Origin: a phage
Length of the DNA stretch: 64,000 nt
Sequence record: NC_100327.1
Direction: 5' to 3' (one strand)
Shown: positions 1 through 64,000 of the stretch, one piece after another
Layout of the letters: every line of letters starts with the position of its first letter
Position numbering within the stretch: the first letter of the stretch is position 1
Notes under the pieces: generated by a model
What the model saw: only the letters and a program-made list of their open reading frames with translations
The model's database searches: none
Told to the model about the DNA's origin: nothing
Translations under genes and position numbers: made by a program

Positions 1-798
1 TCTCGGGTTTTTCTTTTTCTTTTTAGATGTCGAACCACCTTTGGCAGCAGCTTTAGCTTTTCGTTTTTTAGCAGGTTCTGGATTTTTAGGGGTAGGAGAT
101 CCGTGCATCCCAGACTCTGCACTTATTTCAAACACAGAGTCTTTGAACCTTTTTCCAACCTTGGTCCAATACAAAGCCCCATCCTGAACGCTAAATGTTG
201 AGTTAGTCAGCCTTGCAAACCTGCGGAGGTTCTCTGCAGTGTTTCCAGAGAAAGCCATAGAGTATTGCAAAGTCTGGTTTCCAAAACCAACAACCCTACC
301 TTTTGGCAAGTTCATATCCTTCAGTAGATCATTAAGCACAGAGTTCAGAGGTGTGCCTTTCTGATAAGATCTTGTGCTTTGGCACTTAATGATGTTCTCA
401 GTACCATCCCCAAAGATGAACTTAGTTTTTCTGGTCGGACCTTCCCATCTGTCTTCAACAAACTCCACAGTTCCGGAGAATATCAACTGGTTCTCATTAT
501 CATAGCCAGCTTCAAACATAACTGCAAGGGCATCAGCCTGATGCATATCCAAATAGTTAACTGTATCGTCAGATAGGTTGTAAACTGTCACATAACCTTT
601 GTTTGGCTCTTTGGTATTGTCCTTTTGTATGTCAAACTCTATATTGGCAGCACCAGTGTCCGAGCTAACTTCATAAACTCCGGAATCACTCTCCCCTTTC
701 TTTTCAACAGATTTTGGGATATTGGTTTTTGATTTGCCGCCATGTTCTACAGGACGACCAAACAATAATCGCCATGTTCTACGTCTGTACTCTGCCAT
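1..798 (-). CDS. tail/baseplate protein, 3' end cut by window edge
   Basis: Minus-strand open frame from ATG at 796-798 (overlaps upstream stop, TAATG) running off the window start; absent from ORF track; lies downstream of tape measure. Confidence 0.45.
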   Translation of the reverse strand, partial: MAEYRRRTWRLLFGRPVEHGGKSKTNIPKSVEKKGESDSGVYEVSSDTGAANIEFDIQKDNTKEPNKGYVTVYNLSDDTVNYLDMHQADALAVMFEAGYDNENQLIFSGTVEFVEDRWEGPTRKTKFIFGDGTENIIKCQSTRSYQKGTPLNSVLNDLLKDMNLPKGRVVGFGNQTLQYSMAFSGNTAENLRRFARLTNSTFSVQDGALYWTKVGKRFKDSVFEISAESGMHGSPTPKNPEPAKKRKAKAAAKGGSTSKKKKKNPR

Positions 799-1178
799 TA
801 TTCTAACCCTTGCTGTTCCTTGTAAAGATCAACCGGGGTGCCGTATACAAGTTGTAGCTCAGATCTCGCCCCAAGGTTATATCTTCCAACCCTGCCCCAA
901 TATTGATCGTCTTTAAACGACAGCGCCATCAGTCTACCTTTCGGTAAATCATCTCTGTAATGCAGTCCGTCTAAAATATCTTGACAAGCTGTTACTTTTC
1001 TAGTTACTAAAGGGCTGTCACCTACTGGACCAAGAGATAACCACCAGGACTCATCCCTCTCATTCCATTGCATACGCATTTCATACGTTTCGTTGTCTAA
1101 AACAACACGCATGGTTTGGTCAGGAAAGCCGTCAATGTCCCACACAAAGGTTATTATGCACCAATCTTTAAGCTCCAT
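798..1178 (-). CDS. hypothetical tail protein
   Basis: ORF track 126 aa, ATG start; sits between tape measure and baseplate-like gene. Confidence 0.5.
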   Translation of the reverse strand: MELKDWCIITFVWDIDGFPDQTMRVVLDNETYEMRMQWNERDESWWLSLGPVGDSPLVTRKVTACQDILDGLHYRDDLPKGRLMALSFKDDQYWGRVGRYNLGARSELQLVYGTPVDLYKEQQGLE

Positions 1179-1190
1179 TATACGCTCCCC

Positions 1191-2075
1191 TTATTTCCCG
1201 TTAACTTTGTTGTAGTTTCCCTGCTCAGATGGGACTATGGTAGAAGGTCTTCCATATTCCTGATAATACCAATCCGCAGCCGATTGGGTAACACCGTTTT
1301 CATCTGTCCACATCATAGACTTGTATGGCTGCCACTCCTCTGCAGCGTTTGTGGATGCAGTGTCTGCGAATGCTCCTGTGTCCCTCTTGTTACCTACGTT
1401 ACTACCATTCTTACAGTCGTTGACAGCACCTTTTTGCTGGGTTTTGCCTACTTTCTTAGGATTGCTGTATACAGTTGCATTAACAACCTTATTCAAGTAG
1501 AATGTGCGGAACTCTGTAAGCTCTACATCAAACACCATTGCAGCGCCTTCACCAACAGACTTGTTGGCAGAAAGACTGGTTATGATGTAGTTCTCAAGAA
1601 GTCTCTCCTCGGTAACCAAAGAAACCAACTGTCGCTTATTGATAATCTCAGTCAAAGCCTCCAATGCAGCGCCTGGTCGCATAGATGCTGCAGGGTTTTT
1701 AGAGTCAGTATTCCTGTCAATGTAGTTTTGCTCATAAATTATGTGTGGGGATGTATTTACCCTACCAGTAAAAGAAAATACACCATCTTTAATTACAGCG
1801 TGGTCTGACAGGGTAGATTTATCTTCCACCGCAAACCCAGTCTTATCAACAGAATGTTTGAAAGAGTAATTCTCAACCTGATCGAAGATAATGGCAAGAT
1901 CGTTAGTAAAGTTTTTACCCTTCATCTCCGTATTGCGACCGCCATAGTTAAGACCGCTGACAAACATAGTGTACTTTACATCGCTTTCAGTTTGCTGCTC
2001 TGCCTTTTCAGCCTTTGGAGATTTAACCTCTTGAGGCTTGTACAGGTCTTTTTCATCAACTATATTGCTTGGCAT
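1191..2075 (-). CDS. tail-associated protein (post-tape-measure position)
   Basis: ORF track 1191..2102; start moved to internal ATG (codon 10) preceded by GGAGAGG. Confidence 0.5.
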   Translation of the reverse strand: MPSNIVDEKDLYKPQEVKSPKAEKAEQQTESDVKYTMFVSGLNYGGRNTEMKGKNFTNDLAIIFDQVENYSFKHSVDKTGFAVEDKSTLSDHAVIKDGVFSFTGRVNTSPHIIYEQNYIDRNTDSKNPAASMRPGAALEALTEIINKRQLVSLVTEERLLENYIITSLSANKSVGEGAAMVFDVELTEFRTFYLNKVVNATVYSNPKKVGKTQQKGAVNDCKNGSNVGNKRDTGAFADTASTNAAEEWQPYKSMMWTDENGVTQSAADWYYQEYGRPSTIVPSEQGNYNKVNGK

Positions 2076-2142
2076 AACCTCTCCAGGACACTCCGATACC
2101 ATCTAGATATTGTATCATAAAATAGCCGTTTTTACAACACCG

Positions 2143-2168
2143 ATAAAATAAAGGGGGCCGGAGCCCCC
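2143..2168 (-). terminator. rho-independent terminator after tape measure gene
   Basis: GGGGGC-cgga-GCCCCC hairpin with A-run on plus strand (U-run for minus transcript). Confidence 0.55.
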
Positions 2169-2179
2169 TGCACAGTTTA

Positions 2180-4516
2180 TTACCAAAGGTCGGTAGACAT
2201 GAAGTTGATATCTTTATTGTTCTCCCACTCAAGTTTTGCATCAAATATTTTGTTAAACTCACCCTCATCTATTGAAATCGTGATTTTCCCATCACTGATC
2301 TCTAAAGGTAGCATTTCCATAGTTCTTAATTGAGAAGCAAAACCAGGGCCACCCGGCAACGGAAGAGTCCCGCCCGGTAAGGTGTCCAAAGGATTAACAA
2401 ACCCGTTACCTCCCGATATGATATCTTTGCGAATCATATCGCTGATAGTATCCAGCTGCTGATTTCTTTCACTTAGTGGGTTGTAACGGTCATTAAATAA
2501 TTCCCCGGCGCTTAGTATTGTACCGATAATGCCCAGCTTACCGAGCAGACCAACTTTGCCACCAGGTGTCTTGAGGCCACCTCCACCTTTTCCTGCCGGA
2601 GCTCCACCACCAGATCCTTCTGTAGTAGCGGCACCCGCTGCTCCAGCTGCACCTCTTAGAGAGTTAAGGAATTTAAAGGTTTTTACAAGCATGGATGCCA
2701 TGACAAAACCTTTTGTTAGGGCGTTGACTACCAGCATGATGGCAGCAGCAAACCCTGCCCATTTAGCATAGCTAAAGGTGTCATGAAGCTCTTCAGAATA
2801 TTCCTTCGTCTTAGCTGTTATGAATCCCCATTTAATCCCCCATTCAAGGAAAAACATGCGGATCTTGACTATAGTGTTGTTTAGTTCACCAACTACCCAG
2901 TTAAGGCCTCTCACAAACCCGCTAACAAAATCACCAGAGGCATCCCACACAAATTGCAGAGTCTCACCCGTGCGGATCAGTGTATAATAGAACTCTGTTA
3001 GTTCGTCAGACCAACGGGTGAACAGTTTCTGACGAGTCAGTTCGATGAAGGTTTTCAGTCTGTTTTCTGCCAGCACGTTAGACTTCTGCATTCTTTCATA
3101 ACCAGCTGCAGATGCCTCGTTCATGTACTTAGCCACATACTTCATGATCTTGGCTGTTTTAACCTCACCTTTCTTCATCATGTCCATGAACTGATCCATG
3201 GAGAGTTCAGAAAGACCAAAAGCCTCTTTGGTGGCCTTGATAAAAGGTTCGTATGCACCAGGCAATGCTTCAGCAAGTTGTTGCTTCAGTTCTTCGGACA
3301 TTACTTGTCCTTTCCCAAGCATCTGTTGGATTGCCATAATACCGCGCTGGTATTTTACCTCATCGGCACCATAAGCAGCAGCATACTGTGAGTATGCAGA
3401 AAACAGCTCATGCACTTCCTGATTTGTCATCTGGTTTTTGGCGTTTACCGACATCTGGGCGTAACCTTGAAGACCAGATTTGAGATCAAAACCAAGACGC
3501 ATAGCCTCTTGCTGGACAAACGCAACCTCACTGTTGGCTTTGTTTGGATCTCCAGTAACAGCAGTAAGAGCAGCACTTGCCCCCTCCATCATGTGACCGG
3601 ATCTGTTAACCGCAGCAAATCCAGAAAAAGCTGTATACGCAGCTGTTGCATTAATAACAGATCTACGTAAGTCTCTCATGGCATCGCCTAGTGTAAGCGT
3701 TTGGCTGGTGGCGCTTTTAAACCCAGACTGCAGCGCTGACAGGTGGGCGTTAAAGGTTGACTTCTTCATCTCCCCGCGAGCAAACCTGGACTCTAACTCT
3801 GAGTATCCTGGCAAGCTTCCACGGAATCCGGCCCCATACTTGGCAGAAAGTCTTATCGCGGAGTTGTAGAGGTGGGTTCTCCTTGCCTCACGATCCGACA
3901 TAAGCCTATTATCCATACCAGCTTTACTGTCTCTTCTTAGCTGTCTATGATAACGATTCATAGCGGCTGTCTGAGCTTTCACAAGGTTAGGGTCGGAAGC
4001 TACACCACCCATATTAGGGTTACCGGGGATATATTTGAAAGCTTTGGCATTAGCCAGAACTCTTGCCTTAGGTGCCTTATAACCGCCGTAAGACACTGGT
4101 GCAGATTTGGCAGCCTTTTTGGCCTCTTTAGCTTGCTGCTGGTAGAACTTACGCATCCTAGCCATTTCTGGATTTTTAGCGGTAAGATTACCTACAGCTT
4201 GTTTACGTCTCGCATTCTCCCTACGTTCTATTGCAGCCCTTACTGCAGCCTCTTTCTTGGCCTGTGCTACGCTCTCTCTGTGCAGTTTAGCATTTGCCTG
4301 AGATTGCTGTCTGGCAACCCTCTGCATTGTCTGCTGGGTTTTAACAGCTACCGCCTGCCATCTACTCATGGGGTTGGCTGAGTTAAAATCCTCGCCCAGT
4401 TTCCTGAACTCCCTCCCAATACTGCGAATTTTCTCTACAGCTTTTTTGTAGGAGGAGTTCTCTATCTCAAAGCCAATCTTGTTGACTGTTGTGGCAACTA
4501 TTTTGTTTGTAGCCAT
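2180..4516 (-). CDS. tail tape measure protein
   Basis: 778 aa, ATG with GAGGA RBS; long alpha-helical Ala/Gln/Lys-rich N-terminus, Gly-rich segment, hydrophobic stretches; follows chaperone pair. Confidence 0.8.
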   Translation of the reverse strand: MATNKIVATTVNKIGFEIENSSYKKAVEKIRSIGREFRKLGEDFNSANPMSRWQAVAVKTQQTMQRVARQQSQANAKLHRESVAQAKKEAAVRAAIERRENARRKQAVGNLTAKNPEMARMRKFYQQQAKEAKKAAKSAPVSYGGYKAPKARVLANAKAFKYIPGNPNMGGVASDPNLVKAQTAAMNRYHRQLRRDSKAGMDNRLMSDREARRTHLYNSAIRLSAKYGAGFRGSLPGYSELESRFARGEMKKSTFNAHLSALQSGFKSATSQTLTLGDAMRDLRRSVINATAAYTAFSGFAAVNRSGHMMEGASAALTAVTGDPNKANSEVAFVQQEAMRLGFDLKSGLQGYAQMSVNAKNQMTNQEVHELFSAYSQYAAAYGADEVKYQRGIMAIQQMLGKGQVMSEELKQQLAEALPGAYEPFIKATKEAFGLSELSMDQFMDMMKKGEVKTAKIMKYVAKYMNEASAAGYERMQKSNVLAENRLKTFIELTRQKLFTRWSDELTEFYYTLIRTGETLQFVWDASGDFVSGFVRGLNWVVGELNNTIVKIRMFFLEWGIKWGFITAKTKEYSEELHDTFSYAKWAGFAAAIMLVVNALTKGFVMASMLVKTFKFLNSLRGAAGAAGAATTEGSGGGAPAGKGGGGLKTPGGKVGLLGKLGIIGTILSAGELFNDRYNPLSERNQQLDTISDMIRKDIISGGNGFVNPLDTLPGGTLPLPGGPGFASQLRTMEMLPLEISDGKITISIDEGEFNKIFDAKLEWENNKDINFMSTDLW

Positions 4517-4570
4517 GGTTTCCTCATAATAAAAAGGGCCAGATCCCAGAAAAGGAATCCGGCCCTTAGA

Positions 4571-4819
4571 TTATCCTCTCCTGCGCTTAGCTTTCGCAGC
4601 AGCTGCGGCAGCCTTCTGCTCCCGCTCCATTTCCCTGTTTTGGACGGTATCTAGGAATTCTTCGATATCAAGATACTCACAGAGCTTCAGGAAATACGCC
4701 ATATCTGCAAGATTTAGCGATTCAAAATTTTCCCCTTTGAAATTCTTGAGCACCCTACACCAAAGAAAGTCGAACCAGTTGAGTGAACTGTTCTTGGCTG
4801 CCCACTCACTGGCCCTCAC
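4571..4819 (-). CDS. tail assembly chaperone frameshift extension (candidate)
   Basis: 82-aa frame with no ATG (track M is GTG); frame stays open upstream into the 3' end of 4831..5304, the classic G/GT-type arrangement before the tape measure. Confidence 0.35.
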   Translation of the reverse strand: MRASEWAAKNSSLNWFDFLWCRVLKNFKGENFESLNLADMAYFLKLCEYLDIEEFLDTVQNREMEREQKAAAAAAKAKRRRG

Positions 4820-4830
4820 AACAACCTTGC

Positions 4831-5304
4831 TTATTCCTGCTCTTCCGGAGTCTGATCCAGGTTGTTCACCTGCTGAATCATACCCATCTGCTGTAACATC
4901 TCCAGAAGGCTTCCTAAACCGTCTTGTGTGAAAAAACAGCCGTAGTTAACCTCCAGAACCTTACCTGCCAGCTTAATCATCTCCAGCAGATGCCCTGCAA
5001 ACACAACATCTGGGTTAAGCTTATCCACACCATCTACGGTAATATCTTCGAACAAGATTTTAAATAACTCTTCAATAGAGCTATCATCAAGTTCTTGGAA
5101 CAGGTAAGCCAGAGCAGTAGGAAGGACCTCTGCCATATTCTGACCACCAGAGATAATAGATCCACCGATAGCACCTAGCGGGACAGCCACAATCTTACCG
5201 ATTTTAGGCATGTTTTTCATTGCTTTCATCGGTCCCCAGTGGGTGATCACAAAGTTGTGCCCTGCTAAATCAATCTCTGTTGTAGGTCTAAAGTTTATAG
5301 CCAT
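4831..5304 (-). CDS. tail assembly chaperone
   Basis: 157 aa acidic protein, ATG start, between tail tube and tape measure. Confidence 0.5.
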   Translation of the reverse strand: MAINFRPTTEIDLAGHNFVITHWGPMKAMKNMPKIGKIVAVPLGAIGGSIISGGQNMAEVLPTALAYLFQELDDSSIEELFKILFEDITVDGVDKLNPDVVFAGHLLEMIKLAGKVLEVNYGCFFTQDGLGSLLEMLQQMGMIQQVNNLDQTPEEQE

Positions 5305-5466
5305 TTTATAGCATCCTTATTAGTCATGTTGTGCACCATATTTGTGTATTTTACCATGATTATGGTGCATTGTCAATTTAACCTTTCAAGCAATTCAAGA
5401 ACGTGTGTCAAAACCATAAAAGCAAAAAGCCCCACCCGAAGGTGAGGCTTATGCTAAAGTGTGCCC

Positions 5467-5940
5467 TTAGATAATACCTGCAAGACCTGCGAGGCCAGTA
5501 AGAGCACCAGTGATGTTATCACGGTTGAGCCATGCATCCAGAATACCGATATCCCAGTCCAGCTGACCTACTTCGGTTCCGTAAGTCAGGTCAGGCTGTT
5601 TCTGGATCCAACCAATTGTGGAAATACCAGGACCCTGGCTACCTTCCAGCAGAACTGGGAAGAATACCAGACCAGTAATCGATGCCTGTTTCTGCCAGTC
5701 AGAAAGGTAAGCGTTCCATACAGAAGTGTTCTGCAAAGATACAGTCATAACACCAGATTGGTTACGAGACAGGGCCGCAGACATTTCGCCATCCACACCG
5801 ACGTGAGGGTAGATGTTGTCTTCGTTTCTTGAAACAACGATCTTGGTGTCAGCAGCGAAGCCAGTGACACGCTGCTGCATCAGGTACAGTTTGACCTTTT
5901 TAGGGTCATACGCATAAGGAGTTAAAATTTGAGTTTCCAT
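5467..5940 (-). CDS. tail tube protein
   Basis: 157 aa, ATG with AAGGAAG RBS; immediately downstream of sheath gene. Confidence 0.6.
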   Translation of the reverse strand: METQILTPYAYDPKKVKLYLMQQRVTGFAADTKIVVSRNEDNIYPHVGVDGEMSAALSRNQSGVMTVSLQNTSVWNAYLSDWQKQASITGLVFFPVLLEGSQGPGISTIGWIQKQPDLTYGTEVGQLDWDIGILDAWLNRDNITGALTGLAGLAGII

Positions 5941-5950
5941 CTAGTCTTCC

Positions 5951-7327
5951 TTATTCAGTCATTGCAACAGCATTGGTGGATTTAGAACCAACTTTGTCCA
6001 GAAGAACGTTGATCCGGATACGAACGAAGTGCAGGGCGTTGTTATACACCAGTTCCACTTTCACACCTTCCAGAACACGAGCAGCCAACTGATTGGTTGG
6101 GATTTCTGCACGTTTAGGAACTGTGATGATCGGGTCGTAGAATACATTATTGTCTTCGTCGAAACCTGTCAGGATCGCACCATTCTTAATGCCAGTGTTG
6201 ATTGGGTTGTTCATCAGGACAGACTTGATAACCGGAAGATCATCATCAGACATCTTCATGCTTAAACCCATGTTGGAGCGACGATGCATGTACCCAAACA
6301 TAGATTCTTCAGATCTGAACTTGATCCAGTGTGCAAAACGAATAGCGTCTGCATACTGACCTGAAGCACACTTACCTTCCCAGAAAGCGCCAACACCGTT
6401 AATCATTCTGTAGAAGTTAACGTGGTTTTCCCAAATAGCCATACGCTGAGTTAAAGTCAGAGACGGTGCAATCACACCTGGCATCTGTTTTAAGTGCAAG
6501 CTGTCGCCGTAAGACGGATCGTTGGATGCCATAGCACCTATGATACCACCCTCCGGGAAGTCCTTATCTGCGCGAGGATCGTACATGCCGACACTGTCAT
6601 ATTGTGCAGCTTTCAGTTTGGTGGCGATGTTATTATCTTTACCAGTCACATCTTCTGCAGTAGAGTAGACGTGCAGCTTGTAGTTGGCCTGAGCCCACTT
6701 AGCACATGCTTCAATGTCGGTGTGGTCTTCATGGCACAGGAAGTACCAATTGTCCCGCTCAGCATTGATCTTATCAACTACTGTAGAAGGTTTTTCAGCA
6801 TTGGCGATATTTTTAATTGTATAGTTACCAGTATGATAACCTACAGTGCAGTCACCAGTGATGGTGATAACACCGTCTTCAGCCGCTACAGTGATATCGT
6901 CCAAGTTATCATCTGCTTCGATTTTAGTCTTCATGGACTCTGCGATCTGAGTTGCAGCTGTCCCACCAGAGATAGGAACTATCAAAGAGGTATTGTAGCC
7001 ACCTTTTGCAATAGTCATTACTACATCGGTATCAGCTGCGGCAGCAATACCTTTAAAATCTACAGTGGTTTTTTCTTTGGCCTGTCTGCCGATCATAACA
7101 TATTGTGGAGGGAATACACCACCAAAAGCTTTTGCTGCAAACTCATACGCTGCAGAGCCTTGTGCGAAACCATCTTCCACCATCTGATCCAGCTCCGCAT
7201 ATACGCGAGCTCGCTCAGTAAAGTTGTTGTGGATAGCGATGAACAGGGGAGTTTCGAAACCTACAGTGTCAATAGGTTGGGTTCCGAGGTTAACTGTAAC
7301 ATCTACCACTTTATCTAAATATGGCAT
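5951..7327 (-). CDS. tail sheath protein
   Basis: 458 aa, ATG with AGAGGA RBS; size and sheath-tube-chaperone-tape-measure order typical of contractile tails. Confidence 0.65.
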   Translation of the reverse strand: MPYLDKVVDVTVNLGTQPIDTVGFETPLFIAIHNNFTERARVYAELDQMVEDGFAQGSAAYEFAAKAFGGVFPPQYVMIGRQAKEKTTVDFKGIAAAADTDVVMTIAKGGYNTSLIVPISGGTAATQIAESMKTKIEADDNLDDITVAAEDGVITITGDCTVGYHTGNYTIKNIANAEKPSTVVDKINAERDNWYFLCHEDHTDIEACAKWAQANYKLHVYSTAEDVTGKDNNIATKLKAAQYDSVGMYDPRADKDFPEGGIIGAMASNDPSYGDSLHLKQMPGVIAPSLTLTQRMAIWENHVNFYRMINGVGAFWEGKCASGQYADAIRFAHWIKFRSEESMFGYMHRRSNMGLSMKMSDDDLPVIKSVLMNNPINTGIKNGAILTGFDEDNNVFYDPIITVPKRAEIPTNQLAARVLEGVKVELVYNNALHFVRIRINVLLDKVGSKSTNAVAMTE

Positions 7328-7399
7328 TTGTTTCCTCTTAATATCTGTGCACGGATATCAAACACGCAGTGTAATCATTACACTACACAATTATAACGA

Positions 7400-7951
7400 T
7401 TACTGACCACTGTCTGTAACCGATTTATCAGAATTGGGTGAAGGGAAGTGTGTGGTTATTTCAGCCTTAATTCCCTGAAGATCCTCAAAAGCCCCAATGT
7501 CTGTCTCAACAAACCTTACGTTAAATGTCAGCATTACCGTGGCTCTATTTTCATACGTCTGCTTATTCAACGGCACTCTTTGAGGTGAGATTGTTGAATT
7601 GTTAGAGTAGGCAAAGCACGATCCCAGAGGGAAATACTTGTCATAAAACATTGGAAGGTTTATTGCTTGCAATACTCTGCTAAGTGCAGCATATGCCCTG
7701 CCGCGATAAGCTGTTAACAGATAAGTAACAGTGTAACTGTGGGTGACGTAAGCATTACCTTCCGCATCTTGAAACTCATTATCTTCCCAAGTGGTGGGAT
7801 TGATCGCCAGGGTTTGCAAAAGTACAAACTCACCTTCCGGCTTCGGTATGGTAGAGCTTTCTGCCAGAACTACAGTTCTTCCTGTGGCAACCTTGACAAG
7901 CTTAGCGATGGTTGTTTCAAGATCAGAAAAAACTTTTTCGAAAGCTTCCAT
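7400..7951 (-). CDS. tail completion/neck protein (position-based)
   Basis: 183 aa, ATG overlapping upstream stop (ATGA). Confidence 0.4.
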   Translation of the reverse strand: MEAFEKVFSDLETTIAKLVKVATGRTVVLAESSTIPKPEGEFVLLQTLAINPTTWEDNEFQDAEGNAYVTHSYTVTYLLTAYRGRAYAALSRVLQAINLPMFYDKYFPLGSCFAYSNNSTISPQRVPLNKQTYENRATVMLTFNVRFVETDIGAFEDLQGIKAEITTHFPSPNSDKSVTDSGQ

Positions 7952-8376
7952 CAGTTTTCTCCTTCAGGCTCTTCTACCACAAAAAATCTATATCTTCCAC
8001 CACCAGACGTGACATAAGCATCACATTTTAAAACGGTAAACCACTTCAGGTCACCACGGATGTCGGGCAGTTGAATTTGATCAGCCATTGCATATGTTCC
8101 TTCGTCTGGACTATACAACTTGGTTGAGGAGTAAACTGTAAAAGCCTCGTACTGTCTGTCACCCTCAGGATTTATCTGGGAGGAGTAATCTTTAGCTGCC
8201 CTTCCTGTCAACGGCTGCACAACACACTCTAAGACATCAAACTCTTCATACTCAAGTTCTAACCCCTCGTTAGCAAAAGGACCACCAACTGTTTTGTTAT
8301 ACACTCTGTGGCGACCTTTGAATGTTTTACGGGGTATTAGCCTGTTCTTTCCTATCAGCTTATAACCTGCTGCCAC
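7951..8376 (-). CDS. neck/head-tail joining protein (position-based)
   Basis: 141 aa; GTG start with GGGGG RBS. Confidence 0.4.
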   Translation of the reverse strand: MAAGYKLIGKNRLIPRKTFKGRHRVYNKTVGGPFANEGLELEYEEFDVLECVVQPLTGRAAKDYSSQINPEGDRQYEAFTVYSSTKLYSPDEGTYAMADQIQLPDIRGDLKWFTVLKCDAYVTSGGGRYRFFVVEEPEGEN

Positions 8377-8385
8377 TCAACCCCC

Positions 8386-8850
8386 TTATTTTTGCTGTCC
8401 AATTTTAAAGGTTGCAGATTCCAGCAGCACATCGTAATGCCGCATAGCCTCGTTGAAGCCCTTCTCTTGTGCCCACTGCTCACTAACAGTAGGGTTACTA
8501 AACTGACCAGCCTCAATAACAAACTGGATAGCTTTGGCCCCTGTGTCCCCCATCTGCTTAAGAATAGCCTCTGCACTTGATCCTCTAGCCATAGCTCTCA
8601 ACAATTTTTCTGTCAAGGTCTGTAGTTGAGTGCTGTGAAATGCAAAAGCTGTCTCCATGAAATTGCGAACAGGCAGCCCGTTCCAACCGAAGTTGTGAAT
8701 GGCTGCCAATGTTGCCATATTTAAGCCTGACGGGTGAGGTTCGTCATAAAAGCCGTAGGTTATTGTTTTACTTTCAAGTCTCACAAGTTCTTTGTAGAAG
8801 CGATCTAAACGCTTTAGGTTGAACCTTGTTTGACATTTAACCTTTAGCAT
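8386..8850 (-). CDS. neck/head-tail joining protein (position-based)
   Basis: ORF track 8386..8862; start moved to ATG at codon 5 with GAGGG RBS. Confidence 0.4.
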   Translation of the reverse strand: MLKVKCQTRFNLKRLDRFYKELVRLESKTITYGFYDEPHPSGLNMATLAAIHNFGWNGLPVRNFMETAFAFHSTQLQTLTEKLLRAMARGSSAEAILKQMGDTGAKAIQFVIEAGQFSNPTVSEQWAQEKGFNEAMRHYDVLLESATFKIGQQK

Positions 8851-8903
8851 TATATCCCTCACTAATGTATTTTACCACAAAGATACATCAAAAGCAACAA
8901 TTT

Positions 8904-9524
8904 TTAAAAACTGCGTTTGCGTCTTGGGTGGCGAGGAGGTTGGTTATTTAGACCGCTGATAGGTGTAATCCCCTGGACATCGAACGGTCCGTTGCTGTTT
9001 TCATTAAATTTAACCCGAATTCCTTCGTCTACACGAACACCACCAATGATAATCATTCTGCTGTAAGCATCTAGCTCAGAATCTACATAGTCTGGGTGTG
9101 CCAGCAGCCAATCAAGGAAATCCTTCCATTGGGCGTAGGAAGATCCACCACGAATCTCTATGGTCTCATCACCTATTTTTTCCAGACGGGAAGTTATACT
9201 TGCATTACCGCTGGACACTTCCTGCATCATCAGCCACCGCACAAGCTGCACAAGCACATTGTACTTAAGTAGAGGTAGCTTATCAGGATCTGCCGGATAA
9301 TTTAGTTTCAACTTCTCCATGTCAAGGAATGTTTTAATTACCTCATCAGGGAGGGTTTCCTCATCAACATTGCCAAGCAACAACCTCATAATATTAATAA
9401 GAGGTTGGTCTGGATCAGGTTCCGGAGGTACAGGATCTTCTTTTGGTGGTTCTTCTGGGGTATCGACTACACCATCATGGTTAGGCGGTGACGGGATAAT
9501 CTCTTCATCTTCATACCATGCCAT
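8904..9524 (-). CDS. head-tail connector region protein, acidic
   Basis: ORF track 8904..9581 (TTG); internal ATG (MAWYED) preferred because the extension would run through a hairpin. Confidence 0.4.
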   Translation of the reverse strand: MAWYEDEEIIPSPPNHDGVVDTPEEPPKEDPVPPEPDPDQPLINIMRLLLGNVDEETLPDEVIKTFLDMEKLKLNYPADPDKLPLLKYNVLVQLVRWLMMQEVSSGNASITSRLEKIGDETIEIRGGSSYAQWKDFLDWLLAHPDYVDSELDAYSRMIIIGGVRVDEGIRVKFNENSNGPFDVQGITPISGLNNQPPRHPRRKRSF

Positions 9525-9583
9525 TTGAAAATACCTCGTAAAAATAAAGCCCCATTCCTGATTTGGAAGGGGCCTTAACAAAA

Positions 9584-10429
9584 TTATGCCAGTGCAGCCT
9601 CAAAATCTTTCATCATATTTTGGAAAGTTTTTGCCTTACTTAAGATAACACCGTGCTCTTTGGCGAAGGTTTGGAGTGCATCTTTTGAACCACTTTTGTC
9701 ATCTTCGTTGTTAAGAGCTGCGGCCTGCTGCAGTATGGCATCAACATCACTGCGAGAAGATCTTGATTCTTGTGCCTGTTCAGGATCCTGCTCAGTGCCT
9801 CCCGGTGCAGCCGGATCTGGGGATTCTCCACCCCCACCACCTGGTTCAGTAGGACCTACAGGTGGCTCCGGCTCTGGTTCAGGCAGTGGAGCTACCGTAG
9901 AAACCAGCCCAAGATTTACAACCTGAGAACGTTTCTTAGGCCACTCGATGGTGAAAGTTTGGGTATCTTCTTCATAAACAATGTTGCATTGCTCATCGTT
10001 TATGGTCACTTTTTTAGGCATACCTTCAGGGTCCCACAGATGGCCCTCTGCCACGGAAACTTTGAAAGCAGCATCTACCTCTTTAAACACTGACGGAGTG
10101 AGTGTAATATTGACATCCCCGCTTTGCAGTGTTAAAGTGCTTTCATCAAGGTTCTCTGTGAAGAACAGAAGAATAACACCCATACGGATAGTTGAAATAC
10201 CAGTATCAATTGGCAGGCCTGTGTGTTTTGCAATCTTCTCGAAGAAGTCTACAATCGTTCTACATGGATAGTGAACACTGCCGATAACGAATTCTGTTGG
10301 TGGCAGCAGGGCTGATAAACCAACATTGATTTCTGGATTATATTGTGCTAAAAATTGATAAAAACTTAACTGATTGTTGAAAACTCTTAATAGAGGATCA
10401 TACTCAACTGGGTAGACGGTTCGCTTCAC
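9584..10429 (-). CDS. structural protein with Pro/Glu-rich linker
   Basis: 281 aa; GTG start with AGGAG RBS; PEPEPEPP/GGGGG low-complexity linker; follows major capsid gene. Confidence 0.4.
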   Translation of the reverse strand: MKRTVYPVEYDPLLRVFNNQLSFYQFLAQYNPEINVGLSALLPPTEFVIGSVHYPCRTIVDFFEKIAKHTGLPIDTGISTIRMGVILLFFTENLDESTLTLQSGDVNITLTPSVFKEVDAAFKVSVAEGHLWDPEGMPKKVTINDEQCNIVYEEDTQTFTIEWPKKRSQVVNLGLVSTVAPLPEPEPEPPVGPTEPGGGGGESPDPAAPGGTEQDPEQAQESRSSRSDVDAILQQAAALNNEDDKSGSKDALQTFAKEHGVILSKAKTFQNMMKDFEAALA

Positions 10430-10454
10430 GGGACACTCCTGTTAAACCCTAATA

Positions 10455-10487
10455 AATAAAAAAGGGGAGGGGGAGAACCCCCTCCCC
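10455..10487 (-). terminator. rho-independent terminator after major capsid gene
   Basis: GGGGAGGGGG-agaa-CCCCCTCCCC hairpin flanked by A-run (U-run on minus transcript). Confidence 0.7.
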
Positions 10488-10511
10488 ATATGGGATGAAT
10501 CACCTCAGTGA

Positions 10512-11522
10512 TTATTCACCACCTTTCAGAGTTGCTTTAACAACCAGCTCTGGACGGGTGTTAACTGCCAGCATGGAAGTTTCAGATTCAATCTTCTCTT
10601 CACGCAGGTATGCAGAGTGTTTATACCACATGTACAGTTCCTGTGCTGGAGTGTTTGCTTCGTTAACATCGTCTGCCGGAGCAAAGTGCAGCTGGAACAT
10701 CTGATCAATACCCATCGGCAGAATGCGAGCTTCTTTCTTAGGAATATTGCCAGAGATATCTTCGATAAAGGTGATACCTTTATGCTCAAACACACGGTAT
10801 ACGCTGTCTTGACCGCCAGCACCCAGACGGCGACGCAGAGGTTCCTGAGCAGAGCCGTAATAGGTATATGCCAGTTCTACCAGCGGGTGATGGGTAATAG
10901 CACTGAAGAACTCTGGTGAGCACAGGGCTACAATACGATAGCCAGCTGCGTTATCGCCAGCTTGCAGCGCGATGTGCAGACGAGCTTCTTCCAGAACCTC
11001 CATAGGATCCTGATCTGCTTTTGCAGGGTCAATCTCAACAGACTTCTGAGACACACCCCACAGAGTGTAGTAGTCATACTGACAGGTTGTGTCACCAGGT
11101 GCATAGGATTTACCCAGAATAGCCTGGAACAGCGCTTTCTCACGCAGTGCTTCATGAGAAACACGGATACGGCGAACAACGCGGGTTACTACATCCTGAA
11201 CAGTTTTCGGAGCATCTGGAGTGAAGTAACGACGGAAGTTCTGAACATCTGCTGCGGTGATGCCTTTGTCCAGAGGGAAGAACGGGATGTTCAGGTTTTT
11301 AACCTGAGCACGTTCACTACCAACGTAGTTACGCTCACCACCACGACGGCGTGCCGGAATATCGGTTACAACTTCATCAACACGCTCAATCTGAGCAATT
11401 GTTGAGGTGCCGAGACGGGTTTCGAACAGATCCATACCAGTAATCAGTCGGAATTGACGCGGAACAAGGTCCAGAGTAGCACCTAAATCAACAATGCCAA
11501 ATTCATCTTTACGAGTAATCAT
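10512..11522 (-). CDS. major capsid protein
   Basis: 336 aa, ATG with GGAG RBS, strong terminator downstream; position after scaffold; reminiscent of lambda-E/P2-N type coat proteins. Confidence 0.6.
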   Translation of the reverse strand: MITRKDEFGIVDLGATLDLVPRQFRLITGMDLFETRLGTSTIAQIERVDEVVTDIPARRRGGERNYVGSERAQVKNLNIPFFPLDKGITAADVQNFRRYFTPDAPKTVQDVVTRVVRRIRVSHEALREKALFQAILGKSYAPGDTTCQYDYYTLWGVSQKSVEIDPAKADQDPMEVLEEARLHIALQAGDNAAGYRIVALCSPEFFSAITHHPLVELAYTYYGSAQEPLRRRLGAGGQDSVYRVFEHKGITFIEDISGNIPKKEARILPMGIDQMFQLHFAPADDVNEANTPAQELYMWYKHSAYLREEKIESETSMLAVNTRPELVVKATLKGGE

Positions 11523-11570
11523 TTATTTCTCCAAAGTAAAACTTAAATATTTTCCCGAACAATTTAGGAC

Positions 11571-11960
11571 TTACTCTTCACCAAGAGTCTGGACGTGAAC
11601 TTTGTTACCCAGAGCTTCCAGCTTTTCAATAACAGCCTGCTTAGCTGCTTCACCGTTAGACCCCAGCAGCTTATCTTTTGCAAAGGTAACACCGTGAACT
11701 GCAACAACCAGTTTATATTTCTGACCTGTTTGCAGAGGCTCAGCAAGATGAACTTTTCCTGCATCTTTTACCAAAGCTCGGTCTACAAGAACACCATAAA
11801 CGTCTGAGCCATCATCGTTAGCGATAGTGCCAGTTTTTGTTACAACAGTACCAGCATGGTGGTGCTCTGTCAGTGTAATTTCCATCTCTTTAAAATTGTA
11901 GCCAGCATCGCTAGAATCAACTTTGCCGAGCACGATATCAGAATATTGAGCGGTAATCAT
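11571..11960 (-). CDS. head decoration/accessory capsid protein (position-based)
   Basis: 129 aa, ATG with GGGGGAAATAA RBS, between scaffold and capsid genes. Confidence 0.4.
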   Translation of the reverse strand: MITAQYSDIVLGKVDSSDAGYNFKEMEITLTEHHHAGTVVTKTGTIANDDGSDVYGVLVDRALVKDAGKVHLAEPLQTGQKYKLVVAVHGVTFAKDKLLGSNGEAAKQAVIEKLEALGNKVHVQTLGEE

Positions 11961-11980
11961 TTATTTCCCCCGTTAATGTC

Positions 11981-12958
11981 TTATTTGGTAGATTCTGCAC
12001 GTGCACGAGCAAGTGCTTTTGCAACGTTTTCAGCAAGAATTTCTTCTGCGGATTTTGCAATATCATCCACAACAGGTTCGCCATCATTACCATGTTCAGT
12101 GGTGGCAAACTCTTCTTTAGTTTTATGCACCTCTGCTTCCAGCTCTTCAATTTTTGCTTGAGCTTTCTCCAGCATAGCTACGATAGGTTCGTTAGCTTTT
12201 TCCAGCATGAAGTCAACCAGGGTTGCATGATCTTCTTCACCAACAAAGCTTAAAGCTTGAGCCTTAGTCAGCATTTTAGCTTTTTCAACTTCAACCTGGG
12301 CCTTGATGATTTCTTCAGCTTTACTCTGGGTTGCTTTCAGCTCTTCTACTTGCTTCAGCAGATCCAGATACTCTTTAGTTTTGGTTACGTCCACCGGATT
12401 CTCCTCGGTATTTGCGGATTTTGCAACATCATCCACCTCGGTAGTTTTATCCACCTCAGCAGGTTCCTGTACCGCCTTGATCAGGTTCCCTTCTTTATCG
12501 AAGAGATCAGCGGTTACTTGTTCAAAAATCTGTTGTGTTTTTAACAGGCTGTACTGATCTGCCACACTAAGCTGCTTGCCTTCTTTTGCAGCTTTATGAA
12601 TGGTCACGTTATCACAACGCTCTTCCAGCCATGCAATACAAGACTCTGCGTCAGCTTGCGCCCATTCCCAATCAGGATGCTCTTTAGCCCAAGCCTCCTC
12701 TTCAATCTCAAAACCAAGCATGTGTGCAAGTGCTTTAGCATCATCATACCACATATCGAAGAAACGACGCAGGTATTCTTCAAAACTAAGCTCCACAGTA
12801 ACTTGGCGAAGTGCCTTAACAATATCGTCTGTTAACTGCTCAGGCTTAAGATCACTCTTCATCAAAAGAGATACAGGTCTGTTGTTAGCGCTATAGCCTT
12901 GCGCCTTATGGCACAGGGCAATCCCCTTCTCTTTAATAGTAATCGTTTTTTCAGACAT
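11981..12958 (-). CDS. head scaffolding protein
   Basis: 325 aa, highly charged, predicted coiled-coil (EELEAEVHKTKEE...), ATG overlapping upstream stop. Confidence 0.55.
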   Translation of the reverse strand: MSEKTITIKEKGIALCHKAQGYSANNRPVSLLMKSDLKPEQLTDDIVKALRQVTVELSFEEYLRRFFDMWYDDAKALAHMLGFEIEEEAWAKEHPDWEWAQADAESCIAWLEERCDNVTIHKAAKEGKQLSVADQYSLLKTQQIFEQVTADLFDKEGNLIKAVQEPAEVDKTTEVDDVAKSANTEENPVDVTKTKEYLDLLKQVEELKATQSKAEEIIKAQVEVEKAKMLTKAQALSFVGEEDHATLVDFMLEKANEPIVAMLEKAQAKIEELEAEVHKTKEEFATTEHGNDGEPVVDDIAKSAEEILAENVAKALARARAESTK

Positions 12959-13377
12959 TATTCATTGCCCTCTTCTACAACACTGATCCCGAAGTTTACG
13001 TTGGTAATTTCACCAGTTTCTTCATCAACATTACCTGTTGCCTGAATGCTTAGGCCACCAACAATGCCAGCCTTCTTAGCTTCCCATAATTCAGGATTAT
13101 TGTATTTAACTTTAGCAACCCAAGAGCCAGCCTTGATGACCTGCTCAGTGCCAATTACTACAACATCAAACTCTTCTTGAATCCACGTCTTTTCAATAGT
13201 GAAAGCATCTGTAGAGGTCAAGTGAAAAAGGTTTTCAGAAACTAGGCCTGCGGCGTATGCTGCGTCCCAGTTATCTTTAGCCTTTTTGATGGTGTCTTTA
13301 CTCATCCACTCACCGTGAGCATCTTTAGTGTCAGGTTCGTAGATGATTTCGTAGGAAATCATTTCTTCCTGTGGCAT
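12958..13377 (-). CDS. head assembly protein (function uncertain)
   Basis: ORF track 12958..13533 overlaps portal 3' end; start placed at ATG (MPQEEM) with GGGGA RBS; no ClpP/U35 motifs recognised. Confidence 0.35.
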   Translation of the reverse strand: MPQEEMISYEIIYEPDTKDAHGEWMSKDTIKKAKDNWDAAYAAGLVSENLFHLTSTDAFTIEKTWIQEEFDVVVIGTEQVIKAGSWVAKVKYNNPELWEAKKAGIVGGLSIQATGNVDEETGEITNVNFGISVVEEGNE

Positions 13378-13444
13378 CTTATTCCCCATGTGGATTATTT
13401 TATCACGCCAAAGGAGGTTTTGCAACCCCCTGTGTTGATAATTT

Positions 13445-15001
13445 TTAATTTTCCATGTTGGATATGGAATTATCTCTGGTTGATGATATTTTAGAAGTGC
13501 CGTTTCCAGTGGATCCTGCAGCCATTCCATCACCAGCCCTACTGATGTCCTGGCCCAAGAGCTTCATCAGCTCTTCCTGATCCATGTCCTCGTCAAATCT
13601 TTCATCAAACCCGCCTACTTCAAGAATCTTATTAATTACTGCAGGAGTTTTTGGCAAGTAACCTACAGCACCGATCCTCTGGACAAACTTGGAGAAGCTC
13701 TCCATGTCCACTTCTTCGATCAGACCAGGTTTCAGTTTAGGCATATCATCATCTTCAAGGATGATACCATTCAATGCCAGAAGCTGTGGGATAAGATCTT
13801 TATTGAAGGCCTCAGTGATAATATCTATATCACGCTGAACAAAATGACCATGGATAGACTGTTTTGACTCAGACAGAGAGAAAGATCCGACGTTATCGTT
13901 ACCGAGGTTAATAAAGCCAGCACCGAAACGGTCAAGAATCGCCTTCTTACGGGCATCAATCAAATCTTTAGTGGAATACTGCTTACCCATACCGTCAACC
14001 CCCTTCAGGGTCATGGAGTAAAGCTCTTTACCAGACTTATCTCTATCAGACGGAAGTATAAAGAAACTTTGCTCACCACTATGGGCGTTTGCTGCGTCAA
14101 GCATAAGGTCTGCAACCATTCTCCCTTCCATTGAATTCGGGTCAATGCTGGCCTTGTTCAAAATATTGGAAGGAATTTTCAGCTCAAGCACACCACCAAG
14201 GTCTTTGGAACAGCCAACAACCTCAAGGTTTTCAATCAGAACTTTCTCACGGAAAGATCTGTAGCAACCTATCATTGGCGACACACCTGCAGGGTTAGAT
14301 TCTGTTCCTGACAGAGTCATGAGCATAAGCTTTTTAGCAGGGATGAAAATTTCAGGCTCATTAAAGCCTTTTGAAGGCATTGCAGCAAGAGGTCCAGCCC
14401 AGCGTGCATTCTGAGTGTTTAGAAATGCATTAGGTGACTGATAAATACCTGTCAGTGTTCTACTATTCTTGTCAAAGACAAACGGCTCTGATCTGGACAA
14501 ACTGGCCTGAGGTCGGAATGCAATTTTATCAATAAGAAGCATCCCGGCATATTTACCTTCTTTCTCTCTGCGGTATACTTTCTCAAACAGTGAAAAACCA
14601 TACTCGTTAAAGGTAGCTGCGCTTCTTGCAATATCTCGAAGAGTTTGTTGGTTTGCCAAATTACGCAAAGAATACTCTATAAGCTCGGCAGCTTTCTTAG
14701 AGTCTTCACTTTTAACATTATAAAGGATCTTAAAATCATTGAATGCTTTCGTGATGAAAACATACTTTGTATCTAAGGCAGTAGCAACTGTGGAATCACA
14801 TTTCATAGTCTCCACTGTAGCAATCAGCTGAGGCCAACGCAATTCCTCAACCATCATAGATTGCGATTCTGCCATAATTTGGGAAAGTGCGCCAGAACCG
14901 ATCTCACTCATACGAACATTATGAGTTGGTGCGCCTGCGTTCCCAGATTTATTCACAGTTTTGGCTGTGGCGTTGTGTTTCCTGCGGTTCTTTTTGGACA
15001 C
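13445..15001 (-). CDS. portal protein
   Basis: 518 aa, GTG start with GAGGGG RBS; size and position between terminase and scaffold. Confidence 0.7.
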   Translation of the reverse strand: MSKKNRRKHNATAKTVNKSGNAGAPTHNVRMSEIGSGALSQIMAESQSMMVEELRWPQLIATVETMKCDSTVATALDTKYVFITKAFNDFKILYNVKSEDSKKAAELIEYSLRNLANQQTLRDIARSAATFNEYGFSLFEKVYRREKEGKYAGMLLIDKIAFRPQASLSRSEPFVFDKNSRTLTGIYQSPNAFLNTQNARWAGPLAAMPSKGFNEPEIFIPAKKLMLMTLSGTESNPAGVSPMIGCYRSFREKVLIENLEVVGCSKDLGGVLELKIPSNILNKASIDPNSMEGRMVADLMLDAANAHSGEQSFFILPSDRDKSGKELYSMTLKGVDGMGKQYSTKDLIDARKKAILDRFGAGFINLGNDNVGSFSLSESKQSIHGHFVQRDIDIITEAFNKDLIPQLLALNGIILEDDDMPKLKPGLIEEVDMESFSKFVQRIGAVGYLPKTPAVINKILEVGGFDERFDEDMDQEELMKLLGQDISRAGDGMAAGSTGNGTSKISSTRDNSISNMEN

Positions 15002-15017
15002 AAGCTTTACCCCTCAA

Positions 15018-15054
15018 AACAGTATAACAAAATAGCCCTCGTGTTAGAGGGCTA
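15018..15054 (-). terminator. hairpin terminator between terminase and portal
   Basis: TAGCCCTC-gtgtta-GAGGGCTA hairpin with adjacent A/T-rich run. Confidence 0.45.
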
Positions 15055-15103
15055 GTATCTCCGATTACTCTATTCTACCACATCTAATTAAGATTGGCAA
15101 CAC

Positions 15104-15910
15104 TTAGATAAAACGCTTGAACATAGAAGGTGATGAGATTGATGGAATCACACAAGGAAGTGCTACCTCCTCTTTCTCCAGGAAATTAATCGCAGAAGCT
15201 ACACAGTCAGCCCAGTCGTCTTTTCTGTTAAATGTTGATCTTTCCCCGTTGAATTTTTCAAGTTCGGTCAGAAATGCTTCCAGAGTATCAGGATGGAAAC
15301 TGGATTTTACAATCCTTACCATTCCTTGTTGGGCAAGATTGGCAAAAGGTGAGAACCTTGTCAGTTTAGACTTGTTGGAAGGCATTGGGTCTTCTTCAAC
15401 CCTAAACCCTTCGGCGAGCAAGGATCTGGAGGAGGTTAAGAACTCACTCTTACCTGCCTGACCGGGGTCCACAGAGAATACGATTATACAATCATCACCA
15501 TCAAACTGCGCCTGTTTCCTGATGATCACATCTCGTTCACCAGCCTTTTTACAGAACTTGCCTTCCAGACCTGTGGAATACCTCCCGTCATCCACGTTCT
15601 CAGGACAATAATCACCGGACAGGTAATAAAAGCCGTCGCTATCTTTACTTACCTTAACACTGGCGGTAAAGTCAGGAAATTTATTACCGGAAGTTCTCTC
15701 GGTTCCTGCCTTATCCCATGCCCTGCAAGATACTGACCCAAGAGGTACTCTATCGGCATCACGAAGGAAAGATCTTTGAAAATAGTTTGCACCCTCAGGC
15801 TTTGCAAACCAGTTACCATGGAGAAGCTGAGCTTTTTCCAGCTCTGGTAGACCTTCGAGGAAAGCAAGGTATTCTGGGTTGTCTCTCAAACAGACAGGAT
15901 TATCGAATCC
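15104..15910 (-). CDS. terL: terminase large subunit, nuclease domain (coding segment 3 of 3)
   Basis: Frame open from 15910 to stop at 15104-15106; no ATG at 5' end (track M is TTG); AWDKAG and DDWADC nuclease-type motifs; 5' boundary approximate. Confidence 0.65.
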   Translation of the reverse strand, partial: GFDNPVCLRDNPEYLAFLEGLPELEKAQLLHGNWFAKPEGANYFQRSFLRDADRVPLGSVSCRAWDKAGTERTSGNKFPDFTASVKVSKDSDGFYYLSGDYCPENVDDGRYSTGLEGKFCKKAGERDVIIRKQAQFDGDDCIIVFSVDPGQAGKSEFLTSSRSLLAEGFRVEEDPMPSNKSKLTRFSPFANLAQQGMVRIVKSSFHPDTLEAFLTELEKFNGERSTFNRKDDWADCVASAINFLEKEEVALPCVIPSISSPSMFKRFI

Positions 15911-16883
15911 TTATATTCAAAGGTGGTCGCAACACCACCCTCCGCACCATTACGTGCTGCTGCATGTTACCATGCAGAGTAGACTATATCACCACCCATC
16001 TCAGGGTGCTTCGCTTTTCGAGCGCCATAAGCTTGCGCCCTACTCCCTCTCGGGATAGTCGTTGAACTACATTACCAATCGTAATTGTTTGAAATATAGG
16101 TGTAAGTCTTACGGTCTTTTATTCCTTTAACAACACTAAAACTTACTCCCCACTTCTTAGCTATTTTATTTACACACAAAACCCTATCACTAAGATCCTC
16201 GCAGATACCTATTATCTTGTGCTCACTTATCCTATTAGAGGTTGGCACTTTTCTAAAGTTAAACTCTTTAGAAATATCTGGGTATACTGAGCCATTCTTT
16301 ATACCACTTACAAGTGGTTGATTGACACCAAACATTTCACAAATGTCTTTTACCCTTGCACCTTGCTCTAACAGCCTACATATTTCAAGAGCAGTGGCAT
16401 CATCTAGGGACCTGTATTTATTGACATAGTCCTTTTTAAGTCCCATTTCATGAGCGTGATGTGTGTTTTCCTCAGGCGTTGTCCACTCAAGGTTCCATGC
16501 GGCGTTATTCAACTTATTACCATCCAGGTGGTTTACTTGAGTTTTCACGCTGGGATTATCATTATCAACAAAAGTCATAGCGATAACTCTATGGACTAGC
16601 ACTTGGAACTTTTTCCCGCCCTCGCACAAAGTGACCATAGCATAGCCAGTCTTTTTCTGCACATTAGGATGGAGGAATTTATTAGAATACAGACTGTAAA
16701 TTCTGCCATCGTATGTAGCACAATAATGATTGTAGCCTAAAAAGCCTAAATTTCTCATTTCAAACATCTCCCTACTACAGGTTCGGAAGGGTAATTATAG
16801 CTGCTGATTGTCCGTTTAGCAATCGGATTTTCCAGCAATTAACGAAGTTATTCGACGTGCATTTCTGCACGAAGCCACTATCA
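15911..16883 (-). mobile_element. intron-like insertion with HNH homing endonuclease ORF (candidate group I intron)
   Basis: About 970 nt between terminase segments 2 and 3; GC-richer non-coding flanks around a free-standing HNH ORF; boundaries approximate. Confidence 0.5.
16072..16767 (-). CDS. HNH homing endonuclease
   Basis: 231 aa, ATG start; NHLDGNKLNN...HH HNH motif and C-terminal DNA-binding helix region. Confidence 0.75.
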   Translation of the reverse strand: MFEMRNLGFLGYNHYCATYDGRIYSLYSNKFLHPNVQKKTGYAMVTLCEGGKKFQVLVHRVIAMTFVDNDNPSVKTQVNHLDGNKLNNAAWNLEWTTPEENTHHAHEMGLKKDYVNKYRSLDDATALEICRLLEQGARVKDICEMFGVNQPLVSGIKNGSVYPDISKEFNFRKVPTSNRISEHKIIGICEDLSDRVLCVNKIAKKWGVSFSVVKGIKDRKTYTYISNNYDW

Positions 16884-17207
16884 TTTAATGGTTGCGCCTA
16901 TAAACGAGAATGACAACGGTCTTGGCTTGATCTCCACACCCAGTCCGTTAACCGTGGTGTATTTCTCTATCAACTCTTCTTTAGAGTCTCCCCAGATAAA
17001 TTCACCGTCGCGTCGGATAAAATATCTTTTCTTACCGCATTTCTCCGGATCTGGATACCCTTCATCGTCCAACCACCATCTAACCAGTTTGGCAAGCATG
17101 TGTTCTGAATCGGGGTTACAGCTGATAACCATTCTTGATGGATACTTTGACTGAGATCGCAGACGAGACATCAGGTAGTCTATCTGCTCCCATTCGAACT
17201 GTGTCGT
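16884..17207 (-). CDS. terL: terminase large subunit (coding segment 2 of 3)
   Basis: Frame open between stops at 17208-17210 and 16881-16883; track ORF 16881..17171; VISCNPD motif-III-like sequence; boundaries approximate. Confidence 0.6.
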
Positions 17208-18087
17208 TTATGTTCGGGCAAGGTCGCTAGTCTTGCCCCGCCATTTTCAGGCAGCTGCATGTCTCCATGCAGACCAGACTATATCTTATGAATGTGCAAA
17301 TACTCTGCCGCTCTAAGAATAGTTTCCTCATCCTCTTGGAAGAAACCTAAAGCTCTGTTGCATTTATCACAAAGCAACCCTCTTACAGCACCAGTTTTAT
17401 GGTCATGATCAACACAAAAGAAATCTCTGTACCCTTGCGTCCTATACTCATCAAGAGATATTCTACAAATGGCACACTTATGATCTTGATCTGAGAGTAG
17501 ACGATAGTATTCATCTTTTGTTATGTGAAATTTCTTCTCAATCTGATAAAACTTTTCACACATCTTACACCTGTTCGTAACCAGATATACTTTACCATAG
17601 TCACGTTTTGTGTAAAAACTATCAGCGAGCATACTTTCATGACAAGATTTGCATTCAAAAAGTTCACCTTTCTTCAGCAAGTCTTGAATAAATAATGCTG
17701 CGTCATCTCTCTTAACCATATTTTTGTTTCTACGAGATCCACCATTCCTGTAGTACATATAGCATTCCTTGCATGTACCTGAGTATCCATCCTTGCTCTT
17801 AGATGATAAAAAGAAATCATCAATAGGTAGAACTCTTTGGCAATCCATACATTTTTTAGTATTACACATTCACCCTCCCGTTTCGAATCGCTTGATTCTA
17901 CGTCTTTCGACTAGTCGTTGAACGTTCATCCTCTCGGATGCTTCGCTGCGGATTATCTAAATTAACACACTGTTACCATACCTTCGATCTCTCTTCGAAG
18001 CCTCTATCATGTTACCATGACAGGTTGGTGGTGTCAATAATAAAGATTTCCCCGCAATTAGGGAGGTTTTACGAGAGCTACAAATTA
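17208..18087 (-). mobile_element. intron-like insertion with Endonuclease-VII-type homing endonuclease ORF (candidate group I intron)
   Basis: About 880 nt between terminase segments 1 and 2; structured non-coding flanks; boundaries approximate. Confidence 0.5.
17279..17869 (-). CDS. Endonuclease VII-family (His-Me finger) homing endonuclease
   Basis: 196 aa, ATG start; multiple CxxC pairs and CVDHDHKTGAVRGLLCDKCN motif. Confidence 0.7.
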   Translation of the reverse strand: MCNTKKCMDCQRVLPIDDFFLSSKSKDGYSGTCKECYMYYRNGGSRRNKNMVKRDDAALFIQDLLKKGELFECKSCHESMLADSFYTKRDYGKVYLVTNRCKMCEKFYQIEKKFHITKDEYYRLLSDQDHKCAICRISLDEYRTQGYRDFFCVDHDHKTGAVRGLLCDKCNRALGFFQEDEETILRAAEYLHIHKI

Positions 18088-18513
18088 ACCCTCATCGAAG
18101 CAAACCATGGTGTACTCAAGCCCCTGATGGTTAAGCTTATCTTGTACATACTCCATATGGCAGTATTTTACAACAGCTCCCTTTTTGCTTCTATCCCACT
18201 TACCAGTGTTCGGATCAAACCGTGGAAAAATGAACTTATGATCCTTCTCTCTGAACTTTGGCTTAATGTTTTCAGGCAGATCACTATAAATAGCTACTGC
18301 TTTAGGCCATAGTCCACCCTCACCTTCCAACTGTGGGGTTGTTCTTCGGAACATAACCACAGAGCTGTGGGGGTCATCAATAATTTTAAGTGGCATCAAC
18401 TGCAAGAGGAACGACTTGCCAGACCCTGCGGCACCGCCGATTACCAAAATATCTGCATCGTTTTCTAGGATCATCTTCTGCTTTTCAGAACACGGTCCGT
18501 AAATCTTAGACAT
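18088..18513 (-). CDS. terL: terminase large subunit, ATPase N-terminus (coding segment 1 of 3)
   Basis: ATG with AAGGAGAGAGG RBS; Walker A GGAAGSGKS; Walker B MVCFDEG followed at once by an in-frame stop. Confidence 0.75.
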
Positions 18514-18800
18514 TAACCTCTCTCCTTTGGAAACAGTGTTCTAATATAGTCTTGCAAAATGATCAATTTAGCTCTATCATTGCTACAAGACAGATTATTA
18601 TCCCTCATAATGCCAGAATTCACTGCATCTGGCGCACCTTTCTTCAAAGGCATAGCTTTAGCAGGTGGTTTCATGGCACCTTCCGGGGGTTTAACAATCA
18701 ACCTTCCTACATCCGGAGGGTCAATCTTGTATTCTCTCTCAACGCTGGTTGCACACCCACATAATAACAAGCACACAATAAACAGTGTAGCAACTCTCAT
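18513..18800 (-). CDS. o-spanin (Rz1-like outer-membrane lipoprotein)
   Basis: 95 aa; lipoprotein-type signal with LLLCGC; proline-rich mature region; ATG overlaps i-spanin stop (ATGA). Confidence 0.55.
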   Translation of the reverse strand: MRVATLFIVCLLLCGCATSVEREYKIDPPDVGRLIVKPPEGAMKPPAKAMPLKKGAPDAVNSGIMRDNNLSCSNDRAKLIILQDYIRTLFPKERG

Positions 18801-19195
18801 CTACCCTCCTGATTAATACTCTCATTATAAATATCTATAAGCTGATCAGGGAGTGTTGACTTCTTACCCTCAGGTGACTGGAGGTAAATAATCTGCTTTT
18901 CTTTACCTGCCTTCTCAGCCATATTTAATTTATCCTGTAGATCAGAAAGGGATTTTTCAAGGTTTTTAACCTCCTCTGCGTGGCCCATTTTAATTTTGTC
19001 GGCCTGCTTTTGTTGCTGATCAAGGATCCGTTCCCACTTTAACTCTGTTGCTGACACACCTTCTTGGTAGGCATCATTAAGCTTAGAGTTAAACCAATAC
19101 ACGGCCCCAAGATAAGCTGTACCTATCGCAGCTGCAAAAACTAAACCTTTTATGATCCCTCTATACCTGCTCAGCCATGTTAAAACTGAAATCAT
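18797..19195 (-). CDS. i-spanin (Rz-like)
   Basis: 132 aa; N-terminal transmembrane helix then charged coiled-coil; ATG with GGAG RBS. Confidence 0.55.
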   Translation of the reverse strand: MISVLTWLSRYRGIIKGLVFAAAIGTAYLGAVYWFNSKLNDAYQEGVSATELKWERILDQQQKQADKIKMGHAEEVKNLEKSLSDLQDKLNMAEKAGKEKQIIYLQSPEGKKSTLPDQLIDIYNESINQEGR

Positions 19196-19211
19196 TTTAA
19201 GGCTCCAGAAA

Positions 19212-19244
19212 CGAAAAAACCCCGCAGCTATACAGCTAACGGGG
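19212..19244 (-). terminator. rho-independent terminator
   Basis: CCCCG...CGGGG hairpin adjacent to A6 run (U-run on minus transcript). Confidence 0.5.
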
Positions 19245-19300
19245 CGGGTTAAAATTGAGTAACCTAAATAGATCGAAACTAACTAAAAGGAGACTAATAC

Positions 19301-19570
19301 TTATCGAGGCACTCGGTGGATGATTCTAACAGTAACTGCATTTTCATTCATCAAGTATGCATCTACATCTCTGTAAATATAAAACTTCTGCTCACTATCA
19401 ACAACACAAGCTACCGCCCCTTCAGAGTTGTCTTCAAAAAAGACCACCACTGCATCGCAGCTGAGTTCATGATATGACTCTCGAAGATTTACAGCCAGAG
19501 GATTGAAATCGTCACGAAAATCTACGGTATGGGTTGGATTTACACGCTCTACAATTTTAAGTGTATACAT
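19301..19570 (-). CDS. hypothetical protein
   Basis: ORF track 19301..19660 would overlap tRNA-Pro; start moved to internal ATG (MYTLKIVERV), 89 aa. Confidence 0.45.
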   Translation of the reverse strand: MYTLKIVERVNPTHTVDFRDDFNPLAVNLRESYHELSCDAVVVFFEDNSEGAVACVVDSEQKFYIYRDVDAYLMNENAVTVRIIHRVPR

Positions 19571-19616
19571 TTTAAAGGTTCCTTTTGTTTGTATATGTTT
19601 AAAGTATAACTGAAAG

Positions 19617-19693
19617 TGGTCTCCACGGAGTGATTCGAACACTCGACCTCCTGATCCCAAATCAGGCGCTCTACCAAGCTGAGCTACGCGGAG
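19617..19693 (-). tRNA. tRNA-Pro (anticodon TGG)
   Basis: Hand-folded cloverleaf: 7-bp acceptor with C1-G72, D-arm, anticodon loop TTTGGGA, T-loop TTCGAAT, encoded CCA. Confidence 0.75.
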
Positions 19694-19703
19694 TATTTAT
19701 TAT

Positions 19704-19779
19704 TTGGTGGCCCTGGGTGGAATTGAACCACCGTCTGGCGATTATGAGTCGCTTGCTTGAACCTTCCAGCTACAGGGCC
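19704..19779 (-). tRNA. tRNA with CAT anticodon (Met, or Ile if lysidine-modified)
   Basis: Acceptor GGCCCTG/CAGGGCC, anticodon loop CTCATAA, T-arm GGTGG-TTCAATT-CCACC, CCA encoded. Confidence 0.75.
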
Positions 19780-19780
19780 A

Positions 19781-19856
19781 TGGTGCTGATGGCAGGACTT
19801 GAACCCGCAACCTATTGATTACAAATCAATTGCACTACCGATTGTGCTACATCAGC
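19781..19856 (-). tRNA. tRNA-Thr (anticodon TGT)
   Basis: Perfect acceptor GCTGATG/CATCAGC, anticodon loop TTTGTAA, T-loop TTCAAGT, CCA encoded. Confidence 0.8.
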
Positions 19857-19860
19857 AAAA

Positions 19861-19959
19861 AGGTGCTAGGTGATGGAATCGAACCACCTATGTATTCAAC
19901 GACTACCTCGTCTATTTTCAGGATTAAAAATCCTCGCCCTTGCCAAAGGGCTTACCTAG
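19861..19959 (-). tRNA. aberrant tRNA-like element with Lys (TTT) anticodon loop and ~25-nt insertion
   Basis: About 99 nt: perfect acceptor GCTAGGT/ACCTAGC, D-arm GCCC-TTTGGCAA-GGGC, anticodon loop TTTTTAA, T-arm GGTGG-TTCGATT-CCATC; extra hairpin GACGA-ggtag-TCGTT between anticodon and T arms; 3' end ACC not CCA. Confidence 0.4.
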
Positions 19960-20057
19960 CTCAGTATGTTGACCATGTTGCTAGTCGGCGATGACGACTG
20001 TAACATTTGATAATCCGGTTCTGCTTCCGACTTTCGCTTAATTACAAGGTCAACAAT

Positions 20058-20148
20058 GTGGCGGAGAGTAATGGAATCGAACCATCATCGAGTCATCCTC
20101 AACGGGACGGTTTTCAAGACCGCTTGAGCACCATTGCTCCCTACCCTC
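20058..20148 (-). tRNA. tRNA-Ser (anticodon TGA), type II
   Basis: Acceptor GGAGGGT/ACTCTCC with one G-U, anticodon loop CTTGAAA, long variable arm, T-loop TTCGATT, CCA encoded. Confidence 0.65.
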
Positions 20149-20263
20149 CTTTATAAATTATACTGATAATGACACTGATTTTCGAGCAGTTAGTGACTAG
20201 TATAAACGACGATAAATATCAATGCCATTATCTGTATTATTTATGCATCTAAAAATATAAATT

Positions 20264-20350
20264 TGGTGGGGAGTGGTGGAGTCGAACCACCCGAGTCGCA
20301 ATGACAATAGATTTACAGTCTACACCGCTACCTCTACGGGATAACTCCCC
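20264..20350 (-). tRNA. tRNA-Tyr (anticodon GTA), type II
   Basis: Acceptor GGGGAGT/ACTCCCC, anticodon loop CTGTAAA, long variable arm, T-arm GGTGG-TTCGACT-CCACC, CCA encoded. Confidence 0.75.
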
Positions 20351-20354
20351 AATT

Positions 20355-20429
20355 TGGCACCCCGTACTGGACTCGAACCAGTGTCAACGGCTTAGAAGGC
20401 CGCTGCTTTATCCACTAAGCTAACAGGGC
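20355..20429 (-). tRNA. tRNA-Arg (anticodon TCT)
   Basis: Acceptor with two G-U pairs, D-loop AGTGGATA, anticodon loop CTTCTAA, T-arm ACTGG-TTCGAGT-CCAGT, CCA encoded. Confidence 0.75.
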
Positions 20430-20525
20430 ACTGGGTGGCTTTCTTTTACACCTTAGCCGCCAGAAAAGGTGGGAGACCATGTTTACAATATTACACTGTT
20501 AAGCAAAGTTTGTCAAGAAAATATT

Positions 20526-20864
20526 TTAGCTATTGCTAACAGGTTGTATTTCTGTGGTAAATGGCATAAAAGGTGCTGGTTTTTCAGCCTCTTCTACTAC
20601 CACCTCTTCCTCTTCACCAAACATCTCATCATATTCTTCCTGCATTCGGTCTGCCTTATCAAGAACATACTCTGCAATGCTTTGACGAATATTTTGTTTG
20701 GTTTTCGGGTCCAACATCAGCTCTCTTAGAACTTTGTGAGCTTCTGGAACCATCGCTATAAAAGATTCCTTCATATCGAGGATGTTCTTCTCTAGCTGAA
20801 TGGCGTTGGACTCCTCTTTCAGAGGTCTGCCTCTACGGCGACGCTTTTTAGTTGTATCCGCCAT
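20526..20864 (-). CDS. AT-hook-like DNA-binding protein with acidic tail
   Basis: ORF track 20526..21017; start moved to ATG (MADTTKKRRRRGRPLK) with GGAGG RBS; RGRP basic motif; Glu-rich C-terminus. Confidence 0.5.
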   Translation of the reverse strand: MADTTKKRRRRGRPLKEESNAIQLEKNILDMKESFIAMVPEAHKVLRELMLDPKTKQNIRQSIAEYVLDKADRMQEEYDEMFGEEEEVVVEEAEKPAPFMPFTTEIQPVSNS

Positions 20865-21212
20865 GTTTCCTCCATTATCACGTGATAGGTGGATTTTATC
20901 ATAGCAAATACTGATTGTCAAGTTCGCCGCAGGGTGGTATTCCCTGCGACTTGTCCAGCGTCCTGGACCAGCAAGACCCAACAAGTGGGTTTTCCAGCTA
21001 TACCCATTACCGCGCACAGGCTCGACCTTATTACAGGTTGGCTGGGGTCACATCGTCATGTGCTGGCTGCCCCTACCATTTTAAGTGTGGTGCACTATCA
21101 AGCCCTCTAAGGGGAACTCAGTCTTCTCCGAACCCTGTTTCAAAGCATCCAGAGATAAAGCCATCAAATTCATCTTTAAATTGGATATTCATCATGATAC
21201 ACGAAAACAACC

Positions 21213-21455
21213 TCATTGTAAAGCACAAATAAATAAAACATACTTAATTTGTTTGTTATCAGGCTCAGGGTAGAAGTAGAAGATCTTGCTATCACCGATC
21301 TGAACACCACCATCCCAACAACATAGCCCATAACCTGTATTCATACAAGCTAAGTCGTTGGCAAAATCTATTGCATCATCCAGTGCACGAAATTCACCTT
21401 CATCTTCTAAATAATCCTCATTCATGGAACGAAAAACGAGCTTAACCTTAAACAT
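21213..21455 (-). CDS. hypothetical protein
   Basis: 80 aa ORF, ATG start. Confidence 0.4.
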   Translation of the reverse strand: MFKVKLVFRSMNEDYLEDEGEFRALDDAIDFANDLACMNTGYGLCCWDGGVQIGDSKIFYFYPEPDNKQIKYVLFICALQ

Positions 21456-21531
21456 AGCATTACCTGTAGACCTCGTAAGTTAAAATTGCATCACATCATA
21501 TTGCAGATCTTATCAGGTAACACTATTTTTG

Positions 21532-21741
21532 TCAACAGATTCCGGCCTTATCCTTCCTGTCTGCGTATTCTTTAATCGCAACCTCATCTGCATTAGTGAC
21601 CAGGTCTTCAAAGTAACTCTCAAGCTCCTCGTCAATGTCAGGAGACCAGCTCTTTTTCCTGTCAGTGTGAATTGCAGACTTGTTGAACTTATTACAGTTC
21701 TTTGCTACCGGGTTGTTCATTAAGCGCTCCTCAGCGTTCAT
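21532..21741 (-). CDS. hypothetical protein
   Basis: 69 aa ORF, ATG overlapping upstream gene end. Confidence 0.4.
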   Translation of the reverse strand: MNAEERLMNNPVAKNCNKFNKSAIHTDRKKSWSPDIDEELESYFEDLVTNADEVAIKEYADRKDKAGIC

Positions 21742-22309
21742 AGTAAATTTTATTTAACATTACCTCATCTTTTGCAGAAAGAATACCGAGATATGCATCA
21801 CCGAATCTACCTGCAACAACCTCTGCATGATACATCACTTCGTTAATATCGTCAAGAGTGATAACTGGATGACCGTATCTCTCTGAGTATTGTCTCAGAG
21901 TGCGATGTAGAGAGTCATCATCATAGGCAGACTTTTTAATATCACAAACACGACGAATAGCCTTGATGTCGAAAAAACCTGTGCGATACCACCCAAGAAA
22001 AAGGTTTCGTGCAGTGTCAACATCTACATTGATACCATCAAGAACCTTATCTACAAGATAGCTGTCATCCTTTGGACCAGCGTCCTTAGTGCGAATGTAG
22101 TTGCCATCTTTTCCAGGCGACATCTCCTTCTCATCCCCAACCTGCATGCCATCATTTGGCGGTGTTAGCCACTTATCCGGATGCTTACGATCACGAGCGT
22201 TAGAATGATTACGCTGGAAACCGGGCTTCCACTTGAAAGTTTTCTCCATCTGTTCTTCATTCTGATAACGTTTTGCAATCTTTTCACGGTCATCTTTGCG
22301 TGAACCCAT
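21731..22309 (-). CDS. hypothetical protein
   Basis: 192 aa, ATG with GAGGAGG RBS. Confidence 0.55.
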   Translation of the reverse strand: MGSRKDDREKIAKRYQNEEQMEKTFKWKPGFQRNHSNARDRKHPDKWLTPPNDGMQVGDEKEMSPGKDGNYIRTKDAGPKDDSYLVDKVLDGINVDVDTARNLFLGWYRTGFFDIKAIRRVCDIKKSAYDDDSLHRTLRQYSERYGHPVITLDDINEVMYHAEVVAGRFGDAYLGILSAKDEVMLNKIYYER

Positions 22310-22689
22310 AGCTGCCTCCTCTTCAAGTTATAGAAAAACTCACTGTATCGCTTTGTAACGAGCTTTTCTATCAAACTGGTGCGATTGCATTACCTGGTAT
22401 AGTTTATATAGCTGTGGAGCGATTTAGGGGCCTTCTTGTCAGTTTCCACACATAAACTTCATCCAAGCTCGCGCGGGAGACTCTCAACCGACTCCTTACG
22501 GCGCTGGCAAGCTTTCGTCGGTGGTCCACATCAGTGCTCGGCCTTTGGCCTGCGCTATCGCTTCGCTCCCACACATGTTAACAGACCTGCATGTATGAAC
22601 TTCTGTTATTGTGTGCACCAAGGAGGCCCGGCATCTCGCCCCTCGTAGGCGAGTGCCAATGAAGGGCCGACACTGCCCATAGTAAGTAA

Positions 22690-22810
22690 TAAATTTAAAA
22701 CATGGTACTTAGGATCTAGTATATTCTACATAAGTTAAGTATATGTACTTAGTACCATAAGTACTAGATCTTTTATTTTTTATTATTTAGTTATTTTAGT
22801 TATATTCTTT
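22690..22810. promoter_or_regulatory. AT-rich palindrome-bearing region (candidate origin/regulatory DNA)
   Basis: Over 75% A+T with GTACTTAG/CTAAGTAC-type inverted repeats and T-runs, adjacent to iteron array. Confidence 0.4.
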
Positions 22811-22812
22811 AT

Positions 22813-22900
22813 GTGTCCGTATCACGGACAGTTAGTGTCCGTATTACGGGCAGATGTGTCCGCGTGACGGACAGTAGTGTCCGTATCACGGACAGTTAAT
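22813..22900. repeat. array of 4-5 palindromic operator/iteron-like sites at ~22-bp spacing
   Basis: TGTCCGT-atc-ACGGACA twice exactly, plus variants TGTCCGT-att-ACGGGCA and TGTCCG-cgtga-CGGACA and a degenerate fifth copy. Confidence 0.7.
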
Positions 22901-22969
22901 AGTATCCGTTCCATGACGAACATAAAACATACGAATCCTTATAGTACAGATATTTAAGTTTTTACTGGT

Positions 22970-23320
22970 CTAACCAGTTGTTGACATCCGAATAACTTCT
23001 TCTGGTGGCAAAACTTTGGAAAATGTGCATCTTTTACCTCTCCCTTGTGTGGATGTTTCAACCACTCCTGCACATTCTAAAGTTTTAACGCACGCTGCTG
23101 CTTTTGTTTTCTTTATCCCAACATCTGCTGCAATTTTCCTTGTGCTTGGTGTGAAGCGTGAATTTCCTCCAAGCTTATACCAGTTGTGCAGGTAGCAGTA
23201 TACGATCTTGTCATACAAGTCAAGAACAACAACCTCCCCAGTTGTGTCATTCAAAACTTTTGACATAGATAGTATTTCAAGGGGGACTTTAAGATATAGC
23301 AGCTTATCCCCATCTTTCAT
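22970..23320 (-). CDS. winged-helix/HTH DNA-binding protein (candidate binder of adjacent iterons)
   Basis: 116 aa, ATG with AGGAG RBS; helix-turn-helix-like segment STRKIAADVGIKKTKAAACVKTLECAGVV. Confidence 0.45.
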   Translation of the reverse strand: MKDGDKLLYLKVPLEILSMSKVLNDTTGEVVVLDLYDKIVYCYLHNWYKLGGNSRFTPSTRKIAADVGIKKTKAAACVKTLECAGVVETSTQGRGKRCTFSKVLPPEEVIRMSTTG

Positions 23321-23367
23321 ATCTCCTGATTCTCCTTGTGTGGCAATTTTCTTTAAAATAGCAGGGA

Positions 23368-23922
23368 TTACTCCCTGCTGTCAATATCAAAACTCATTGC
23401 AATACGGTATGCCTCTTCTAATGGTAAGAGTCTCCCCCACACATCCCAACCGACATCAAGCTGCCTGCCAAACAACTGTTGTGTGGTTCCGTGAGCATGA
23501 CCGAACAGTTGGACTGATCCGTGAGGCTTTCTGTTCCACTTTGCAAACTGGTAATGGCTCATACAGATCAAATTCTTGTTGTGGCGAAGCTCGTAATAAT
23601 CTACAACCTCATGACCGAACTCTTTCATAATTCTGACAGTCGTCCTTGTGTCATGGTTGCCACGAACAAGAATAATATGTCCGTTCAACATATTTAGAAT
23701 ATCTGGAAGTAAGTTGTTGATATTCTTATCATTAGTGCACGCAATATCTCCCAAGTGGAACACAGTGTCTGCAGGTGACACAACAGAGTTCCACTCGGCG
23801 ATGATTCCCGCATTCATACTGTCAAGATTGTGATCATACTGAGATCTGTGTTTTTGACATGAATCAAACTCCATGACCCGCTGGTGGAGAAAGTGTGTGT
23901 CGCTTGTTACAAAGTATTTCAT
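23368..23922 (-). CDS. calcineurin-like metallophosphoesterase
   Basis: ORF track 23368..24027; start moved to ATG (MKYFVTSDTHF) with GAGGAA RBS; motifs SDTH, HLGDI, GNHD. Confidence 0.7.
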   Translation of the reverse strand: MKYFVTSDTHFLHQRVMEFDSCQKHRSQYDHNLDSMNAGIIAEWNSVVSPADTVFHLGDIACTNDKNINNLLPDILNMLNGHIILVRGNHDTRTTVRIMKEFGHEVVDYYELRHNKNLICMSHYQFAKWNRKPHGSVQLFGHAHGTTQQLFGRQLDVGWDVWGRLLPLEEAYRIAMSFDIDSRE

Positions 23923-23929
23923 ACATTCC

Positions 23930-24340
23930 TCATTTAAGTTTAATGCAGTTTTTAAGCTGGCGTTCCATACGATCCACAACCTTGTCTGGAACATCATGAA
24001 TGCTTTTATTACCGTGGCGGTTTTCAACCACGATCACGGTATAACTATACCCATGACTGATTGCCATGTCAACATATTCCTGCACATGTTTTTCTTTTGT
24101 AAACGTATTACTTACCACGATACGGTCGTATCCCATACGCATCATATCTTCTACGTTATCTTTGCACCATTTTGCTGCGAGTGTTACTTTACTTGCATCC
24201 CAGTTGTAATTGCCGTCATCGTCATACCAGAACATGTCGTTCTCAAAATGTGGATACAGACCCTCTAAAGATAGCGCATTTGCCAGTGTTGATTTGCCAG
24301 ACCCTGGTAGACCACGCACGATATATAGCATTTTAGACAT
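23930..24340 (-). CDS. P-loop kinase (polynucleotide-kinase-like)
   Basis: ORF track 23930..24397; start at ATG (MSKMLYIVRG) with GGAGGG RBS; Walker A GLPGSGKST. Confidence 0.6.
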   Translation of the reverse strand: MSKMLYIVRGLPGSGKSTLANALSLEGLYPHFENDMFWYDDDGNYNWDASKVTLAAKWCKDNVEDMMRMGYDRIVVSNTFTKEKHVQEYVDMAISHGYSYTVIVVENRHGNKSIHDVPDKVVDRMERQLKNCIKLK

Positions 24341-24461
24341 AGTGACCCTCCGTTTTAATTTCAACGGTAGTATACCTAACTGTTTTGTTAATTTCAAGTG
24401 TTGACACTAGGTTATTTGTGTGGCAGGATAGACTGACAAAATGACAAATGAGGAACATATA

Positions 24462-25376
24462 ATGAAGTATTTTAATGCAGACGACCTAGTTGACAAAGGT
24501 CTTGTAACCAGTAGGTATTACCCAGATCTCGGGTTAAAGATCTATAAATATGCTAGAAAAGTATTTTACAACAATTTATGGCATTTGTCCCCTCGTTTAC
24601 TGGAGTGCCGAGGCATTGTTGTAGGTAATGAAGGAAATGTTGTGGCATGGCCCTTCACAAAAGTGTTTAACTTGGGAGAAAACTCCACCAACCTGCCTGA
24701 CAATAAGCTTGTGACTGCGGTAGAGAAAAAGAACGGATTCCTTGGTGTGGTATCATCTCATAAAGGTGACCTATTGTTCTCAACAACCGGGTCTCTTGAT
24801 TCTCCATATTGTAACCTTGCAAAGGAAACCATCCAAGAGCAATGTGGTAATTTAGATCTTATCAAGAAGGTTATGGGCAATGAAAACATGACATTCATGT
24901 TTGAAATTTGTCACCCTTCAGATCCGCATATTGTTCAAGAAGACCATGGCGCATATTTGATAGGTTGCAGATATAATGATTCTGGAATAATGCTACCAGA
25001 AGCCGCTTTAGATGGGATTGCCAAATACCTTGGTGCAAAACGTCCTCACACTGTGCGTGAAATTCCGTTCAGCTATGCAAAAGAGTTAGCTGCAGAAACA
25101 AGAGGTGAAGGATATATGATTCGTAAGCCTTACTACCCTTATGATCTGCAGTTGAAGATCAAGTCTCCATACTATCTGGCACGAAAGGCCGTAATGAGGG
25201 GTAAAGCTTGGAAGATTTGGGATGATGATATCTTTAAACGTGTTGACGAAGAGTTTTACGGCATGGTAAACTTCATTCGTAACAACTACACAGAGGATGT
25301 ATGGAACTGCCTCCTGGAGCAGGAACGCCGTGAGATACTTGACTGCTATTTCCACAACGAGGACTATATGCAATGA
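24462..25376 (+). CDS. RNA ligase-like nucleotidyltransferase
   Basis: ORF track 24441..25376; start at second ATG with GAGGAA RBS; ligase motifs EKKNGFLG (KxNG), EGYMIR, KIKSP. Confidence 0.6.
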   Translation: MKYFNADDLVDKGLVTSRYYPDLGLKIYKYARKVFYNNLWHLSPRLLECRGIVVGNEGNVVAWPFTKVFNLGENSTNLPDNKLVTAVEKKNGFLGVVSSHKGDLLFSTTGSLDSPYCNLAKETIQEQCGNLDLIKKVMGNENMTFMFEICHPSDPHIVQEDHGAYLIGCRYNDSGIMLPEAALDGIAKYLGAKRPHTVREIPFSYAKELAAETRGEGYMIRKPYYPYDLQLKIKSPYYLARKAVMRGKAWKIWDDDIFKRVDEEFYGMVNFIRNNYTEDVWNCLLEQERREILDCYFHNEDYMQ

Positions 25377-25723
25377 AGAAGTTGATTGTGTGGCTGGATG
25401 ACTTGAGAGATCCGTCAAATTACGAGCTCCAAGACGCTGTTTGGCTAAAGAATTCCTCCGAGTTTATAGATTTTATTAACGATAATAGAAAGCTCTACAG
25501 ACGCGTTTCTGAGTGGCACATGGACAACGACCTTGGAGAGTTGTTCGAAGGGTACGATTGCCTATCTATGTTGGAGGAAAAATTTGTATTTGGTAAGCCC
25601 CCTGTAGTTGACAACGTGAAGATTTTCGTGCATACTTCTAACCCATCAGCGGCTCGTAAATTCATGCTTGCAGCTGACTCGTTTAAAAAGTTTGGAATAG
25701 AGATTAAACAAAACATCTACTGA
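25373..25723 (+). CDS. small receiver-like (Rossmannoid) protein, translationally coupled to RNA ligase
   Basis: 116 aa; ATG overlaps ligase stop (ATGA); pattern IVWLDD ... DNDLGE ... KIFVHTSNP ... K. Confidence 0.45.
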   Translation: MKKLIVWLDDLRDPSNYELQDAVWLKNSSEFIDFINDNRKLYRRVSEWHMDNDLGELFEGYDCLSMLEEKFVFGKPPVVDNVKIFVHTSNPSAARKFMLAADSFKKFGIEIKQNIY

Positions 25724-25731
25724 GGACACTT

Positions 25732-26493
25732 ATGCGACGACTGATTATTATCTCCGGTGCTGGTTTGAGCGCTGAATCTGGTATTCCCACTTTCCGATCT
25801 GGTAGCACTGCAATGTGGGAGAATTTCAGCATCGATGAGGTGTGCAACATCCACACCTTTGCCAAGAACTACTACAAGGTGCATGACTTTTACAATGCAC
25901 GTCGTGTAGCTCTAGGCGGTGTTGAGCCTAACCTTGCACATCTTCGGATCGCTGAGTGGTATTCCCGCTGGTCTGGTCGTGTGATCAACCTTACCACCAA
26001 TGTAGATGATTTGCTGGAGCGTGCGGGTGTAAAACATGAAGATATTTTACATGTTCACGGGTATTTGCCAGAAATAGTCTATGAGGACGACGAAGGAAGT
26101 AACGTCATTAAGGACATTGGATACTCTGAGGTAGATGCAGGAAAGTATACCTGGGTTAAGCCTAATGTGGTGTTCTTCGGAGAAGTAGCTCCGAAGTATA
26201 CAGACATGTATGACCTGTTGACTTCTCTTACGAGTAATGATATGGTTATCCTTGTAGGGTGTTCCAACACAGTTATCAATTTTAACTGGGAGCTATTCCC
26301 TGCCTGCAATAAGGGAACCAAACTGCTGATCGTTAACAAATACGACTCACAGCAGCTAGGGGAGAATGGTATTTCACGTAGTGATATTTACCAATATGAG
26401 GATCGCGGCATCCCAGTTTGGTTTAACGGGGCGGTTGATGCTTTCTCTGATAAAACATTCATTGAGACCGTAGAAAACTTTATGGAACTTTAA
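25732..26493 (+). CDS. Sir2-family NAD-dependent protein (deacylase/ADP-ribosyltransferase-like)
   Basis: 253 aa, ATG with GAGGA RBS; GAGLSAESGIPTFR, TTNVDDLLERAG, HVHG, NVVFFGE motifs. Confidence 0.8.
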   Translation: MRRLIIISGAGLSAESGIPTFRSGSTAMWENFSIDEVCNIHTFAKNYYKVHDFYNARRVALGGVEPNLAHLRIAEWYSRWSGRVINLTTNVDDLLERAGVKHEDILHVHGYLPEIVYEDDEGSNVIKDIGYSEVDAGKYTWVKPNVVFFGEVAPKYTDMYDLLTSLTSNDMVILVGCSNTVINFNWELFPACNKGTKLLIVNKYDSQQLGENGISRSDIYQYEDRGIPVWFNGAVDAFSDKTFIETVENFMEL

Positions 26494-26506
26494 AAGGAGA
26501 CCTTTA

Positions 26507-27220
26507 ATGCTGAATACCAAATTAATTGACAACCTGGAAAAACTGTCCCAACCTGAAAACTACCTTTGGTCTGCCAACTGGGTGGAAAACTGGAACCGTG
26601 TGGCAGCTAAAGTGAAAAAATCATACACACCATTCGAATTACAGCTTAGCTTCATTGAGGAAGAGTTCAATGAAGTTTTGGAAGAGCTGGAGAAAGGTGA
26701 TGGCGGAGATCACCTGCTAAAAGAGGCCTGCGATCTTCACGTTGTCACAAGTTATGCCGCTTATCTTGTTAATGATAATCACGAAAAGTGGTCAAACCTG
26801 TTTGATAATCCACAGGGTCTTAAGTTCAAGATCGGTGAGTTCTATGATACACTGATCGCTGCGAAAAACACCTCTAAGCAAAAAGCGTCCGCTTACCGCT
26901 TAGCAGAGTTGTCAACAGCTTTGCTGTTCCAGCTTCGCGGCGATGTGTGCGGGATGATGCGTAAGGTTCTCAAATCGAATGACAGCAAGTTTGCACGGGT
27001 CAACCATCTACAGTATTCACACGGTGCCAGTGCAGATATGCCTGCTGAACAACTCATCGAGTTGGAGATTAAAGATCTTGAGCGTCGTTTTGGTGGTCGC
27101 TACGAAGGTTTCGTTGCTAAAGAGGAGTTCTACAACGGCAATAAAGTTATTATATTCCTTGACAGTAAAGGTAAGATTATGAAGCCTTCGAGCTTCAAGG
27201 ATGTAACAGAGTATATTTAA
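26507..27220 (+). CDS. MazG-like nucleotide pyrophosphohydrolase domain protein
   Basis: 237 aa, ATG with AAGGAG RBS; EExxE...D helical signature (FIEEEFNEVLEEL...EACDLH). Confidence 0.45.
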   Translation: MLNTKLIDNLEKLSQPENYLWSANWVENWNRVAAKVKKSYTPFELQLSFIEEEFNEVLEELEKGDGGDHLLKEACDLHVVTSYAAYLVNDNHEKWSNLFDNPQGLKFKIGEFYDTLIAAKNTSKQKASAYRLAELSTALLFQLRGDVCGMMRKVLKSNDSKFARVNHLQYSHGASADMPAEQLIELEIKDLERRFGGRYEGFVAKEEFYNGNKVIIFLDSKGKIMKPSSFKDVTEYI

Positions 27221-27227
27221 CAACATA

Positions 27228-27252
27228 GCCGGGATTACCCGGCTTTACTTAT
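27228..27252 (+). terminator. rho-independent terminator
   Basis: AGCCGGG-atta-CCCGGCT hairpin followed by TTTACTT. Confidence 0.55.
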
Positions 27253-27282
27253 TATGGAAAGTATGCAGTGAGGTAGTCAGTT

Positions 27283-27591
27283 ATGTACAAGCATTCCAGA
27301 GATCTTGAAAAAGATGCTGTGTTTGGCGACCAGATGAAGGAGCTGATCAAACTTATTGGTAGAATGGAAGATAAGTTTGACACTAAAATCTACATCGATA
27401 GCAAGGTCTTCAACCACAAAATATGGACAAATGTGTGTGTTGGGCTACATGGTGATAAAGATATTGTAAATTTGGTTGTAATAAAGTTCATAGTGTGGCA
27501 GAATAGGACTATACGTTATTACGACCCACACTTACTTGTTTATCCTATAAAAGACCTACTACAGAAGGAGGACTGCAATGCCGTTATTTAA
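27283..27591 (+). CDS. hypothetical protein
   Basis: 102 aa, ATG with GAGG RBS. Confidence 0.5.
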   Translation: MYKHSRDLEKDAVFGDQMKELIKLIGRMEDKFDTKIYIDSKVFNHKIWTNVCVGLHGDKDIVNLVVIKFIVWQNRTIRYYDPHLLVYPIKDLLQKEDCNAVI

Positions 27592-27847
27592 TCTTGCTAA
27601 ACCTGTAGAAGCACATCAGTTTGACGGAAGCTCTTCATCAGTATCTGATCTGCAACGGTGGATTGATACAGGTGTGTTTACATCGTCACCTGTTCGGACC
27701 AGAGATCTTCGTCGCATGTGTGAGCTTGTCGAGCCTTTTGGTAACCTTGTCTTGTACCAGGGAGATTGGCTAGTTGACTTTATGGGAGACTGGTTGGTAA
27801 TGAGTAAAGAAGAGATGTTTAAAATTTTTAAGGAAGAGGCCGAGTAA
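27578..27847 (+). CDS. hypothetical protein
   Basis: 89 aa, ATG with GGAGG RBS, overlaps neighbours. Confidence 0.5.
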   Translation: MPLFNLAKPVEAHQFDGSSSSVSDLQRWIDTGVFTSSPVRTRDLRRMCELVEPFGNLVLYQGDWLVDFMGDWLVMSKEEMFKIFKEEAE

Positions 27848-29130
27848 TGCATCAGATCAAAACAACACTGTACGCACTGAATAAAGATGGCAGCTACCAA
27901 CAGTGGAAAGTATTCACGGATGGTGATAAGGTTATCGTAGAGTTTGGCAAGCTTGATGGTAAACTGCAGTACAAAGAGACGGTATGCACACCTAAGAACG
28001 TAGGTCGTGCCAACGAGACTACAGCTGAGCAACAGGCCGAGCTTGAGGCTATCAGCAAGTGGGAAAAACAAGTCCGTCTGGGGTATGTTGAAAACATGGA
28101 AGATTGCGAGCAGGGTGTTGATCTTTTACCCATGCTGGTGCATGACTACCTGAAGCGTGGCAAGGCACTTAAATTACCTTGCTGGATCTTGCGTAAGTTA
28201 GATGGCCTTCGTCTGCTTGTTGTTTTCCAAAATGGTGAGCCTAAATTTATTTCCCGTGGTAATAAGTCCTACCCTATTCAAGGAAAGCTTTTAGAGCAAC
28301 TTCGTTCTTTCCATTCTACCACTGGGATTAAACAACTTGATGGGGAACTATACATTCATGGTCTTCCTTTGCAGAAAATAGTGTCTCTTGCTAAACGGTG
28401 GCGCACACAGGAAGAGATTCAGGCCGAGATCGATAAAGACTATGAGGCAGATAAAAAACGCCGTCATGCAGCAATTAAGGCAGGCTTATCAACATACAAA
28501 AACTTCAACAAGGTAGATATTCCTGTCGATGTTGAGCCTGTTCGTGATGATTTGCGTTACGGTGGGTACTGTAGCTACGATCTGGAGTATCACATTTTTG
28601 ATATTCCTAGCGACAAGGTGTGGTGGGATCCAGAAACAGAGTCTGGACGCTGCAAGGATCTTATGGATGCAGAGGATACCGTTACCACTCTGATGCTTGA
28701 CCATATCAAGGTTGTTGACGCAGAGCTTGCGTACACAGTTGATCATTGCGAAGAATCTGTTGGTATATTCATGTCCGAAGGATATGAAGGTACTATCATG
28801 CGTAATTTCTGCGGTAAATACGAGTACGGTCAGCGAACATCTGAAGCATTGAAATGGAAAAAGTTCAACGACGCAGAGGTGAAAGTTATTGACGTTGAGA
28901 AAGATAAGAATGATGAAGGTGTTCTTATCTGTGTTGACAAGGAAGGTGTTATTGTTAAAATGAAGATGAAAGGCACGCACGAGGAGCGTAGCTATGACAG
29001 GATGCAGGAAATGATCGGCAAGTTTGTCACCTTCAAATATCAATCAAGGACAGAAGACAACAACTACCAATTCCCTGTCGGTATCTGCGTCCGAAATGTT
29101 GACCCAGACACTTGGGAGGTTCTGGAATGA
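27847..29130 (+). CDS. ATP-dependent DNA ligase
   Basis: 427 aa; motif I RKLDGLR (KxDGxR), DGELY, EGTIMR, KWKKF. Confidence 0.8.
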   Translation: MHQIKTTLYALNKDGSYQQWKVFTDGDKVIVEFGKLDGKLQYKETVCTPKNVGRANETTAEQQAELEAISKWEKQVRLGYVENMEDCEQGVDLLPMLVHDYLKRGKALKLPCWILRKLDGLRLLVVFQNGEPKFISRGNKSYPIQGKLLEQLRSFHSTTGIKQLDGELYIHGLPLQKIVSLAKRWRTQEEIQAEIDKDYEADKKRRHAAIKAGLSTYKNFNKVDIPVDVEPVRDDLRYGGYCSYDLEYHIFDIPSDKVWWDPETESGRCKDLMDAEDTVTTLMLDHIKVVDAELAYTVDHCEESVGIFMSEGYEGTIMRNFCGKYEYGQRTSEALKWKKFNDAEVKVIDVEKDKNDEGVLICVDKEGVIVKMKMKGTHEERSYDRMQEMIGKFVTFKYQSRTEDNNYQFPVGICVRNVDPDTWEVLE

Positions 29131-29254
29131 TGTAGGAAGGTTTAGTAGGTAACGGTAGCCAATCGAATGATGGTTTTTCAATTGGCACCTACATAACCAC
29201 ACTGTGTAGTGTTGTTGATCTGGTTAGTTATGAGTAAACTGGAGAGTATGAAAA

Positions 29255-29725
29255 ATGAAACTTGATAAAAATGTTCAACGAAAAGCTTTCTTGGATATGA
29301 TCGCATATTCAGAAGGCACAGATAATGGTAGACAACCCACCAAGGATCGGGGCTATGATGTCATAGTTGGTGGCAAGCTGTTTAGCGATTACAGCAAGCA
29401 TCCAGGTGTGTACGTTAAGCTAAATGCTAAACTTACCTCCTCCGCTGCTGGGCGTTACCAGGTTTTGGAGAAGTTTGCTAAACACTACATGGAACAGTTA
29501 GGATTGCCAGATTTTGGCCCTGCCAGTCAGGACAAGATTGCGTTGCAACTGATCCGTGAGTGCAAGGCTCTCGCCGACATTGACGAAGGGCGTATCCACG
29601 AGGCTATCCATAAATGCCGTTCCCGCTGGGCTTCGTTACCTGGTGCTGGATATGGTCAGCATGAACAGAAGATTGAGAAGTTGATCGAGGTGTTTAAAAA
29701 GGCAGGCGGTGTTGTCCTTGATTGA
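29255..29725 (+). CDS. endolysin (lambda R-type lytic transglycosylase)
   Basis: 156 aa; near-colinear with lambda R as recalled (QRKAFLDM.A.SEGTDNGRQ ... GAGRYQ ... WASLPGAGYGQ). Confidence 0.85.
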   Translation: MKLDKNVQRKAFLDMIAYSEGTDNGRQPTKDRGYDVIVGGKLFSDYSKHPGVYVKLNAKLTSSAAGRYQVLEKFAKHYMEQLGLPDFGPASQDKIALQLIRECKALADIDEGRIHEAIHKCRSRWASLPGAGYGQHEQKIEKLIEVFKKAGGVVLD

Positions 29726-29728
29726 TCA

Positions 29729-29757
29729 TTGACATAACCACACGGACGTGGTATTGT
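29729..29757 (+). promoter_or_regulatory. sigma70-type promoter
   Basis: TTGACA - 17 nt - TATTGT. Confidence 0.5.
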
Positions 29758-29788
29758 TGCCTCATAAAATGTTTAGGAGGGTTTAACC

Positions 29789-29995
29789 ATGAAAGATTTT
29801 CTGTTGGCAATTTTGTTCATGGCAGCATGTCTGGCCTGTGGTGTCGTGTTTGCAGGTGAAACAGCGTATCTTGTCGATGTATATCGGGACAATGGTAAAC
29901 GTATTTGCCTTTATGAGACAAGCCAAGGTGAGCTCTACGAGCTTGTGAAACAAGGCGAGGCTGGATCTTGTCCTCGCACCCATTTCTTTGAATGA
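29789..29995 (+). CDS. small Cys-containing secreted/lipoprotein-like protein
   Basis: 68 aa, ATG with AGGAGGG RBS; N-terminal hydrophobic signal with Cys residues (FMAACLACG); directly after endolysin. Confidence 0.5.
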   Translation: MKDFLLAILFMAACLACGVVFAGETAYLVDVYRDNGKRICLYETSQGELYELVKQGEAGSCPRTHFFE

Positions 29996-30004
29996 GGAGA
30001 ATAC

Positions 30005-30469
30005 GTGGAAGACGGACGTTTAATGAAGTCTGAACGCAGGCTTATTGTGCAACTGATCCCAGAAACAGCTTGGTATAATAACCTACGAAACGCTGTGAAG
30101 AAGAGTGAGTGGGATAAGATCCGTAAGAAGTGCTACAGAGAAGCCAACTACACTTGTGAGGTGTGCGGAGGTAAAGGCAGCAAACACCCAGTGGAGTGTC
30201 ATGAACTTTACACTTTCGAAGATGGAGTGATCCGTCTTGTCGGACTGATAGCGTTGTGCCCGGATTGTCACACATCGGTGCACCCTGGGTTAGCAAATAT
30301 CCGTGGAAAGTATGCTCAGGCAGTTAATCAGTTGGCTAAGGTGAATAAGATCACCAAGGGCATGGCAGAGGCTTATTATCGAGACTGCTTTGCAGAGTGG
30401 CGGGAGCTTAGCAAGGTTCCGGAATGGAAGACTGACTTTTCTTGGATACATCAGTATTTGGAGAATTAA
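30005..30469 (+). CDS. HNH-type zinc-finger nuclease-like protein
   Basis: 154 aa; GTG start with GAGGAG RBS; CEVCGG...ECHELY...CPDCHTSVH. Confidence 0.45.
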   Translation: MEDGRLMKSERRLIVQLIPETAWYNNLRNAVKKSEWDKIRKKCYREANYTCEVCGGKGSKHPVECHELYTFEDGVIRLVGLIALCPDCHTSVHPGLANIRGKYAQAVNQLAKVNKITKGMAEAYYRDCFAEWRELSKVPEWKTDFSWIHQYLEN

Positions 30470-30471
30470 GT

Positions 30472-31326
30472 GTGGTATACTACAATGACAATGATAAAGA
30501 TGCAGTTGCTTGGTTGAAGAATCTAATATCTTTAGGACTACTTCCTCAAGGCGAGGTGGATGATCGTTCTATTACAGAGGTTACTGTAGAAGATCTTAGA
30601 GGTTTCACACAGTGGCACTTCTTCGCTGGCATAGGTGGATGGCCTTTGGCCTTGAAACTTGCTGGCATTCCAGAAACTTGGTCGGTATGCACAGGATCTC
30701 CGTGCTGCCAACCTTTCTCTCAAGCAGGTAAGCAACGTGGAAAATTTGACCCAAGACATCTTGCACCAACATACCTCCGGCTCGTTAAACAGCTTAAACC
30801 TGAGTTCATGTTTGGAGAGCAGGTTGCAAAAGCGATTGAATCCGGATGGCTCGACGATATGCAGAATGAAATGGAAAACGCTGGTTACAGCTTCGGGGCT
30901 TCCATACTTAATGCTGCAATCCTCAACGCCCCGCACCGCCGCGAACGACTTTACTTCGGGGCAGTTAGCAACGTGGTTAACCCCTACGGTAACTCAGGTA
31001 GGGTGCAGATCTCAGGAAGCGATGGAAAGGCGCAAGCAACAACGCTTAGCAACTGGCAGGAAGTCATTAAGTCCTGGGAATCTGTGGGAGCAGGTGAGGA
31101 TGTATTACGGGTGTGGGAGCATACAAGACAGTATCTATGCCGAGACGGAAAATGGCGTAAACTTCCTGAACCCGGCATTCCCTTGTTGGTTGATGGGCTA
31201 TCCACCCCAATGGGATTGTCTCGCCACAAAGGCTTCGGTAACGCCATAGTTCCTCAAATAGGGGCACTTTGGGTGCAAGAGTTTATGAAGTCAGTGGATG
31301 ATTGTGTGAGAGGTGAGCATGGCTAA
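30472..31326 (+). CDS. DNA (cytosine-5)-methyltransferase
   Basis: ORF track 30442..31326; GTG start just after upstream stop; motif I FFAGIGGW, motif IV GSPCCQPFSQAGK, RRERLYF, GNAI. Confidence 0.8.
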   Translation: MVYYNDNDKDAVAWLKNLISLGLLPQGEVDDRSITEVTVEDLRGFTQWHFFAGIGGWPLALKLAGIPETWSVCTGSPCCQPFSQAGKQRGKFDPRHLAPTYLRLVKQLKPEFMFGEQVAKAIESGWLDDMQNEMENAGYSFGASILNAAILNAPHRRERLYFGAVSNVVNPYGNSGRVQISGSDGKAQATTLSNWQEVIKSWESVGAGEDVLRVWEHTRQYLCRDGKWRKLPEPGIPLLVDGLSTPMGLSRHKGFGNAIVPQIGALWVQEFMKSVDDCVRGEHG

Positions 31327-31609
31327 GAAACCTGTAAAAGAGAAATTTGATAAGACAGCTTTTGTATTCGATACACCTCTGGACGACATCATTAGAGGTA
31401 TGCAATCATTGTATCGGAAGGCTGAATCTGAGCAGCTGTCGGAATCAGAACTTTACTGGCTCGGTTGGTGGGAGTTAAACCTGCCTAAAGCTGAAAGTTC
31501 TTCTCTGAGAACTGTTAAAACGTGCGCCCAAGAAAACGCTGCACTTGGAATCTACCACAAAAGGAAAAGATCAACAAAAAGCTCTCCAAGAAAGACTAAA
31601 AAGTCTTGA
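31319..31609 (+). CDS. hypothetical protein with basic tail
   Basis: ORF track 31313..31609; ATG at codon 3; C-terminal KRKRSTKSSPRKTKKS. Confidence 0.45.
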   Translation: MAKKPVKEKFDKTAFVFDTPLDDIIRGMQSLYRKAESEQLSESELYWLGWWELNLPKAESSSLRTVKTCAQENAALGIYHKRKRSTKSSPRKTKKS

Positions 31610-31635
31610 CAAAAGTGTTATTAATCTGATATTAT
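31606..31635 (+). promoter_or_regulatory. sigma70-type promoter
   Basis: TTGACA - 18 nt - TATTAT upstream of 31669 gene. Confidence 0.55.
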
Positions 31636-31668
31636 CAGTCAGATATTTATAAACTAGGAGAACTAGAC

Positions 31669-31977
31669 ATGCTTAAAATTTTTATTGTTGAAGATAAAGA
31701 TATTGTCCAGTTGTATGCAAACGAGAATCATAAAGGTATTATTCTGAAGAAGGAAAGCAACCTCTATGAAAACACAATTCAACCTGGTGATGTAATTAAG
31801 ATCTGTGGCTATCTGCTACCAGACTCATTGATGAAAATAACCCACCACTGGGGGTCTAATCCGTTCCTTTTTGAAAAGTATTGGGATGTTGAGTCACTTA
31901 TTGCAGAGAGTGATGATGCATTTCATTACAGCATCCAACCATCTTGCAGAATAACTAACAGGAGGGTCTTTGAGTAG
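31669..31977 (+). CDS. hypothetical protein
   Basis: 102 aa, ATG with AGGAG RBS, downstream of promoter. Confidence 0.55.
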   Translation: MLKIFIVEDKDIVQLYANENHKGIILKKESNLYENTIQPGDVIKICGYLLPDSLMKITHHWGSNPFLFEKYWDVESLIAESDDAFHYSIQPSCRITNRRVFE

Positions 31978-33109
31978 AGAATATCCACTTATTGAGTCCA
32001 TAGATTGTCTAGCTGATCTTCTTGAACCTGACGCTATAGTTTATTATGACTTCGATCAGGTTGCATATCAAGCTGCAGCAAGTTGTGAAAAAAGGACAAT
32101 TGAGGTAACACACAAAGCCTCCGGACGTAAGAAGATGTTTAAAACACGAACAGAGTTCTGGGGGCGGCAGAAGAACACCGTTGGTGGTTGGTTAAAAGCT
32201 GAGAATACCAACCGTGAAGCTGCATGTAAAAAGGCTGGCAAGGAGTTTATTCCGTGGACACGAGAAGATTTCGATGTCTTGGATATCCAAACCCCTGATC
32301 CTGTAGAGAACTGCTTGCACACAATTAAGTGTAAAGCTAATGCAGTCCTTAATTATCTCGGTATTCCGGAAGATCGGTGCGTGGGGGTACTTGGAGGCAC
32401 AGGTAATTTCAGACTAGATCTTCCCATGCCGGAAAGATATAAAGCCAACCGTAACAATACTCTTCGACCACTGCTGCTTGGAGATGCAAGACAGTATCTC
32501 CAAAAGCAGTATAATGCTCAAGTGATCAACGGTATCGAGGCTGACGACTGGTTAGCTATCCAGCAATTTGAAGGTTGGAACCACTACCAAAAAACAGGTA
32601 AGTTCAACAAGTTTATTATCTCTATTGATAAGGACCAAAGAACACTACCGGGGCTTGTGTTCGATCCCATGCGAAACGATAAGGGAGATTTTGTAAGGGA
32701 AACCCCTATGCTGATCGATAACGGTATGGGGAACATCTTCATGAAGCCTAATGGAGAGGTTGGCGGTTACGGGATGCTGTTCTTCGGATACCAAATGCTG
32801 TGTGGTGACTCTGCTGACAACATCAAGCCGTATCAAGGACTTATCGGTAAGGGTAAGTTCGGGGATGCCTCAGCATTCTACCTACTGTCTCAGTGCAGCA
32901 CTCCAAAGGAGATGTGGGTGGCTATTATTGATCAGTACAAGAAGTGGTTCCCGAAAGGTGTTGTTAAGTATACTGACTTCAATGGTATTGATCGTAGAAT
33001 TTCCGTAGGTCAATGGATGAGTATAATTTTTGACTGTTTGTATATGAAGCGGACATTTAATGACCAGACAAAACTTGTTAACGTTCTTAGAAATGTTGGA
33101 GCAATCTGA
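31970..33109 (+). CDS. 5'-3' exonuclease / flap endonuclease
   Basis: 379 aa; TTG start with AGGAGG RBS; H3TH-type motif CGDSADNIKPYQGLIGKGK. Confidence 0.65.
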   Translation: MSREYPLIESIDCLADLLEPDAIVYYDFDQVAYQAAASCEKRTIEVTHKASGRKKMFKTRTEFWGRQKNTVGGWLKAENTNREAACKKAGKEFIPWTREDFDVLDIQTPDPVENCLHTIKCKANAVLNYLGIPEDRCVGVLGGTGNFRLDLPMPERYKANRNNTLRPLLLGDARQYLQKQYNAQVINGIEADDWLAIQQFEGWNHYQKTGKFNKFIISIDKDQRTLPGLVFDPMRNDKGDFVRETPMLIDNGMGNIFMKPNGEVGGYGMLFFGYQMLCGDSADNIKPYQGLIGKGKFGDASAFYLLSQCSTPKEMWVAIIDQYKKWFPKGVVKYTDFNGIDRRISVGQWMSIIFDCLYMKRTFNDQTKLVNVLRNVGAI

Positions 33110-33441
33110 TGACTAAAAATGCTGTAGATAACGCAATTATGGAAGCTGTTTTTGAGGATGATCACACAACAGGGACACTTAAAACAAAAAATACATTCGT
33201 TGTTGCCACAGGTATGTGGCGGTTGTATGAAGATGACACCATTTCATACATCCTGTACACGGATGATTACGCAGATGACCGTGTATGGTCTGCTGTTTTA
33301 AAAGAGGATTGTGAGCTGATTGAGGGCGAGCGGTTATGCATGTTCACCAGTGTGGAAACAGATGTTAAGCTTTGCTCTCTCGTCTTGTTCAAAGATAAGG
33401 CTTATGCTCCTGATGAAGGAGAGGAGGACGAGGAAGCATGA
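33109..33441 (+). CDS. hypothetical acidic protein
   Basis: 110 aa, ATG overlapping upstream stop, Glu/Asp-rich C-terminus. Confidence 0.5.
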   Translation: MTKNAVDNAIMEAVFEDDHTTGTLKTKNTFVVATGMWRLYEDDTISYILYTDDYADDRVWSAVLKEDCELIEGERLCMFTSVETDVKLCSLVLFKDKAYAPDEGEEDEEA

Positions 33442-34067
33442 GAGAGCGTCTATTATCCATAGACCAGTCGTTGACACACACAGCTTGCGTTGTATGGGAC
33501 GATGGAAAGCCTGTTCATAAGGTTGTGTTACGAACTCAAAGCTCATCTGCAAAAGAGAAGAAACCAGGGACGGTTTCTTTTGCAACAGCTGCTGAGCGTA
33601 TTGACTGGATCTGCAAACAGGTCAGATATTACATCCACACGCACGGCGTTGACACCGTGGTTATGGAAGGGCTTTCCTTTGGATCACGCGGGGATGCCAC
33701 ACGCGAACTGGCTGGGTTGTTTTACGGTCTTGAAGTTATGCTTTGGGATGCTTTAGCTGATTGTGAAAATGACGGCCTGTTTAAGGTCCACACCGTGACA
33801 CCAACAACTGCCAAAAAGTTTGCTCGTAGTCATCTTCCTGAGGAACTTGCTTTTGAGGAGAAGAAAAAGCTTGACAAAAAGACAGGTAAAGAGCATACTG
33901 TGAAGAAACCTGTTACGATGGATAAAAAGTTGATGGTTAAGGCCTGCGAAGTATCTGAACCTGGGTTCCTAGATGGGATCAATTTGGTACAAGGTAAGGC
34001 CGATCTCGCAGATGCTTATTGGATAGGCAGGGCGCATCTGGAGGGGTTATCGCAAAGCGTAAAATAA
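33438..34067 (+). CDS. RuvC-like Holliday junction resolvase (RNase H fold)
   Basis: 209 aa; LSIDQSLTHTACVVWDDG N-terminus, VVMEGLSFG acidic motif, C-terminal Asp cluster. Confidence 0.5.
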   Translation: MRERLLSIDQSLTHTACVVWDDGKPVHKVVLRTQSSSAKEKKPGTVSFATAAERIDWICKQVRYYIHTHGVDTVVMEGLSFGSRGDATRELAGLFYGLEVMLWDALADCENDGLFKVHTVTPTTAKKFARSHLPEELAFEEKKKLDKKTGKEHTVKKPVTMDKKLMVKACEVSEPGFLDGINLVQGKADLADAYWIGRAHLEGLSQSVK

Positions 34068-34624
34068 GAAAGAAAGCTGTCAAAGCCCCCGTTCATAGCG
34101 GGTGGCTAAAAGATTCTAAGGACATAGCCAACTTTCGAAAAGAATTGTCAGAGGAGCAGGATGGTCTTGATCCGATCTTGTGCGAGCCACTTCGTAAGCC
34201 TTGTTTAGATCATGATCATCTGACTGGTCGTTGCAGGGGTGTTTTGTCTCAGTGCACTAATACCTTTGAGGGGTATGTGCTTAAATACTGGATGAAATAC
34301 TGTAACGAGTATACAGATTGCAGTTTATCAGAGGCGTTGCGCCGGATGGCTGACTATCTGGAGAAAGACTACAGCGACTTCCCGCTCCACAAAAACTACA
34401 GAGATGATATGACAAAGTTCTTGAGGAGATGCTCTAAAGCTACGATTATTGCACGAGCAGAATCAGATCTCAATCTTGTCATTAATCCAGAGTGCACCAA
34501 GCATGAGGCTATTGAGTCCTACATGCAGGAGTTTATAAAGAAAACTGAGGAGAGAGATTTCTATGGGGATGAAAAAGGTATTCAATCCTTGCGACTCAGT
34601 CCTGATCAGGATGAAATACCGTAA
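34019..34624 (+). CDS. Endonuclease VII-like junction-resolving enzyme
   Basis: Track ORF starts at TTG inside the RuvC-like gene; no in-frame ATG/GTG before the catalytic motif CLDHDHLTGRCRGVLSQC, so true start is uncertain. Confidence 0.55.
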   Translation: MDRQGASGGVIAKRKIRKKAVKAPVHSGWLKDSKDIANFRKELSEEQDGLDPILCEPLRKPCLDHDHLTGRCRGVLSQCTNTFEGYVLKYWMKYCNEYTDCSLSEALRRMADYLEKDYSDFPLHKNYRDDMTKFLRRCSKATIIARAESDLNLVINPECTKHEAIESYMQEFIKKTEERDFYGDEKGIQSLRLSPDQDEIP

Positions 34625-34784
34625 CTGGAAAGGTGTTGTTGCAGATCGCTGCGTTACTGAGCCTAATTTATGGTTTGGCTCTACAGAGTATCATAAAGAA
34701 GAGCAGTGGTTGATGCATGCCTTTGATGTAGACAAGGGCGAATATCGTGACTTCGCTTTAAAAGACATTCTTCAGTTTTACTAA
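34563..34784 (+). CDS. hypothetical protein
   Basis: 73 aa, ATG start, overlaps preceding gene. Confidence 0.4.
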   Translation: MGMKKVFNPCDSVLIRMKYRNWKGVVADRCVTEPNLWFGSTEYHKEEQWLMHAFDVDKGEYRDFALKDILQFY

Positions 34785-34796
34785 GGAATTTTGACG

Positions 34797-35780
34797 ATGA
34801 TGACAAAGTTAACTCTTGAGCAAATTTTAACACTAAAGCAGCAGGGATACACTAATAGACAAATTGCTCGTGAATTTTTAGGCCGTGAGTCACGTGAGAG
34901 TTGGATCCGACTACAGCTTAAACGTGCACAAGAGAATATGTCAGAGATTGTAGGAGAAGCAACGGAGCGCTTCCTTGAAGAACACAAAGGAGCTAAAGTT
35001 TGGGTGTATGATACAGAAACATCACCAACAAACGGCTGGTTCTTTGGGCACTATAAGACCAACATTCAAACCTGCGGTATTGAAATTATGCCCTATATGC
35101 TAACTTTCGCAGGTAAGTGGTTAGACAGTCCTAGTGTGGTTGACTGCGCTCTTCCCGATTACAAAATGTGGGATGAGGATATTCACAATGACCTCGAATT
35201 GATTCAGGACTTGTGGTATTATCTGGATAAATGTGATGTCGCAGTAGCCCACAATTCAGGTTTTGACTGTGGGTGGGCAAACCAACGATTTGCATTTCAC
35301 GGGTTGCCTCCAACAAGCCCATACAAAGAGGTTGACACCCTTAAAATGATCAAGAAGGCATTCCGTTTGAATGCAAACACTTTGGAGTATGCATGCAAAT
35401 ACTTCCAACTTGCCCGACAGAAACTGATTGACCACACATTTGAAATGTGGATCAAGTGTGTTCATGGTGATCTTGAGGCGTTTAAACAGATGCGGGAGTA
35501 CAATGTTGGTGATATCCTATCTCTGGAAGGCCTGTATTTGCTGGCACGCCCGTTTGCTAAGCAGCACCCCAACATGTCATTGTACTACCAGGATGAGGAG
35601 CCAAAAGTTCGTTGCCCACGCTGCGGTGGAGAACACCTTCACGAGGAAGAAGCTTTGGCGTATACTCAACTGAGTGCATTTAAAACATATCGCTGCGAAG
35701 GTTGTGGATCTGTTGTTCGTGACCGTAACAACATCCGTACCAGAGAAGAAATGAAAAACACCCTGATTCAGATAATCTAA
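34797..35780 (+). CDS. DEDD-family 3'-5' exonuclease with N-terminal HTH
   Basis: ORF track 34791..35780; ATG at codon 3 with AAGGAA RBS; Exo motifs VWVYDTETS, VAHNSGFDCG, YNVGDILSLEGLY; C-terminal CxxC...CxxC. Confidence 0.65.
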   Translation: MMTKLTLEQILTLKQQGYTNRQIAREFLGRESRESWIRLQLKRAQENMSEIVGEATERFLEEHKGAKVWVYDTETSPTNGWFFGHYKTNIQTCGIEIMPYMLTFAGKWLDSPSVVDCALPDYKMWDEDIHNDLELIQDLWYYLDKCDVAVAHNSGFDCGWANQRFAFHGLPPTSPYKEVDTLKMIKKAFRLNANTLEYACKYFQLARQKLIDHTFEMWIKCVHGDLEAFKQMREYNVGDILSLEGLYLLARPFAKQHPNMSLYYQDEEPKVRCPRCGGEHLHEEEALAYTQLSAFKTYRCEGCGSVVRDRNNIRTREEMKNTLIQII

Positions 35781-35785
35781 TCAAG

Positions 35786-35815
35786 TATAGGGAGGCTTGC
35801 GCCTCCCTTTTCCTT
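35786..35815 (+). terminator. rho-independent terminator
   Basis: GGGAGGC-ttgc-GCCTCCC hairpin followed by TTTTCCTTTT. Confidence 0.6.
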
Positions 35816-35826
35816 TTGGAGGCACT

Positions 35827-36645
35827 TTGAGCAAGAAAGAGTCCAACGACAAATATTACACAAACCCTGAGTATGCAGAATATCTTGTTGGTAAAGTAAA
35901 AGATAAGTATGGAAATTGTGCATACGTTGAGCCTTCTGCTGGAAGGGGTTCTTTTTCAAAACTATTTTCAGAGATACTGTCTTACGATCTAGTACCAGAT
36001 CCTGAATTTGAAGGACCAACACCGTGCATTCAGGCAAACTTCTTGGAGGTGCATCCCAAGGCAGATGTCTTCATAGGTAACCCACCATTTGGCAAGAATT
36101 CATCTTTAGCTTGCAAATTCTTTAACCATTGTGCATCATTGCTAGAGCTTGGAGGGGCTATAGCCTTCATCTTGCCACGGACATTTGAAAAAATATTTTT
36201 TGCAAACAAACTGGACATGTCGATGCACCTTGTCTACAGTGAAAGGTGCCCTAAGAACTCGTTTCTACTTAATGGCAAACCTTATGACGTGCCGTGTGTT
36301 TTCCAAATTTGGGAGAAAAAGGCGTGCAACAGGGATCCTGTAGAGATTGGGGAGAATAAGTTATTTTCTTTTAGCACTCCAGATGACTACGACTTCTGTG
36401 TAAGACGTGTTGGGTATAATGCTGGAAAAGTATTGGGGGAGGATGACCCAAAATCTGAAGAATCAACATATTTCATAAAATCTTTAGTTGACGGTGTTGA
36501 CAGAGTGTTTGCTGAATGCTATTCTTCTTTTCAAGAAGAAGCAGGTAAGACTGCCGGAATGAAGAGTATAGGTAAGAAAGAACTACAATACATTTTGGAG
36601 ACTAGGTATGATCAAAAGCATAGACTTGACCAAAGAACTTACTGA
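35827..36645 (+). CDS. N6-adenine DNA methyltransferase (gamma-class motif order)
   Basis: ORF track 35797..36645 begins inside the terminator; start placed at TTG after GGAGG; motif I VEPSAGRGSF precedes motif IV FIGNPPFG. Confidence 0.75.
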   Translation: MSKKESNDKYYTNPEYAEYLVGKVKDKYGNCAYVEPSAGRGSFSKLFSEILSYDLVPDPEFEGPTPCIQANFLEVHPKADVFIGNPPFGKNSSLACKFFNHCASLLELGGAIAFILPRTFEKIFFANKLDMSMHLVYSERCPKNSFLLNGKPYDVPCVFQIWEKKACNRDPVEIGENKLFSFSTPDDYDFCVRRVGYNAGKVLGEDDPKSEESTYFIKSLVDGVDRVFAECYSSFQEEAGKTAGMKSIGKKELQYILETRYDQKHRLDQRTY

Positions 36646-37066
36646 TGCAAAAGCTTTTGGTGAGACAGCGGTACAAAGGGGGCAGGCGATGGGACTGGCA
36701 CTACCTTTCGTATTAAAAGAGCACTTTACAGATTTTCAACTTATCAAGGGTGATAAGGGAATGCTTATCCTGGAGCATAAGTTGAGTAAGAAACGCTATA
36801 AAGTTGTTTTTAATTCTAAAGCTCCAACAAAACTGGGATTCAGAACTTACAATCTTAACCCATCCTACACTAAGGGTGTTGGAAGGGTAGAACAACAGCA
36901 TTTCAGTGCCAGAGCTTCTTTAGCCCCTTTGATGCTAAATTTCTCAGGGGTGGCTTTAGGATACCTTGATAAGAAAAGAGTTCTTCATGTCCGTTTCACA
37001 GACTTTGTAACGCTTCTAGCCAACAACGAGGTTGATGAAAAGGGACGTGTAAAAACAAACTTCTAA
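36608..37066 (+). CDS. hypothetical protein
   Basis: 152 aa, ATG with GGAG RBS. Confidence 0.5.
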   Translation: MIKSIDLTKELTDAKAFGETAVQRGQAMGLALPFVLKEHFTDFQLIKGDKGMLILEHKLSKKRYKVVFNSKAPTKLGFRTYNLNPSYTKGVGRVEQQHFSARASLAPLMLNFSGVALGYLDKKRVLHVRFTDFVTLLANNEVDEKGRVKTNF

Positions 37067-37093
37067 TAACGCATAGTATGATTGGAGAACGCA

Positions 37094-37285
37094 ATGACAC
37101 TAAAGTTAACAATTCCAGACAGCTTTTCAGAAGACTTTATCCCAGAAATGATGGGTAAGATGCGATCATTGCTTGATCAGATCGAGGAAGCTGTTTGGGA
37201 AGACGATGCTGTAGTGGCTAACGAGCTGGTAGATAAGTGTAAAAGTATTATTGATGCAGTTGAAGAATACCACGGAGGTTTTTGA
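37094..37285 (+). CDS. hypothetical small acidic protein
   Basis: ORF track 37082..37285; ATG at codon 5 with GGAG RBS. Confidence 0.45.
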   Translation: MTLKLTIPDSFSEDFIPEMMGKMRSLLDQIEEAVWEDDAVVANELVDKCKSIIDAVEEYHGGF

Positions 37286-37899
37286 TGGATATTATTGTTC
37301 TTAACGCCCCACCCAGCAGTGGTAAGGATCACATTGCAGATCTCTTGTTGGAAGCTATTCCTAACTCACACCACCGTGAGGTTAAGGAGATGCTCTTCAG
37401 TGTGGCAATTAAGGCAGCTGGTGTAACTCCTCAACTCTGGAATGCACTTTATGACCGCCACTACAAAGAAGAGCCTTGCCCTTTCTTAATGATAGACGGC
37501 AAGCATGTTTCTCCGCGAGAATGGATGATCCATTGTAGTGAAAATCTGATTAAACCTATCTTTGGTGAAGATGCTTTCGGTAAAGCCGCAGTCGCATCTT
37601 TGAAGAAAGATTTCCCTAAAGGTAAAGGGGTTGTTGTTTACTCCGATGGTGGATTCAAAGAGGAGCTGGCATGCCTTAGCGAGTACGCGTACAGCACAGG
37701 TGGAGATCTGTTGTTGTTCCGTATTCACCGTGTCGGATATGACTGGGGAAATGATTCCAGAACCTATCTAAGTCTGGAAAAGAACGGAATAAAAGGAATT
37801 GAGTTCGATGTTGTAAACCCTGAAGGTGCACCTTGGGAATGTGCATCGGAGATTGTGTGCAAGTATATTGATGCTAAAGAGGCCCAAGAAGAATGTTAA
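37285..37899 (+). CDS. deoxynucleoside monophosphate kinase-like P-loop kinase
   Basis: ORF track 37282..37899; ATG at codon 2 with GGAGG RBS; P-loop NAPPSSGKD. Confidence 0.55.
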   Translation: MDIIVLNAPPSSGKDHIADLLLEAIPNSHHREVKEMLFSVAIKAAGVTPQLWNALYDRHYKEEPCPFLMIDGKHVSPREWMIHCSENLIKPIFGEDAFGKAAVASLKKDFPKGKGVVVYSDGGFKEELACLSEYAYSTGGDLLLFRIHRVGYDWGNDSRTYLSLEKNGIKGIEFDVVNPEGAPWECASEIVCKYIDAKEAQEEC

Positions 37900-38486
37900 T
37901 CGGTATTGATGTAGATTTGACACTGGTAGATTCAGGAACAGCATGGTGGGAGTGGTTGGAGCGTTTATATGGTCCAGCCAGTAAGACAGTCACTAAACCT
38001 TCTAATGGGTTAATGTATTACGATCTGTCAAAGTATTGGCCTGATCGCCCCAAAGAAAACATCATAGGGCCTTTTGATTTCTGGAGTGACCCGTTCCTCT
38101 ACGACTTTCTTAAGCCTGAAGAGGGGGCTATTGAGGTTATGAAAGATTTGGTGGCTCGTGGTCACAAGCTTGCATTTATCTCGGTATGCAAGAAAGGTCA
38201 CCTTGCATCTAAATCAAGGTTCTTAAAGCGTTGGACTAGTGATTTTATGGATCTGGACGATCACACCCAGGGTCACGGCTTCTACGCCACGCATTTCAAG
38301 GGAAATGTGGCTGTAGATGTTATAATTGACGACAGGCATGAATACCTGAACCAATTCGCTTCACGCCCTGAAGTTATTAAAATCCTAAAAGATACGCCTT
38401 ATGAGCAATTTGAGGAGTTAAAGGTCAGTGTTGACTATACCGCTAATAGCTGGTATAAAATAGGAAAGTTTTTAGAAGGTATTTGA
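37893..38486 (+). CDS. HAD-superfamily 5'(3')-deoxyribonucleotidase-like hydrolase
   Basis: 197 aa; HAD motif I IGIDVDLTLVD. Confidence 0.65.
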   Translation: MLIGIDVDLTLVDSGTAWWEWLERLYGPASKTVTKPSNGLMYYDLSKYWPDRPKENIIGPFDFWSDPFLYDFLKPEEGAIEVMKDLVARGHKLAFISVCKKGHLASKSRFLKRWTSDFMDLDDHTQGHGFYATHFKGNVAVDVIIDDRHEYLNQFASRPEVIKILKDTPYEQFEELKVSVDYTANSWYKIGKFLEGI

Positions 38487-38487
38487 A

Positions 38488-38688
38488 ATGGGCAGATGTT
38501 CTAAAGGTGGCGATCCTGTAGTCAGATACGGTGACTGGCTAGAGGTGTATGATCTGGGAGGTAAGCTGGTGTATGCCTCCAGGATCACCCAAGACATGTG
38601 CTCCGATATGTTCAACAGATACCTTGCATTTAAGGCCAACATAAACCCAGACGAAATTTCCAAAATTAAAACAAGGAGAGCTAAATAA
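38488..38688 (+). CDS. hypothetical protein
   Basis: 66 aa, ATG with GAAGG RBS. Confidence 0.45.
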   Translation: MGRCSKGGDPVVRYGDWLEVYDLGGKLVYASRITQDMCSDMFNRYLAFKANINPDEISKIKTRRAK

Positions 38689-39671
38689 TGCTAAAACTGT
38701 GCACTGCAAAGATCATTGCTGACAGCATTTCCGAGAAAGGTAAGCGCATCACCACTTTTGAGCTAGAGTATCCTCGAATTATTCACTCAGAGCTTATGAC
38801 GCACCGAGTGTTCAGCCGAAACGCCATGTCTTCCCGTGCAGTGCCTGTCGGAAAGATGCTGCAACAGATTGTGGAGAATCCGGCAATGCCAGTTCGCTTC
38901 GGTGTAAATAAGCGAGGAATGGAAGATGGTGGGGAACACGATCAAAAGATCCGTGTAGAGTACACTGATATGGAGCTAACTCCGGAAGAGTTTTGGAAAG
39001 AAGCTGCAAAAAACGCCGCTTGGCATGCAGAGAAGTTTGCCCTTGCTGGTTACCATAAGCAAGTATGTAACCGCTTAGTGGAGCCTTTTCAGCGCATGAA
39101 AACAGTTGTAACAAGCACCGAGTGGAATAATTTTTTCCACCTCCGTTGCTGGCACGATGCGGATCCTACGATTCAGATGTTAGCTAATTGTATGTGGGAG
39201 GCTCTTGTGAATAGCACTCCTGAAATCCTTAAACCGGGTCAATGGCACACTCCATATGTAGAGCACGTTTATTTGGACGGGGAGTTTAACTACGCTGTAC
39301 GTGACACAGAAGGAAAGCTCTGCATTCTCGATACTAAAGAAGCTCTGTCTATCAGTGCTAGTTGCTGTGCACAAGTATCTTATCGAAATATTGACAGCAC
39401 GTTTGAAAAGGCAGACAGTGTGGCTAAAAAATTGATTGGTGGGGATCGTATTCATGCAAGCCCTTACGAGCACCAGGCAACACCTATGGATCACGATAAC
39501 GCAATGGAACGTTTAAACTACTACCTGTCTTCATGTGAAATCACACAAGACATCAGTACTTGGCAGGAAGGTGTAACCCATCAAGACCGTGATGGTAAAT
39601 TCTGGTCTGCCAACTTTTGTGGGTGGGTTCAGCACAGACAACTGCTTAATAACCACTTCGTGAAAGGTTAA
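38688..39671 (+). CDS. thyX: flavin-dependent thymidylate synthase ThyX
   Basis: 327 aa, ATG with AAGGAGAG RBS; ThyX signature ELMTHRVFSRNAMSSRA. Confidence 0.85.
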   Translation: MLKLCTAKIIADSISEKGKRITTFELEYPRIIHSELMTHRVFSRNAMSSRAVPVGKMLQQIVENPAMPVRFGVNKRGMEDGGEHDQKIRVEYTDMELTPEEFWKEAAKNAAWHAEKFALAGYHKQVCNRLVEPFQRMKTVVTSTEWNNFFHLRCWHDADPTIQMLANCMWEALVNSTPEILKPGQWHTPYVEHVYLDGEFNYAVRDTEGKLCILDTKEALSISASCCAQVSYRNIDSTFEKADSVAKKLIGGDRIHASPYEHQATPMDHDNAMERLNYYLSSCEITQDISTWQEGVTHQDRDGKFWSANFCGWVQHRQLLNNHFVKG

Positions 39672-39672
39672 T

Positions 39673-39698
39673 CCTATCACAGCGATAGGTAACTTTTG
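39673..39698 (+). terminator. hairpin terminator after thyX
   Basis: CCTATC-acagc-GATAGG followed by TAACTTTTGTG. Confidence 0.5.
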
Positions 39699-39700
39699 TG

Positions 39701-39729
39701 TTGACTAATAGTATTAGATAATCTATAAT
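39701..39729 (+). promoter_or_regulatory. sigma70-type promoter (consensus -10)
   Basis: TTGACT - 17 nt - TATAAT. Confidence 0.65.
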
Positions 39730-39757
39730 AATGGCTCACTTTGTTGGTGAGCCAGAA

Positions 39758-40231
39758 ATGGAGACAGATATGAGTAATGTTATGATTCCTAAAAAGACAT
39801 TTATTTCAGTTACTTTGGATTTCCTATCTACCGTTCCCGGGTTTAACGTTCGCACACGAAACGGTCTCCGAGCTGCACTCTTTGCCGTAGGGTTTGATTT
39901 AAAAAGTATTGATGTTCTTCGTGGAAAAAACGTTCGATGCAAAAATAAGCCAACACATTATCGAAAGGCAGATGTATTTGCTGGTGTCATGCGTGCAGAC
40001 TTTAGATACCCGCAAATGTATAACGGTGTAGATATTTTAGATGTGGATAAAGCACCTGGTGAGGCAATGCTTGTTCAAGATCTTCCGTATGATATTCCTG
40101 TAGAGGATCGTGTTAATGTAAGAAAGTATACAAAACAATCTGAAAAGGCTGAAGATATTCATATTGTTGATGAACCTTTCAATTTTGAAGATCTGCATCG
40201 CCTGGAAAAATTATTCGGTATTGAAAGCTAA
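39758..40231 (+). CDS. hypothetical protein
   Basis: ORF track 39731..40231 would begin inside the promoter -10; start moved to ATG at codon 10 (METDMSNV) with GGTGAG RBS. Confidence 0.5.
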   Translation: METDMSNVMIPKKTFISVTLDFLSTVPGFNVRTRNGLRAALFAVGFDLKSIDVLRGKNVRCKNKPTHYRKADVFAGVMRADFRYPQMYNGVDILDVDKAPGEAMLVQDLPYDIPVEDRVNVRKYTKQSEKAEDIHIVDEPFNFEDLHRLEKLFGIES

Positions 40232-40241
40232 GGTGGTGAAG

Positions 40242-40472
40242 ATGAGTCATAACTCCAAGTGGAAGGATCTTGGTTTTGCAAGTCGGTCAGAGTATGTTGG
40301 TTGGCTTTGGTTCAACGGCCTGACAAACGATATTAAAATGTATGATGATGTTTATTATGACGAGTATACAGGCAAAATTATAAATATCTCTGTAGAAGAG
40401 GATACCTTTATCCAGCAAGATACTGATACCTGCCTTGATAAATACGTTGATGAAGTGGAGGAAGCAAATTGA
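40242..40472 (+). CDS. hypothetical small protein
   Basis: ORF track 40164..40472; ATG (MSHNSKW) with AAGGTGGTGA RBS. Confidence 0.45.
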   Translation: MSHNSKWKDLGFASRSEYVGWLWFNGLTNDIKMYDDVYYDEYTGKIINISVEEDTFIQQDTDTCLDKYVDEVEEAN

Positions 40473-42784
40473 TCACCAAGGTAATTAAAAGCAACGGATG
40501 TGAAGTGGCATTCGATCCAGAACGTTTAAATAAGGCAGCTATTTTCGGTGACGACGGTAACGGCAATTGGTCACATATTGCACTGGATGCATACAAACGA
40601 CTGTATGATGGATGTACAACCAAAGAAGTTAACCAAGCTATCATAGACTCCTGTGTTAGCCGTAAAGACGAAGCACATTCCCGTATGGCTGGTCGTGTTC
40701 TTATTGGTCAGATTTATAAAGAGGCTTTTGGAGGGTTTACAAAGATCCCTTCCTTACCATCATTTTACAACGACATGGTTGAGAAAGGGTATTGGGAGGA
40801 TATGGGATATAGCTTTACCGAGCTAAACACTTTAGACGCTGTTATTGACCACAGTAAAGATCTCGGTTATGGCTATGCAGTCCTTAAACAGTTTCGCGAC
40901 AAATACGGGATCAAGGATACTCTTAAAGACACCTTGTTTGAATCTCCCCAGATGATGTTTATGGGGATAGCAATGGCTGTCATGAAGAATATGCCGAAAG
41001 AACGTCGTATCAACGATGTTGTAAAATTATACACTTATCTGTCCGACTTAAAGATCAATGCCCCGACACCGTACTTAAACGGGCTGCGCACAGGTAAGAC
41101 AGGGTATGCATCTTGTTGTGTAATAAAAGCTGACGATACAGCAAAATCTATTGGTGTGGCACGTGAAGTTGCGTACACAATGACGGTTAACCAAGCAGGT
41201 ATCGGCTACTATTTATCATCAAGATCTGCAGGTGATGGTGTTCGCGGTAACACTATTAAACACATGGGTAAGATTCCATATTATCGAGGTATTGATGCTG
41301 GTGTTAAGGAGAACAGACAACAATCACGTGGCGGTTCTGCAACAGTATCATTCCTTGCACTGGACCCGCAGATTGATGAGCTAATCCGTTTGAGAAACCC
41401 TATGACTGTTGCTTCAAAAAGAATCAACACCATGGACTACTCCATCGGTATTAATAGGTCGTTTATCAACCGTGTGGCTAAGAATTTAGATTGGATGCTT
41501 GTTTCTTATAAGCACGCTCCTCAACTGCATGAGGGTATCTTCACCATGTCTATGGAGGAGTTCGATGCAGAGGTTGAGCGTATTGCTAAAGATGACAGTA
41601 TTCCTAAGACATGGATCCGGGCTAGAGATCTTGCTGTTGAGCTGATCACGCAGCGTACTGAGGTGGGAAGGCTGTACGTATACTGGACAGATGAGATGAA
41701 TAGACATACACCTTTTAAAGATGTGATCTATTCAAGCAACCTGTGTGCAGAAATAGCCCTCCCGACAAAAGGCTATTCAGATATGCGTAATATCTTCAAG
41801 TACGATGTTGATGATGGTGAGGTTGCATTGTGCTTCCTGTCATCTCTTGTAGCTGGAAGGGTTACCCCAGAGGAGTATGAGGATGTTGCATACTACACGG
41901 TGCTTATGATTGACAATGTTATGGAAATCATGACATATCCGTATGAAAACATGGAGAGTACTGTTAAAAAACGCAGATCCATCGGGGTTGGCCTTACCAA
42001 TGTTGCACATTTTATTGCCAGCCACAAGGTTACTTACGGATCTCCTGAAAGTAAACAGCTTGTTCACGATCTTGCAGAACTTCACAGCTACAGCTTGCAT
42101 AAGGCAAGTTTACGGTTGGCAAAAGAGCGTGGTGTCTGCGAGTGGATGTATAAAACAAAATATCCAGAAGGTTGGTTACCAATCGACACTTATAACAAAG
42201 AGGTCGATAGTGTGGTGAAAGATCCTTCTCTTAAACAGGATTGGGAAGGGTTACGTAAAGAAATCATTGAAAATGGTGGGCTACGTAATAGCGTTCTTGA
42301 AGCATATATGCCTAATGAAAGCTCTTCGCTGGCAACAAACACCACTAACGGGGTTTATCCTGTCCGTGAGCACATTATCTTTAAAAAGTCGCCACAAGGG
42401 CAGGTGCTGTTTATCGTTCCTGAATACGATGAGTTGAAAGAGTATTACACTTCGGCTTGGGACGTTGATACTAACGACATGATCGATATGTATGCTGTGA
42501 TTCAAAAATTCACAGGTCAGGCAATCAGCGCGGATTTATACATAGACTACACCAAGTTGAAAGATGGTAAAATTTCAATGAAGGAGCAGCTAGGGTACCT
42601 TATCCGTGCCACTAAATTCGGGATGAAGACATGGTATTATTTAAACTCTAGGGTTGGTGCTGGTGACTCCTTGGCAGAGGAACTTCATGCCAAGAAACAG
42701 GCTGAAGATGAAACCAGAAAGAACTATCCTTTGATTGCAGATAGTTCAGTTGAAGATCCGTATTGCGAAAGCTGTGCACTATAA
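40469..42784 (+). CDS. nrdA: ribonucleotide reductase class Ia large subunit
   Basis: 771 aa; TTG start with GGAGGAAG RBS; N-terminal ATP-cone; catalytic-site motif SSNLCAEIALPT. Confidence 0.9.
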   Translation: MITKVIKSNGCEVAFDPERLNKAAIFGDDGNGNWSHIALDAYKRLYDGCTTKEVNQAIIDSCVSRKDEAHSRMAGRVLIGQIYKEAFGGFTKIPSLPSFYNDMVEKGYWEDMGYSFTELNTLDAVIDHSKDLGYGYAVLKQFRDKYGIKDTLKDTLFESPQMMFMGIAMAVMKNMPKERRINDVVKLYTYLSDLKINAPTPYLNGLRTGKTGYASCCVIKADDTAKSIGVAREVAYTMTVNQAGIGYYLSSRSAGDGVRGNTIKHMGKIPYYRGIDAGVKENRQQSRGGSATVSFLALDPQIDELIRLRNPMTVASKRINTMDYSIGINRSFINRVAKNLDWMLVSYKHAPQLHEGIFTMSMEEFDAEVERIAKDDSIPKTWIRARDLAVELITQRTEVGRLYVYWTDEMNRHTPFKDVIYSSNLCAEIALPTKGYSDMRNIFKYDVDDGEVALCFLSSLVAGRVTPEEYEDVAYYTVLMIDNVMEIMTYPYENMESTVKKRRSIGVGLTNVAHFIASHKVTYGSPESKQLVHDLAELHSYSLHKASLRLAKERGVCEWMYKTKYPEGWLPIDTYNKEVDSVVKDPSLKQDWEGLRKEIIENGGLRNSVLEAYMPNESSSLATNTTNGVYPVREHIIFKKSPQGQVLFIVPEYDELKEYYTSAWDVDTNDMIDMYAVIQKFTGQAISADLYIDYTKLKDGKISMKEQLGYLIRATKFGMKTWYYLNSRVGAGDSLAEELHAKKQAEDETRKNYPLIADSSVEDPYCESCAL

Positions 42785-42789
42785 TTTTA

Positions 42790-42812
42790 AAGGGGCTTCG
42801 GCCCCATTTTAG
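42790..42812 (+). terminator. intercistronic hairpin (attenuator/terminator) between nrdA and nrdB
   Basis: GGGGC-ttcg-GCCCC followed by ATTTT. Confidence 0.5.
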
Positions 42813-42822
42813 AGGTAGAATA

Positions 42823-43911
42823 ATGGCTGTATTTAATGCTGAGAACACCGCTCATAAAACTGGTGACTATCCGCTGTTTCTGGGACAGCAAATGGGTATG
42901 TACGACTCTATCAACAAAAAATATCCACAACTGTTTGAACTATACAAAAAACAAAAAGAGCAAGATTGGGCAGAGGATGAAGTGGATTTGTCGCAATCTA
43001 TTTCAGATTTTGTAACATGCTCAAAGTCAACTTATGACGTGATGGTGCAGACCTTGATGTGGCAATGGGAGGCTGATAGCGTTGCGGCAAGATCGATCAT
43101 CTGCCTCTTTTCACCATTCATCACTAATAGTGAGCTTTTCACTCTATTGATGAAACAGTCAGAGATTGAAGTTCTTCACGCACTAACTTACTCAGAGATT
43201 GTTAGACAATGCCTCCCCAATGCCCGTGAGATTATAGAAGAGATTCAGGAAAACCAAAACGTTCTGAGCAGATCTGGCGTTATTGTCAAATACATGCAAG
43301 AGCTTGAGGATATTGGTGCAAAATACCGACTGGATCCTTCTAGTGTTGAAGAAGATATTGTGCGGAAATGCATTCTTAGAGCGCTTTTTGCACTTTTAGC
43401 CCTGGAAAGTATTGAGTTTATTGCAAGTTTTGCATGCACTTTCGCAGTAGCTGAACAGGGTATTTTTGTTCAGGTGGCGCAGCTTGTTCAAAAAATCATG
43501 CTTGACGAAATGCTACATTCGAAAGGTGATTTTGCCATCATTGATATCTTGCTTAACGATCCCGCATGGGAGAAAAGCTTCCTGGAGATAAAAGGGGAGT
43601 TAAAAGAGATTCTTGATGAAGTACGAACCAAAGAGTACGGTTGGAGTGACTATATTTTCAGCGAAGGAAGAGCGATTATAGGTCTTAACTCACCGTTGCT
43701 TAAAGAATGGGTTGACTATAACTGTTCACCGATTTATGATTACTACGACATCGACAAAGACTTTGTGCCGCCAACAAAGGACCCGCTACCGTTTATGCAG
43801 GTGTGGATGAAACCTTCATTGCAACAGACGGCGAACCAAGAAATGTCGAACACTGACTACCGCGTCAACACAACTGTTAACGACGCTGAAGAAGAAATTT
43901 GGGAGTTTTAA
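42823..43911 (+). CDS. nrdB: ribonucleotide reductase class Ia small subunit
   Basis: ORF track 42763..43911; ATG (MAVFNAEN) with AGAGG RBS; ferritin-like helices with EExxH-type metal ligands. Confidence 0.85.
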   Translation: MAVFNAENTAHKTGDYPLFLGQQMGMYDSINKKYPQLFELYKKQKEQDWAEDEVDLSQSISDFVTCSKSTYDVMVQTLMWQWEADSVAARSIICLFSPFITNSELFTLLMKQSEIEVLHALTYSEIVRQCLPNAREIIEEIQENQNVLSRSGVIVKYMQELEDIGAKYRLDPSSVEEDIVRKCILRALFALLALESIEFIASFACTFAVAEQGIFVQVAQLVQKIMLDEMLHSKGDFAIIDILLNDPAWEKSFLEIKGELKEILDEVRTKEYGWSDYIFSEGRAIIGLNSPLLKEWVDYNCSPIYDYYDIDKDFVPPTKDPLPFMQVWMKPSLQQTANQEMSNTDYRVNTTVNDAEEEIWEF

Positions 43912-43914
43912 TAT

Positions 43915-44193
43915 ATGAGCTGCGAAAAATCTTTTTTCATCATCATTTACGGTAAGGATAACTGCCCACATTGTGTCAGAGCAAAAGAATTTGCAATCAG
44001 CAAAGGTCTGCCTTTTGTATATAAGACACTTGGCGAGGGATACACAAAAGAAGAGCTTATTGAGAAGTGTAGTCCAATCGTCCCCAGAACGTTGCCGCAG
44101 ATCTTCTTAGAAAGCGATCTTGACAGTATCCATATAGGCGGTGCCGACGATTTCATCTCTTTTGTTAAGAATGGTTTTGGAGAGAAAAAGTGA
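43915..44193 (+). CDS. glutaredoxin/NrdH-like redoxin
   Basis: 92 aa; CPHC active site; between nrdB and nrdD. Confidence 0.75.
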   Translation: MSCEKSFFIIIYGKDNCPHCVRAKEFAISKGLPFVYKTLGEGYTKEELIEKCSPIVPRTLPQIFLESDLDSIHIGGADDFISFVKNGFGEKK

Positions 44194-46313
44194 AAGTTGT
44201 AAAACGGGACGGTAGAGAAGAGTTCTATAACGGAATTAAGGTGATCAAGGCGGCAGAGTCCGCCTTACTTGAGTCTGGACATACTGAAGAAGAAGCTTAC
44301 CGGATCGCTTGTGCGGTTAATGAAGTTGTTGCTAACAATCTACCAACCGACCAGTGCACGATCTCTGTAAAAAATATCCATATCCTTGTTGAAGATGCTC
44401 TTATGGATATGGGTTTAAAATGTGCAGCCAGAGAATACATCCAGTATAGACAGACAAGAGATAATAACAGAGAGGCAGGTGGAAAACTGCTTGCAGATAT
44501 TAGTGGCTTCTTGGATCGAACTTGTGATGAATTTACAAAAGAAAACGCAAATAAGCCTACCAATCATGTACACACTCATCGTGACCTGCTTGCAGGCATC
44601 CTTAGCAAACACCTTGCATCAACACAGATCCTGCCAGACCGTGTCTCAGAAGAGCACAATAAAGGCTTCATCCATGTGCATGATCTTGACTACTTGATCA
44701 GTCCGTTAACAAACTGTTGTTTGGTAAATTATCCAGATATGTTGGAAAACGGATTCAACATTGGTAACGCCCATGTCAGTAAGCCGAAGTCAATAGGGGT
44801 TGCAACAACAATCCTTAGCCAAATCTCTAGTGCGGTAGCTAGTGCTCAATATGGGGGTCAGACTATGAGCCATATTGATCATTATCTGGCACAGTATGCT
44901 GAGGCGACTTATGAGAAGAACCTTAAATTTTGCCAGGAACATTGGTTGCCAGATGCTGAGACTGTTGCAATGCAGATGACAGATAAAGACGTATTTGACA
45001 GCATGCAGACTTTACTCTATCAAATCAATACGTTAACTTCTGTCAACGGGCAAACCCCATTCATCACATTAAGTTTAGGTCTGGACACCTCAGTCTTTGG
45101 TAGAATGATTACCAAAAACTACTTGAAAGTCCACAAAATGGGTCTTGGTGAAGAACGTATCACACCTGTGTTCCCTAAAGTGTTGTTCTTCCTAGAAGAG
45201 GGTGTCAACATGAACCCTGGAGATCCTAACTATGATTTGAAACGATTAGCTCTGGAATGCTCTGCAGAGCGGATTTATCCTGACTTTGTTTCTGTTCCAC
45301 TAAATCGTAAAGTGACAGGCTCGACAGATGGTAAAGTAACGAGCATGGGTTGCCGGAGTTTTCTTAGCAAATACAATGACTTGGAAACAGGCGAGGAGAA
45401 ATACCTTGGCAGATTTAACTTAGGCGTTGTTAGCCTTAATCTGCCAATGATTGCGGCAAAAGCTAAAACGGAAGGTGTTGATTTCTTTGCAGTTCTTGAC
45501 GAATACCTAGATCTTGCATACGAGGCTCACCTTGTAAGGGTTGATCGTCTAAAAGGGACAAAGGCAGGGCAGAACCCTATCATGTGGTGTGAAGGCGCTC
45601 TTGCTCGCCTGGGCCCTGAAGAGAGTATTGATAAACTCTTCTACGACGGGTACGCTTCCATCAGTATTGGGTATATTGGTGTGTATGAAACCTGTCAGAT
45701 TTTGGGCAGGGAGGGTGACAAGGCTTTAGCTCTTGGAATACTTCAGCACATGAGAGATGCTTGTGAGAGATACAAGAAGGAAAGTAGACTAGCGTTTAGC
45801 TTGTACGGCACCCCTTCTGAGAGTCTATGCTATAAAGCTGCAACCTGTCTGGATCGTGAATATCCTGAAGTGTTGAAGCACGAGCATGAATATCTCACCA
45901 ACAGTTTCCATCAGCCAGTATGGATCAATAGCTCTCCTTTTGATAAGTGGGAGTATGAGGAAGGTTTTGCTATGATCTCCTCTGGTGGCAACATCGGATA
46001 CGTAGAGACACCAAATCTGAAAAACAACTTAGATGCTTTGGAAGCTCTTGTTGATTTCGGATATAAACACATTATGTATTTTGGTATCAACCAGCCTGTG
46101 GATAAATGTCTCAAGTGTGGTTTCTCTGGTGAGTTCAGTGCAACAGCTAAAGGCTTTGTATGCCCAGAGTGTGGAAACCATGAAGAGGGAACGATCAGCG
46201 TAATTCGACGTGTGTCTGGATACCTTTCCAGTCCTAACTCTCGTCCTTACAATAAAGGTAAGCAAGCGGAAGTTATCGAGCGAGTTAAGCACTACGGAAG
46301 TTGTGGTTGCTGA
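44190..46313 (+). CDS. nrdD: anaerobic ribonucleotide reductase class III
   Basis: 707 aa; GTG start overlapping upstream stop; N-terminal ATP-cone; zinc ribbon CLKCG...CPECG; glycyl-radical motif RVSGY. Confidence 0.9.
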   Translation: MKVVKRDGREEFYNGIKVIKAAESALLESGHTEEEAYRIACAVNEVVANNLPTDQCTISVKNIHILVEDALMDMGLKCAAREYIQYRQTRDNNREAGGKLLADISGFLDRTCDEFTKENANKPTNHVHTHRDLLAGILSKHLASTQILPDRVSEEHNKGFIHVHDLDYLISPLTNCCLVNYPDMLENGFNIGNAHVSKPKSIGVATTILSQISSAVASAQYGGQTMSHIDHYLAQYAEATYEKNLKFCQEHWLPDAETVAMQMTDKDVFDSMQTLLYQINTLTSVNGQTPFITLSLGLDTSVFGRMITKNYLKVHKMGLGEERITPVFPKVLFFLEEGVNMNPGDPNYDLKRLALECSAERIYPDFVSVPLNRKVTGSTDGKVTSMGCRSFLSKYNDLETGEEKYLGRFNLGVVSLNLPMIAAKAKTEGVDFFAVLDEYLDLAYEAHLVRVDRLKGTKAGQNPIMWCEGALARLGPEESIDKLFYDGYASISIGYIGVYETCQILGREGDKALALGILQHMRDACERYKKESRLAFSLYGTPSESLCYKAATCLDREYPEVLKHEHEYLTNSFHQPVWINSSPFDKWEYEEGFAMISSGGNIGYVETPNLKNNLDALEALVDFGYKHIMYFGINQPVDKCLKCGFSGEFSATAKGFVCPECGNHEEGTISVIRRVSGYLSSPNSRPYNKGKQAEVIERVKHYGSCGC

Positions 46314-46316
46314 TAC

Positions 46317-46346
46317 TTGACAAAAGCCACAAGGATGTGGCATATT
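46317..46346 (+). promoter_or_regulatory. sigma70-type promoter with palindrome in spacer
   Basis: TTGACA - 18 nt - TGgCATATT (extended -10); spacer holds GCCACA-agga-TGTGGC. Confidence 0.45.
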
Positions 46347-46382
46347 ATTGACACACAGTGAGCTAGGAGTAGGAGGTGCAGT

Positions 46383-46499
46383 ATGTCTACAGGTATTTAT
46401 AAAATTTGCAAGTGCGGCTGTCATTGCAATCTTCGTTGGTGCAAGGCACTGGACGATTTTATTTGGCATTGCCCTGAATGCGATGCGGAGTACTTATAA
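46383..46499 (+). CDS. zinc-ribbon microprotein (38 aa)
   Basis: Found by hand (below ORF-track size cut-off); ATG with AGGAGG RBS; MSTGIYKICKCGCHCNLRWCKALDDFIWHCPECDAEYL has 7 Cys and 2 His. Confidence 0.5.
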   Translation: MSTGIYKICKCGCHCNLRWCKALDDFIWHCPECDAEYL

Positions 46500-46514
46500 G
46501 CATAAGGGGTCGAA

Positions 46515-46619
46515 ATGCGGAAATCTATCAAGAAAATCAAGATAAAATTGTTAGCACTGAAGCGTAAGTATAAAAAGTTATACGGCTTCATCAAATGGAC
46601 TTTTATAAGTTTATCTTGA
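46515..46619 (+). CDS. basic micro-ORF (34 aa), speculative
   Basis: ATG preceded by AAGGGG; Lys-rich peptide MRKSIKKIKIKLLALKRKYKK... Confidence 0.25.
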   Translation: MRKSIKKIKIKLLALKRKYKKLYGFIKWTFISLS

Positions 46620-46650
46620 ATAGAAGCACACCACAGAAGAGAGGTTCCTT

Positions 46651-46887
46651 ATGATAGGTGTCTGTGTAAAAGCTAACAGATGGTTTACATTCGGTAAGGA
46701 TTACGAAATTATCTTTCATTCGGACAGAGCCACAACAGTAGAAAGTAATGATGGGTGCTACTGGTTCGTTAGTTACCAGGGTGATGGGTATTATAGATCT
46801 ACTGATTCCAGAGGGGAAGAAGCTGTTTTCTTAGATAGAGCTTATTGTGGGCCTGAATATCCCTATCTCAAAGAGGGTAAGGCATGA
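46651..46887 (+). CDS. hypothetical protein
   Basis: 78 aa, ATG with GAGAGG RBS. Confidence 0.5.
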   Translation: MIGVCVKANRWFTFGKDYEIIFHSDRATTVESNDGCYWFVSYQGDGYYRSTDSRGEEAVFLDRAYCGPEYPYLKEGKA

Positions 46888-47357
46888 ATGTTGTCAATAT
46901 TATAGAGTGTAGCATGGTTGACGGCCCAGGTATCAGGACAACAGTGTTCTGTTCTGGTTGTCCACATCACTGCGTCGGTTGCCAAAACAAAAGTGTTTGG
47001 TCCCCCGCTAAAGGGGAACCGTTAACAAATGACACAATCGAGAGCATACTTAGCTCTATAGAACCAAACCATATTACCGGCGTTACATTATGCGGTGGAG
47101 AGCCTTTAGCACCTTACAATATTGATGGTATGTATTCAATCATTTGCGCTATCCGTGAACGCTTCGGCAACACAAAAACTATCTGGGTGTACACAGGGTA
47201 TTTGTTTGAAGAAGTCCCCGATTACATTAAAGATAGTGTTGATTACATTATGGACGGTAAGTACGAAAAAGATAACCCCACCAAAAAACCCTTTAGAGGC
47301 AGTGATAACCAAAGAATGTTTAAAAAGGTAGCAGATGGTTGGGTTCAGGTTGACTAA
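46884..47357 (+). CDS. nrdG: anaerobic ribonucleotide reductase activating protein (radical SAM)
   Basis: 157 aa; cysteine cluster CSGCPHHCVGC; adjacent to nrdD. Confidence 0.85.
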   Translation: MNVVNIIECSMVDGPGIRTTVFCSGCPHHCVGCQNKSVWSPAKGEPLTNDTIESILSSIEPNHITGVTLCGGEPLAPYNIDGMYSIICAIRERFGNTKTIWVYTGYLFEEVPDYIKDSVDYIMDGKYEKDNPTKKPFRGSDNQRMFKKVADGWVQVD

Positions 47358-47360
47358 TCG

Positions 47361-47390
47361 TTGACAAAGCTTTGTTAAGTCGGTTATAAT
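47361..47390 (+). promoter_or_regulatory. sigma70-type promoter (consensus)
   Basis: TTGACA - 18 nt - TATAAT. Confidence 0.65.
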
Positions 47391-47419
47391 TGTCGTAATG
47401 AAAGCAGAGGAGGTGCCAA

Positions 47420-47533
47420 ATGGCTAAAAAAGCCTTGAAGAAGGCGTACAAGAAAGAGATTGCGCTTGAGCTTAAGAAAAAACACAAGCGTGAAAATAAA
47501 CATCATGAAGATGAAGAGGGGGTGCAACAGTGA
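47420..47533 (+). CDS. small basic protein (37 aa)
   Basis: Found by hand; ATG with AGAGGAGG RBS 8 nt upstream; MAKKALKKAYKKEIALELKKKHKRENKHHEDEEGVQQ; stop overlaps next start (GTGA). Confidence 0.45.
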   Translation: MAKKALKKAYKKEIALELKKKHKRENKHHEDEEGVQQ

Positions 47534-47880
47534 CACAAGAACGTATCGATTTGGCTAATAAGTTTGTAGATCTCATTTTGCCACGGTTAGTTACTCAACA
47601 TGCAGATGCTATTTCTACTAATCTTGATGGCTTACGCCTAATGCTGAATCGCACAGATGACCCTCGTATTCGGGCTGATTTAGAAGCCTCTGCCAACAAA
47701 CTGGAAAAGTTCTTGCAAGTAGACACGCAAGAAGCCTTGCACAAGATTATGGTGGAAGGTTTCTCTAAAGAATTTACCATTAAAGAGCTTAAGGAGCTGA
47801 TCCACCAAGAAGAGATGAATATCCGAGTTCAGGCTGTTGCAAGCAGCATGGAAGCGGCTATTGAAAAACTGTTGCAGTAA
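47530..47880 (+). CDS. hypothetical helical protein
   Basis: 116 aa; GTG start with GAGGGGG RBS. Confidence 0.5.
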   Translation: MTQERIDLANKFVDLILPRLVTQHADAISTNLDGLRLMLNRTDDPRIRADLEASANKLEKFLQVDTQEALHKIMVEGFSKEFTIKELKELIHQEEMNIRVQAVASSMEAAIEKLLQ

Positions 47881-47918
47881 AAGTACTTGGCACATCTCAA
47901 TCTGAAAGGAGTCCCAAC

Positions 47919-48707
47919 ATGGGTCGAGCTAAAGAAACAAAACGCATGCGTGATGAAGCTAGAGAGGCTCGCAAATCTGATCGCCTGCGTAAGGCTGCTG
48001 AGAAATTTGCTGACGAAAGAGAGCACACCGCTCCAGCTCTCCGACCAATGAATAAGAAGCAGCAAAAGTATCTTGATTATCTAGGGTCACGTAAGATTAT
48101 TATTGTAAACGGTGTGTTTGGATCCGGTAAGACATTTATGGCATCTGCATATGCAGGTGATCTTCTGCGTAAGAACGAGATTGATAAGATCATTGTTGCA
48201 CGTCCTTACGTCCAGACAGGAAAGACTTCAGGATTTAAACCCGGAAATGCAATGCAGAAACTGTGGCCCTATCTTCGAAGCATGATGGACACGATTTGTC
48301 GTCGTGTTGGCAAAGGTGCTTTTACCGCAATGCTGGGAGACGGTCAGAACAGTCGTATCGAGATTTGTGAAGTTGAAAGCATTCGTGGTCGTAGTTTCGA
48401 TGAGCGATGCTTTGTCCTGATTGACGAGGCACAGCAAACTAACCCTGAAGAAATGTTGTCAATTATCACAAGGATCTCTGATCAAGCCACCCTTGTAATT
48501 ATGGGTGATAATAGCCAACGTGACATCCCTGGTAAATCTGGCCTCGCATGGGTGACGGATTTCTTTACTCGTCATCCAGATCCTGAGGTTGGAATGATTA
48601 GCTTTGATAGTCCAGACGATGTCGTTCGTTCCGGGTTGGGTCGTCAGATTGCACTCAATCTTATTGAAGATCGTGCAAATCATATTTGGACCCCTGTTTC
48701 CGAGTAA
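47919..48707 (+). CDS. phoH: PhoH-like ATPase
   Basis: 262 aa, ATG with AAGGAG RBS; Walker A GVFGSGKTF; Walker B CFVLIDEAQ. Confidence 0.85.
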   Translation: MGRAKETKRMRDEAREARKSDRLRKAAEKFADEREHTAPALRPMNKKQQKYLDYLGSRKIIIVNGVFGSGKTFMASAYAGDLLRKNEIDKIIVARPYVQTGKTSGFKPGNAMQKLWPYLRSMMDTICRRVGKGAFTAMLGDGQNSRIEICEVESIRGRSFDERCFVLIDEAQQTNPEEMLSIITRISDQATLVIMGDNSQRDIPGKSGLAWVTDFFTRHPDPEVGMISFDSPDDVVRSGLGRQIALNLIEDRANHIWTPVSE

Positions 48708-48752
48708 TACAGAAGGGTGGTTATTCCACCCTTAAAATATCTAAAACAGTTG

Positions 48753-48781
48753 TTGACAAACAGGTAAGCTTTAGATATTAT
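48753..48781 (+). promoter_or_regulatory. sigma70-type promoter
   Basis: TTGACA - 17 nt - TATTAT. Confidence 0.6.
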
Positions 48782-48811
48782 CATCGGACAAAACAAGGAG
48801 AAGGAGATAGT

Positions 48812-49123
48812 ATGGCTACAATACAAGAGAGACTGAATAAAATATACTGCCTGTTCGTCTACAACGGTGAGACAATTTTGGCAAATAAAGGATCCAAGAA
48901 TGTGTGGATCAAGGACAGTGGTGGTAATATAATCAACTTAGCGTTGCTACGTGAGCGCCGACACAGATTCTTTATCGAGTCTCGAATTATTGAAAGCAGC
49001 ACCTGCTACAGAACAGGCGATAAAGTAATTGTTGACAATGATACGTGGTATGTGGTAGACTGGCAATCATTGAGTTGTGATGCTTCTGACAATCGTAAGT
49101 ATTCCATAGTGATTGCTAAATAA
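48812..49123 (+). CDS. hypothetical protein
   Basis: ORF track 48686..49123; start moved to ATG (MATIQERL) with AAGGAGAAGGAG RBS. Confidence 0.5.
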   Translation: MATIQERLNKIYCLFVYNGETILANKGSKNVWIKDSGGNIINLALLRERRHRFFIESRIIESSTCYRTGDKVIVDNDTWYVVDWQSLSCDASDNRKYSIVIAK

Positions 49124-49183
49124 AGGTAAATGTGAATCAGGTTTAAATAAATAGCTTTCAACTTCCAATATTAAGGATTTCTC

Positions 49184-50230
49184 ATGAATTTAACACCTCG
49201 CAGCACCATGGTACACGGCATGAAAGAAAAACAGAACGGTTTCGAACCTATGAGTAATAAAATGTTTGGTATGCCGGGCGGTATCATGGAAACATACAGC
49301 TACCCAACACCTGTTGTTGACCACGTTCTTTATATCGACGATTTGGAAGACCTGCAGGATCATATGTCTCGTCTGCAGACGATCCGTATGGCTCAGCCGG
49401 AAGAAAGCATTCGGGTGATCATCAATAGCCCTGGTGGTTGCGTGCACATTGCAATGGCTTATCTACAGGCATTCCGCGAGTCTCAGGCAAGCGTTGTTGC
49501 ACATGCTGAAGGGATGTGCTGCTCTGCGGGAACAATCTTATGGCTGGGTTGTAAAGAACGCACTGTGGCTCCGGACACAGAATTTATGTTCCACTACTAT
49601 CAAGGTGGCACTTATGGTAACGGTGTGAACATGAATACTCAGGTCAGCTACTGGAAAAAACGTTTTGAACGCCTGATCGAAAAATACTACGGTGGGGTGC
49701 TGACAGAAGATGAGATCGCATCCATCACAGCTGGTGGTGAAGTGTGGTTGGACGGAGAGGAGCTGGCAGCTCGAACTGGAGCCATCATTCTGGATGAAGG
49801 TAACATACAGCGCATCCAGAACGGACAAAAACCTAAAAAGCTTCTGGCAAAAGGTGATGAAGGCGTGTTAGGTGAAGCAGGTCTTCCTGAGATTCACCAG
49901 TGCACCTCTTTAGATGAGCTAGTTCATGCTGTTGAATCTGCGAAAGCGGTTGGTTCGAAAGGTGATGTTCACACTGTGTTCCTAAATCTGCAGATGGAAA
50001 GTGGTGAGACCATTAAGATTGCCTTAGGTGAGATTACCTCAGAAGATCTGCAGCGATTCTCTGTCGTTGAACTTCAAGACATTCTGTCCCAATTGAAGAC
50101 AACCCTGAACGGCGGTGAAGAGGTTAAGGTAAAAGATAAGACTCGCAAGCGTCTGGTGGACAATATTATTAAAACAGCAAAAGAGCTCAATGAAAAAATC
50201 CTGGGTGCAGGAATTGTCGAAGAAGCTTAA
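49184..50230 (+). CDS. ClpP-like (S14-family) serine peptidase with ~150-aa C-terminal extension
   Basis: 348 aa, ATG with AAGGA RBS; INSPGG, CCSAGTILWLG (Ser) and FMFHYYQGG (His) align with ClpP catalytic regions. Confidence 0.7.
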   Translation: MNLTPRSTMVHGMKEKQNGFEPMSNKMFGMPGGIMETYSYPTPVVDHVLYIDDLEDLQDHMSRLQTIRMAQPEESIRVIINSPGGCVHIAMAYLQAFRESQASVVAHAEGMCCSAGTILWLGCKERTVAPDTEFMFHYYQGGTYGNGVNMNTQVSYWKKRFERLIEKYYGGVLTEDEIASITAGGEVWLDGEELAARTGAIILDEGNIQRIQNGQKPKKLLAKGDEGVLGEAGLPEIHQCTSLDELVHAVESAKAVGSKGDVHTVFLNLQMESGETIKIALGEITSEDLQRFSVVELQDILSQLKTTLNGGEEVKVKDKTRKRLVDNIIKTAKELNEKILGAGIVEEA

Positions 50231-50242
50231 ACATTAATTCTA

Positions 50243-50268
50243 AAGCCCTCTTCGGAGGGCTTTTATGA
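50243..50268 (+). terminator. rho-independent terminator
   Basis: AAGCCCTC-ttcg-GAGGGCTT followed by TTAT. Confidence 0.65.
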
Positions 50269-50281
50269 TCTGGAGATTTGC

Positions 50282-50815
50282 ATGACTTGTGCTAGAAAAC
50301 CTGATGAACAACGTAACGCTTACGATGAGTATGTGACACCGGAGTGGTGTGCAGAAGGGCTGTATGACCTTATTCCGTTCCCAGAAGACTGGACCTATTT
50401 AGAGCCTTGCAGGAATAGTGCCTCAGGTGTGTTCTACTCACGTATGCCGTTAGGATCTGCATGGGGAGAAATCCAAGAAGGTGTTGACTATCTGAATACA
50501 GAATACAACCATGTTGACTGTATTATCACCAACCCACCATACAGTTTGGCTCGTGAGTTTGTAGACAAGGCGTTGAAAGATGCTGACGTAGTTATTATGC
50601 TTTTGCGTCTTAATTTTCTGGAAAGCAAAGCCAGATTTGAATGGTGGCTTGATAATGCACCTACCACTGTGATCACAATATCTAAGCGTCCATCTTTTCA
50701 ATCAAATGGCAGAACTGACGGGCAAGCATATGCATATTTTGTCTGGGATAAGAAAAACCGTTTAGACTTGCCGCCATTTATGTGGTTGGCACCTCCAGAG
50801 GTAGACCTGAAATGA
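50282..50815 (+). CDS. small phage-type N6-adenine DNA methyltransferase
   Basis: 177 aa, ATG with GGAG RBS; motif IV DCIITNPPYS. Confidence 0.65.
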   Translation: MTCARKPDEQRNAYDEYVTPEWCAEGLYDLIPFPEDWTYLEPCRNSASGVFYSRMPLGSAWGEIQEGVDYLNTEYNHVDCIITNPPYSLAREFVDKALKDADVVIMLLRLNFLESKARFEWWLDNAPTTVITISKRPSFQSNGRTDGQAYAYFVWDKKNRLDLPPFMWLAPPEVDLK

Positions 50816-51096
50816 AAATGAGTGCTAAGGACAAATTACACCAGTTAGCGCTAAAACGTCCTGTAACGCTTCCTGACGAGCTTAACTCTATTTATGATGC
50901 GATTGTAGGGGAGATACAAAATAAAGCGTTAGCAGGCTTTCTGGGGTGCGGATTTTCGATAAATCTACCATCGCATCTCTCAGATTACTTCCCGCACATT
51001 GTTGGAGATTTAAGGGCAGGAGGTCTGCAGGTAGATGTTGTTGGCATCTCCCCAGAGAAAAATAATACGGTTGCCTACTTGACAGTAACCTGGTAG
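50812..51096 (+). CDS. hypothetical protein
   Basis: ORF track 50782..51096; ATG overlapping upstream stop (ATGA). Confidence 0.45.
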   Translation: MKMSAKDKLHQLALKRPVTLPDELNSIYDAIVGEIQNKALAGFLGCGFSINLPSHLSDYFPHIVGDLRAGGLQVDVVGISPEKNNTVAYLTVTW

Positions 51097-51132
51097 TTGT
51101 GTATTGTTGTTTTCAACAAGAGGGGGTCATTT

Positions 51133-51372
51133 ATGTACAAGTCATTTTCAATCTACTCAAGACAGTCGAAACACTACACAGAGATCCTGATCACTCAGAA
51201 AAAATCTGTGGAAGGTGAGTGGGAATATCACCATAAAATGTTGCGTCCAGACTGGGTTTTTGATAGACTTATTGCTATGATCCCTCTCGGAGAAGTATAC
51301 CCTCTGACAGCCCATCGCGATGCTTGGGATTTAATTGATTACATAGATTCATTTAAGGAGCCTAGATTATGA
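51133..51372 (+). CDS. hypothetical protein
   Basis: ORF track 51097..51372; ATG (MYKSFSIY) with GAGGGGG RBS. Confidence 0.45.
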   Translation: MYKSFSIYSRQSKHYTEILITQKKSVEGEWEYHHKMLRPDWVFDRLIAMIPLGEVYPLTAHRDAWDLIDYIDSFKEPRL

Positions 51373-51770
51373 AGATTGAGATTACTAAAGAAGGTAAGAA
51401 AGTGTCCGGCAACTATGCAACAGTAATTCGGGATTTAATGTTTGAAGCCACCAAGATCGGTACATCTAAAGTTGGTCAAACTGTTAGTGTGCAAAGTAAT
51501 ATCGCCACAGGAGAGAAGGTATTCATTGTGGTCAAAGGGCAGGATCCTGTGGAAGGAACAGTGGGCCGAGGAGGTTACCTGTGCATTTCTGAAGAGCCTC
51601 GTATGCTAGTGGCTGACTCCGCTACTATAGGTGGGAAACGTGTGTGCGAGGCGGATGAGGTGATGATTATCCAGCCTGTTGACCCAGATGATCCAGCAAC
51701 TTGGGTGGTAGGAAATGAAATCTTCTCTTTAGAAGAGTTATCCTTCCTAGCCCCGCGCTCTGTTCAGTAA
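51369..51770 (+). CDS. small-protein paralog family A member (longer form)
   Basis: 133 aa, ATG with AAGGAG RBS; shares MKIEIT start and KVFIVVKGQD motif with family. Confidence 0.5.
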   Translation: MKIEITKEGKKVSGNYATVIRDLMFEATKIGTSKVGQTVSVQSNIATGEKVFIVVKGQDPVEGTVGRGGYLCISEEPRMLVADSATIGGKRVCEADEVMIIQPVDPDDPATWVVGNEIFSLEELSFLAPRSVQ

Positions 51771-51809
51771 TAATTTATCTTACCAGGGACGGTAGAAGCA
51801 GGAGGTAGC

Positions 51810-52043
51810 ATGAAAGTTAAATTTCTTACAGATTTAGGGTACCCTTCCTTGGTTGACTGTGTTGGTAAAATTGTGGAAGCAAAACGGCTATCTGCAAACG
51901 AGAATGTTGTCCTGGTTAAAGGGAAGGATTTACTAGCTGCAGGTGCAGAGTCTGGCAGGATCTCTCCTGATTATATGTATTACCTATCTTTAAGTAATCT
52001 GCCAGAGCGAGGCGGTAAAGGCCTTGAAGTTGTGGAGGGGTGA
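51810..52043 (+). CDS. small acidic protein, paralog family A
   Basis: 77 aa, ATG with AGGAGG RBS; MKVKFL...VVLVKGKDLLAAGA. Confidence 0.55.
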   Translation: MKVKFLTDLGYPSLVDCVGKIVEAKRLSANENVVLVKGKDLLAAGAESGRISPDYMYYLSLSNLPERGGKGLEVVEG

Positions 52044-52048
52044 CAGGT

Positions 52049-52573
52049 ATGCTTCTGATTAACTGGGAAGACCTCTATGGGGACAAAGACCCTGTTGCGT
52101 TTGTTGATCGTAGGTGGAGATACACTGAAGAACAACTGGCGGCAAAAAATTTAACTGCAAAACGCAGAAAGATCATCCAGTGCAAGTACAAATACGCACA
52201 GTTTGCTGCAAAAGTGTCTCCACAAATCGAGAGCTTTGTGCTTAAATTGTATGACGAGTACCTCAAATTCAAATTGGATTTTGTACAGGTGTACCGTGCA
52301 CAGATACGACCAGATACCAACATATGTAGATGGAAGGTTGTTTGTGACGGTAAAGATTTGCCGCTCAGCTTGACAATTGAGTGGCGTTATGGGTATCATG
52401 AGTGTGGTCTGTATGATATTTGGGATGTCATTGTAGATCCTGCTAAGCATCTGAACACAGAGGAGCTGGAATATATCAATAAGGTTATTCTCGATATGTT
52501 TTTCAGCTACACCCATGAAAACTCTGAGAAAGAACGGGATAATTTTCTTGACACCCTCAGTTGCCATTTGTAG
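52049..52573 (+). CDS. hypothetical protein
   Basis: ORF track 52040..52573 (GTG); ATG at codon 4 after GGAGGGG. Confidence 0.5.
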   Translation: MLLINWEDLYGDKDPVAFVDRRWRYTEEQLAAKNLTAKRRKIIQCKYKYAQFAAKVSPQIESFVLKLYDEYLKFKLDFVQVYRAQIRPDTNICRWKVVCDGKDLPLSLTIEWRYGYHECGLYDIWDVIVDPAKHLNTEELEYINKVILDMFFSYTHENSEKERDNFLDTLSCHL

Positions 52574-52576
52574 TAT
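52548..52576 (+). promoter_or_regulatory. sigma70-type promoter
   Basis: TTGACA - 17 nt - TAGTAT. Confidence 0.5.
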
Positions 52577-52603
52577 ACAATTTAACCTACAAAGGGAGGA
52601 CCA

Positions 52604-52840
52604 ATGAGTATAAATGTTGTGCTAATAGGTTACCTGGTAATGTCCGTTATAACAGCGGTATTCTTGACAGGTGTATGCATCGTGTCCAGACGAAGGGTGA
52701 AGTTTGAGGATTTTATCACCATCATCACTGCTGCACCTTTTTGGCCTGTTGTTATCTTCATCGTGATAATGTGCCTTGTTGATTACTACAAGAATATCCG
52801 TAAGGAGAAAAAGGAGGGTAGGGATGGAGACCGCACCTAA
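52604..52840 (+). CDS. small membrane protein (two predicted TM helices)
   Basis: 78 aa, ATG with GGGAGG RBS; hydrophobic segments VVLIGYLVMSVITAVFLTGVCIV and FWPVVIFIVIMCLV. Confidence 0.5.
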   Translation: MSINVVLIGYLVMSVITAVFLTGVCIVSRRRVKFEDFITIITAAPFWPVVIFIVIMCLVDYYKNIRKEKKEGRDGDRT

Positions 52841-52976
52841 AACTGTTTATACTGTTCTTAAAGAGATTGCGTTCTACGCAGATCTTAGCCAGGCACCTTT
52901 ATGGGAAAAGAGCATGTATTTAAAATGGTGCGTTAATTTAGGGAGGCCTTCCAGTGTTTCAAGCCATGTTTATTGA
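52824..52976 (+). CDS. hypothetical small protein
   Basis: ORF track 52776..52976; ATG (METAPKT) with AAGGAGGG RBS. Confidence 0.45.
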   Translation: METAPKTVYTVLKEIAFYADLSQAPLWEKSMYLKWCVNLGRPSSVSSHVY

Positions 52977-53073
52977 GATGCTATCTGGGGTATTGTTACT
53001 GGTAGCCATCTTAGGTGGTGCAGTTCTGATGTATAACTATCTTGAAAAAGGAGACAGCAATGGTAAAAAATAA
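52954..53073 (+). CDS. hydrophobic micro-peptide (candidate)
   Basis: Found by hand; GTG after GGGAGG; ...MFIEMLSGVLLLVAILGGAVLMYNYLEK... Confidence 0.3.
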   Translation: MFQAMFIEMLSGVLLLVAILGGAVLMYNYLEKGDSNGKK

Positions 53074-53245
53074 ATCTTTAGAGCAGGCTGAAAACCTTCT
53101 CCACGAGCTGGTAAAGGAGTGGAAAGTTGAATACTCAGATTTTAATGCACGAGAGGGTGAAGATTATTGGCCTACGGAGCGCTCAGAGGGCGAATGGTAT
53201 CAAGATTTTATAGAGTGGTTATATCAGACGTGCGATGAGGGGTGA
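53060..53245 (+). CDS. hypothetical small acidic protein
   Basis: ORF track 53042..53245; ATG at codon 7 with AAGGAG RBS. Confidence 0.45.
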   Translation: MVKNKSLEQAENLLHELVKEWKVEYSDFNAREGEDYWPTERSEGEWYQDFIEWLYQTCDEG

Positions 53246-53247
53246 CG

Positions 53248-53712
53248 ATGTTTGTTAAATATGTAAAAACGTGCCTCAACAGTCTTGGCAGAGAGCATTG
53301 GTACACCTTGCTTGAAAAAGGGGAAATTTTAACAAAATCTGGAAAGATAACTTTGATACCTCTTGATAGTAAAGGTAAAGACCCGTCACGACTTGTTATA
53401 GATGATTACGTTACAGGTGTGACGTTCGAGGTCTCTGTGGAGAGGTTAATACGCAGAGCTGGCGGCCCTTATGACCGAAGAGAGTATGTTTTCGATTCCG
53501 TTACAGAGATGGGGGAGCATCCGTCTTTAATGTTCAGGATGGTAATCAGAGATATGAGGTCATCTATAGATAGGATCGTAAAGGACATTAAGGAACCTTT
53601 TAGAGTAAAAGTTAAGAAGTTTTTCGATTCTAAGATTAACATACTCGCCGTTGCACTAGGTGTAGTTCAACTTCTGTTAATTTTGCACTATTTTGAACTA
53701 CTATTTAAGTAG
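53248..53712 (+). CDS. C-terminally membrane-anchored protein
   Basis: ORF track 53242..53712; ATG at codon 3; C-terminal hydrophobic helix ILAVALGVVQLLLILHYF. Confidence 0.5.
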   Translation: MFVKYVKTCLNSLGREHWYTLLEKGEILTKSGKITLIPLDSKGKDPSRLVIDDYVTGVTFEVSVERLIRRAGGPYDRREYVFDSVTEMGEHPSLMFRMVIRDMRSSIDRIVKDIKEPFRVKVKKFFDSKINILAVALGVVQLLLILHYFELLFK

Positions 53713-53774
53713 TAGTTGAGATATGGCACAAAGGATGTGCCATAGTGAAATAAACTAAGAAAGAGGTAGAGAGA

Positions 53775-54122
53775 ATGCCAAAGATTAAAACGTTATTACT
53801 GTGGGTAGCTGTTTTAGCTTTTATAGGGTACTGGACTTGGGAAACTGAATTAAAAGATATCGGATATACCAGTCTTGAGAGCAAGGCGTGCATTGGCATA
53901 ACCGATGCGTTCAGGCAAAATGCTATGGATCACGAATGTGTTGATGCAGATATAGATGAGAAACTGTCTAAGGACAAAGATTTTTACCATGGGCATGCTT
54001 TACTTGATAGTGGTGACACTGTAGAGTTCTGGTCGTGGTTTCGTGAAGATGGAACAATAAAAACAGCAGTAAAGATTTCTAACAAAGAGTTAATGCTGTT
54101 GCAGCAAAAGGAGGCTCAATGA
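53775..54122 (+). CDS. N-terminally anchored membrane/periplasmic protein
   Basis: 115 aa, ATG with AGAGG RBS; N-terminal TM LLLWVAVLAFIGYW. Confidence 0.5.
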   Translation: MPKIKTLLLWVAVLAFIGYWTWETELKDIGYTSLESKACIGITDAFRQNAMDHECVDADIDEKLSKDKDFYHGHALLDSGDTVEFWSWFREDGTIKTAVKISNKELMLLQQKEAQ

Positions 54123-54406
54123 TTTGGATATCCTATGCTGATGGCACCATGCTGTATACTGCAGGTACCAGATATGAAGTTCAGGAGAACGATAAAAAAT
54201 TTATCGTAAAAACATTTGACAAGGACGACAACCTTTTGCTAGAATTGACTTACAAAGTTGGAGAGGTATCCAATATCCAGTTGGATTGTGGTCATAAAGA
54301 TAATTCACTCAAAAAACCTGGAGTAGGTAAGGCTTCAGAAGAACGTCTGTCTCGTATTGCAGAAAGCGTTTCTCCCCAAAAATCTAAGAAGAGGACTAGA
54401 AAATGA
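54119..54406 (+). CDS. hypothetical protein
   Basis: 95 aa, ATG with AAGGAGG RBS. Confidence 0.5.
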   Translation: MIWISYADGTMLYTAGTRYEVQENDKKFIVKTFDKDDNLLLELTYKVGEVSNIQLDCGHKDNSLKKPGVGKASEERLSRIAESVSPQKSKKRTRK

Positions 54407-54597
54407 AAAACTTACGTTTTAACACTTATTACTACAACACATTGAATGATTTGTATTATATTGTTCGAAGTAAAAGTCCTGAAACAGTCCTATTCTGCCG
54501 CGAACCTTTCAAAGGGGAGGAAGTAGAGTCTGAGATGAATGTTAGCCAGATCACCTCTTTGTTGCTCTCAGGCGCAATGGAAGAAGCAATATTCTAA
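54403..54597 (+). CDS. hypothetical protein
   Basis: 64 aa, ATG overlapping upstream stop. Confidence 0.45.
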   Translation: MKNLRFNTYYYNTLNDLYYIVRSKSPETVLFCREPFKGEEVESEMNVSQITSLLLSGAMEEAIF

Positions 54598-54615
54598 ACC
54601 AGGCGGGAGGGTTTT

Positions 54616-54801
54616 ATGAAGCACTATTGCCTGTCTGGTAGAATGGGTGCAGATTGTGATTGGGTTTTCTTAAAACTTGTCAGCATTCGAGAGTTCATCC
54701 CAGAGGAAGAGCAAGAAAGCGAGCTGATGTCATGGATCAACCATTACGGTAACACTTTTCGGCATGTTAAGGTAGAAGAGTTGCCAAGCGAGGCTGATTG
54801 A
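54616..54801 (+). CDS. hypothetical protein
   Basis: 61 aa, ATG with GGGAGGG RBS. Confidence 0.45.
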   Translation: MKHYCLSGRMGADCDWVFLKLVSIREFIPEEEQESELMSWINHYGNTFRHVKVEELPSEAD

Positions 54802-54803
54802 CT

Positions 54804-54893
54804 ATGATTGCATCAATATTAACGTTTATGGGTGGCGTGGCATTCGGATTCATTGTTTGCCTGTTTATAGTGATTATGTCTATGCGAGGCTGA
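54804..54893 (+). CDS. hydrophobic micro-peptide (29 aa, candidate)
   Basis: Found by hand; MIASILTFMGGVAFGFIVCLFIVIMSMRG; begins 3 nt after upstream stop. Confidence 0.3.
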   Translation: MIASILTFMGGVAFGFIVCLFIVIMSMRG

Positions 54894-54896
54894 ATT

Positions 54897-55193
54897 ATGA
54901 AACTTTTTGAGTGGTTTAAAAAGTTTAAATATAAAGCTGTAGCCATCGTGCCGTGGTCCATTCAGTGGGTTGATGAAGGTGGTCTACCGATACCTGGTGA
55001 CAAAGATACTGGGTACTGGATTATGATGGAGAACGGGTTTGGAAAGCGAAAGTATACGTGCACAAACTCTACTCGATCTGCACTTAATAGAGTGCCTGGT
55101 TACAAACTTATGGTTGTGTGGAAAATGTCAGGCGTGCCTCCAGCCAATGCTCAATTTCTTACTGACAATCCTACCACGGTAGAGGGAGATTGA
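54897..55193 (+). CDS. hypothetical protein
   Basis: 98 aa, ATG with GAGG RBS. Confidence 0.5.
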   Translation: MKLFEWFKKFKYKAVAIVPWSIQWVDEGGLPIPGDKDTGYWIMMENGFGKRKYTCTNSTRSALNRVPGYKLMVVWKMSGVPPANAQFLTDNPTTVEGD

Positions 55194-55195
55194 TA

Positions 55196-55477
55196 ATGAA
55201 AAAGATTAACAGTAGTGAAGTCGAGTTTAAACTTGTCGGAAAAGGCACTTACTGGGAAGTTCGTCAAAAGGTATATTTGTTCGGTCTTATTCCTTACTGG
55301 TCTAAATTCTACTGGGGAGCTAACGAGTGGGGAAGATACGCCACCAAATCAATGGCACTTATTGGTATAGCAGAGTACATTGCAGCCAGAGATAGGGTTG
55401 GAGACACTTATTACTATACTGCGGACGATATTCGTAACAGTGTTTACGTCCCACAACCACCTGATGGAGACCGTTGA
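55196..55477 (+). CDS. hypothetical protein
   Basis: ORF track 55190..55477; ATG at codon 3 with AGAGGGAG RBS. Confidence 0.5.
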   Translation: MKKINSSEVEFKLVGKGTYWEVRQKVYLFGLIPYWSKFYWGANEWGRYATKSMALIGIAEYIAARDRVGDTYYYTADDIRNSVYVPQPPDGDR

Positions 55478-55701
55478 TGAAAGTTAAAGTTTTAGATTCA
55501 AGCTTCTATATTGGTCAGGAGCCCTTAGTGGGGAAAGTGTTTACTGCTGTCCCTAACGAAGATTACCCCGACCTTTTAAAAATAAAAGGGGCAGATCTTA
55601 TTGCCGCTGGTGCATCTCAGGAATGCTTTGACAGTCAGTGGACCTACAACTTTGCCCTAGGTGAGGATGTAGAGATAGTGGAGGACAATCATGAAGGTTA
55701 A
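55477..55701 (+). CDS. small acidic protein, paralog family A
   Basis: ORF track 55474..55701; ATG; MKVKVLDSSFYIGQ...LLKIKGADLIAAGA...DVEIVED. Confidence 0.55.
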   Translation: MKVKVLDSSFYIGQEPLVGKVFTAVPNEDYPDLLKIKGADLIAAGASQECFDSQWTYNFALGEDVEIVEDNHEG

Positions 55702-55945
55702 AATTCTTGATTCTAACGTCTACTTGGGACAATCCTTCCTGAAGGGAAAGGTCGTTCCTGCGGTATACTTTGAAGGGTTGCCGTGGGATGATCCTGTTCG
55801 GCAACATCACAGTTATGTAGGCCACAACGTAGTGTTTATCTTAGGAGCAGACCTGATCACCGCTGGTGCACCTGAATATTATTTCGGGGAAGAGTCCTAT
55901 TATGCCTTTGGGGTAGGGTCAGATGCAGATATTGTAGAGCTGTGA
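55691..55945 (+). CDS. small acidic protein, paralog family A
   Basis: 84 aa; MKVKILDSNVYLGQ...VVFILGADLITAGA...DADIVEL. Confidence 0.55.
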   Translation: MKVKILDSNVYLGQSFLKGKVVPAVYFEGLPWDDPVRQHHSYVGHNVVFILGADLITAGAPEYYFGEESYYAFGVGSDADIVEL

Positions 55946-55957
55946 TGGGTAACCGTT

Positions 55958-56356
55958 GTGAAAAATAAACTGTTCAAAGTTACAATGAAAATTCGCGGAG
56001 CTTGGAGCATAAAGCAAGGGCGTATTCCAGAATTTGAGAAAGACTTCTACGTAGTCTCCACCTCGGAGGAGGCTGCATGCTGGCAAGCTGGCTATGCCTA
56101 TGCAAGAACCTGGTACGAAGGATACCAGACTGGGGGCTATGACGGAGAAATTATCAGCAAGGGTGTAGAAGAAATTAATGTGTTGACAAGTGAAAAAGTT
56201 TTTGTTATAGTGCATCCAGATTCCAGAGTGAAGCATTACTGGAATGCCAGAACAAAAACTTGGACACCGTTTGCAGATTCTGCTACACCACTTTTAAACC
56301 AGAAAGCTCTTGACTCTGTCCCGAGCTATGGGGTTGTTGAAGAAAAGCTAAACTGA
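55958..56356 (+). CDS. paralog family B protein (~130 aa)
   Basis: GTG start; C-terminal region HPDSRVKHYWNARTKTWTPF parallels 58163..58558. Confidence 0.5.
   Translation: MKNKLFKVTMKIRGAWSIKQGRIPEFEKDFYVVSTSEEAACWQAGYAYARTWYEGYQTGGYDGEIISKGVEEINVLTSEKVFVIVHPDSRVKHYWNARTKTWTPFADSATPLLNQKALDSVPSYGVVEEKLN
56183..56211 (+). promoter_or_regulatory. sigma70-type promoter inside coding sequence
   Basis: TTGACA - 17 nt - TATAGT. Confidence 0.4.
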
Positions 56357-56373
56357 AACAGTGGGGTACTAAC

Positions 56374-56664
56374 ATGATGGATTTAGTTCTGGACACTGAT
56401 AACACCGGAGCGTTTAAAAAGGATGGTGTAACAAGCGTTGACCAATCCTTCCCTGCCAAGATTGACTCAAAATGGACCTACAAGTTTGATGGAGAGATCT
56501 TCGCAAATGATGAGAAGGTTGTAGATGCTGCAGCCATTTTGAACGCTCTAGGGTACGACCCTGTGAATTCTTTGATCAAGGATCCTGTTGAGTTTGCAGA
56601 GTATGTTCGAAAAATGGCAGATCTTGCTGTGGATATTTTAAAAACTATCGACAACAATCTGTAA
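56374..56664 (+). CDS. hypothetical protein
   Basis: 96 aa, ATG with GGGG RBS. Confidence 0.5.
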   Translation: MMDLVLDTDNTGAFKKDGVTSVDQSFPAKIDSKWTYKFDGEIFANDEKVVDAAAILNALGYDPVNSLIKDPVEFAEYVRKMADLAVDILKTIDNNL

Positions 56665-56670
56665 AAACTG

Positions 56671-56699
56671 TTGACACAACGCTTCAGATTTAGTATCAT
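56671..56699 (+). promoter_or_regulatory. sigma70-type promoter
   Basis: TTGACA - 17 nt - TATCAT. Confidence 0.6.
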
Positions 56700-56746
56700 T
56701 GTTTTCAAAGAGGGTTTGGTTCCCTCTTCTTTAAAAGGAACACGTT

Positions 56747-57064
56747 ATGCAAATTGAAATCACTGGCAACGTAGAAATCACTGAAGGTATGGTGTCTTTC
56801 ATTTCCCACAAAATGTCTAAGCTGGAGCGTTTGCATCCCTCTGCCAACTATGCACGTGTGAGTGTAAAAGTTGAAAATGATCACCAGGAAGTTATGGCGT
56901 TCATTTTTGACAATTCTGGAAAAGAAGTTATTGCCAAAGCTAAAGGCAGTGATGCTTACGAGGCAACTGACCGTATGGTAGATGTTGCAGCACGTCAGCT
57001 GGCTAAATGCGGTGGAAAGAAAGGTAAGGGGAAAGGCAAAGTAAAGATTGACTTTGGAGAATGA
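56747..57064 (+). CDS. ribosome hibernation factor-like protein (HPF/RaiA/YfiA family)
   Basis: 105 aa; MQIEITGNVEITEG...KLER...VKVEN...AKGSDAYEATDRMVDVAARQLAK parallels E. coli HPF as recalled; Gly/Lys-rich tail. Confidence 0.7.
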   Translation: MQIEITGNVEITEGMVSFISHKMSKLERLHPSANYARVSVKVENDHQEVMAFIFDNSGKEVIAKAKGSDAYEATDRMVDVAARQLAKCGGKKGKGKGKVKIDFGE

Positions 57065-57073
57065 GGTGCTACA

Positions 57074-57175
57074 ATGGGTGTGATTAAGAAATTAGTCCCA
57101 AATGTAGAGATTGCATGCTTTGAAATTATGTTTGCAATCGCAGTTGTAGTTAATGTGTTAGGTTACGGCTATTAA
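57074..57175 (+). CDS. hydrophobic micro-peptide (33 aa, candidate)
   Basis: Found by hand; ATG after GAGGTG; MGVIKKLVPNVEIACFEIMFAIAVVVNVLGYGY. Confidence 0.35.
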   Translation: MGVIKKLVPNVEIACFEIMFAIAVVVNVLGYGY

Positions 57176-57201
57176 TATCAAATAATTGAGGAGACCTCTA
57201 A

Positions 57202-57471
57202 ATGAAAATTAAATTATTCAAAACTGAGCTGGCAGACAAAAACTGTGGACTGGTTGAAGGTATGATTGTCGAAGCACAACCAGTTGACTATATGAAGGTG
57301 GTTCGTGATGCCCTGGGTGAAGGTTTTGATCTGATGGAGCCAGCTCTGCGAGAAGATGTTATCGAGATGGCTAAAAAGCACACACCTGAAGGCATGGTGG
57401 TGTTTGTTGCACCGGGTAACGGAGAAGAGTTGATTGTAACTCCGGATGTGTATGAGATTGTAGAGGAATAA
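57202..57471 (+). CDS. small acidic protein, paralog family A
   Basis: 89 aa, ATG with GAGGAG RBS; MKIKLFK...MVVFVAPGNGEELIV...EIVEE. Confidence 0.5.
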   Translation: MKIKLFKTELADKNCGLVEGMIVEAQPVDYMKVVRDALGEGFDLMEPALREDVIEMAKKHTPEGMVVFVAPGNGEELIVTPDVYEIVEE

Positions 57472-57492
57472 CCCTGCTTGGATTAGCATACT

Positions 57493-57515
57493 TCCTCGAT
57501 AAGGAAGGTTTGTAA
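57493..57515 (+). terminator. hairpin terminator
   Basis: CTTCCT-cgata-AGGAAG followed by GTTTG. Confidence 0.4.
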
Positions 57516-57562
57516 TTATTTGTGGGAAAGGAATCCCAATCTCTTACCAGAGGTGATACTAT

Positions 57563-57826
57563 ATGATTGTTTATTTTAAAACTTCAGGTGGATACCCTGA
57601 TTCTCAAAGCTTGATCGGAAAAACGTGCACAGCATACTCACCTCTTGATGAGGAGGTAGGCGATATTCTACGAAATATGTATCGGATTGATCCTCAAGAA
57701 GCTTTTGATCAAAACCTTGTATTTGTCAAGGGCTCAGACATGAAGTCTTTGGGAGCATTCCCTGAAGCAGATGATGATGCCGTTTATTCGTTCATGACCC
57801 CTTTTGAAGCTATGGTTGTTGGGTGA
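57563..57826 (+). CDS. small acidic protein, paralog family A
   Basis: 87 aa, ATG with AGAGGTG RBS; LVFVKGSDMKSLGAF motif. Confidence 0.5.
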   Translation: MIVYFKTSGGYPDSQSLIGKTCTAYSPLDEEVGDILRNMYRIDPQEAFDQNLVFVKGSDMKSLGAFPEADDDAVYSFMTPFEAMVVG

Positions 57827-57830
57827 TAAT

Positions 57831-58163
57831 ATGAAAGTACGCTTTATTGGTGAAACAATTCCTGTGCATCTCCGGTCTCCTGAGGATTCTGCAGATCTTG
57901 CATCTCAAAAGGCGAGAGGTTATGATAAGAAAGTAACCTCAACCGATGTAGTGCTTGAGGCTACCAGTCTACCTGACCCTGCTGCATTCTTTAATCATTA
58001 TGGGTACTATTTCAGCAATCTGATGAATATCGGTGAGCTTGTGTTTATTAGTGGTGAAGAGATTGTTAGCAAGCTTGGCGGCGATCCAGATGTCTTTCAT
58101 GAAACCTGTCCTTTTGCATTTGTGGTAGGTTCAGATGTGGAAGTTATTGAGGAGGTGCGGTAA
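57831..58163 (+). CDS. small acidic protein, paralog family A
   Basis: ORF track 57804..58163; ATG (MKVRFIGE) with GGGTGA RBS; LVFISGEEIVSKLGG and VGSDVEVIEE motifs. Confidence 0.5.
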   Translation: MKVRFIGETIPVHLRSPEDSADLASQKARGYDKKVTSTDVVLEATSLPDPAAFFNHYGYYFSNLMNIGELVFISGEEIVSKLGGDPDVFHETCPFAFVVGSDVEVIEEVR

Positions 58164-58558
58164 TGGTAAGCCTATACCGTGTTGAGTATAGCTCAGATAC
58201 TGTATACAACGTAAGAAGCAAAGATCGCAGCGACAGAGTGCAAGAAATGTATGTTCTTGCCGACAGTCCGTTATCTGCAGCGTTCAAGGCAGGGGCTCTT
58301 GCATCTCGTTGGAAATTTGAAGGGGGATCTTTCTATGAAGAAACCCTTGAAGATTCTGTTGTTATTTCTTCTGTAGAGGTTTCAGACGACTACGAAGGGA
58401 AAAAGTTCGTAATGCGGCACCCACACAGCAACATTGCGTACTACTGGGATGTTCTGAACAACGAGTGGACCCCAGATCTTCAGAAGGCTACTGTGCTAAC
58501 ACCGTTTTTGGCAGATAAGTTCCCACCAGAAGGTAATTTATCCGCACTGTTTCAGTAA
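58163..58558 (+). CDS. paralog family B protein (~130 aa)
   Basis: 131 aa, ATG with GGAGGTG RBS; HPHSNIAYYWDVLNNEWTPD parallels 55958..56356. Confidence 0.5.
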   Translation: MVSLYRVEYSSDTVYNVRSKDRSDRVQEMYVLADSPLSAAFKAGALASRWKFEGGSFYEETLEDSVVISSVEVSDDYEGKKFVMRHPHSNIAYYWDVLNNEWTPDLQKATVLTPFLADKFPPEGNLSALFQ

Positions 58559-58576
58559 TTTTCTTGCACACAGGTG

Positions 58577-58605
58577 TTGACAACTCCAACCCTGTGTGAA
58601 ATAAT
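58577..58605 (+). promoter_or_regulatory. sigma70-type promoter
   Basis: TTGACA - 17 nt - AATAAT. Confidence 0.5.
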
Positions 58606-58637
58606 ACCTTCATCTTAACAAGACAGGAGACCGATTG

Positions 58638-58895
58638 ATGAAGATTAAATTGAAAAACCTTGAAACGGCAGAGATTCAGGACGGTGTTGATTTCCGTTCT
58701 AAAGATGGTGACATCTTAGAGGTAAATATTCCAACCTACGAGCTGATTAAAGGTTTTGGCAACGTTCCGGAAGAGGATATTACAGAAATTCTTATGATGT
58801 TGATTCTTGACGGAACTGTGTTTGTAGGTGAAGGTGAGAACGCTATTGCAATCCCAGGCCATTTTTATGAAGTAGTTGACGAAGAGGTGCTGTAA
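58638..58895 (+). CDS. small acidic protein, paralog family A
   Basis: ORF track 58635..58895; ATG; MKIKLKN...TVFVGEGENAIAI...EVVDEEV. Confidence 0.5.
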   Translation: MKIKLKNLETAEIQDGVDFRSKDGDILEVNIPTYELIKGFGNVPEEDITEILMMLILDGTVFVGEGENAIAIPGHFYEVVDEEVL

Positions 58896-59246
58896 ATGAA
58901 AGTAGAAATTACCGGTTTTGATGTGAATGTGGTTCCGGAAGATATTTTAGCTAAACTTCCAGAAGGTTTTGGTAACGGCGTTGTGGTGGATGCTGTTCCT
59001 CCTACCAAAGACATTCTGCTGCAGTATGGTGTAGCAGAGGAAGATGTCGATAAAGTTCTTACAATGATGGCAATCGATCGTGTTGTCGTTGTTAAAGGTC
59101 TCGATAATTTTGAGAGTGATCCCCTGATTATTCGTGGAGATGACTACAAAATCATCGATAATGAAGGCCAAGAGTTCTATGAGCCTTGTGCAGAAGATAT
59201 TCTTAACTTATTACTGGAAGCAGGCACCGAAGAGGAGGACGAATAA
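58896..59246 (+). CDS. small acidic protein, paralog family A (divergent)
   Basis: 116 aa, ATG with GAGGTG RBS; MKVEIT...RVVVVKGLDN...; Glu/Asp-rich tail. Confidence 0.45.
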   Translation: MKVEITGFDVNVVPEDILAKLPEGFGNGVVVDAVPPTKDILLQYGVAEEDVDKVLTMMAIDRVVVVKGLDNFESDPLIIRGDDYKIIDNEGQEFYEPCAEDILNLLLEAGTEEEDE

Positions 59247-59575
59247 TGAAGATTGACCCGTTACTGAAGGCTCGTGCAGAAAAAGCGTACACCATTAAGT
59301 TGACCAACCTGGTTCCTACTTGTCATCCGGATGTAGGTTGGCCCGAAGGTTTGGTGGAGGGAACTGTAACAGCTGCATACCTTCCTAACATCAAATACCT
59401 TATGGAAATCTTGGAGCTGGATGAGGAAACTGCAGAACAGTTCCAGTTGGATATGAAACAAAGTGGGACTCTGGTTATTCACGGGTGGTACAATACTAAA
59501 GATGCAGAAGACCCTCTGGTAACTTCTAATCTGGCATATGAAATCTTAGGACCTTTGAACCTGGAGAAAGACTAA
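59246..59575 (+). CDS. small acidic protein (family A-like)
   Basis: 109 aa, ATG with GAGGAGG RBS. Confidence 0.45.
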   Translation: MKIDPLLKARAEKAYTIKLTNLVPTCHPDVGWPEGLVEGTVTAAYLPNIKYLMEILELDEETAEQFQLDMKQSGTLVIHGWYNTKDAEDPLVTSNLAYEILGPLNLEKD

Positions 59576-59862
59576 TGAAAGATCTGGTTAAGATTAAGAT
59601 TAAAGATACCAATGGAGAACTCAGTCATTTTGGAATTAATGATGGTGACGAGCTGATCGCACACCTGCCTACCAAGGAAGTTGTAAGCAAAGCAGTTGCC
59701 GGAGAAGAAGATGCAATGCAGGCTGCAGGTGTGGATGAAAACTATGTAGCCATGTGCATGTGCCGAGATCAGGTTGTTCTGTATAAAGCGTATCGACCAA
59801 ACGGAGCCACGGAGTGGCTTGTATTCCGACCCGAAGGATATGAAATCTTAGAGGCACTATGA
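59575..59862 (+). CDS. small acidic protein (family A-like)
   Basis: 95 aa, ATG with GGAGAAAG RBS; MKDLVKIKIK start. Confidence 0.45.
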   Translation: MKDLVKIKIKDTNGELSHFGINDGDELIAHLPTKEVVSKAVAGEEDAMQAAGVDENYVAMCMCRDQVVLYKAYRPNGATEWLVFRPEGYEILEAL

Positions 59863-59951
59863 TAAATCTTGCCAAGGTTGCAACGGCACTGTTAATTATT
59901 TGCTGGTCTGTAACCTTAACACTGTGTCTTGTATTTCAGTGAGGTGCTTGT

Positions 59952-60215
59952 ATGAACATCCTGATGTGGGTTATAGCAGTGGCGTTTGTTGCATGTTTTT
60001 GCTGCTGGGTTGCGGTGAGGATTTCTGTAGCTACCCTTCGGAAGTTGGGGTTCTCAGAATGGGATATTAATATCCTTTCTTTTCGCAATGAAACAATCTC
60101 AGCCGCCCTGCTTTGTAAGAAATTCAAGTGGGAACCTTGTGAGGTCATGAGCTATCTAAGAACAGGCGATATCCCTGAAAGATTTAAAAAAGTTCTTGAC
60201 GGCAAGGATAAATGA
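59952..60215 (+). CDS. small membrane protein
   Basis: 87 aa, ATG with GAGGTG RBS; N-terminal TM ILMWVIAVAFVACFCCWVAV. Confidence 0.5.
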   Translation: MNILMWVIAVAFVACFCCWVAVRISVATLRKLGFSEWDINILSFRNETISAALLCKKFKWEPCEVMSYLRTGDIPERFKKVLDGKDK

Positions 60216-60243
60216 CAGTATAGTGACTAACAAGAGGTGAGGA

Positions 60244-60384
60244 GTGACTGATTTTACTGAAGCTTTAATGATGGCCTTGTCTGTTTTAGCGCTATCGGTG
60301 TGTTTTGGGGCGTTATTCACATCTCTGGTTAAAGTTTTACATACAGTATTATTACCCAAGGAGCGCAGTAATGACGAAGATTGA
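60244..60384 (+). CDS. hydrophobic micro-peptide (46 aa, candidate)
   Basis: Found by hand; GTG after AAGAGGTGAGGA; ...MMALSVLALSVCFGALFTSLVKVL... Confidence 0.3.
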   Translation: MTDFTEALMMALSVLALSVCFGALFTSLVKVLHTVLLPKERSNDED

Positions 60385-60622
60385 CTTGAATGCTGGCGAC
60401 CATGTTGTTGTCAAATGCATCGGAGATTATCTTGGATTCACAATCGGCAATACTTACGAGGCGGTAGTGGCGAAGGTTTATCATGATAAAGTCCTCAGTC
60501 TTGTATTTGACTGCGATGATGATGGAGATGACCGATACGTCTGTGAGGTGCTGGCACGAGACGACAGTGAAGACCAGAAATTCCTGGTTATTGAACTGAA
60601 CGGTATTTTTGTAGAACGTTAA
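60371..60622 (+). CDS. hypothetical acidic protein
   Basis: ORF track 60305..60622; ATG (MTKIDLNAG) with AAGGAG RBS. Confidence 0.5.
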   Translation: MTKIDLNAGDHVVVKCIGDYLGFTIGNTYEAVVAKVYHDKVLSLVFDCDDDGDDRYVCEVLARDDSEDQKFLVIELNGIFVER

Positions 60623-60650
60623 TTTAAAACAACATAAGGAGACTCTTACT

Positions 60651-60956
60651 ATGGCTAAATCTAAAGTTGAACTGTTCACCTCTCTTCCTTCTGACACTGC
60701 AGAGCGTGATCGCCTTCGCAAGACAATCGAAGAACTGGTGGAACTCCAACTTCAGATTAAAGATCTGAAAGATGCCATTAAGGATATCATTCTCGTTGAG
60801 AAGCAGGATCACCTGTATTCTCCTAAATTCATCAAATCTCTGGTGGCTACCGAGTTCGATATTCGCTATGAGGCTGAAAAACGTCGAGCTAAAATCGAAG
60901 AAGAGGTTGAGCACATGTCCGAGGCAGACATTCTGTTCAAACGCTCTGTAGAATAA
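60651..60956 (+). CDS. hypothetical coiled-coil protein
   Basis: 101 aa, ATG with AAGGAGA RBS. Confidence 0.5.
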   Translation: MAKSKVELFTSLPSDTAERDRLRKTIEELVELQLQIKDLKDAIKDIILVEKQDHLYSPKFIKSLVATEFDIRYEAEKRRAKIEEEVEHMSEADILFKRSVE

Positions 60957-60966
60957 TGACAAATAG

Positions 60967-60992
60967 AGGGGCTTGGGCCCCTCTTTTTACTA
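60967..60992 (+). terminator. rho-independent terminator
   Basis: AGAGGGGC-ttg-GGCCCCTCT followed by TTTTACT. Confidence 0.65.
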
Positions 60993-61011
60993 TCTATGAA
61001 GGAGATTTGAG

Positions 61012-61344
61012 ATGGGTATACCGATCACTGTAAAAGAATTGAATGAACGTGATGCAGGTGGTCTATGGCCTGCACGAAAAATACGCTGCATCCGTATGAA
61101 AGAGAACCTTGAGCATCTTGAGCAACAGAAACGGATTGAGGTTGGTGATATTTTCGAAGTATTTTATTCTGATCGCCGTAACTGGGAAACCATTCAACCT
61201 TCCGGTTTTGTTCTTGCTAAGCTTGACACTGGAGAAGTGATTGTTCCTGGGTTGGATATTGTCTTCGAAATTATCCAGGAGTGGGATCCGGACAAGATTA
61301 GATACGAAGAGCTATTCGGTGAAGGTATTATCAAACCTGTGTGA
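61012..61344 (+). CDS. hypothetical protein
   Basis: 110 aa, ATG with GAAGGAGA RBS. Confidence 0.5.
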   Translation: MGIPITVKELNERDAGGLWPARKIRCIRMKENLEHLEQQKRIEVGDIFEVFYSDRRNWETIQPSGFVLAKLDTGEVIVPGLDIVFEIIQEWDPDKIRYEELFGEGIIKPV

Positions 61345-61352
61345 GGTGGATT

Positions 61353-61652
61353 ATGTCTACAAAGGCGGCTAAATACTCCTACATGCCATCAACCTCTGCA
61401 GAGGTAGACTTTAGTTTCGATGTGTTTCCACTGTTTGAGGTGGTTCTGGCATACCCAACAATACTATCTACTCCTGAATCACTTGTGCCTGTTAAGTTGC
61501 AGAACGCTATGCATTCCATGCACTACAACAACAAATGTAGGCACAGATGGTGTCAGGACGAGGAAAAAGATTTGGATAGTTTGAGAGATTTTGACAGTCA
61601 CCTTTTGACACCTTTCAGCTACTCCAACCTTGATAAGCCCTCGTGGGTATAG
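61353..61652 (+). CDS. hypothetical protein
   Basis: ORF track 61341..61652; ATG at codon 5 with GAGGTGG RBS. Confidence 0.45.
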   Translation: MSTKAAKYSYMPSTSAEVDFSFDVFPLFEVVLAYPTILSTPESLVPVKLQNAMHSMHYNNKCRHRWCQDEEKDLDSLRDFDSHLLTPFSYSNLDKPSWV

Positions 61653-61669
61653 CAAAATATCAAATTTAA

Positions 61670-61700
61670 GACACCTAGGACGCTCTGTGGCGTCCTTTTC
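61670..61700 (+). terminator. rho-independent terminator
   Basis: AGGACGC-tctgtg-GCGTCCT followed by TTTCTTT. Confidence 0.55.
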
Positions 61701-61865
61701 TTTATCTGGTGCACGATTGCATACCTTGGGCAGTTAATCTCATTACAGAGCGTTTAAGAGCTCCCTACAAACAACTCCATATTTCGAGCGTAGCGAGAAC
61801 GCACGTCCGTTTTGACCCAAATCACCATACGCTCGGATTTTAACCAAACCCTCGCGGCGTTTCTG

Positions 61866-61894
61866 TTGACACATTACCGATCCAGTGATAGTAT
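61866..61894 (+). promoter_or_regulatory. sigma70-type promoter
   Basis: TTGACA - 17 nt - TAGTAT. Confidence 0.55.
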
Positions 61895-61926
61895 CCACAC
61901 ATAGTTTGTAGAATATGGAGTACACA

Positions 61927-62016
61927 ATGAGAACATTGTCCGAAGTTTTAGTGGTGATCCTGATGATCATTACGTCCATAGCGGCTGTTGCCGGAATACT
62001 CACGGGTGGAACATGA
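61927..62016 (+). CDS. hydrophobic micro-peptide (29 aa)
   Basis: Found by hand; ATG with GGAG RBS downstream of promoter; MRTLSEVLVVILMIITSIAAVAGILTGGT; stop overlaps next start (ATGA). Confidence 0.4.
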   Translation: MRTLSEVLVVILMIITSIAAVAGILTGGT

Positions 62017-62225
62017 TCAACACACATGTATCTGAAGAGACATCCGAAGGAGTGACCATATGTCCCTTGGATGAGCCAGTTAAAGAGGAAAACTTATATT
62101 CTGAGGACTCTTCATCTTCGTCCCAGACAGATCCTGAGGCTGATGACCTGACGTGGGAGGACATCGTAGATATCTGGTTCTCTATTATGCCTGAGCACGA
62201 AGAGTTCAGAGGTGGTAGACTATGA
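62013..62225 (+). CDS. small acidic protein
   Basis: 70 aa, ATG; Ser/Asp/Glu-rich. Confidence 0.45.
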   Translation: MINTHVSEETSEGVTICPLDEPVKEENLYSEDSSSSSQTDPEADDLTWEDIVDIWFSIMPEHEEFRGGRL

Positions 62226-62346
62226 AGCACCGAGCCCACACAGGTTCCTCATGCTAAAGCATGGCCTGAAGAGGAAAACGTGCATAATTCCTGTGCATTG
62301 GGACGTATAAAACCCTGTTCACACTCTCATTTCCAGAGGAGATTTT

Positions 62347-62562
62347 ATGAAGATAGAAATATTTGGTGGAGCTGACAACACTCGTGGCCTGATTTACCTT
62401 GAATTCGATGAATCATACCTGCCAGAGGTGTTAAATATAGACTCTGTTGCTGATGCTTTGGGAGTAAACCCTAAAGAACTCCACTCTTGTGCTGAGATCG
62501 ATGGTTGGGAGGAGACCATGAACATTGATTTCAGTGAAGTAGAGGATGAACCGCTGGACTGA
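62347..62562 (+). CDS. small acidic protein
   Basis: 71 aa, ATG with AGAGGAG RBS; MKIEIFGG start resembles family A N-termini. Confidence 0.45.
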   Translation: MKIEIFGGADNTRGLIYLEFDESYLPEVLNIDSVADALGVNPKELHSCAEIDGWEETMNIDFSEVEDEPLD

Positions 62563-62912
62563 CGCACAATTAGCTGCCCGGCCAAAGTGCTGGAAGCACC
62601 TATAACACATCTTTCAACTAAATTTCCCACCACCACAATCACTTACCTTCCACACATGACTGTTTGCTTGTTTAGTGAGCAGTCATGCCTTGACATTCTT
62701 GCCTATCCTGATAAAATTAAGTTCTTCTCTTTTCTTTTACCGAGTAATTCGGGTTTTCTGTTCTCTTCGGTTTGAAGGGGTATGGAGATACACCTGAGTG
62801 AACAGGGTGAACAACCGAACCATTGGCTATGGCATTAGCATGGCGAAGCGGACGGGTGACGAAAGAGGGGCCGGAGGACACCAGTCACTGCCATATGATA
62901 TATGGGTGATAA

Positions 62913-63473
62913 CCTGAAGAGTCTGAATAAGTGTTTAAGTACCAGTCAGAGGAAAAGGTGAATGGTAGCCGAAGGGGGGAGGGGGGTTTCTTGTATCTTT
63001 AATTTGTATATTATGTATACACTTGTAAACCAATCTCATCTGAATCTGTTTACCACACAAAGCGAATAGAGACAAATATTACCTATTAAACTTGAATTAT
63101 TTATAGAAAATACCACAACACCACTTAAGTCTTTGATTTTACACACAAATCCTACAGATATTCATCCTCCCTATTTAACATACCTGTAACATATTCCATA
63201 CTCTACCTGCCTGATCAATTTACCCAACCACATCCTCCATATTTTCCCTGTCTGTACTACCCCTGCCCCGCCGGGAGTCCCGTCATATCTGGCTTTCCAG
63301 CAAATATCGCACCCACAAATATCATTGCCTGAAGAGGGTTTCATCCCATAATACATGCCTTACCTGAAGAGCGCTTCATACACCACGTAAATTTTTTAAT
63401 TGACCTGCAATTTTCCCGTCATGACCCCATGCCCCGCCGGAGAGGTTGGCTTTTCCCACACAGACCTGAAGAG
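62913..63473. repeat. dispersed short direct repeats in non-coding DNA
   Basis: CCTGAAGAG at 62913, 63338, 63363, 63465; TGCCCCGCCGG near 63262 and 63430; TTGACCTG near 63400, 63505 and 63847; no credible ORF over ~1.4 kb. Confidence 0.55.
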
Positions 63474-64000
63474 TCAGCCAGAAATATCTGAACAGGCCCA
63501 ATTCTACCACGATTTTGACCTGACCTACAGGAGTGCTGCCAGGCGGACGAAATGGGAATACTTCTCATTCTTATAACAATTCTCAAATATCAAGGCAGTG
63601 AGGCAAATTAATAGGCTAGGCCGTTCACACAGTGGCACAACATTTGCAACCTATCTTGTGGGAGTGAATGAGAATACCTATCATTGTGAGAATAGTTATC
63701 ATTACGGGCAATTTAACATAATACCCATTATGCGCACCACTGGCGATACATACAGGGATTGATAACATGGGTTACTGTTTACGCACATAACAATTATATT
63801 TCTTATTATTTGTGGGGGATATAGTTAGCAGCCAATAGATTAGATATTGACCTGCAGACTTCTGACCGTCCAGACGTCTAAACGCCCACACAACAAGGAT
63901 TATACATACAACACTGAATGTAAACAGGACCGCAAAAATGCTACCATACAAGCTTGTAAATTTTTCATGCAGCACTTGACAAAGAGGAGAAAAACTTGTC

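What the first reader, a model, noticed from the sequence alone, without database searches (positions are those of the whole stretch)
20865..21212. About 350 nt of GC-richer non-coding sequence with local stem-loops
Between the AT-hook gene and the next minus-strand gene there is no credible ORF; track ORFs here lack RBS and context. Base composition is visibly more GC-rich than flanking intergenic DNA, with multiple short complementary segments. This resembles the intron flanks in the terminase locus and could be an orphan intron remnant, a structured non-coding RNA or a long regulatory leader.
Basis: seen in the sequence. Interest (0 to 1): 0.4.

Follow-up and report, generated by a model that had tools for sequence, protein, structure and literature searches.

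The report
Conserved phage RNA beside tRNA genes
The GC-rich gap in this rV5-like phage encodes a folded, pseudoknotted RNA whose core is shared with T4-like and several unrelated phages, usually beside tRNA genes; it matches no catalogued RNA family and its function is unknown.

Summary
Window 20865-21212 is non-coding and GC-richer than its flanks (0.50-0.59 against a 0.43 mean).

It is not an intron remnant, and it is not simply the AT-hook gene's leader. Its central ~190 nt (about 20925-21114, minus strand) is a structured RNA.

The RNA's core is a three-way junction (20993-21051, one copy in the window, 65 bits). The same core occurs in over 1,000 T4-like phage records, including T4 itself, where it sits between denV and vs.8 and is partly hidden by an over-long vs.8 annotation. 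It also occurs in ~46-kb Klebsiella/E. coli siphophages, a ~360-kb contig whose adjacent tRNAs resemble Munch-type Salmonella jumbo phages, and unclassified phage contigs.

Helices covary while junction bases stay invariant: 95% of cells pair, against 18-50% when partners are slid, and 0 of 500 shuffles reach the observed score. A pseudoknot is supported in T4-like phages and mirrored in rV5-like phages.

No Rfam 15 family matches. There is no E. coli homologue and no literature hit.

Outside T4-likes the motif lies on the same strand as tRNA genes, inside or beside the arrays.

Function is untested. My best guess is a stable ncRNA module co-expressed with phage tRNAs that acts through its invariant junction.

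The parts
20993..21051 (-). Core three-way junction. P1 is GCC (21040-21042) paired with GGU (21002-21004). P2 is ACCU-GUAAUA-AGGU (21025-21038). J2/3 is CGA (21022-21024). P3 is GC-CUGUGC-GC (21012-21021). J3/1 is GGUAAUG (21005-21011).
   Evidence: Covariance model R1 scores 65.2 bits, E about 3e-17, and this is the only copy in the window. P1 and P3 covary and P2 is almost invariant across 64 distinct sequences.
21044..21073 (-). 5' domain. P0 is GGGG (21070-21073) paired with CCCC (21044-21047). It encloses the 5' strand of the pseudoknot and the hairpin Pa, CACAU-GACG-AUGUG (21049-21062).
   Evidence: The subgroup L022-25 has GGAAC:GUUCC and CUACG-GACG-CGUAG at the same aligned positions. 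The homologous P0 and hairpin covary in T4-like phages.
21062..21066 (-). Pseudoknot PK1, 5' strand CCAGC. It pairs with GCUGG at 20994-20998.
   Evidence: Complementarity is kept with different sequences in relatives: CCAG:CUGG in L006, L021 and L254; GUGAGGG:CCCUUAC in L022; GAGG:CCUC in L023-25. The equivalent pseudoknot in T4-like phages covaries with no broken pair: CG10/AU4/GC2 and GC9/CG6/AU1. No single sequence is significant on its own.
20994..20998 (-). Pseudoknot PK1, 3' strand GCUGG.
   Evidence: As for the 5' strand.
21075..21114 (-). rV5-specific 5' block: hairpin Ha CCCCUUAGAGGG (21103-21114), linker CUUGAUAGUGC (21092-21102) and hairpin Hb ACCA-CACUUAAAA-UGGU (21075-21091).
   Evidence: The block is nearly invariant across both rV5-like subgroups while the sequence just upstream diverges completely. 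Because it does not vary, its pairings cannot be tested. Hb resembles the T4-like 3' hairpin GCCA-AGGAA-UGGC, which lies on the other side of the core.
20977..20989 (-). Hairpin Hc, CCCA-CUUGU-UGGG. It is dispensable.
   Evidence: It is cleanly deleted in phiWec189 (L256) and shortened in L286. L022-25 have CCC-AUAGA-GGG at this place.
20950..20975 (-). Hairpin Hd, CUU..GUCCAG-GACG-CUGGAC-AAG.
   Evidence: L021/L285 carry GCUCAG:CUGAGC, which is two compensatory pairs. L006 has a U-G wobble. L022-25 have GCUGG-GGACGGA-CCAGC at the same place.
20928..20948 (-). Hairpin He, CGCAGGG-AAUACCA-CCCUGCG. It is present only in the window-type subgroup.
   Evidence: It appears in the MFE and centroid folds. 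It is absent from L022-25. No U-tract follows it, and the terminator scan finds nothing.
20893..20921 (-). Sigma-70-type promoter of the AT-hook gene and the tRNA array: TTGACA, 17-nt spacer, TAAAAT, with an extended -10 TG.
   Evidence: 11 of 12 matches. It is conserved in L022-25 as TTGACA-17-TAAACT. A promoter is annotated at the same place in PVP-SE1.
20862..20873 (-). Ribosome-binding site GGAGG (20869-20873) and start codon (20862-20864) of the AT-hook gene (phrog_3330).
21115..21212 (-). Poorly conserved 5' stretch. It holds a candidate promoter TTTACA-17-TATCAT (21222-21194), a possible micro-ORF (21118-21195) and a conserved 21-nt block AAAGAUGAAUUUGAUGGCUUU (21157-21177).
   Evidence: In L022-25 this stretch is replaced by a strong promoter, TTGACA-17-TATACT, that ends about 10 nt before Ha.

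Best explanation
The region encodes one copy of a previously uncatalogued, independently folding RNA module. It is read on the minus strand, the same direction as the surrounding genes.

Shown here:
- Its heart is a roughly 40-nt three-way junction. A short covarying helix P1 closes two small hairpins, P2 with an invariant GUAANA loop and P3. The junction strands C-R-A and G-G-U-A-A are almost invariant.
- A stem P0 precedes the junction. The interior of P0 pairs with the bases just 3' of P1, forming a pseudoknot.
- The same module has spread horizontally among unrelated tailed phages.
- Outside T4-likes it sits on the same strand as tRNA genes, inside or beside the arrays. In rV5-like phages it fills the slot that tRNA genes occupy in sister genera.

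Inferred, not shown:
- It is transcribed from early sigma-70 promoters as part of the tRNA-operon-type transcripts.
- It survives as a compact stable RNA, as T4's rnaC and rnaD do.
- It works through its invariant junction by binding a partner common to all these infections, such as a host protein, the translation or tRNA-processing machinery, or a small molecule, rather than by regulating one particular downstream gene.
For: Structure:
- On the MAFFT alignment A1 (41 distinct cores), pairs 11-49 and 12-48 form standard pairs in 41 of 41 sequences with four pair types. The covariation score is 0.187 against 0.043 for shuffles (0 of 500 reach it). 94% of cells pair, against 23-46% when partners are slid.
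- On the model-based alignment A3 (64 distinct sequences), P1, P3 and one P2 pair covary and 95.1% of cells pair.
- On the T4-like full-length alignment A2, P0, the pseudoknot, the 5' hairpin and the 3' hairpin all show compensatory changes. 95.1% of cells pair, against 24-41% when slid.
- G-U pairs occur in P1 and PK1, which fits the gene-sense strand.

It is not coding:
- The shared core lies in different reading frames in the T4 and rV5 ORFs.
- Frame-breaking indels separate close relatives.

Spread:
- 118 rV5-like records carry the full region, and about 490 T4-like records match the 45-nt core.
- 1,079 records match the T4 element.
- Further lineages turn up in viral and metagenome scans.

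It is not host-derived: there is no match in 5,426 E. coli genomes.

tRNA linkage:
-. The element is 33-39 nt downstream of a tRNA in L292 and L049, and between tRNAs in L100, L088, L093, L068 and L272.
- Sister Vequintavirinae genera have tRNAs in the rV5 slot.

Independence from one particular gene:
- The gene downstream differs between lineages: vs.8, an 'internal head protein' gene, the AT-hook gene behind its own promoter, or tRNAs.
- L022-25 give the element its own strong promoter.
- No vs.8 homologue was found in the window or in the held non-T4 loci.
Against: - There is no transcript, RNA-end-mapping or stability data of any kind. Expression is inferred from promoters and gene orientation only.
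- Folding energy is not better than shuffled sequence (z from -1.0 to -1.6).
- P0 and PK1 in the rV5 group rest on three sequence variants only, and the complementarity in any single sequence is not significant (p 0.05-0.99).
- In T4-like phages the element always abuts a gene's ribosome-binding site and carries an extra 3' module. That fits a cis-regulatory leader at least as well as a trans-acting RNA.
- No intrinsic terminator bounds the element in the window, so a discrete RNA would need processing.
- The partner is unknown.
- The search pattern fixed much of P2 and J2/3, so part of their invariance reflects how the sequences were collected. Members recovered by the covariance model still keep these bases.
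Confidence: 0.45

Rival explanations
1. It is a cis-acting regulatory RNA: a riboswitch-like aptamer, a protein-binding operator, or a processive antitermination element comparable to HK022 put or rRNA boxA leaders. On this reading it acts only on the transcript that carries it, controlling expression or read-through of what lies downstream (vs.8 in T4-likes; the AT-hook gene and the untranslated tRNA array in rV5-likes).
For: - In T4-like genera the element ends 15-25 nt before the start of the next gene, whatever gene lies upstream.
- A compact junction with invariant single-stranded bases plus a pseudoknot is typical of ligand-binding aptamers.
- In L022-25 a strong promoter fires directly into the element, and no terminator separates it from the AT-hook gene and the tRNAs.
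- Long untranslated tRNA arrays are natural targets of Rho termination (general knowledge), so an anti-termination leader would make sense there.
Against: - In the window and in L022-25 a second strong promoter lies between the element and the gene, so many transcripts of the gene would lack the element.
- No alternative terminator or anti-terminator pairing, and no pairing that sequesters the ribosome-binding site, is conserved. The one alternative pairing seen in the MFE fold (UGGU:GCCA) is broken in L022-25.
- In several arrays the element lies after or between tRNAs rather than at the head of the operon.
- The downstream genes are unrelated to one another.
Confidence: 0.27
2. It is a new class of small self-cleaving ribozyme that cuts polycistronic tRNA and early transcripts. 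It would play the role that HDV-like theta ribozymes are proposed to play at tRNA 3' trailers in gut phages.
For: - Its size (about 90-100 nt), pseudoknot and invariant junction bases are typical of self-cleaving ribozymes.
- The strand order P0 - PK1 - hairpin - P0' - junction domain - PK1' is the same as in the HDV nested double pseudoknot.
- It is tightly associated with tRNA arrays, including positions 33-39 nt after a tRNA 3' end.
- There is precedent for tRNA-linked ribozymes in phages (PMC10879173).
Against: - No Rfam ribozyme family matches.
- The base equivalent to the HDV catalytic cytosine, the first base after the junction's closing helix, is not conserved: UUUACA / AAAUAC / AUAGCU / UCCGGG.
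- The inner hairpin, the P3 equivalent, is missing in the siphophage lineage.
- No cleavage site can be inferred from sequence.
- In T4-likes, cleavage would sever vs.8 from its promoter-proximal RNA, with unclear benefit.
Confidence: 0.13
3. It has no RNA function of its own. The conservation would reflect a DNA-level feature, such as a recombination or homing hotspot, a protein-binding site or part of an origin, or a decayed remnant of tRNA genes or an intron.
For: - The element occupies the slot that holds tRNA genes in sister genera.
- Phage tRNA regions are rich in homing endonucleases.
- Thermodynamic stability is unremarkable.
Against: - Compensatory changes that preserve pairing, including G-U pairs that work on one strand only, are not expected for a double-stranded DNA site or a decaying remnant.
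- ARAGORN and the Rfam tRNA model find nothing tRNA-like at the element.
- No intron model matches.
- Purifying selection is maintained across distant phage families.
Confidence: 0.05

Closest known systems
Phage T4 stable RNAs rnaC (species 1) and rnaD (species 2)
   Same: - They are small structured RNAs of still unknown function encoded in a phage tRNA operon, on the same strand as the tRNAs ('RNAs of yet unknown functions', PMC9697503).
- The siphophage tracts that carry the new motif also carry an rnaD-like 3' end...GGCGCACCAAAUU, just before their tRNAs.
   Different: - There is no sequence or structure similarity. Model R1 scores at most 8.5 bits anywhere in the T4 tRNA region.
- rnaC and rnaD have tRNA-like 3' halves (a T-arm, a CCA end), which the new motif lacks.
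- In T4 itself the new motif is about 6 kb away from the tRNA cluster, upstream of vs.8.
HDV-like / theta ribozymes of gut phages (PMC10879173)
   Same: - They are linked to phage tRNA genes.
- They have a compact pseudoknotted fold.
- The order of helix strands matches that of the nested double pseudoknot.
   Different: - There is no conserved cytosine at the J4/2-equivalent position.
- The P3/L3 equivalent is absent in one lineage.
- P0 is 4-5 bp rather than 6-7 bp.
- The 'P4' position holds a conserved three-way junction instead of a variable stem.
- Rfam HDV-type models do not match.
Large phage- and tRNA-associated ncRNAs GOLLD and ROOL (from my own knowledge of the Rfam families)
   Same: - They are uncharacterised structured RNAs often found next to tRNA genes in phage or prophage DNA.
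- They were discovered by comparative analysis.
   Different: - GOLLD and ROOL are 500-800 nt long and occur mostly in Firmicutes and other non-enteric hosts.
- Both are in Rfam and did not match here.
- The new motif is about 100 nt and occurs mostly in phages of Enterobacteriaceae.
Three-way-junction or pseudoknot riboswitch aptamers (for example the purine, THF and preQ1-II/III classes; from my own knowledge)
   Same: - They have a small junction with invariant unpaired bases, locked by a pseudoknot.
- In T4-likes the element sits directly upstream of a gene's ribosome-binding site.
   Different: - No known aptamer family matches.
- No expression platform is conserved.
- In rV5-likes a promoter separates the element from the next gene.

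Membership tests
Any Rfam 15 family (4,227 covariance models) | A score at or above the family's gathering threshold, or at least a suggestive E-value, at the element | tested here: not met
   The gathering scan of the whole window returns only six tRNAs. The permissive scan (E<=10) of 20400-23000 returns nothing inside 20865-21212. A permissive scan of 10 loci from other lineages returns nothing at the motif positions. A gathering scan of 11 loci returns tRNAs only.
   No intron family is hit in the window.
   The flanking genes are separate complete ORFs with their own start and stop codons. No similar sequence exists elsewhere in the window.
HDV-like / theta ribozyme | Nested double-pseudoknot order of helix strands (P1-P2-P3-P3'-P1'-P4-P4'-P2') | tested here: inconclusive
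   The order P0-PK1-Pa-P0'-junction-PK1' is formally the same. However, Pa is absent in the siphophage lineage, and the P4 position holds a conserved junction.
HDV-like / theta ribozyme | A catalytic cytosine at the first position of J4/2 (PMC10879173) | tested here: not met
   The first bases after the 3' strand of P1 vary: U, A, A, U and C in different lineages (alignment A3).
HDV-like / theta ribozyme | Self-cleavage at the 5' end of P1 | not testable with these tools
   This needs an in vitro cleavage assay.
tRNA or tRNA-like RNA (including a decayed tRNA gene) | A cloverleaf detectable by ARAGORN or the Rfam tRNA model | tested here: not met
   ARAGORN and RF00005 find seven and six tRNAs at 19617-20429 and none in 20865-21212.
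T4 rnaC / rnaD stable RNAs | Sequence or structure homology to rnaC or rnaD | tested here: not met
   Model R1 gives at most 8.5 bits in T4 69500-75500. The sequences were read directly.
T4 rnaC / rnaD stable RNAs | Encoded in the tRNA operon, same strand, and accumulating as a stable RNA | tested here: inconclusive
   The genomic linkage is met outside T4-likes. Stability and processing are not testable here.
Riboswitch (generic) | A conserved aptamer plus an expression platform (terminator or ribosome-binding-site sequestration) acting on the next gene | tested here: not met
   An aptamer-like core is present. But no terminator is found, a promoter intervenes in rV5-likes, and no conserved alternative pairing exists. 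In T4-likes the question stays open.
Type III toxin-antitoxin RNA (ToxI-like; pseudo-ToxI is known in the related phage PhiTE, from my own knowledge) | Tandem direct repeats of a short antitoxin unit | tested here: not met
   The window holds a single copy. Only one locus (L086) has two adjacent, divergent copies.

The most novel reading that the evidence does not exclude
The motif is a new class of functional RNA, either a self-cleaving ribozyme or a ligand- or host-factor-binding aptamer. On this reading, unrelated virulent phages, including the model phage T4, have exchanged it horizontally as a portable module, and it manipulates a conserved step of host translation, tRNA metabolism or anti-phage defence.
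Probability: 0.25. Interest if true: 0.85.

Novelty: new variant of a known kind. Interest (0 to 1): 0.66.

Why it matters
Phage tRNA regions are now thought to help phages escape host attacks on tRNAs and translation. Even so, the non-tRNA RNAs encoded there, including T4's rnaC and rnaD known since the 1970s, still have no function.

This motif has several features that make it worth attention:
- It is supported by covariation and is pseudoknotted.
- It has moved between phage families that share almost no other DNA.
- Its junction bases stay invariant, which points to a common molecular target.
- It is present in T4, the best-studied phage. There it is hidden under an over-extended vs.8 annotation, next to the known anti-defence gene region (vs.4 encodes Acb2, from my own knowledge).

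Because it is in T4, it is immediately testable with existing genetics, RNA-seq and biochemistry.

It also matters for annotation. Dozens of GenBank records place spurious 'hypothetical proteins' over it.

Tried and rejected
- **Thermodynamic folding of the region:** not significant on either strand, so it was not used as evidence.
- **Host origin:** no blastn match in 5,426 E. coli genomes.
- **Resemblance to other parts of the window** (the terminase 'intron flanks' and the second GC-rich patch): none. The second patch is a separate rV5-clade-specific element.
- **vs.8 as an obligate protein partner:** rejected, because no homologue was found in the window or in the held non-T4 loci. vs.8 itself is a small P-loop protein with weak similarity to the terminase ATPase.
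- **A short ORF inside the T4-like 5' hairpin (MNVESSE):** rejected, because 1-nt indels break it in relatives.
- **RNAalifold's pairing of CCUUU with AAGGG and of CC with the GG of GGUAA:** rejected in favour of P0 and P1, which covary across lineages.
- **Alternative pairings seen in the rV5 MFE fold** (GGGCUUGA with UCGAGCC; UGGU with GCCA): the first cannot be tested because its 5' partner is invariant, and the second is broken in L022-25.
- **Single-sequence complementarity tests for P0 and PK1:** not significant.
- **The genome-contig scan with a 17-nt degenerate pattern:** it returned mostly chance matches and was wasted.
- **Literature searches** for the core sequence, for vs.8/denV, and for RNAs of phage tRNA clusters: nothing describing this element.
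- **A circular-permutation relationship** between the rV5 5' hairpin Hb and the T4-like 3' hairpin P5: noted, but it rests on a short resemblance only.
Full report
**1. What the window is and where the finding sits**

The window is 95-99% identical to 118 rV5-like phages (Vequintavirus; the best match is slur16 at 99.1%). Genes around the finding run on the minus strand. In transcription order they are:
- a small ORF (21455-21213, phrog_5676);
- the 348-nt gap (21212-20865);
- the AT-hook gene (20864-20526, phrog_3330);
- seven tRNA genes (20429-19617).

**2. Checking the observation**

The gap is GC-richer than its surroundings. Values are 0.50-0.53 in 200-nt windows and up to 0.587 in 150-nt windows, against a window mean of 0.431.

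It is non-coding. The ORFs that cross it are broken in close relatives by 1-, 4-, 8- and 14-nt indels. The AT-hook gene has its own ribosome-binding site and a strong promoter.

Stem-loops are present, but predicted stability is no better than shuffled sequence (z from -1.0 to -1.6). On folding energy alone the finding would be unremarkable.

**3. The lead**

A sensitive blastn of the gap against 50,697 phage records matched the 118 rV5-like genomes over its full length. Unexpectedly, it also matched about 490 T4-like genomes over a 45-nt core at 85-93% identity.

In T4 the match lies just after the denV stop codon, inside the 5' end of vs.8 as annotated in NC_000866. The shared bases fall in different reading frames in the two phages. 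Most T4-like records, including RB69, start vs.8 downstream of the match. The conservation is therefore at the nucleic-acid level.

The T4 version is part of a roughly 140-nt non-coding element found in 1,079 phage records across Tequatrovirus, Mosigvirus, Jiaodavirus, Karamvirus and other genera. There is no match in 5,426 complete E. coli genomes, so it is not host-derived.

**4. Structure of the core**

I collected members by pattern scans of viral and metagenomic contigs and from GenBank loci.

A MAFFT alignment of 41 distinct core domains (A1) supports a three-way junction:
- P1 closes the junction. Its 5' strand is the 3 nt before 'WA-CCUG' and its 3' strand is the 3 nt after 'GGUAANN'.
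- P2 is ACCU/AGGU with a GUAANA loop.
- P3 is a two-pair stem with a 6-7-nt loop.
- The junction strands are C-R-A and G-G-U-A-A-N-N.

The two inner P1 pairs form standard pairs in 41 of 41 sequences, using CG, GC, UA and AU. The covariation score is 0.187 against 0.043 in shuffles (0 of 500 reach it). Sliding the partners drops pairing from 94% to 23-46%.

A covariance model built from A1 finds exactly one copy in the window, at 20993-21051 on the minus strand (65.2 bits; the next best hit is 14 bits). It also recovers more divergent members that the pattern had missed.

On the resulting 64 distinct sequences:
- P1 shows CG, GC, AU and UA pairs;
- P3 shows CG 53, UA 8 and GC 3;
- P2 shows one G-C replacing A-U;
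- 95.1% of cells pair.

That alignment is fitted to the model and so leans towards the structure, but it agrees with the MAFFT-only result. G-U pairs in P1 and in the pseudoknot fit the gene-sense strand.

**5. Structure beyond the core**

In 16 diverse T4-like elements (A2) the following features are seen:
- A stem P0, AAAG[G/C/A]:[C/G/U]CUUU, encloses a long hairpin.
- A 3-4-nt segment inside P0 pairs with bases 3' of P1. This pairing crosses P0 and so forms a pseudoknot.
- The two central pseudoknot pairs are CG10/AU4/GC2 and GC9/CG6/AU1, with none broken.
- A further helix and a hairpin (GCCA-loop-UGGC) follow, before the ribosome-binding site.
- Overall 95.1% of cells pair, against 24-41% when slid.

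The rV5-like elements have the same layout with different sequences:

| Element | Window type | L022-25 |
|---|---|---|
| P0 | GGGG:CCCC | GGAAC:GUUCC |
| Inner hairpin | CACAUgacgAUGUG | CUACGgacgCGUAG |
| Pseudoknot | CCAGC:GCUGG (CCAG:CUGG in L006, L021, BP9) | GUGAGGG:CCCUUAC (L022), GAGG:CCUC (L023-25) |

. I stress that no single sequence's complementarity is significant. For the rV5 group this part of the model rests on three variants plus the analogy with T4-like phages.

Natural variants also inform the 3' hairpins:
- L021 carries two compensatory pairs in Hd.
- phiWec189 precisely lacks Hc.
- He exists only in the window-type subgroup.

The 5' block (Ha, the linker and Hb) is invariant in all rV5-like sequences, so its pairings cannot be tested.

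**6. Transcription signals**

Minus-strand sigma-70-type promoters lie at three places:
- 21535-21507, before the upstream ORF;
- 21222-21194, at 10 of 12 matches, about 80 nt before the structured block;
- 20921-20893, at 11 of 12 matches, before the AT-hook gene.

No intrinsic terminator was found.

In L022-25 a TTGACA-17-TATACT promoter (11 of 12) ends about 10 nt before the conserved 5' block. A second promoter precedes the AT-hook gene. The structured block is thus bracketed by promoters and is not the proximal leader of the AT-hook mRNA.

**7. Genomic context across lineages**

In other Vequintavirinae genera (Mydovirus, Seunavirus, Henunavirus, Certrevirus) the AT-hook gene lies inside the tRNA array, with tRNA-Thr, Leu, Arg or Cys directly upstream of its promoter. 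Those loci lack the motif. In rV5-likes the motif therefore occupies a tRNA slot.

In most non-T4-like lineages the motif lies on the same strand as tRNA genes and close to them:
- 33-39 nt after a tRNA in L292 and L049;
- between tRNAs in L100, L088, L093, L068 and L272;
- 160-1,700 nt from arrays in L081, L052, L105, L091, L065, L055, L104, L107, L082 and L265.

Lineages carrying the motif include:
- ~46-kb Klebsiella/E. coli siphophages;
- a ~360-kb contig (L049) whose adjacent tRNA genes are about 80% identical to those of Munch/7t3-type Salmonella jumbo phages;
- an unclassified ~82-kb group.

In the siphophages the motif is one module of a non-coding tract of 1 kb or more that also contains an rnaD-like 3' end.

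In T4-likes the motif is instead fixed immediately upstream of vs.8, or of another gene in Jiaodavirus, while the gene on its other side varies. No vs.8 homologue was found in the window or in the held non-T4 loci.

**8. Comparison with known families**

- **Rfam:** no Rfam 15 family matches at gathering or permissive thresholds, either in the window or in ten loci from other lineages.
- **T4 rnaC and rnaD:** these are the closest analogues by context, but they are unrelated in sequence and structure. They are still described as RNAs of unknown function (PMC9697503).
- **HDV-like theta ribozymes:** they share the tRNA linkage and, formally, the order of helix strands. The defining catalytic cytosine position is not conserved here, and the P3 equivalent is missing in one lineage.
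- **Introns, tRNA-like RNAs and ToxI-type repeat antitoxins:** all fail their defining features (see the membership table).
- **Literature:** full-text searches for the core sequence and related topics found no description of the element. About 1.4 million manuscripts are outside the searchable library, so earlier mention cannot be excluded.

**9. Interpretation**

Shown:
- a conserved, covarying, pseudoknotted RNA fold with an invariant junction;
- horizontal distribution among unrelated phages;
- linkage to tRNA arrays;
- bracketing promoters.

Inferred:
- that it is expressed;
- that it accumulates as a discrete RNA;
- that it acts through the junction on a shared partner.

I rank the readings as follows:

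| Reading | Confidence |
|---|---|
| Stable ncRNA co-expressed with tRNAs | 0.45 |
| Cis-acting regulatory or antitermination element | 0.27 |
| New self-cleaving ribozyme | 0.13 |
| DNA-level feature or remnant | 0.05 |

The T4-like context, where the element abuts a ribosome-binding site, is what keeps the cis-regulatory rival strong. The two roles need not be exclusive if the shared roughly 100-nt module is reused in different settings.

**10. Verdict**

The intron-remnant and long-leader options are not supported.

The element is a member of a widespread RNA motif family that is not in Rfam and, as far as I could find, is undescribed. It is present even in phage T4. I rate it a new variant of a known kind (phage structured ncRNAs of tRNA regions), with interest 0.66.

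Noticed in passing
window 22310-22700 (minus strand), with repeats at 22800-22910: This is a second GC-rich (0.52-0.58) unannotated gap of about 390 nt. It is conserved only within the rV5 clade (118 records, 90-100% identity, mostly unannotated). An AT-rich stretch follows it, carrying direct repeats GTGTCCGTATCACGGACAG (22813-22834 equals 22877-22898). It could be another ncRNA next to an iteron-like or operator region.
   Followed up: partly
L091 1737-1852 (+); the same module occurs in Felix O1-like and Vi01-like phages: A second non-coding module of the siphophage tract is shared at 72-85% identity with Felix O1-like and Vi01-like phages. It gets a weak Rfam tmRNA_permuted hit (26.3 bits, E=0.11). 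It contains a tag-like frame GCAAACGAAGAAAUGUAUCUGGCAGUAGCCUAA, which reads ANEEMYLAVA*, reminiscent of the E. coli SsrA tag ANDENYALAA. ARAGORN calls no tmRNA there.
   Followed up: no
T4 NC_000866 64253-64912 (vs.8); L003 about 4790-4913: The reference T4 annotation starts vs.8 inside the RNA element. The conserved protein start (MRTFLTGPYLSLMNAF...) lies about 120 nt downstream, as annotated in RB69 and most other T4-like genomes. vs.8 is a small P-loop protein (GGRQSGKS / YIIDEP) with weak similarity to the terminase large subunit N-terminal domain.
   Followed up: partly
window 19862-19960 (-): An unusual 99-nt tRNA-like gene sits inside the array. ARAGORN reports a four-base anticodon 'atcc' and no amino-acid assignment. 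The Rfam tRNA model scores only 35.5 bits. The same gene is annotated in slur16.
   Followed up: no
window 21157-21177 (-), within a possible micro-ORF at 21118-21195: The 21-nt block AAAGAUGAAUUUGAUGGCUUU is identical or nearly so in both rV5-like subgroups, although the flanking sequence is unalignable. It reads ...KDEFDGF... in a short ORF (25 codons here, 8 codons in L022-25). In L022-25 it lies just upstream of the -35 box of the element's promoter, so it may be a UP-element-like or regulator-binding site rather than coding sequence.
   Followed up: partly
L086 5087-5256 (-) and L033 (phage ST0) 440-560: These are two natural rearrangements of the T4-like element. One Karamvirus-like contig carries two adjacent divergent copies of the core. 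Mosigvirus ST0 has the 5' half (P0 through the three-way junction) replaced by an early-promoter-like sequence and keeps only the 3' module before vs.8. This suggests that the two halves are separable modules.
   Followed up: partly
L052, L065, L091, L096, L055 (siphophage tracts): The long non-coding tracts are built from repeated conserved stem bases (CACAACAGGUAAGAGCAUUG ... CAGUGCUCUUUCCGUUGUG) that enclose variable inserts. Some inserts are tRNA-like, with GGUUCGAUUCC T-arms and a ...CCACCA end. This is a cassette-like organisation that I could not explain.
   Followed up: no

What the first reader, a model, noticed from the sequence alone, without database searches (positions are those of the whole stretch)
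22380..22680. Second GC-richer structured non-coding segment upstream of the 21731..22309 gene
About 300 nt without a convincing gene (track ORF 22436..22648 has no RBS and Arg/Ser/Pro-rich composition typical of GC-rich noise). It contains a clean hairpin CTCGCC-cctcgta-GGCGAG and abuts the AT-rich palindrome region. Possible structured leader, small RNA or intron remnant.
Basis: seen in the sequence. Interest (0 to 1): 0.4.

Follow-up and report, generated by a model that had tools for sequence, protein, structure and literature searches.

The report
Hairpin modules beside phage replication origin
The GC-rich stretch is a conserved non-coding set of hairpin modules next to the likely replication origin of an rV5-like E. 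coli phage. Two of the modules recur, with compensating base-pair changes, in small plasmid-like elements that look like satellites of this phage.

Summary
The window is a Vequintavirus (rV5-like) genome.

The segment flanks an origin-like unit: an AT-rich palindromic region (22680-22812), four 21-22-nt iterons (22813-22898), and a 116-aa gene of a PHROG family named 'replication initiation protein'.

Third codon positions next door are 79% invariant and the linkers 44-68%.

Both islands recur in about 13-kb E. coli plasmids that carry capsid, tape-measure and baseplate homologues of this phage, with their own initiator and iterons. Between phage and plasmids, five base pairs changed on both sides and the loops stayed the same.

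There is no Rfam match. The + strand ORF carries stop codons in all five other phages.

Best reading: a cis-acting folded + strand element of the origin. My leading mechanism is a structured transcript running toward the AT-rich region. Single-stranded DNA priming signals are the close rival. Neither transcription nor origin activity has been shown.

The parts
22380..22467 (+). Left arm. Contains the near-palindrome TGCGATTGCA, a possible extended -10 (TGgTATAGT, 22395-22403), the ATTTAGGGGCC motif and a TTCCACACA motif. Fast-evolving: 68% invariant columns.
   Evidence: Homologous to the start of the satellite arrays. Conservation. The promoter reading is my inference from the sequence; the promoter scan found none.
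22468..22532 (+). Module M1. Inner helix ACCGAC/GTCGGT (22487-22492 with 22517-22522), outer helix GACT/GGTC (22479-22482 with 22523-22526), and a 24-nt conserved loop TCCTTACGGCGCTGGCAAGCTTTC.
   Evidence: 93.8% invariant among six phages. Present in 6 of 38 satellite variants with stem GCTGCC/GGCAGC and the same loop. Three of six inner pairs changed on both sides and 98.1% of cells are paired. RNAalifold finds the same helix and adds the outer one, which has an invariant U-G and the series A-U, G-U, G-C at one pair.
22533..22575 (+). Module M2. Hairpin GGCC-TTT-GGCC (22540-22550), ending in the junction motif CCCACACA (22568-22575).
   Evidence: 86% invariant. Resembles the satellite M2' module (GCTATCGC...CGCTCCCCACA). 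CCCACA closes every satellite module.
22570..22615 (+). Variable long hairpin: CACACA/TGTGTG (22570-22575 with 22610-22615) plus TAACAGA/TCTGTTA (22579-22585 with 22602-22608).
   Evidence: Predicted on both strands. 49% invariant. An 18-nt deletion (22592-22609) in rV5 and Murica removes the inner 3' arm but keeps the outer arms.
22621..22674 (+).
   Evidence: 94.4% invariant. z about -2.9. Present in satellites L006 and L108 with GGCA/TGCC changed to GTCA/TGAC and CTCGCC/GGCGAG changed to CTCTCC/GGAGAG, giving the same fold.
22680..22812 (.). AT-rich, partly palindromic region (GC 0.23-0.35) with GATC sites and short T-rich tandem repeats. Candidate DNA-unwinding element.
   Evidence: 94.3% invariant.
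22813..22898 (.). Four tandem 21-22-nt iterons GTGTCCGTATCACGGACAGTA, each an internal inverted repeat.
   Evidence: 91.9% invariant. Annotated as repeat_region in phage nom.
22970..23320 (-). 116-aa winged-helix gene, the candidate origin-binding initiator.
   Evidence: PHROG 12838 'replication initiation protein', E = 5e-80. Pfam HTH_36 at 24.5 bits, just under the cut-off of 25. Annotated 'replication initiation protein' in the RefSeq records of rV5, FV3 and Murica.
22436..22648 (+). Track ORF of 70 aa. Not a gene.
   Evidence: In-frame stop codons in rV5, Murica, Aya, FV3 and YP-6.
22404..22574 (-). ORF of 56 aa with a GTG start (rV5 'ORF 78'). Probably not a gene.
   Evidence: Open in all six phages, but variable sites number 9, 12 and 7 at codon positions 1, 2 and 3. 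The homologous satellite sequence is broken by insertions.

Best explanation
The segment is the structured flank of an iteron-type replication origin of the phage. Reading left to right on the + strand, the order is: hairpin modules (22380-22674), AT-rich unwinding region, four iterons, initiator gene. Two modules, M1 and T, are under strong purifying selection. They work as folded single strands of + polarity: their stems only need to pair, while the M1 loop is read sequence-specifically.

My preferred mechanism is that the block is transcribed rightward, antisense to the neighbouring genes, into a roughly 270-300-nt structured RNA that runs up to the AT-rich region. There it would act in cis on origin firing, by transcriptional activation or priming, or by binding a replication factor.

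The satellite-like plasmids carry the same modules in the same place and polarity beside their own, different iterons. This suggests the modules recruit a factor that is common to both replicons, supplied either by the phage or by the host.

Shown: the segment is non-coding; conservation is confined to islands; the helices covary; modules are shared with the plasmids; the origin-like architecture is present.

Inferred: origin function, transcription, the active strand, and the mechanism.

The confidence of 0.4 is for the whole statement, including the RNA mechanism. That the segment is a conserved, structured, non-coding element I hold at about 0.9, and that it belongs to a replication origin at about 0.6.
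For: Context.
- All 118 matching phage records are Vequintavirus, at 88-100% identity, with one copy per genome.
- Four iterons at 21-22-nt spacing and an AT-rich block lie alongside.
- The adjacent gene falls in the PHROG family 'replication initiation protein' at E = 5e-80.
- Cumulative GC skew reaches its minimum, and gene direction switches, about 1.5-2 kb to the right.

Selection.
- M1, T, the AT-rich block and the iterons are 92-94% invariant.
- Third codon positions of the neighbouring gene are 79% invariant and the linkers 44-70%.

Structure.
- M1 inner helix: three of six pairs changed on both sides; 98% of cells paired, against 7-81% when the partner is slid.
- T module: two pairs changed on both sides, and the fold is identical in phage and plasmids.
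- The 24-nt M1 loop differs at one position only.

Same layout in a second replicon.
- In 38 plasmid variants the order is hairpin array, AT-rich region, then iterons. Their iterons differ from the phage's.
- Their initiator is not detectably related by BLASTP (E = 0.58), although both proteins hit Pfam HTH_36.

Polarity and RNA.
- 36 of 38 plasmid arrays end in a hairpin plus T-run that reads as a terminator on the + strand only, followed by a second such structure. A candidate + strand promoter diverges from the - strand promoter upstream.
- The M1 outer helix has an invariant U-G pair and the series A-U, G-U, G-C, which pair only on the + strand.
- Several plasmid stems have G-T pairs on the + strand only (sequences).
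Against: - No sigma-70-type promoter or intrinsic terminator was found in the phage intergenic region on either strand. My extended -10 candidate (22395-22403) is lost in phage Aya.
- No expression data exist for this region.
- Whole-segment folding is not better than shuffles, and M1 alone is thermodynamically weak.
- All compensatory changes in M1 and T separate just two lineages, phage and plasmids, so they count few independent events.
- Phage Aya has A-C on the + strand at the end of the M1 helix, which would be G-U on the - strand.
- The - strand folds more stably for 36 of 42 plasmid modules, although its G-rich composition may explain that.
- The related three-hairpin cassettes show no wobble pairs at all and mostly G-N-A three-base loops, which points to DNA-level hairpins.
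- In the plasmids the terminators lie between the array and the origin core, so the RNA may not reach the origin.
- Origin function itself rests on architecture and on annotation-level homology only.
Confidence: 0.4

Rival explanations
1. Single-stranded DNA initiation signals. Once the AT-rich region is opened, the adjacent + strand DNA folds into hairpins that a primase or helicase loader recognises. The precedents are ssiA/ssiB beside the iterons of RSF1010 and the three-hairpin G4-type signals. No RNA product is needed.
For: - The position is directly beside the AT-rich region and iterons in both replicons.
- Stems covary and the loop is conserved.
- The related three-hairpin cassettes have 10 of 15 pairs changed on both sides, no one-sided (wobble) changes in 120 cells, and mostly G-N-A three-base loops. 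From my own knowledge, such loops are characteristic of very stable DNA mini-hairpins.
- The loop of the plasmid hairpin occurs in both orientations, and one cassette lies inverted on the other strand just downstream. Both are DNA-level features.
- RSF1010 precedent: PMC8567376.
Against: - The M1 stem is short and weak as DNA (-6 kcal/mol, z = +1.2).
- The M1 outer helix relies on a T-G pair.
- The plasmids keep + strand terminator-like hairpins after the array, which have no role in a purely DNA mechanism.
- No sequence similarity to any known initiation signal could be tested.
Confidence: 0.25
2. A - strand mRNA element: a structured intergenic spacer or 5' leader of the 192-aa gene 21731..22309 that controls processing, stability or translation.
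For: - All flanking genes are on the - strand, and read-through from the initiator gene promoter (23384..23355) is possible.
- Phage Aya's change gives G-U on the - strand.
- The - strand folds slightly better.
Against: - In the plasmids the modules precede an unrelated 49-aa ORF and lie upstream of that ORF's own strong promoter, so they are not in its leader.
- The invariant U-G and the G-U intermediate in M1 would be C-A mismatches on the - strand.
- M1 ends about 160 nt and T about 310 nt from the start codon, with poorly conserved sequence in between.
Confidence: 0.12
3. A cis signal for something other than replication that helper and satellite must share, such as a DNA packaging (pac) recognition site.
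For: - The plasmids encode no recognisable terminase but do carry capsid and tail genes, so they would need the helper's packaging machinery.
- M1 and T are the only non-coding stretches in this window that are 84-87% identical to the plasmids.
Against: - Only 6 of 38 plasmid variants carry M1 and only 2 of 38 carry T.
- Covarying stems point to a folded single strand rather than a duplex site.
- The phage has a second, larger non-coding locus from 62563 onward, where some deposited genomes end. That is a better candidate for packaging.
Confidence: 0.08
4. Selfish or neutral palindromic cassettes, in the manner of REP, BIME or MITE elements, that accumulate in permissive intergenic DNA and were exchanged between phage and plasmids, with no function for the phage.
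For: - Plasmid arrays differ in the number and order of modules, and each module is bounded by CCCACA.
- A 50-nt three-hairpin cassette is an insertion polymorphism flanked by a 10-nt direct repeat at a second phage locus.
- The middle hairpin of the segment is partly deleted in rV5 and Murica.
Against: - M1 and T are single-copy per phage genome.
- They are as conserved as second codon positions, while their linkers drift.
- The M1 loop is held constant while its stem is rewritten.
Confidence: 0.1
5. A small protein is encoded: the 56-aa - strand ORF 22404..22574 or the 70-aa + strand ORF.
For: - The - strand ORF is open in all six phages and is annotated in rV5 and the BASEL genomes.
- The Murica 3-nt deletion lies within this ORF and is in frame; the 18-nt rV5/Murica deletion lies outside it and is in frame only for the + ORF.
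Against: - The + strand ORF has stops in five of six phages.
- The - strand ORF has a GTG start, and most of its changes are at codon positions 1 and 2.
- Homologous plasmid sequence is interrupted by 44-nt and 32-nt insertions, while the paired positions co-vary.
Confidence: 0.03

Closest known systems
oriV of plasmid RSF1010 (iterons, GC-rich and AT-rich segments, ssiA/ssiB hairpins read by the RepB' primase)
   Same: Iterons, an AT-rich segment and conserved hairpins lie side by side. The hairpins would be recognised as folded single strands by an element-specific factor (PMC8567376, seen; the rest is my own knowledge).
   Different: There is no sequence similarity. Here the conserved modules are in one orientation in the phage, not an inverted pair. 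No primase link has been shown. Terminators after the plasmid arrays hint at transcription.
Origins that depend on a transcript: ColE1 RNA II, T4 ori(uvsY)/ori(34) R-loop origins, and transcriptional activation of lambda ori (my own knowledge)
   Same: A structured or origin-directed transcript would run into an unwinding region beside the initiator's binding sites.
   Different: No promoter has been shown here. No RNase H site or persistent hybrid is known. The plasmids terminate before the iterons.
Phage lambda ori (four iterons, an AT-rich region and a flanking GC-rich palindrome; my own knowledge)
   Same: Four iterons, then an AT-rich region, then a GC-rich palindromic flank, with the initiator gene adjacent.
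   Different: Lambda ori lies inside the O gene, and its palindrome is a single 28-bp element. Here the flank is about 300 nt of several modules and is shared with satellite-like plasmids.
REP/BIME and other small palindromic repeat elements
   Same: Short GC-rich hairpin cassettes in intergenic DNA, variable in number, with insertion polymorphism.
   Different: M1 and T are single-copy and strongly conserved. The cassettes are bounded by CCCACA. No associated transposase was seen.
Rfam structured RNAs of phages (for example GOLLD, ROOL, C4/CI antisense RNAs)
   Same: A conserved structured non-coding element in a phage, a few kilobases from a tRNA cluster.
   Different: No Rfam family matches at any threshold, in either the phage or the plasmids.

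Membership tests
Any Rfam 15 RNA family | Covariance-model score at or above the family's gathering threshold | tested here: not met
   Only tRNAs were found in the window. The best relaxed hit over the segment is rli43 at 21.9 bits against a threshold of 100. Nothing was found in the plasmids.
Protein-coding gene | An ORF kept open in relatives, with substitutions biased to third codon positions | tested here: not met
   The + strand ORF has stops in five of six phages. The - strand ORF is open, but its changes number 9, 12 and 7 at codon positions 1, 2 and 3.
Intrinsic terminator | A GC-rich hairpin followed directly by a T-run | tested here: not met
   No terminator-like sites in window 20400-23400. 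The T hairpin is followed by AATGAAGGGCC. The plasmid arrays, by contrast, do end in such a site on the + strand.
Iteron-type replication origin | At least three direct repeats of about 17-22 bp in helical phase | tested here: met
   Four copies with a period of 21-22 nt at 22813-22898.
Iteron-type replication origin | An AT-rich unwinding region next to the iterons | tested here: met
   GC 0.23-0.35 over 22680-22812.
Iteron-type replication origin | An adjacent gene for a winged-helix initiator | tested here: inconclusive
   PHROG 12838 'replication initiation protein' at E = 5e-80, but that name is an annotation. Pfam HTH_36 scores 24.5 bits against a cut-off of 25. Binding to the iterons is untested.
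Iteron-type replication origin | Demonstrated initiation of DNA synthesis at the site | not testable with these tools
   Only indirect support: the GC-skew minimum and the switch in gene direction lie 1.5-2 kb away.
Single-strand initiation signals (RSF1010 ssiA/B, G4-type) | A conserved hairpin within or beside the origin that acts as a folded single strand | tested here: met
   Covarying stems with a conserved loop, next to the AT-rich region and iterons.
Single-strand initiation signals (RSF1010 ssiA/B, G4-type) | Primase-dependent primer synthesis at a defined start on the hairpin strand | not testable with these tools
   This needs a biochemical or M13-conversion assay.
Primer or activator RNA of an origin (ColE1 RNA II type) | A promoter upstream and a transcript directed into the origin | tested here: inconclusive
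   No consensus promoter in the phage segment, only a candidate TGgTATAGT. The plasmids have a weak + strand promoter candidate and + strand terminators.
REP/MITE-like repeat elements | Many copies per genome | tested here: not met
   M1 and T occur once per phage record and have no other copy in the window. The three-hairpin cassette does show insertion polymorphism.

The most novel reading that the evidence does not exclude
M1 and T are recognition hairpins through which a previously undescribed family of about 13-kb E. coli satellite-plasmids taps the replication machinery of virulent rV5-like phages. That would be a cis-acting origin module shared between a lytic myovirus and its parasites. 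It would sit within arrays built from mobile DNA-hairpin cassettes that insert at CCCACA-type junctions.
Probability: 0.3. Interest if true: 0.8.

Novelty: new variant of a known kind. Interest (0 to 1): 0.6.

Why it matters
Replication origins of large virulent coliphages outside T4, T7 and lambda are essentially unmapped. This locus gives a concrete, testable origin for the Vequintavirus group, which is widely used in phage therapy collections. It also offers a defined pair of conserved hairpins to mutate.

The same hairpins link the phage to small E. coli plasmids that carry capsid, tape-measure and baseplate genes. I found no description of these plasmids in the searchable literature. If they are satellites, the shared modules would be the first cis element pointing to how a plasmid-borne satellite couples to a strictly lytic helper.

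Tried and rejected
- Rfam at gathering and relaxed thresholds, on the phage and the plasmids: nothing.
- An exact 18-mer scan of one genome per species returned 59 hits in unrelated bacteria, consistent with chance for a GC-rich 18-mer.
- The same 18-mer in IMG/VR found one Vequintavirus contig only.
- Searches of IMG/VR with the plasmid initiator and capsid proteins found nothing.
- More distant phage relatives were sought through the two flanking proteins. Both are confined to the genus, so phage-only covariation is thin.
- Comparison with the other GC-rich non-coding block (20867-21117) showed no shared sequence.
- No sequence complementary to the M1 loop was found in the window or in plasmid L006 that could serve as an antisense target.
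- A pseudoknot between GAGACT and the loop of the alternative M1' module is not conserved across variants (sequences).
- A helix TGTGGA/TCCACA (22415-22420 with 22446-22451) is broken in phages Aya and YP-6.
- Reading CCCACA/TCCACA as DnaA boxes: the TTAT half is not conserved, so I dropped it.
- Using folding-energy asymmetry to choose the strand is confounded by the G-rich composition of the - strand.
- Literature searches for rV5 origin mapping, transcriptomes or satellites found nothing relevant.

Full report
**What the window is.** The 651 bases around the finding are 100% identical to Escherichia phages nom and WalterGehring. They are 88-100% identical to 118 records, all Vequintavirus (rV5-like) genomes, with one copy per record. 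The segment lies in a 660-bp intergenic region between two - strand genes. One is a 192-aa hypothetical gene (21731..22309). The other is a 116-aa winged-helix gene (22970..23320). Both flanking proteins and the intergenic DNA are confined to this genus in the phage collection.

**Checking the observation.** GC content is 0.55-0.58 across 22450-22650, against about 0.43 overall and 0.23-0.35 in the AT-rich block to the right.
- The hairpin CTCGCC-cctcgta-GGCGAG is at 22635-22653. It is part of a larger stacked structure spanning 22625-22668.
- That structure is significantly more stable than shuffled sequence (z about -2.9).
- The whole 291 nt is not (z -1.4 and -1.5).
- The + strand ORF 22436..22648 has in-frame stops in all five other phages compared.
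- The - strand ORF 22404..22574, annotated in some records, stays open, but its changes fall mainly on codon positions 1 and 2.
- No Rfam family matches.
- No sigma-70-type promoter or intrinsic terminator is found anywhere in the intergenic region.

**Surroundings.** To the right of the segment lie three features:
- an AT-rich, partly palindromic stretch (22680-22812);
- four tandem 21-22-nt repeats, GTGTCCGTATCACGGACAGTA, each an inverted repeat (22813-22898);
- the 116-aa gene. It belongs to PHROG 12838, 'replication initiation protein' (E = 5e-80). It hits Pfam HTH_36 just under the cut-off. RefSeq annotates it as a replication initiation protein in rV5, FV3 and Murica.

The cumulative GC-skew minimum and the switch from - strand to + strand genes lie 1.5-2 kb further right. 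This is the layout of an iteron-type origin. Origin activity itself is inferred, not shown.

**The key lead.** A search of complete E. coli genomes found partial matches (84-87% identity in two blocks) only on small plasmids of about 13 kb, in unannotated DNA.
- These plasmids encode a major capsid protein, a tape measure and a baseplate protein.
- Three of their proteins are 25-50% identical to proteins encoded at window 1389-2012, 2786-4504 and 8422-8844.
- They also carry their own initiator of about 300 aa with a weak HTH_36 hit, and their own iterons.
- They therefore look like plasmid-borne satellites of Vequintavirus. I collected 38 distinct variants.

**Anatomy from the comparison.** In every plasmid the order, in the orientation of the window's + strand, is as follows:
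1. a 49-aa ORF on the - strand with its promoter;
2. an array of hairpin modules, each ending in CCCACA(CA);
3. in 36 of 38, a hairpin GCCTAAAGAG...CTCTTTAGGC followed by a T-run, terminator-like on the + strand only;
4. a C-run/G-run hairpin;
5. an AT-rich stretch;
6. iterons that differ from plasmid to plasmid.

The phage segment aligns to this array.
- The left arm (22380-22467) matches the start of the arrays.
- M1 (22468-22532) occurs in 6 of 38 plasmids. The rest carry an alternative module, M1', with the same flanks.
- M2 (22533-22575) resembles the plasmid M2' module.
- A variable long hairpin (22570-22615) has no plasmid counterpart noted.
- T (22621-22674) occurs in 2 of 38 plasmids, at the position where the others have the terminator-like hairpin.

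**Evidence for structure.**
- The M1 inner helix is ACCGAC/GTCGGT in phages and GCTGCC/GGCAGC in plasmids. Three of six pairs changed on both sides, and 98% of cells are paired, against 7-81% when the partner is slid. The 24-nt loop differs at one base.
- RNAalifold recovers this helix independently. It adds an outer helix with an invariant U-G and the series A-U (window), G-U (rV5, Murica), G-C (YP-6) at one pair. FV3 breaks that pair.
- In T, GGCA/TGCC becomes GTCA/TGAC and CTCGCC/GGCGAG becomes CTCTCC/GGAGAG. Minimum-energy folds are identical on either strand.
- Caveat: these five double changes separate only two lineages.

**Selection.** Across six divergent phages, invariant columns are as follows:

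| Region | Invariant |
|---|---|
| M1 | 94% |
| T | 94% |
| AT-rich block | 94% |
| Iterons | 92% |
| Neighbouring gene, codon position 2 | 95% |
| Neighbouring gene, codon position 3 | 79% |
| Left arm | 68% |
| Middle hairpin | 49% |
| Spacer after T | 44% |

rV5 and Murica lack 18 nt of the middle hairpin but keep its outer arms.

**Which strand, and RNA or DNA?**

For the + strand:
- the U-G and G-U pairs in M1;
- several plasmid stems with G-T pairs on + only (sequences);
- the + strand terminator-like structures after the plasmid arrays, and a weak + strand promoter candidate diverging from the - strand promoter.

For the - strand:
- phage Aya's change, which is G-U only on -;
- lower folding energy for 36 of 42 plasmid modules, which the G-rich composition of that strand may explain.

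For DNA-level hairpins:
- a related three-hairpin cassette (CCC-GAA-GGG, then a 7-bp stem, then a 5-bp stem) has 10 of 15 pairs changed on both sides, not one wobble pair in 120 cells, and mostly G-N-A three-base loops;
- the loop of the plasmid terminator-like hairpin occurs in both orientations;
- one cassette sits inverted on the other strand, and another is a 50-nt insertion flanked by a 10-nt direct repeat at a second locus of phages nomine and bov10K2.

My conclusion is that the active form is a folded + strand. I put RNA slightly ahead of single-stranded DNA, mainly because of the terminators and the wobble pairs. This is a judgement, not a result.

**How it most likely works.** The modules form the structured flank of the origin. 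In my preferred model, a rightward transcript of about 270-300 nt, antisense to the neighbouring genes, folds into M1 and T and runs up to the AT-rich region. There it would affect origin firing in cis, or bind a replication factor through the conserved M1 loop.

The plasmids keep the same modules, in the same position and polarity, beside different iterons. Their initiator is not detectably related by BLASTP (E = 0.58). This argues that the modules engage something common to both replicons: phage-encoded or host replication proteins.

The close rival is a purely DNA mechanism like ssiA/ssiB of RSF1010 (PMC8567376). A - strand leader for the 192-aa gene is unlikely, because the plasmid modules precede an unrelated ORF and lie beyond its promoter. 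A packaging signal is unlikely, because most plasmids lack M1 and T. A selfish-repeat explanation does not fit two single-copy islands conserved at the level of second codon positions.

**Comparison with known systems and novelty.** The element works like the accessory structured region of an iteron origin, as in RSF1010 oriV, the lambda ori palindrome, and ColE1 or T4 origin transcripts. It is not a sequence member of any described family.

I found no paper on Vequintavirus origins, transcripts or satellites. The nearest concept for the plasmids is the Vibrio 'phage-inducible satellite-plasmids' (PMC13230959).

I rate the element a new variant of a known kind, with moderate to high interest. 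Most of that interest comes from the helper-satellite sharing of a covarying origin module.

Noticed in passing
L006 (NZ_CP020521.1, whole record); L067-L074; L080-L110: A family of about 13-kb circular E. coli plasmids (38 distinct non-coding variants collected; one record is a 39.6-kb trimer). They encode a major capsid protein, a tape measure and a baseplate protein. Three of their proteins are 25-50% identical to proteins of this phage. They also have their own HTH_36 initiator, their own iterons and a 2.2-2.9-kb non-coding region. They are candidate satellite-plasmids of rV5-like phages. No description was found in the searchable literature.
   Followed up: partly
L111 (phage nomine) and L112 (phage bov10K2); empty site in window at about 63520-63530: A 50-nt three-hairpin cassette (GAGGCCCGAAGGGTCTAGCTGAAAGCTAGAGTCCTTGCAGGACCTACAGG) is inserted in some Vequintavirus genomes, flanked by the direct repeat GACCTACAGG, and is absent here. 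The same cassette family builds the plasmid arrays. It shows 10 of 15 pairs with double changes and no wobble pairs, so it looks like a small mobile DNA hairpin element.
   Followed up: partly
window 62563-64000 (continues past the window end): A second large non-coding region, about 2.5 kb without annotated genes in phage nom, lying where the + strand gene block ends. It contains GGGGGGAGGGGGG, four copies of CCTGAAGAG, other repeats, and a hairpin AAGTGCTGGAAGCACC identical to hairpin 3 of a plasmid cassette. Four deposited genomes end inside this locus. It may hold a packaging start or a second origin.
   Followed up: partly
window 9734-9768 versus L006 2594-2628: A 35-nt stretch inside the phage - strand ORF 9584..10429 is 88.6% identical to plasmid DNA that lies immediately downstream of a TTGACA-17-TATAAT promoter. 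The plasmid transcript would be antisense to the phage gene's mRNA, making it a candidate satellite antisense RNA against a helper gene.
   Followed up: no
plasmid arrays, for example L106 versus L068: The loop of the conserved hairpin GCCTAAAGAG-loop-CTCTTTAGGC occurs as TCGCTAATG in most plasmids and as its reverse complement CATTAGCGA in L106. L110 has a shortened version of the second form. This is a flip/flop of the loop between unchanged arms.
   Followed up: no
window, whole: CCCACACA occurs 9 times against 2.05 expected; no shuffle out of 100 reached 9. Eight of the nine copies are on the + strand, several of them in the non-coding regions at 22568 and at 62235-63892.
   Followed up: no
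window 20867-21117: The other GC-richer non-coding block (GC 0.50-0.56), upstream of a strong - strand promoter-like site (20921..20893), shares no sequence with the segment studied here or with the plasmids.
   Followed up: partly
window 19862-19960 (- strand): Within a cluster of seven tRNA genes, ARAGORN calls one 99-nt tRNA of undetermined identity with a four-base anticodon (atcc). Rfam scores it at 35.5 bits.
   Followed up: no
GenBank MG0656xx records (hits): Eighteen records labelled 'Campylobacter phage' with host Campylobacter jejuni are near-identical Vequintavirus genomes. The labels are probably mis-assigned or reflect contamination.
   Followed up: no
window 22330-22371: A 12-nt inverted repeat, ATAGAAAAACTC / GAGCTTTTCTAT, lies in the 93%-invariant stretch just upstream of the 192-aa gene's ribosome-binding site. 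It could be an operator or a 5' UTR hairpin.
   Followed up: no
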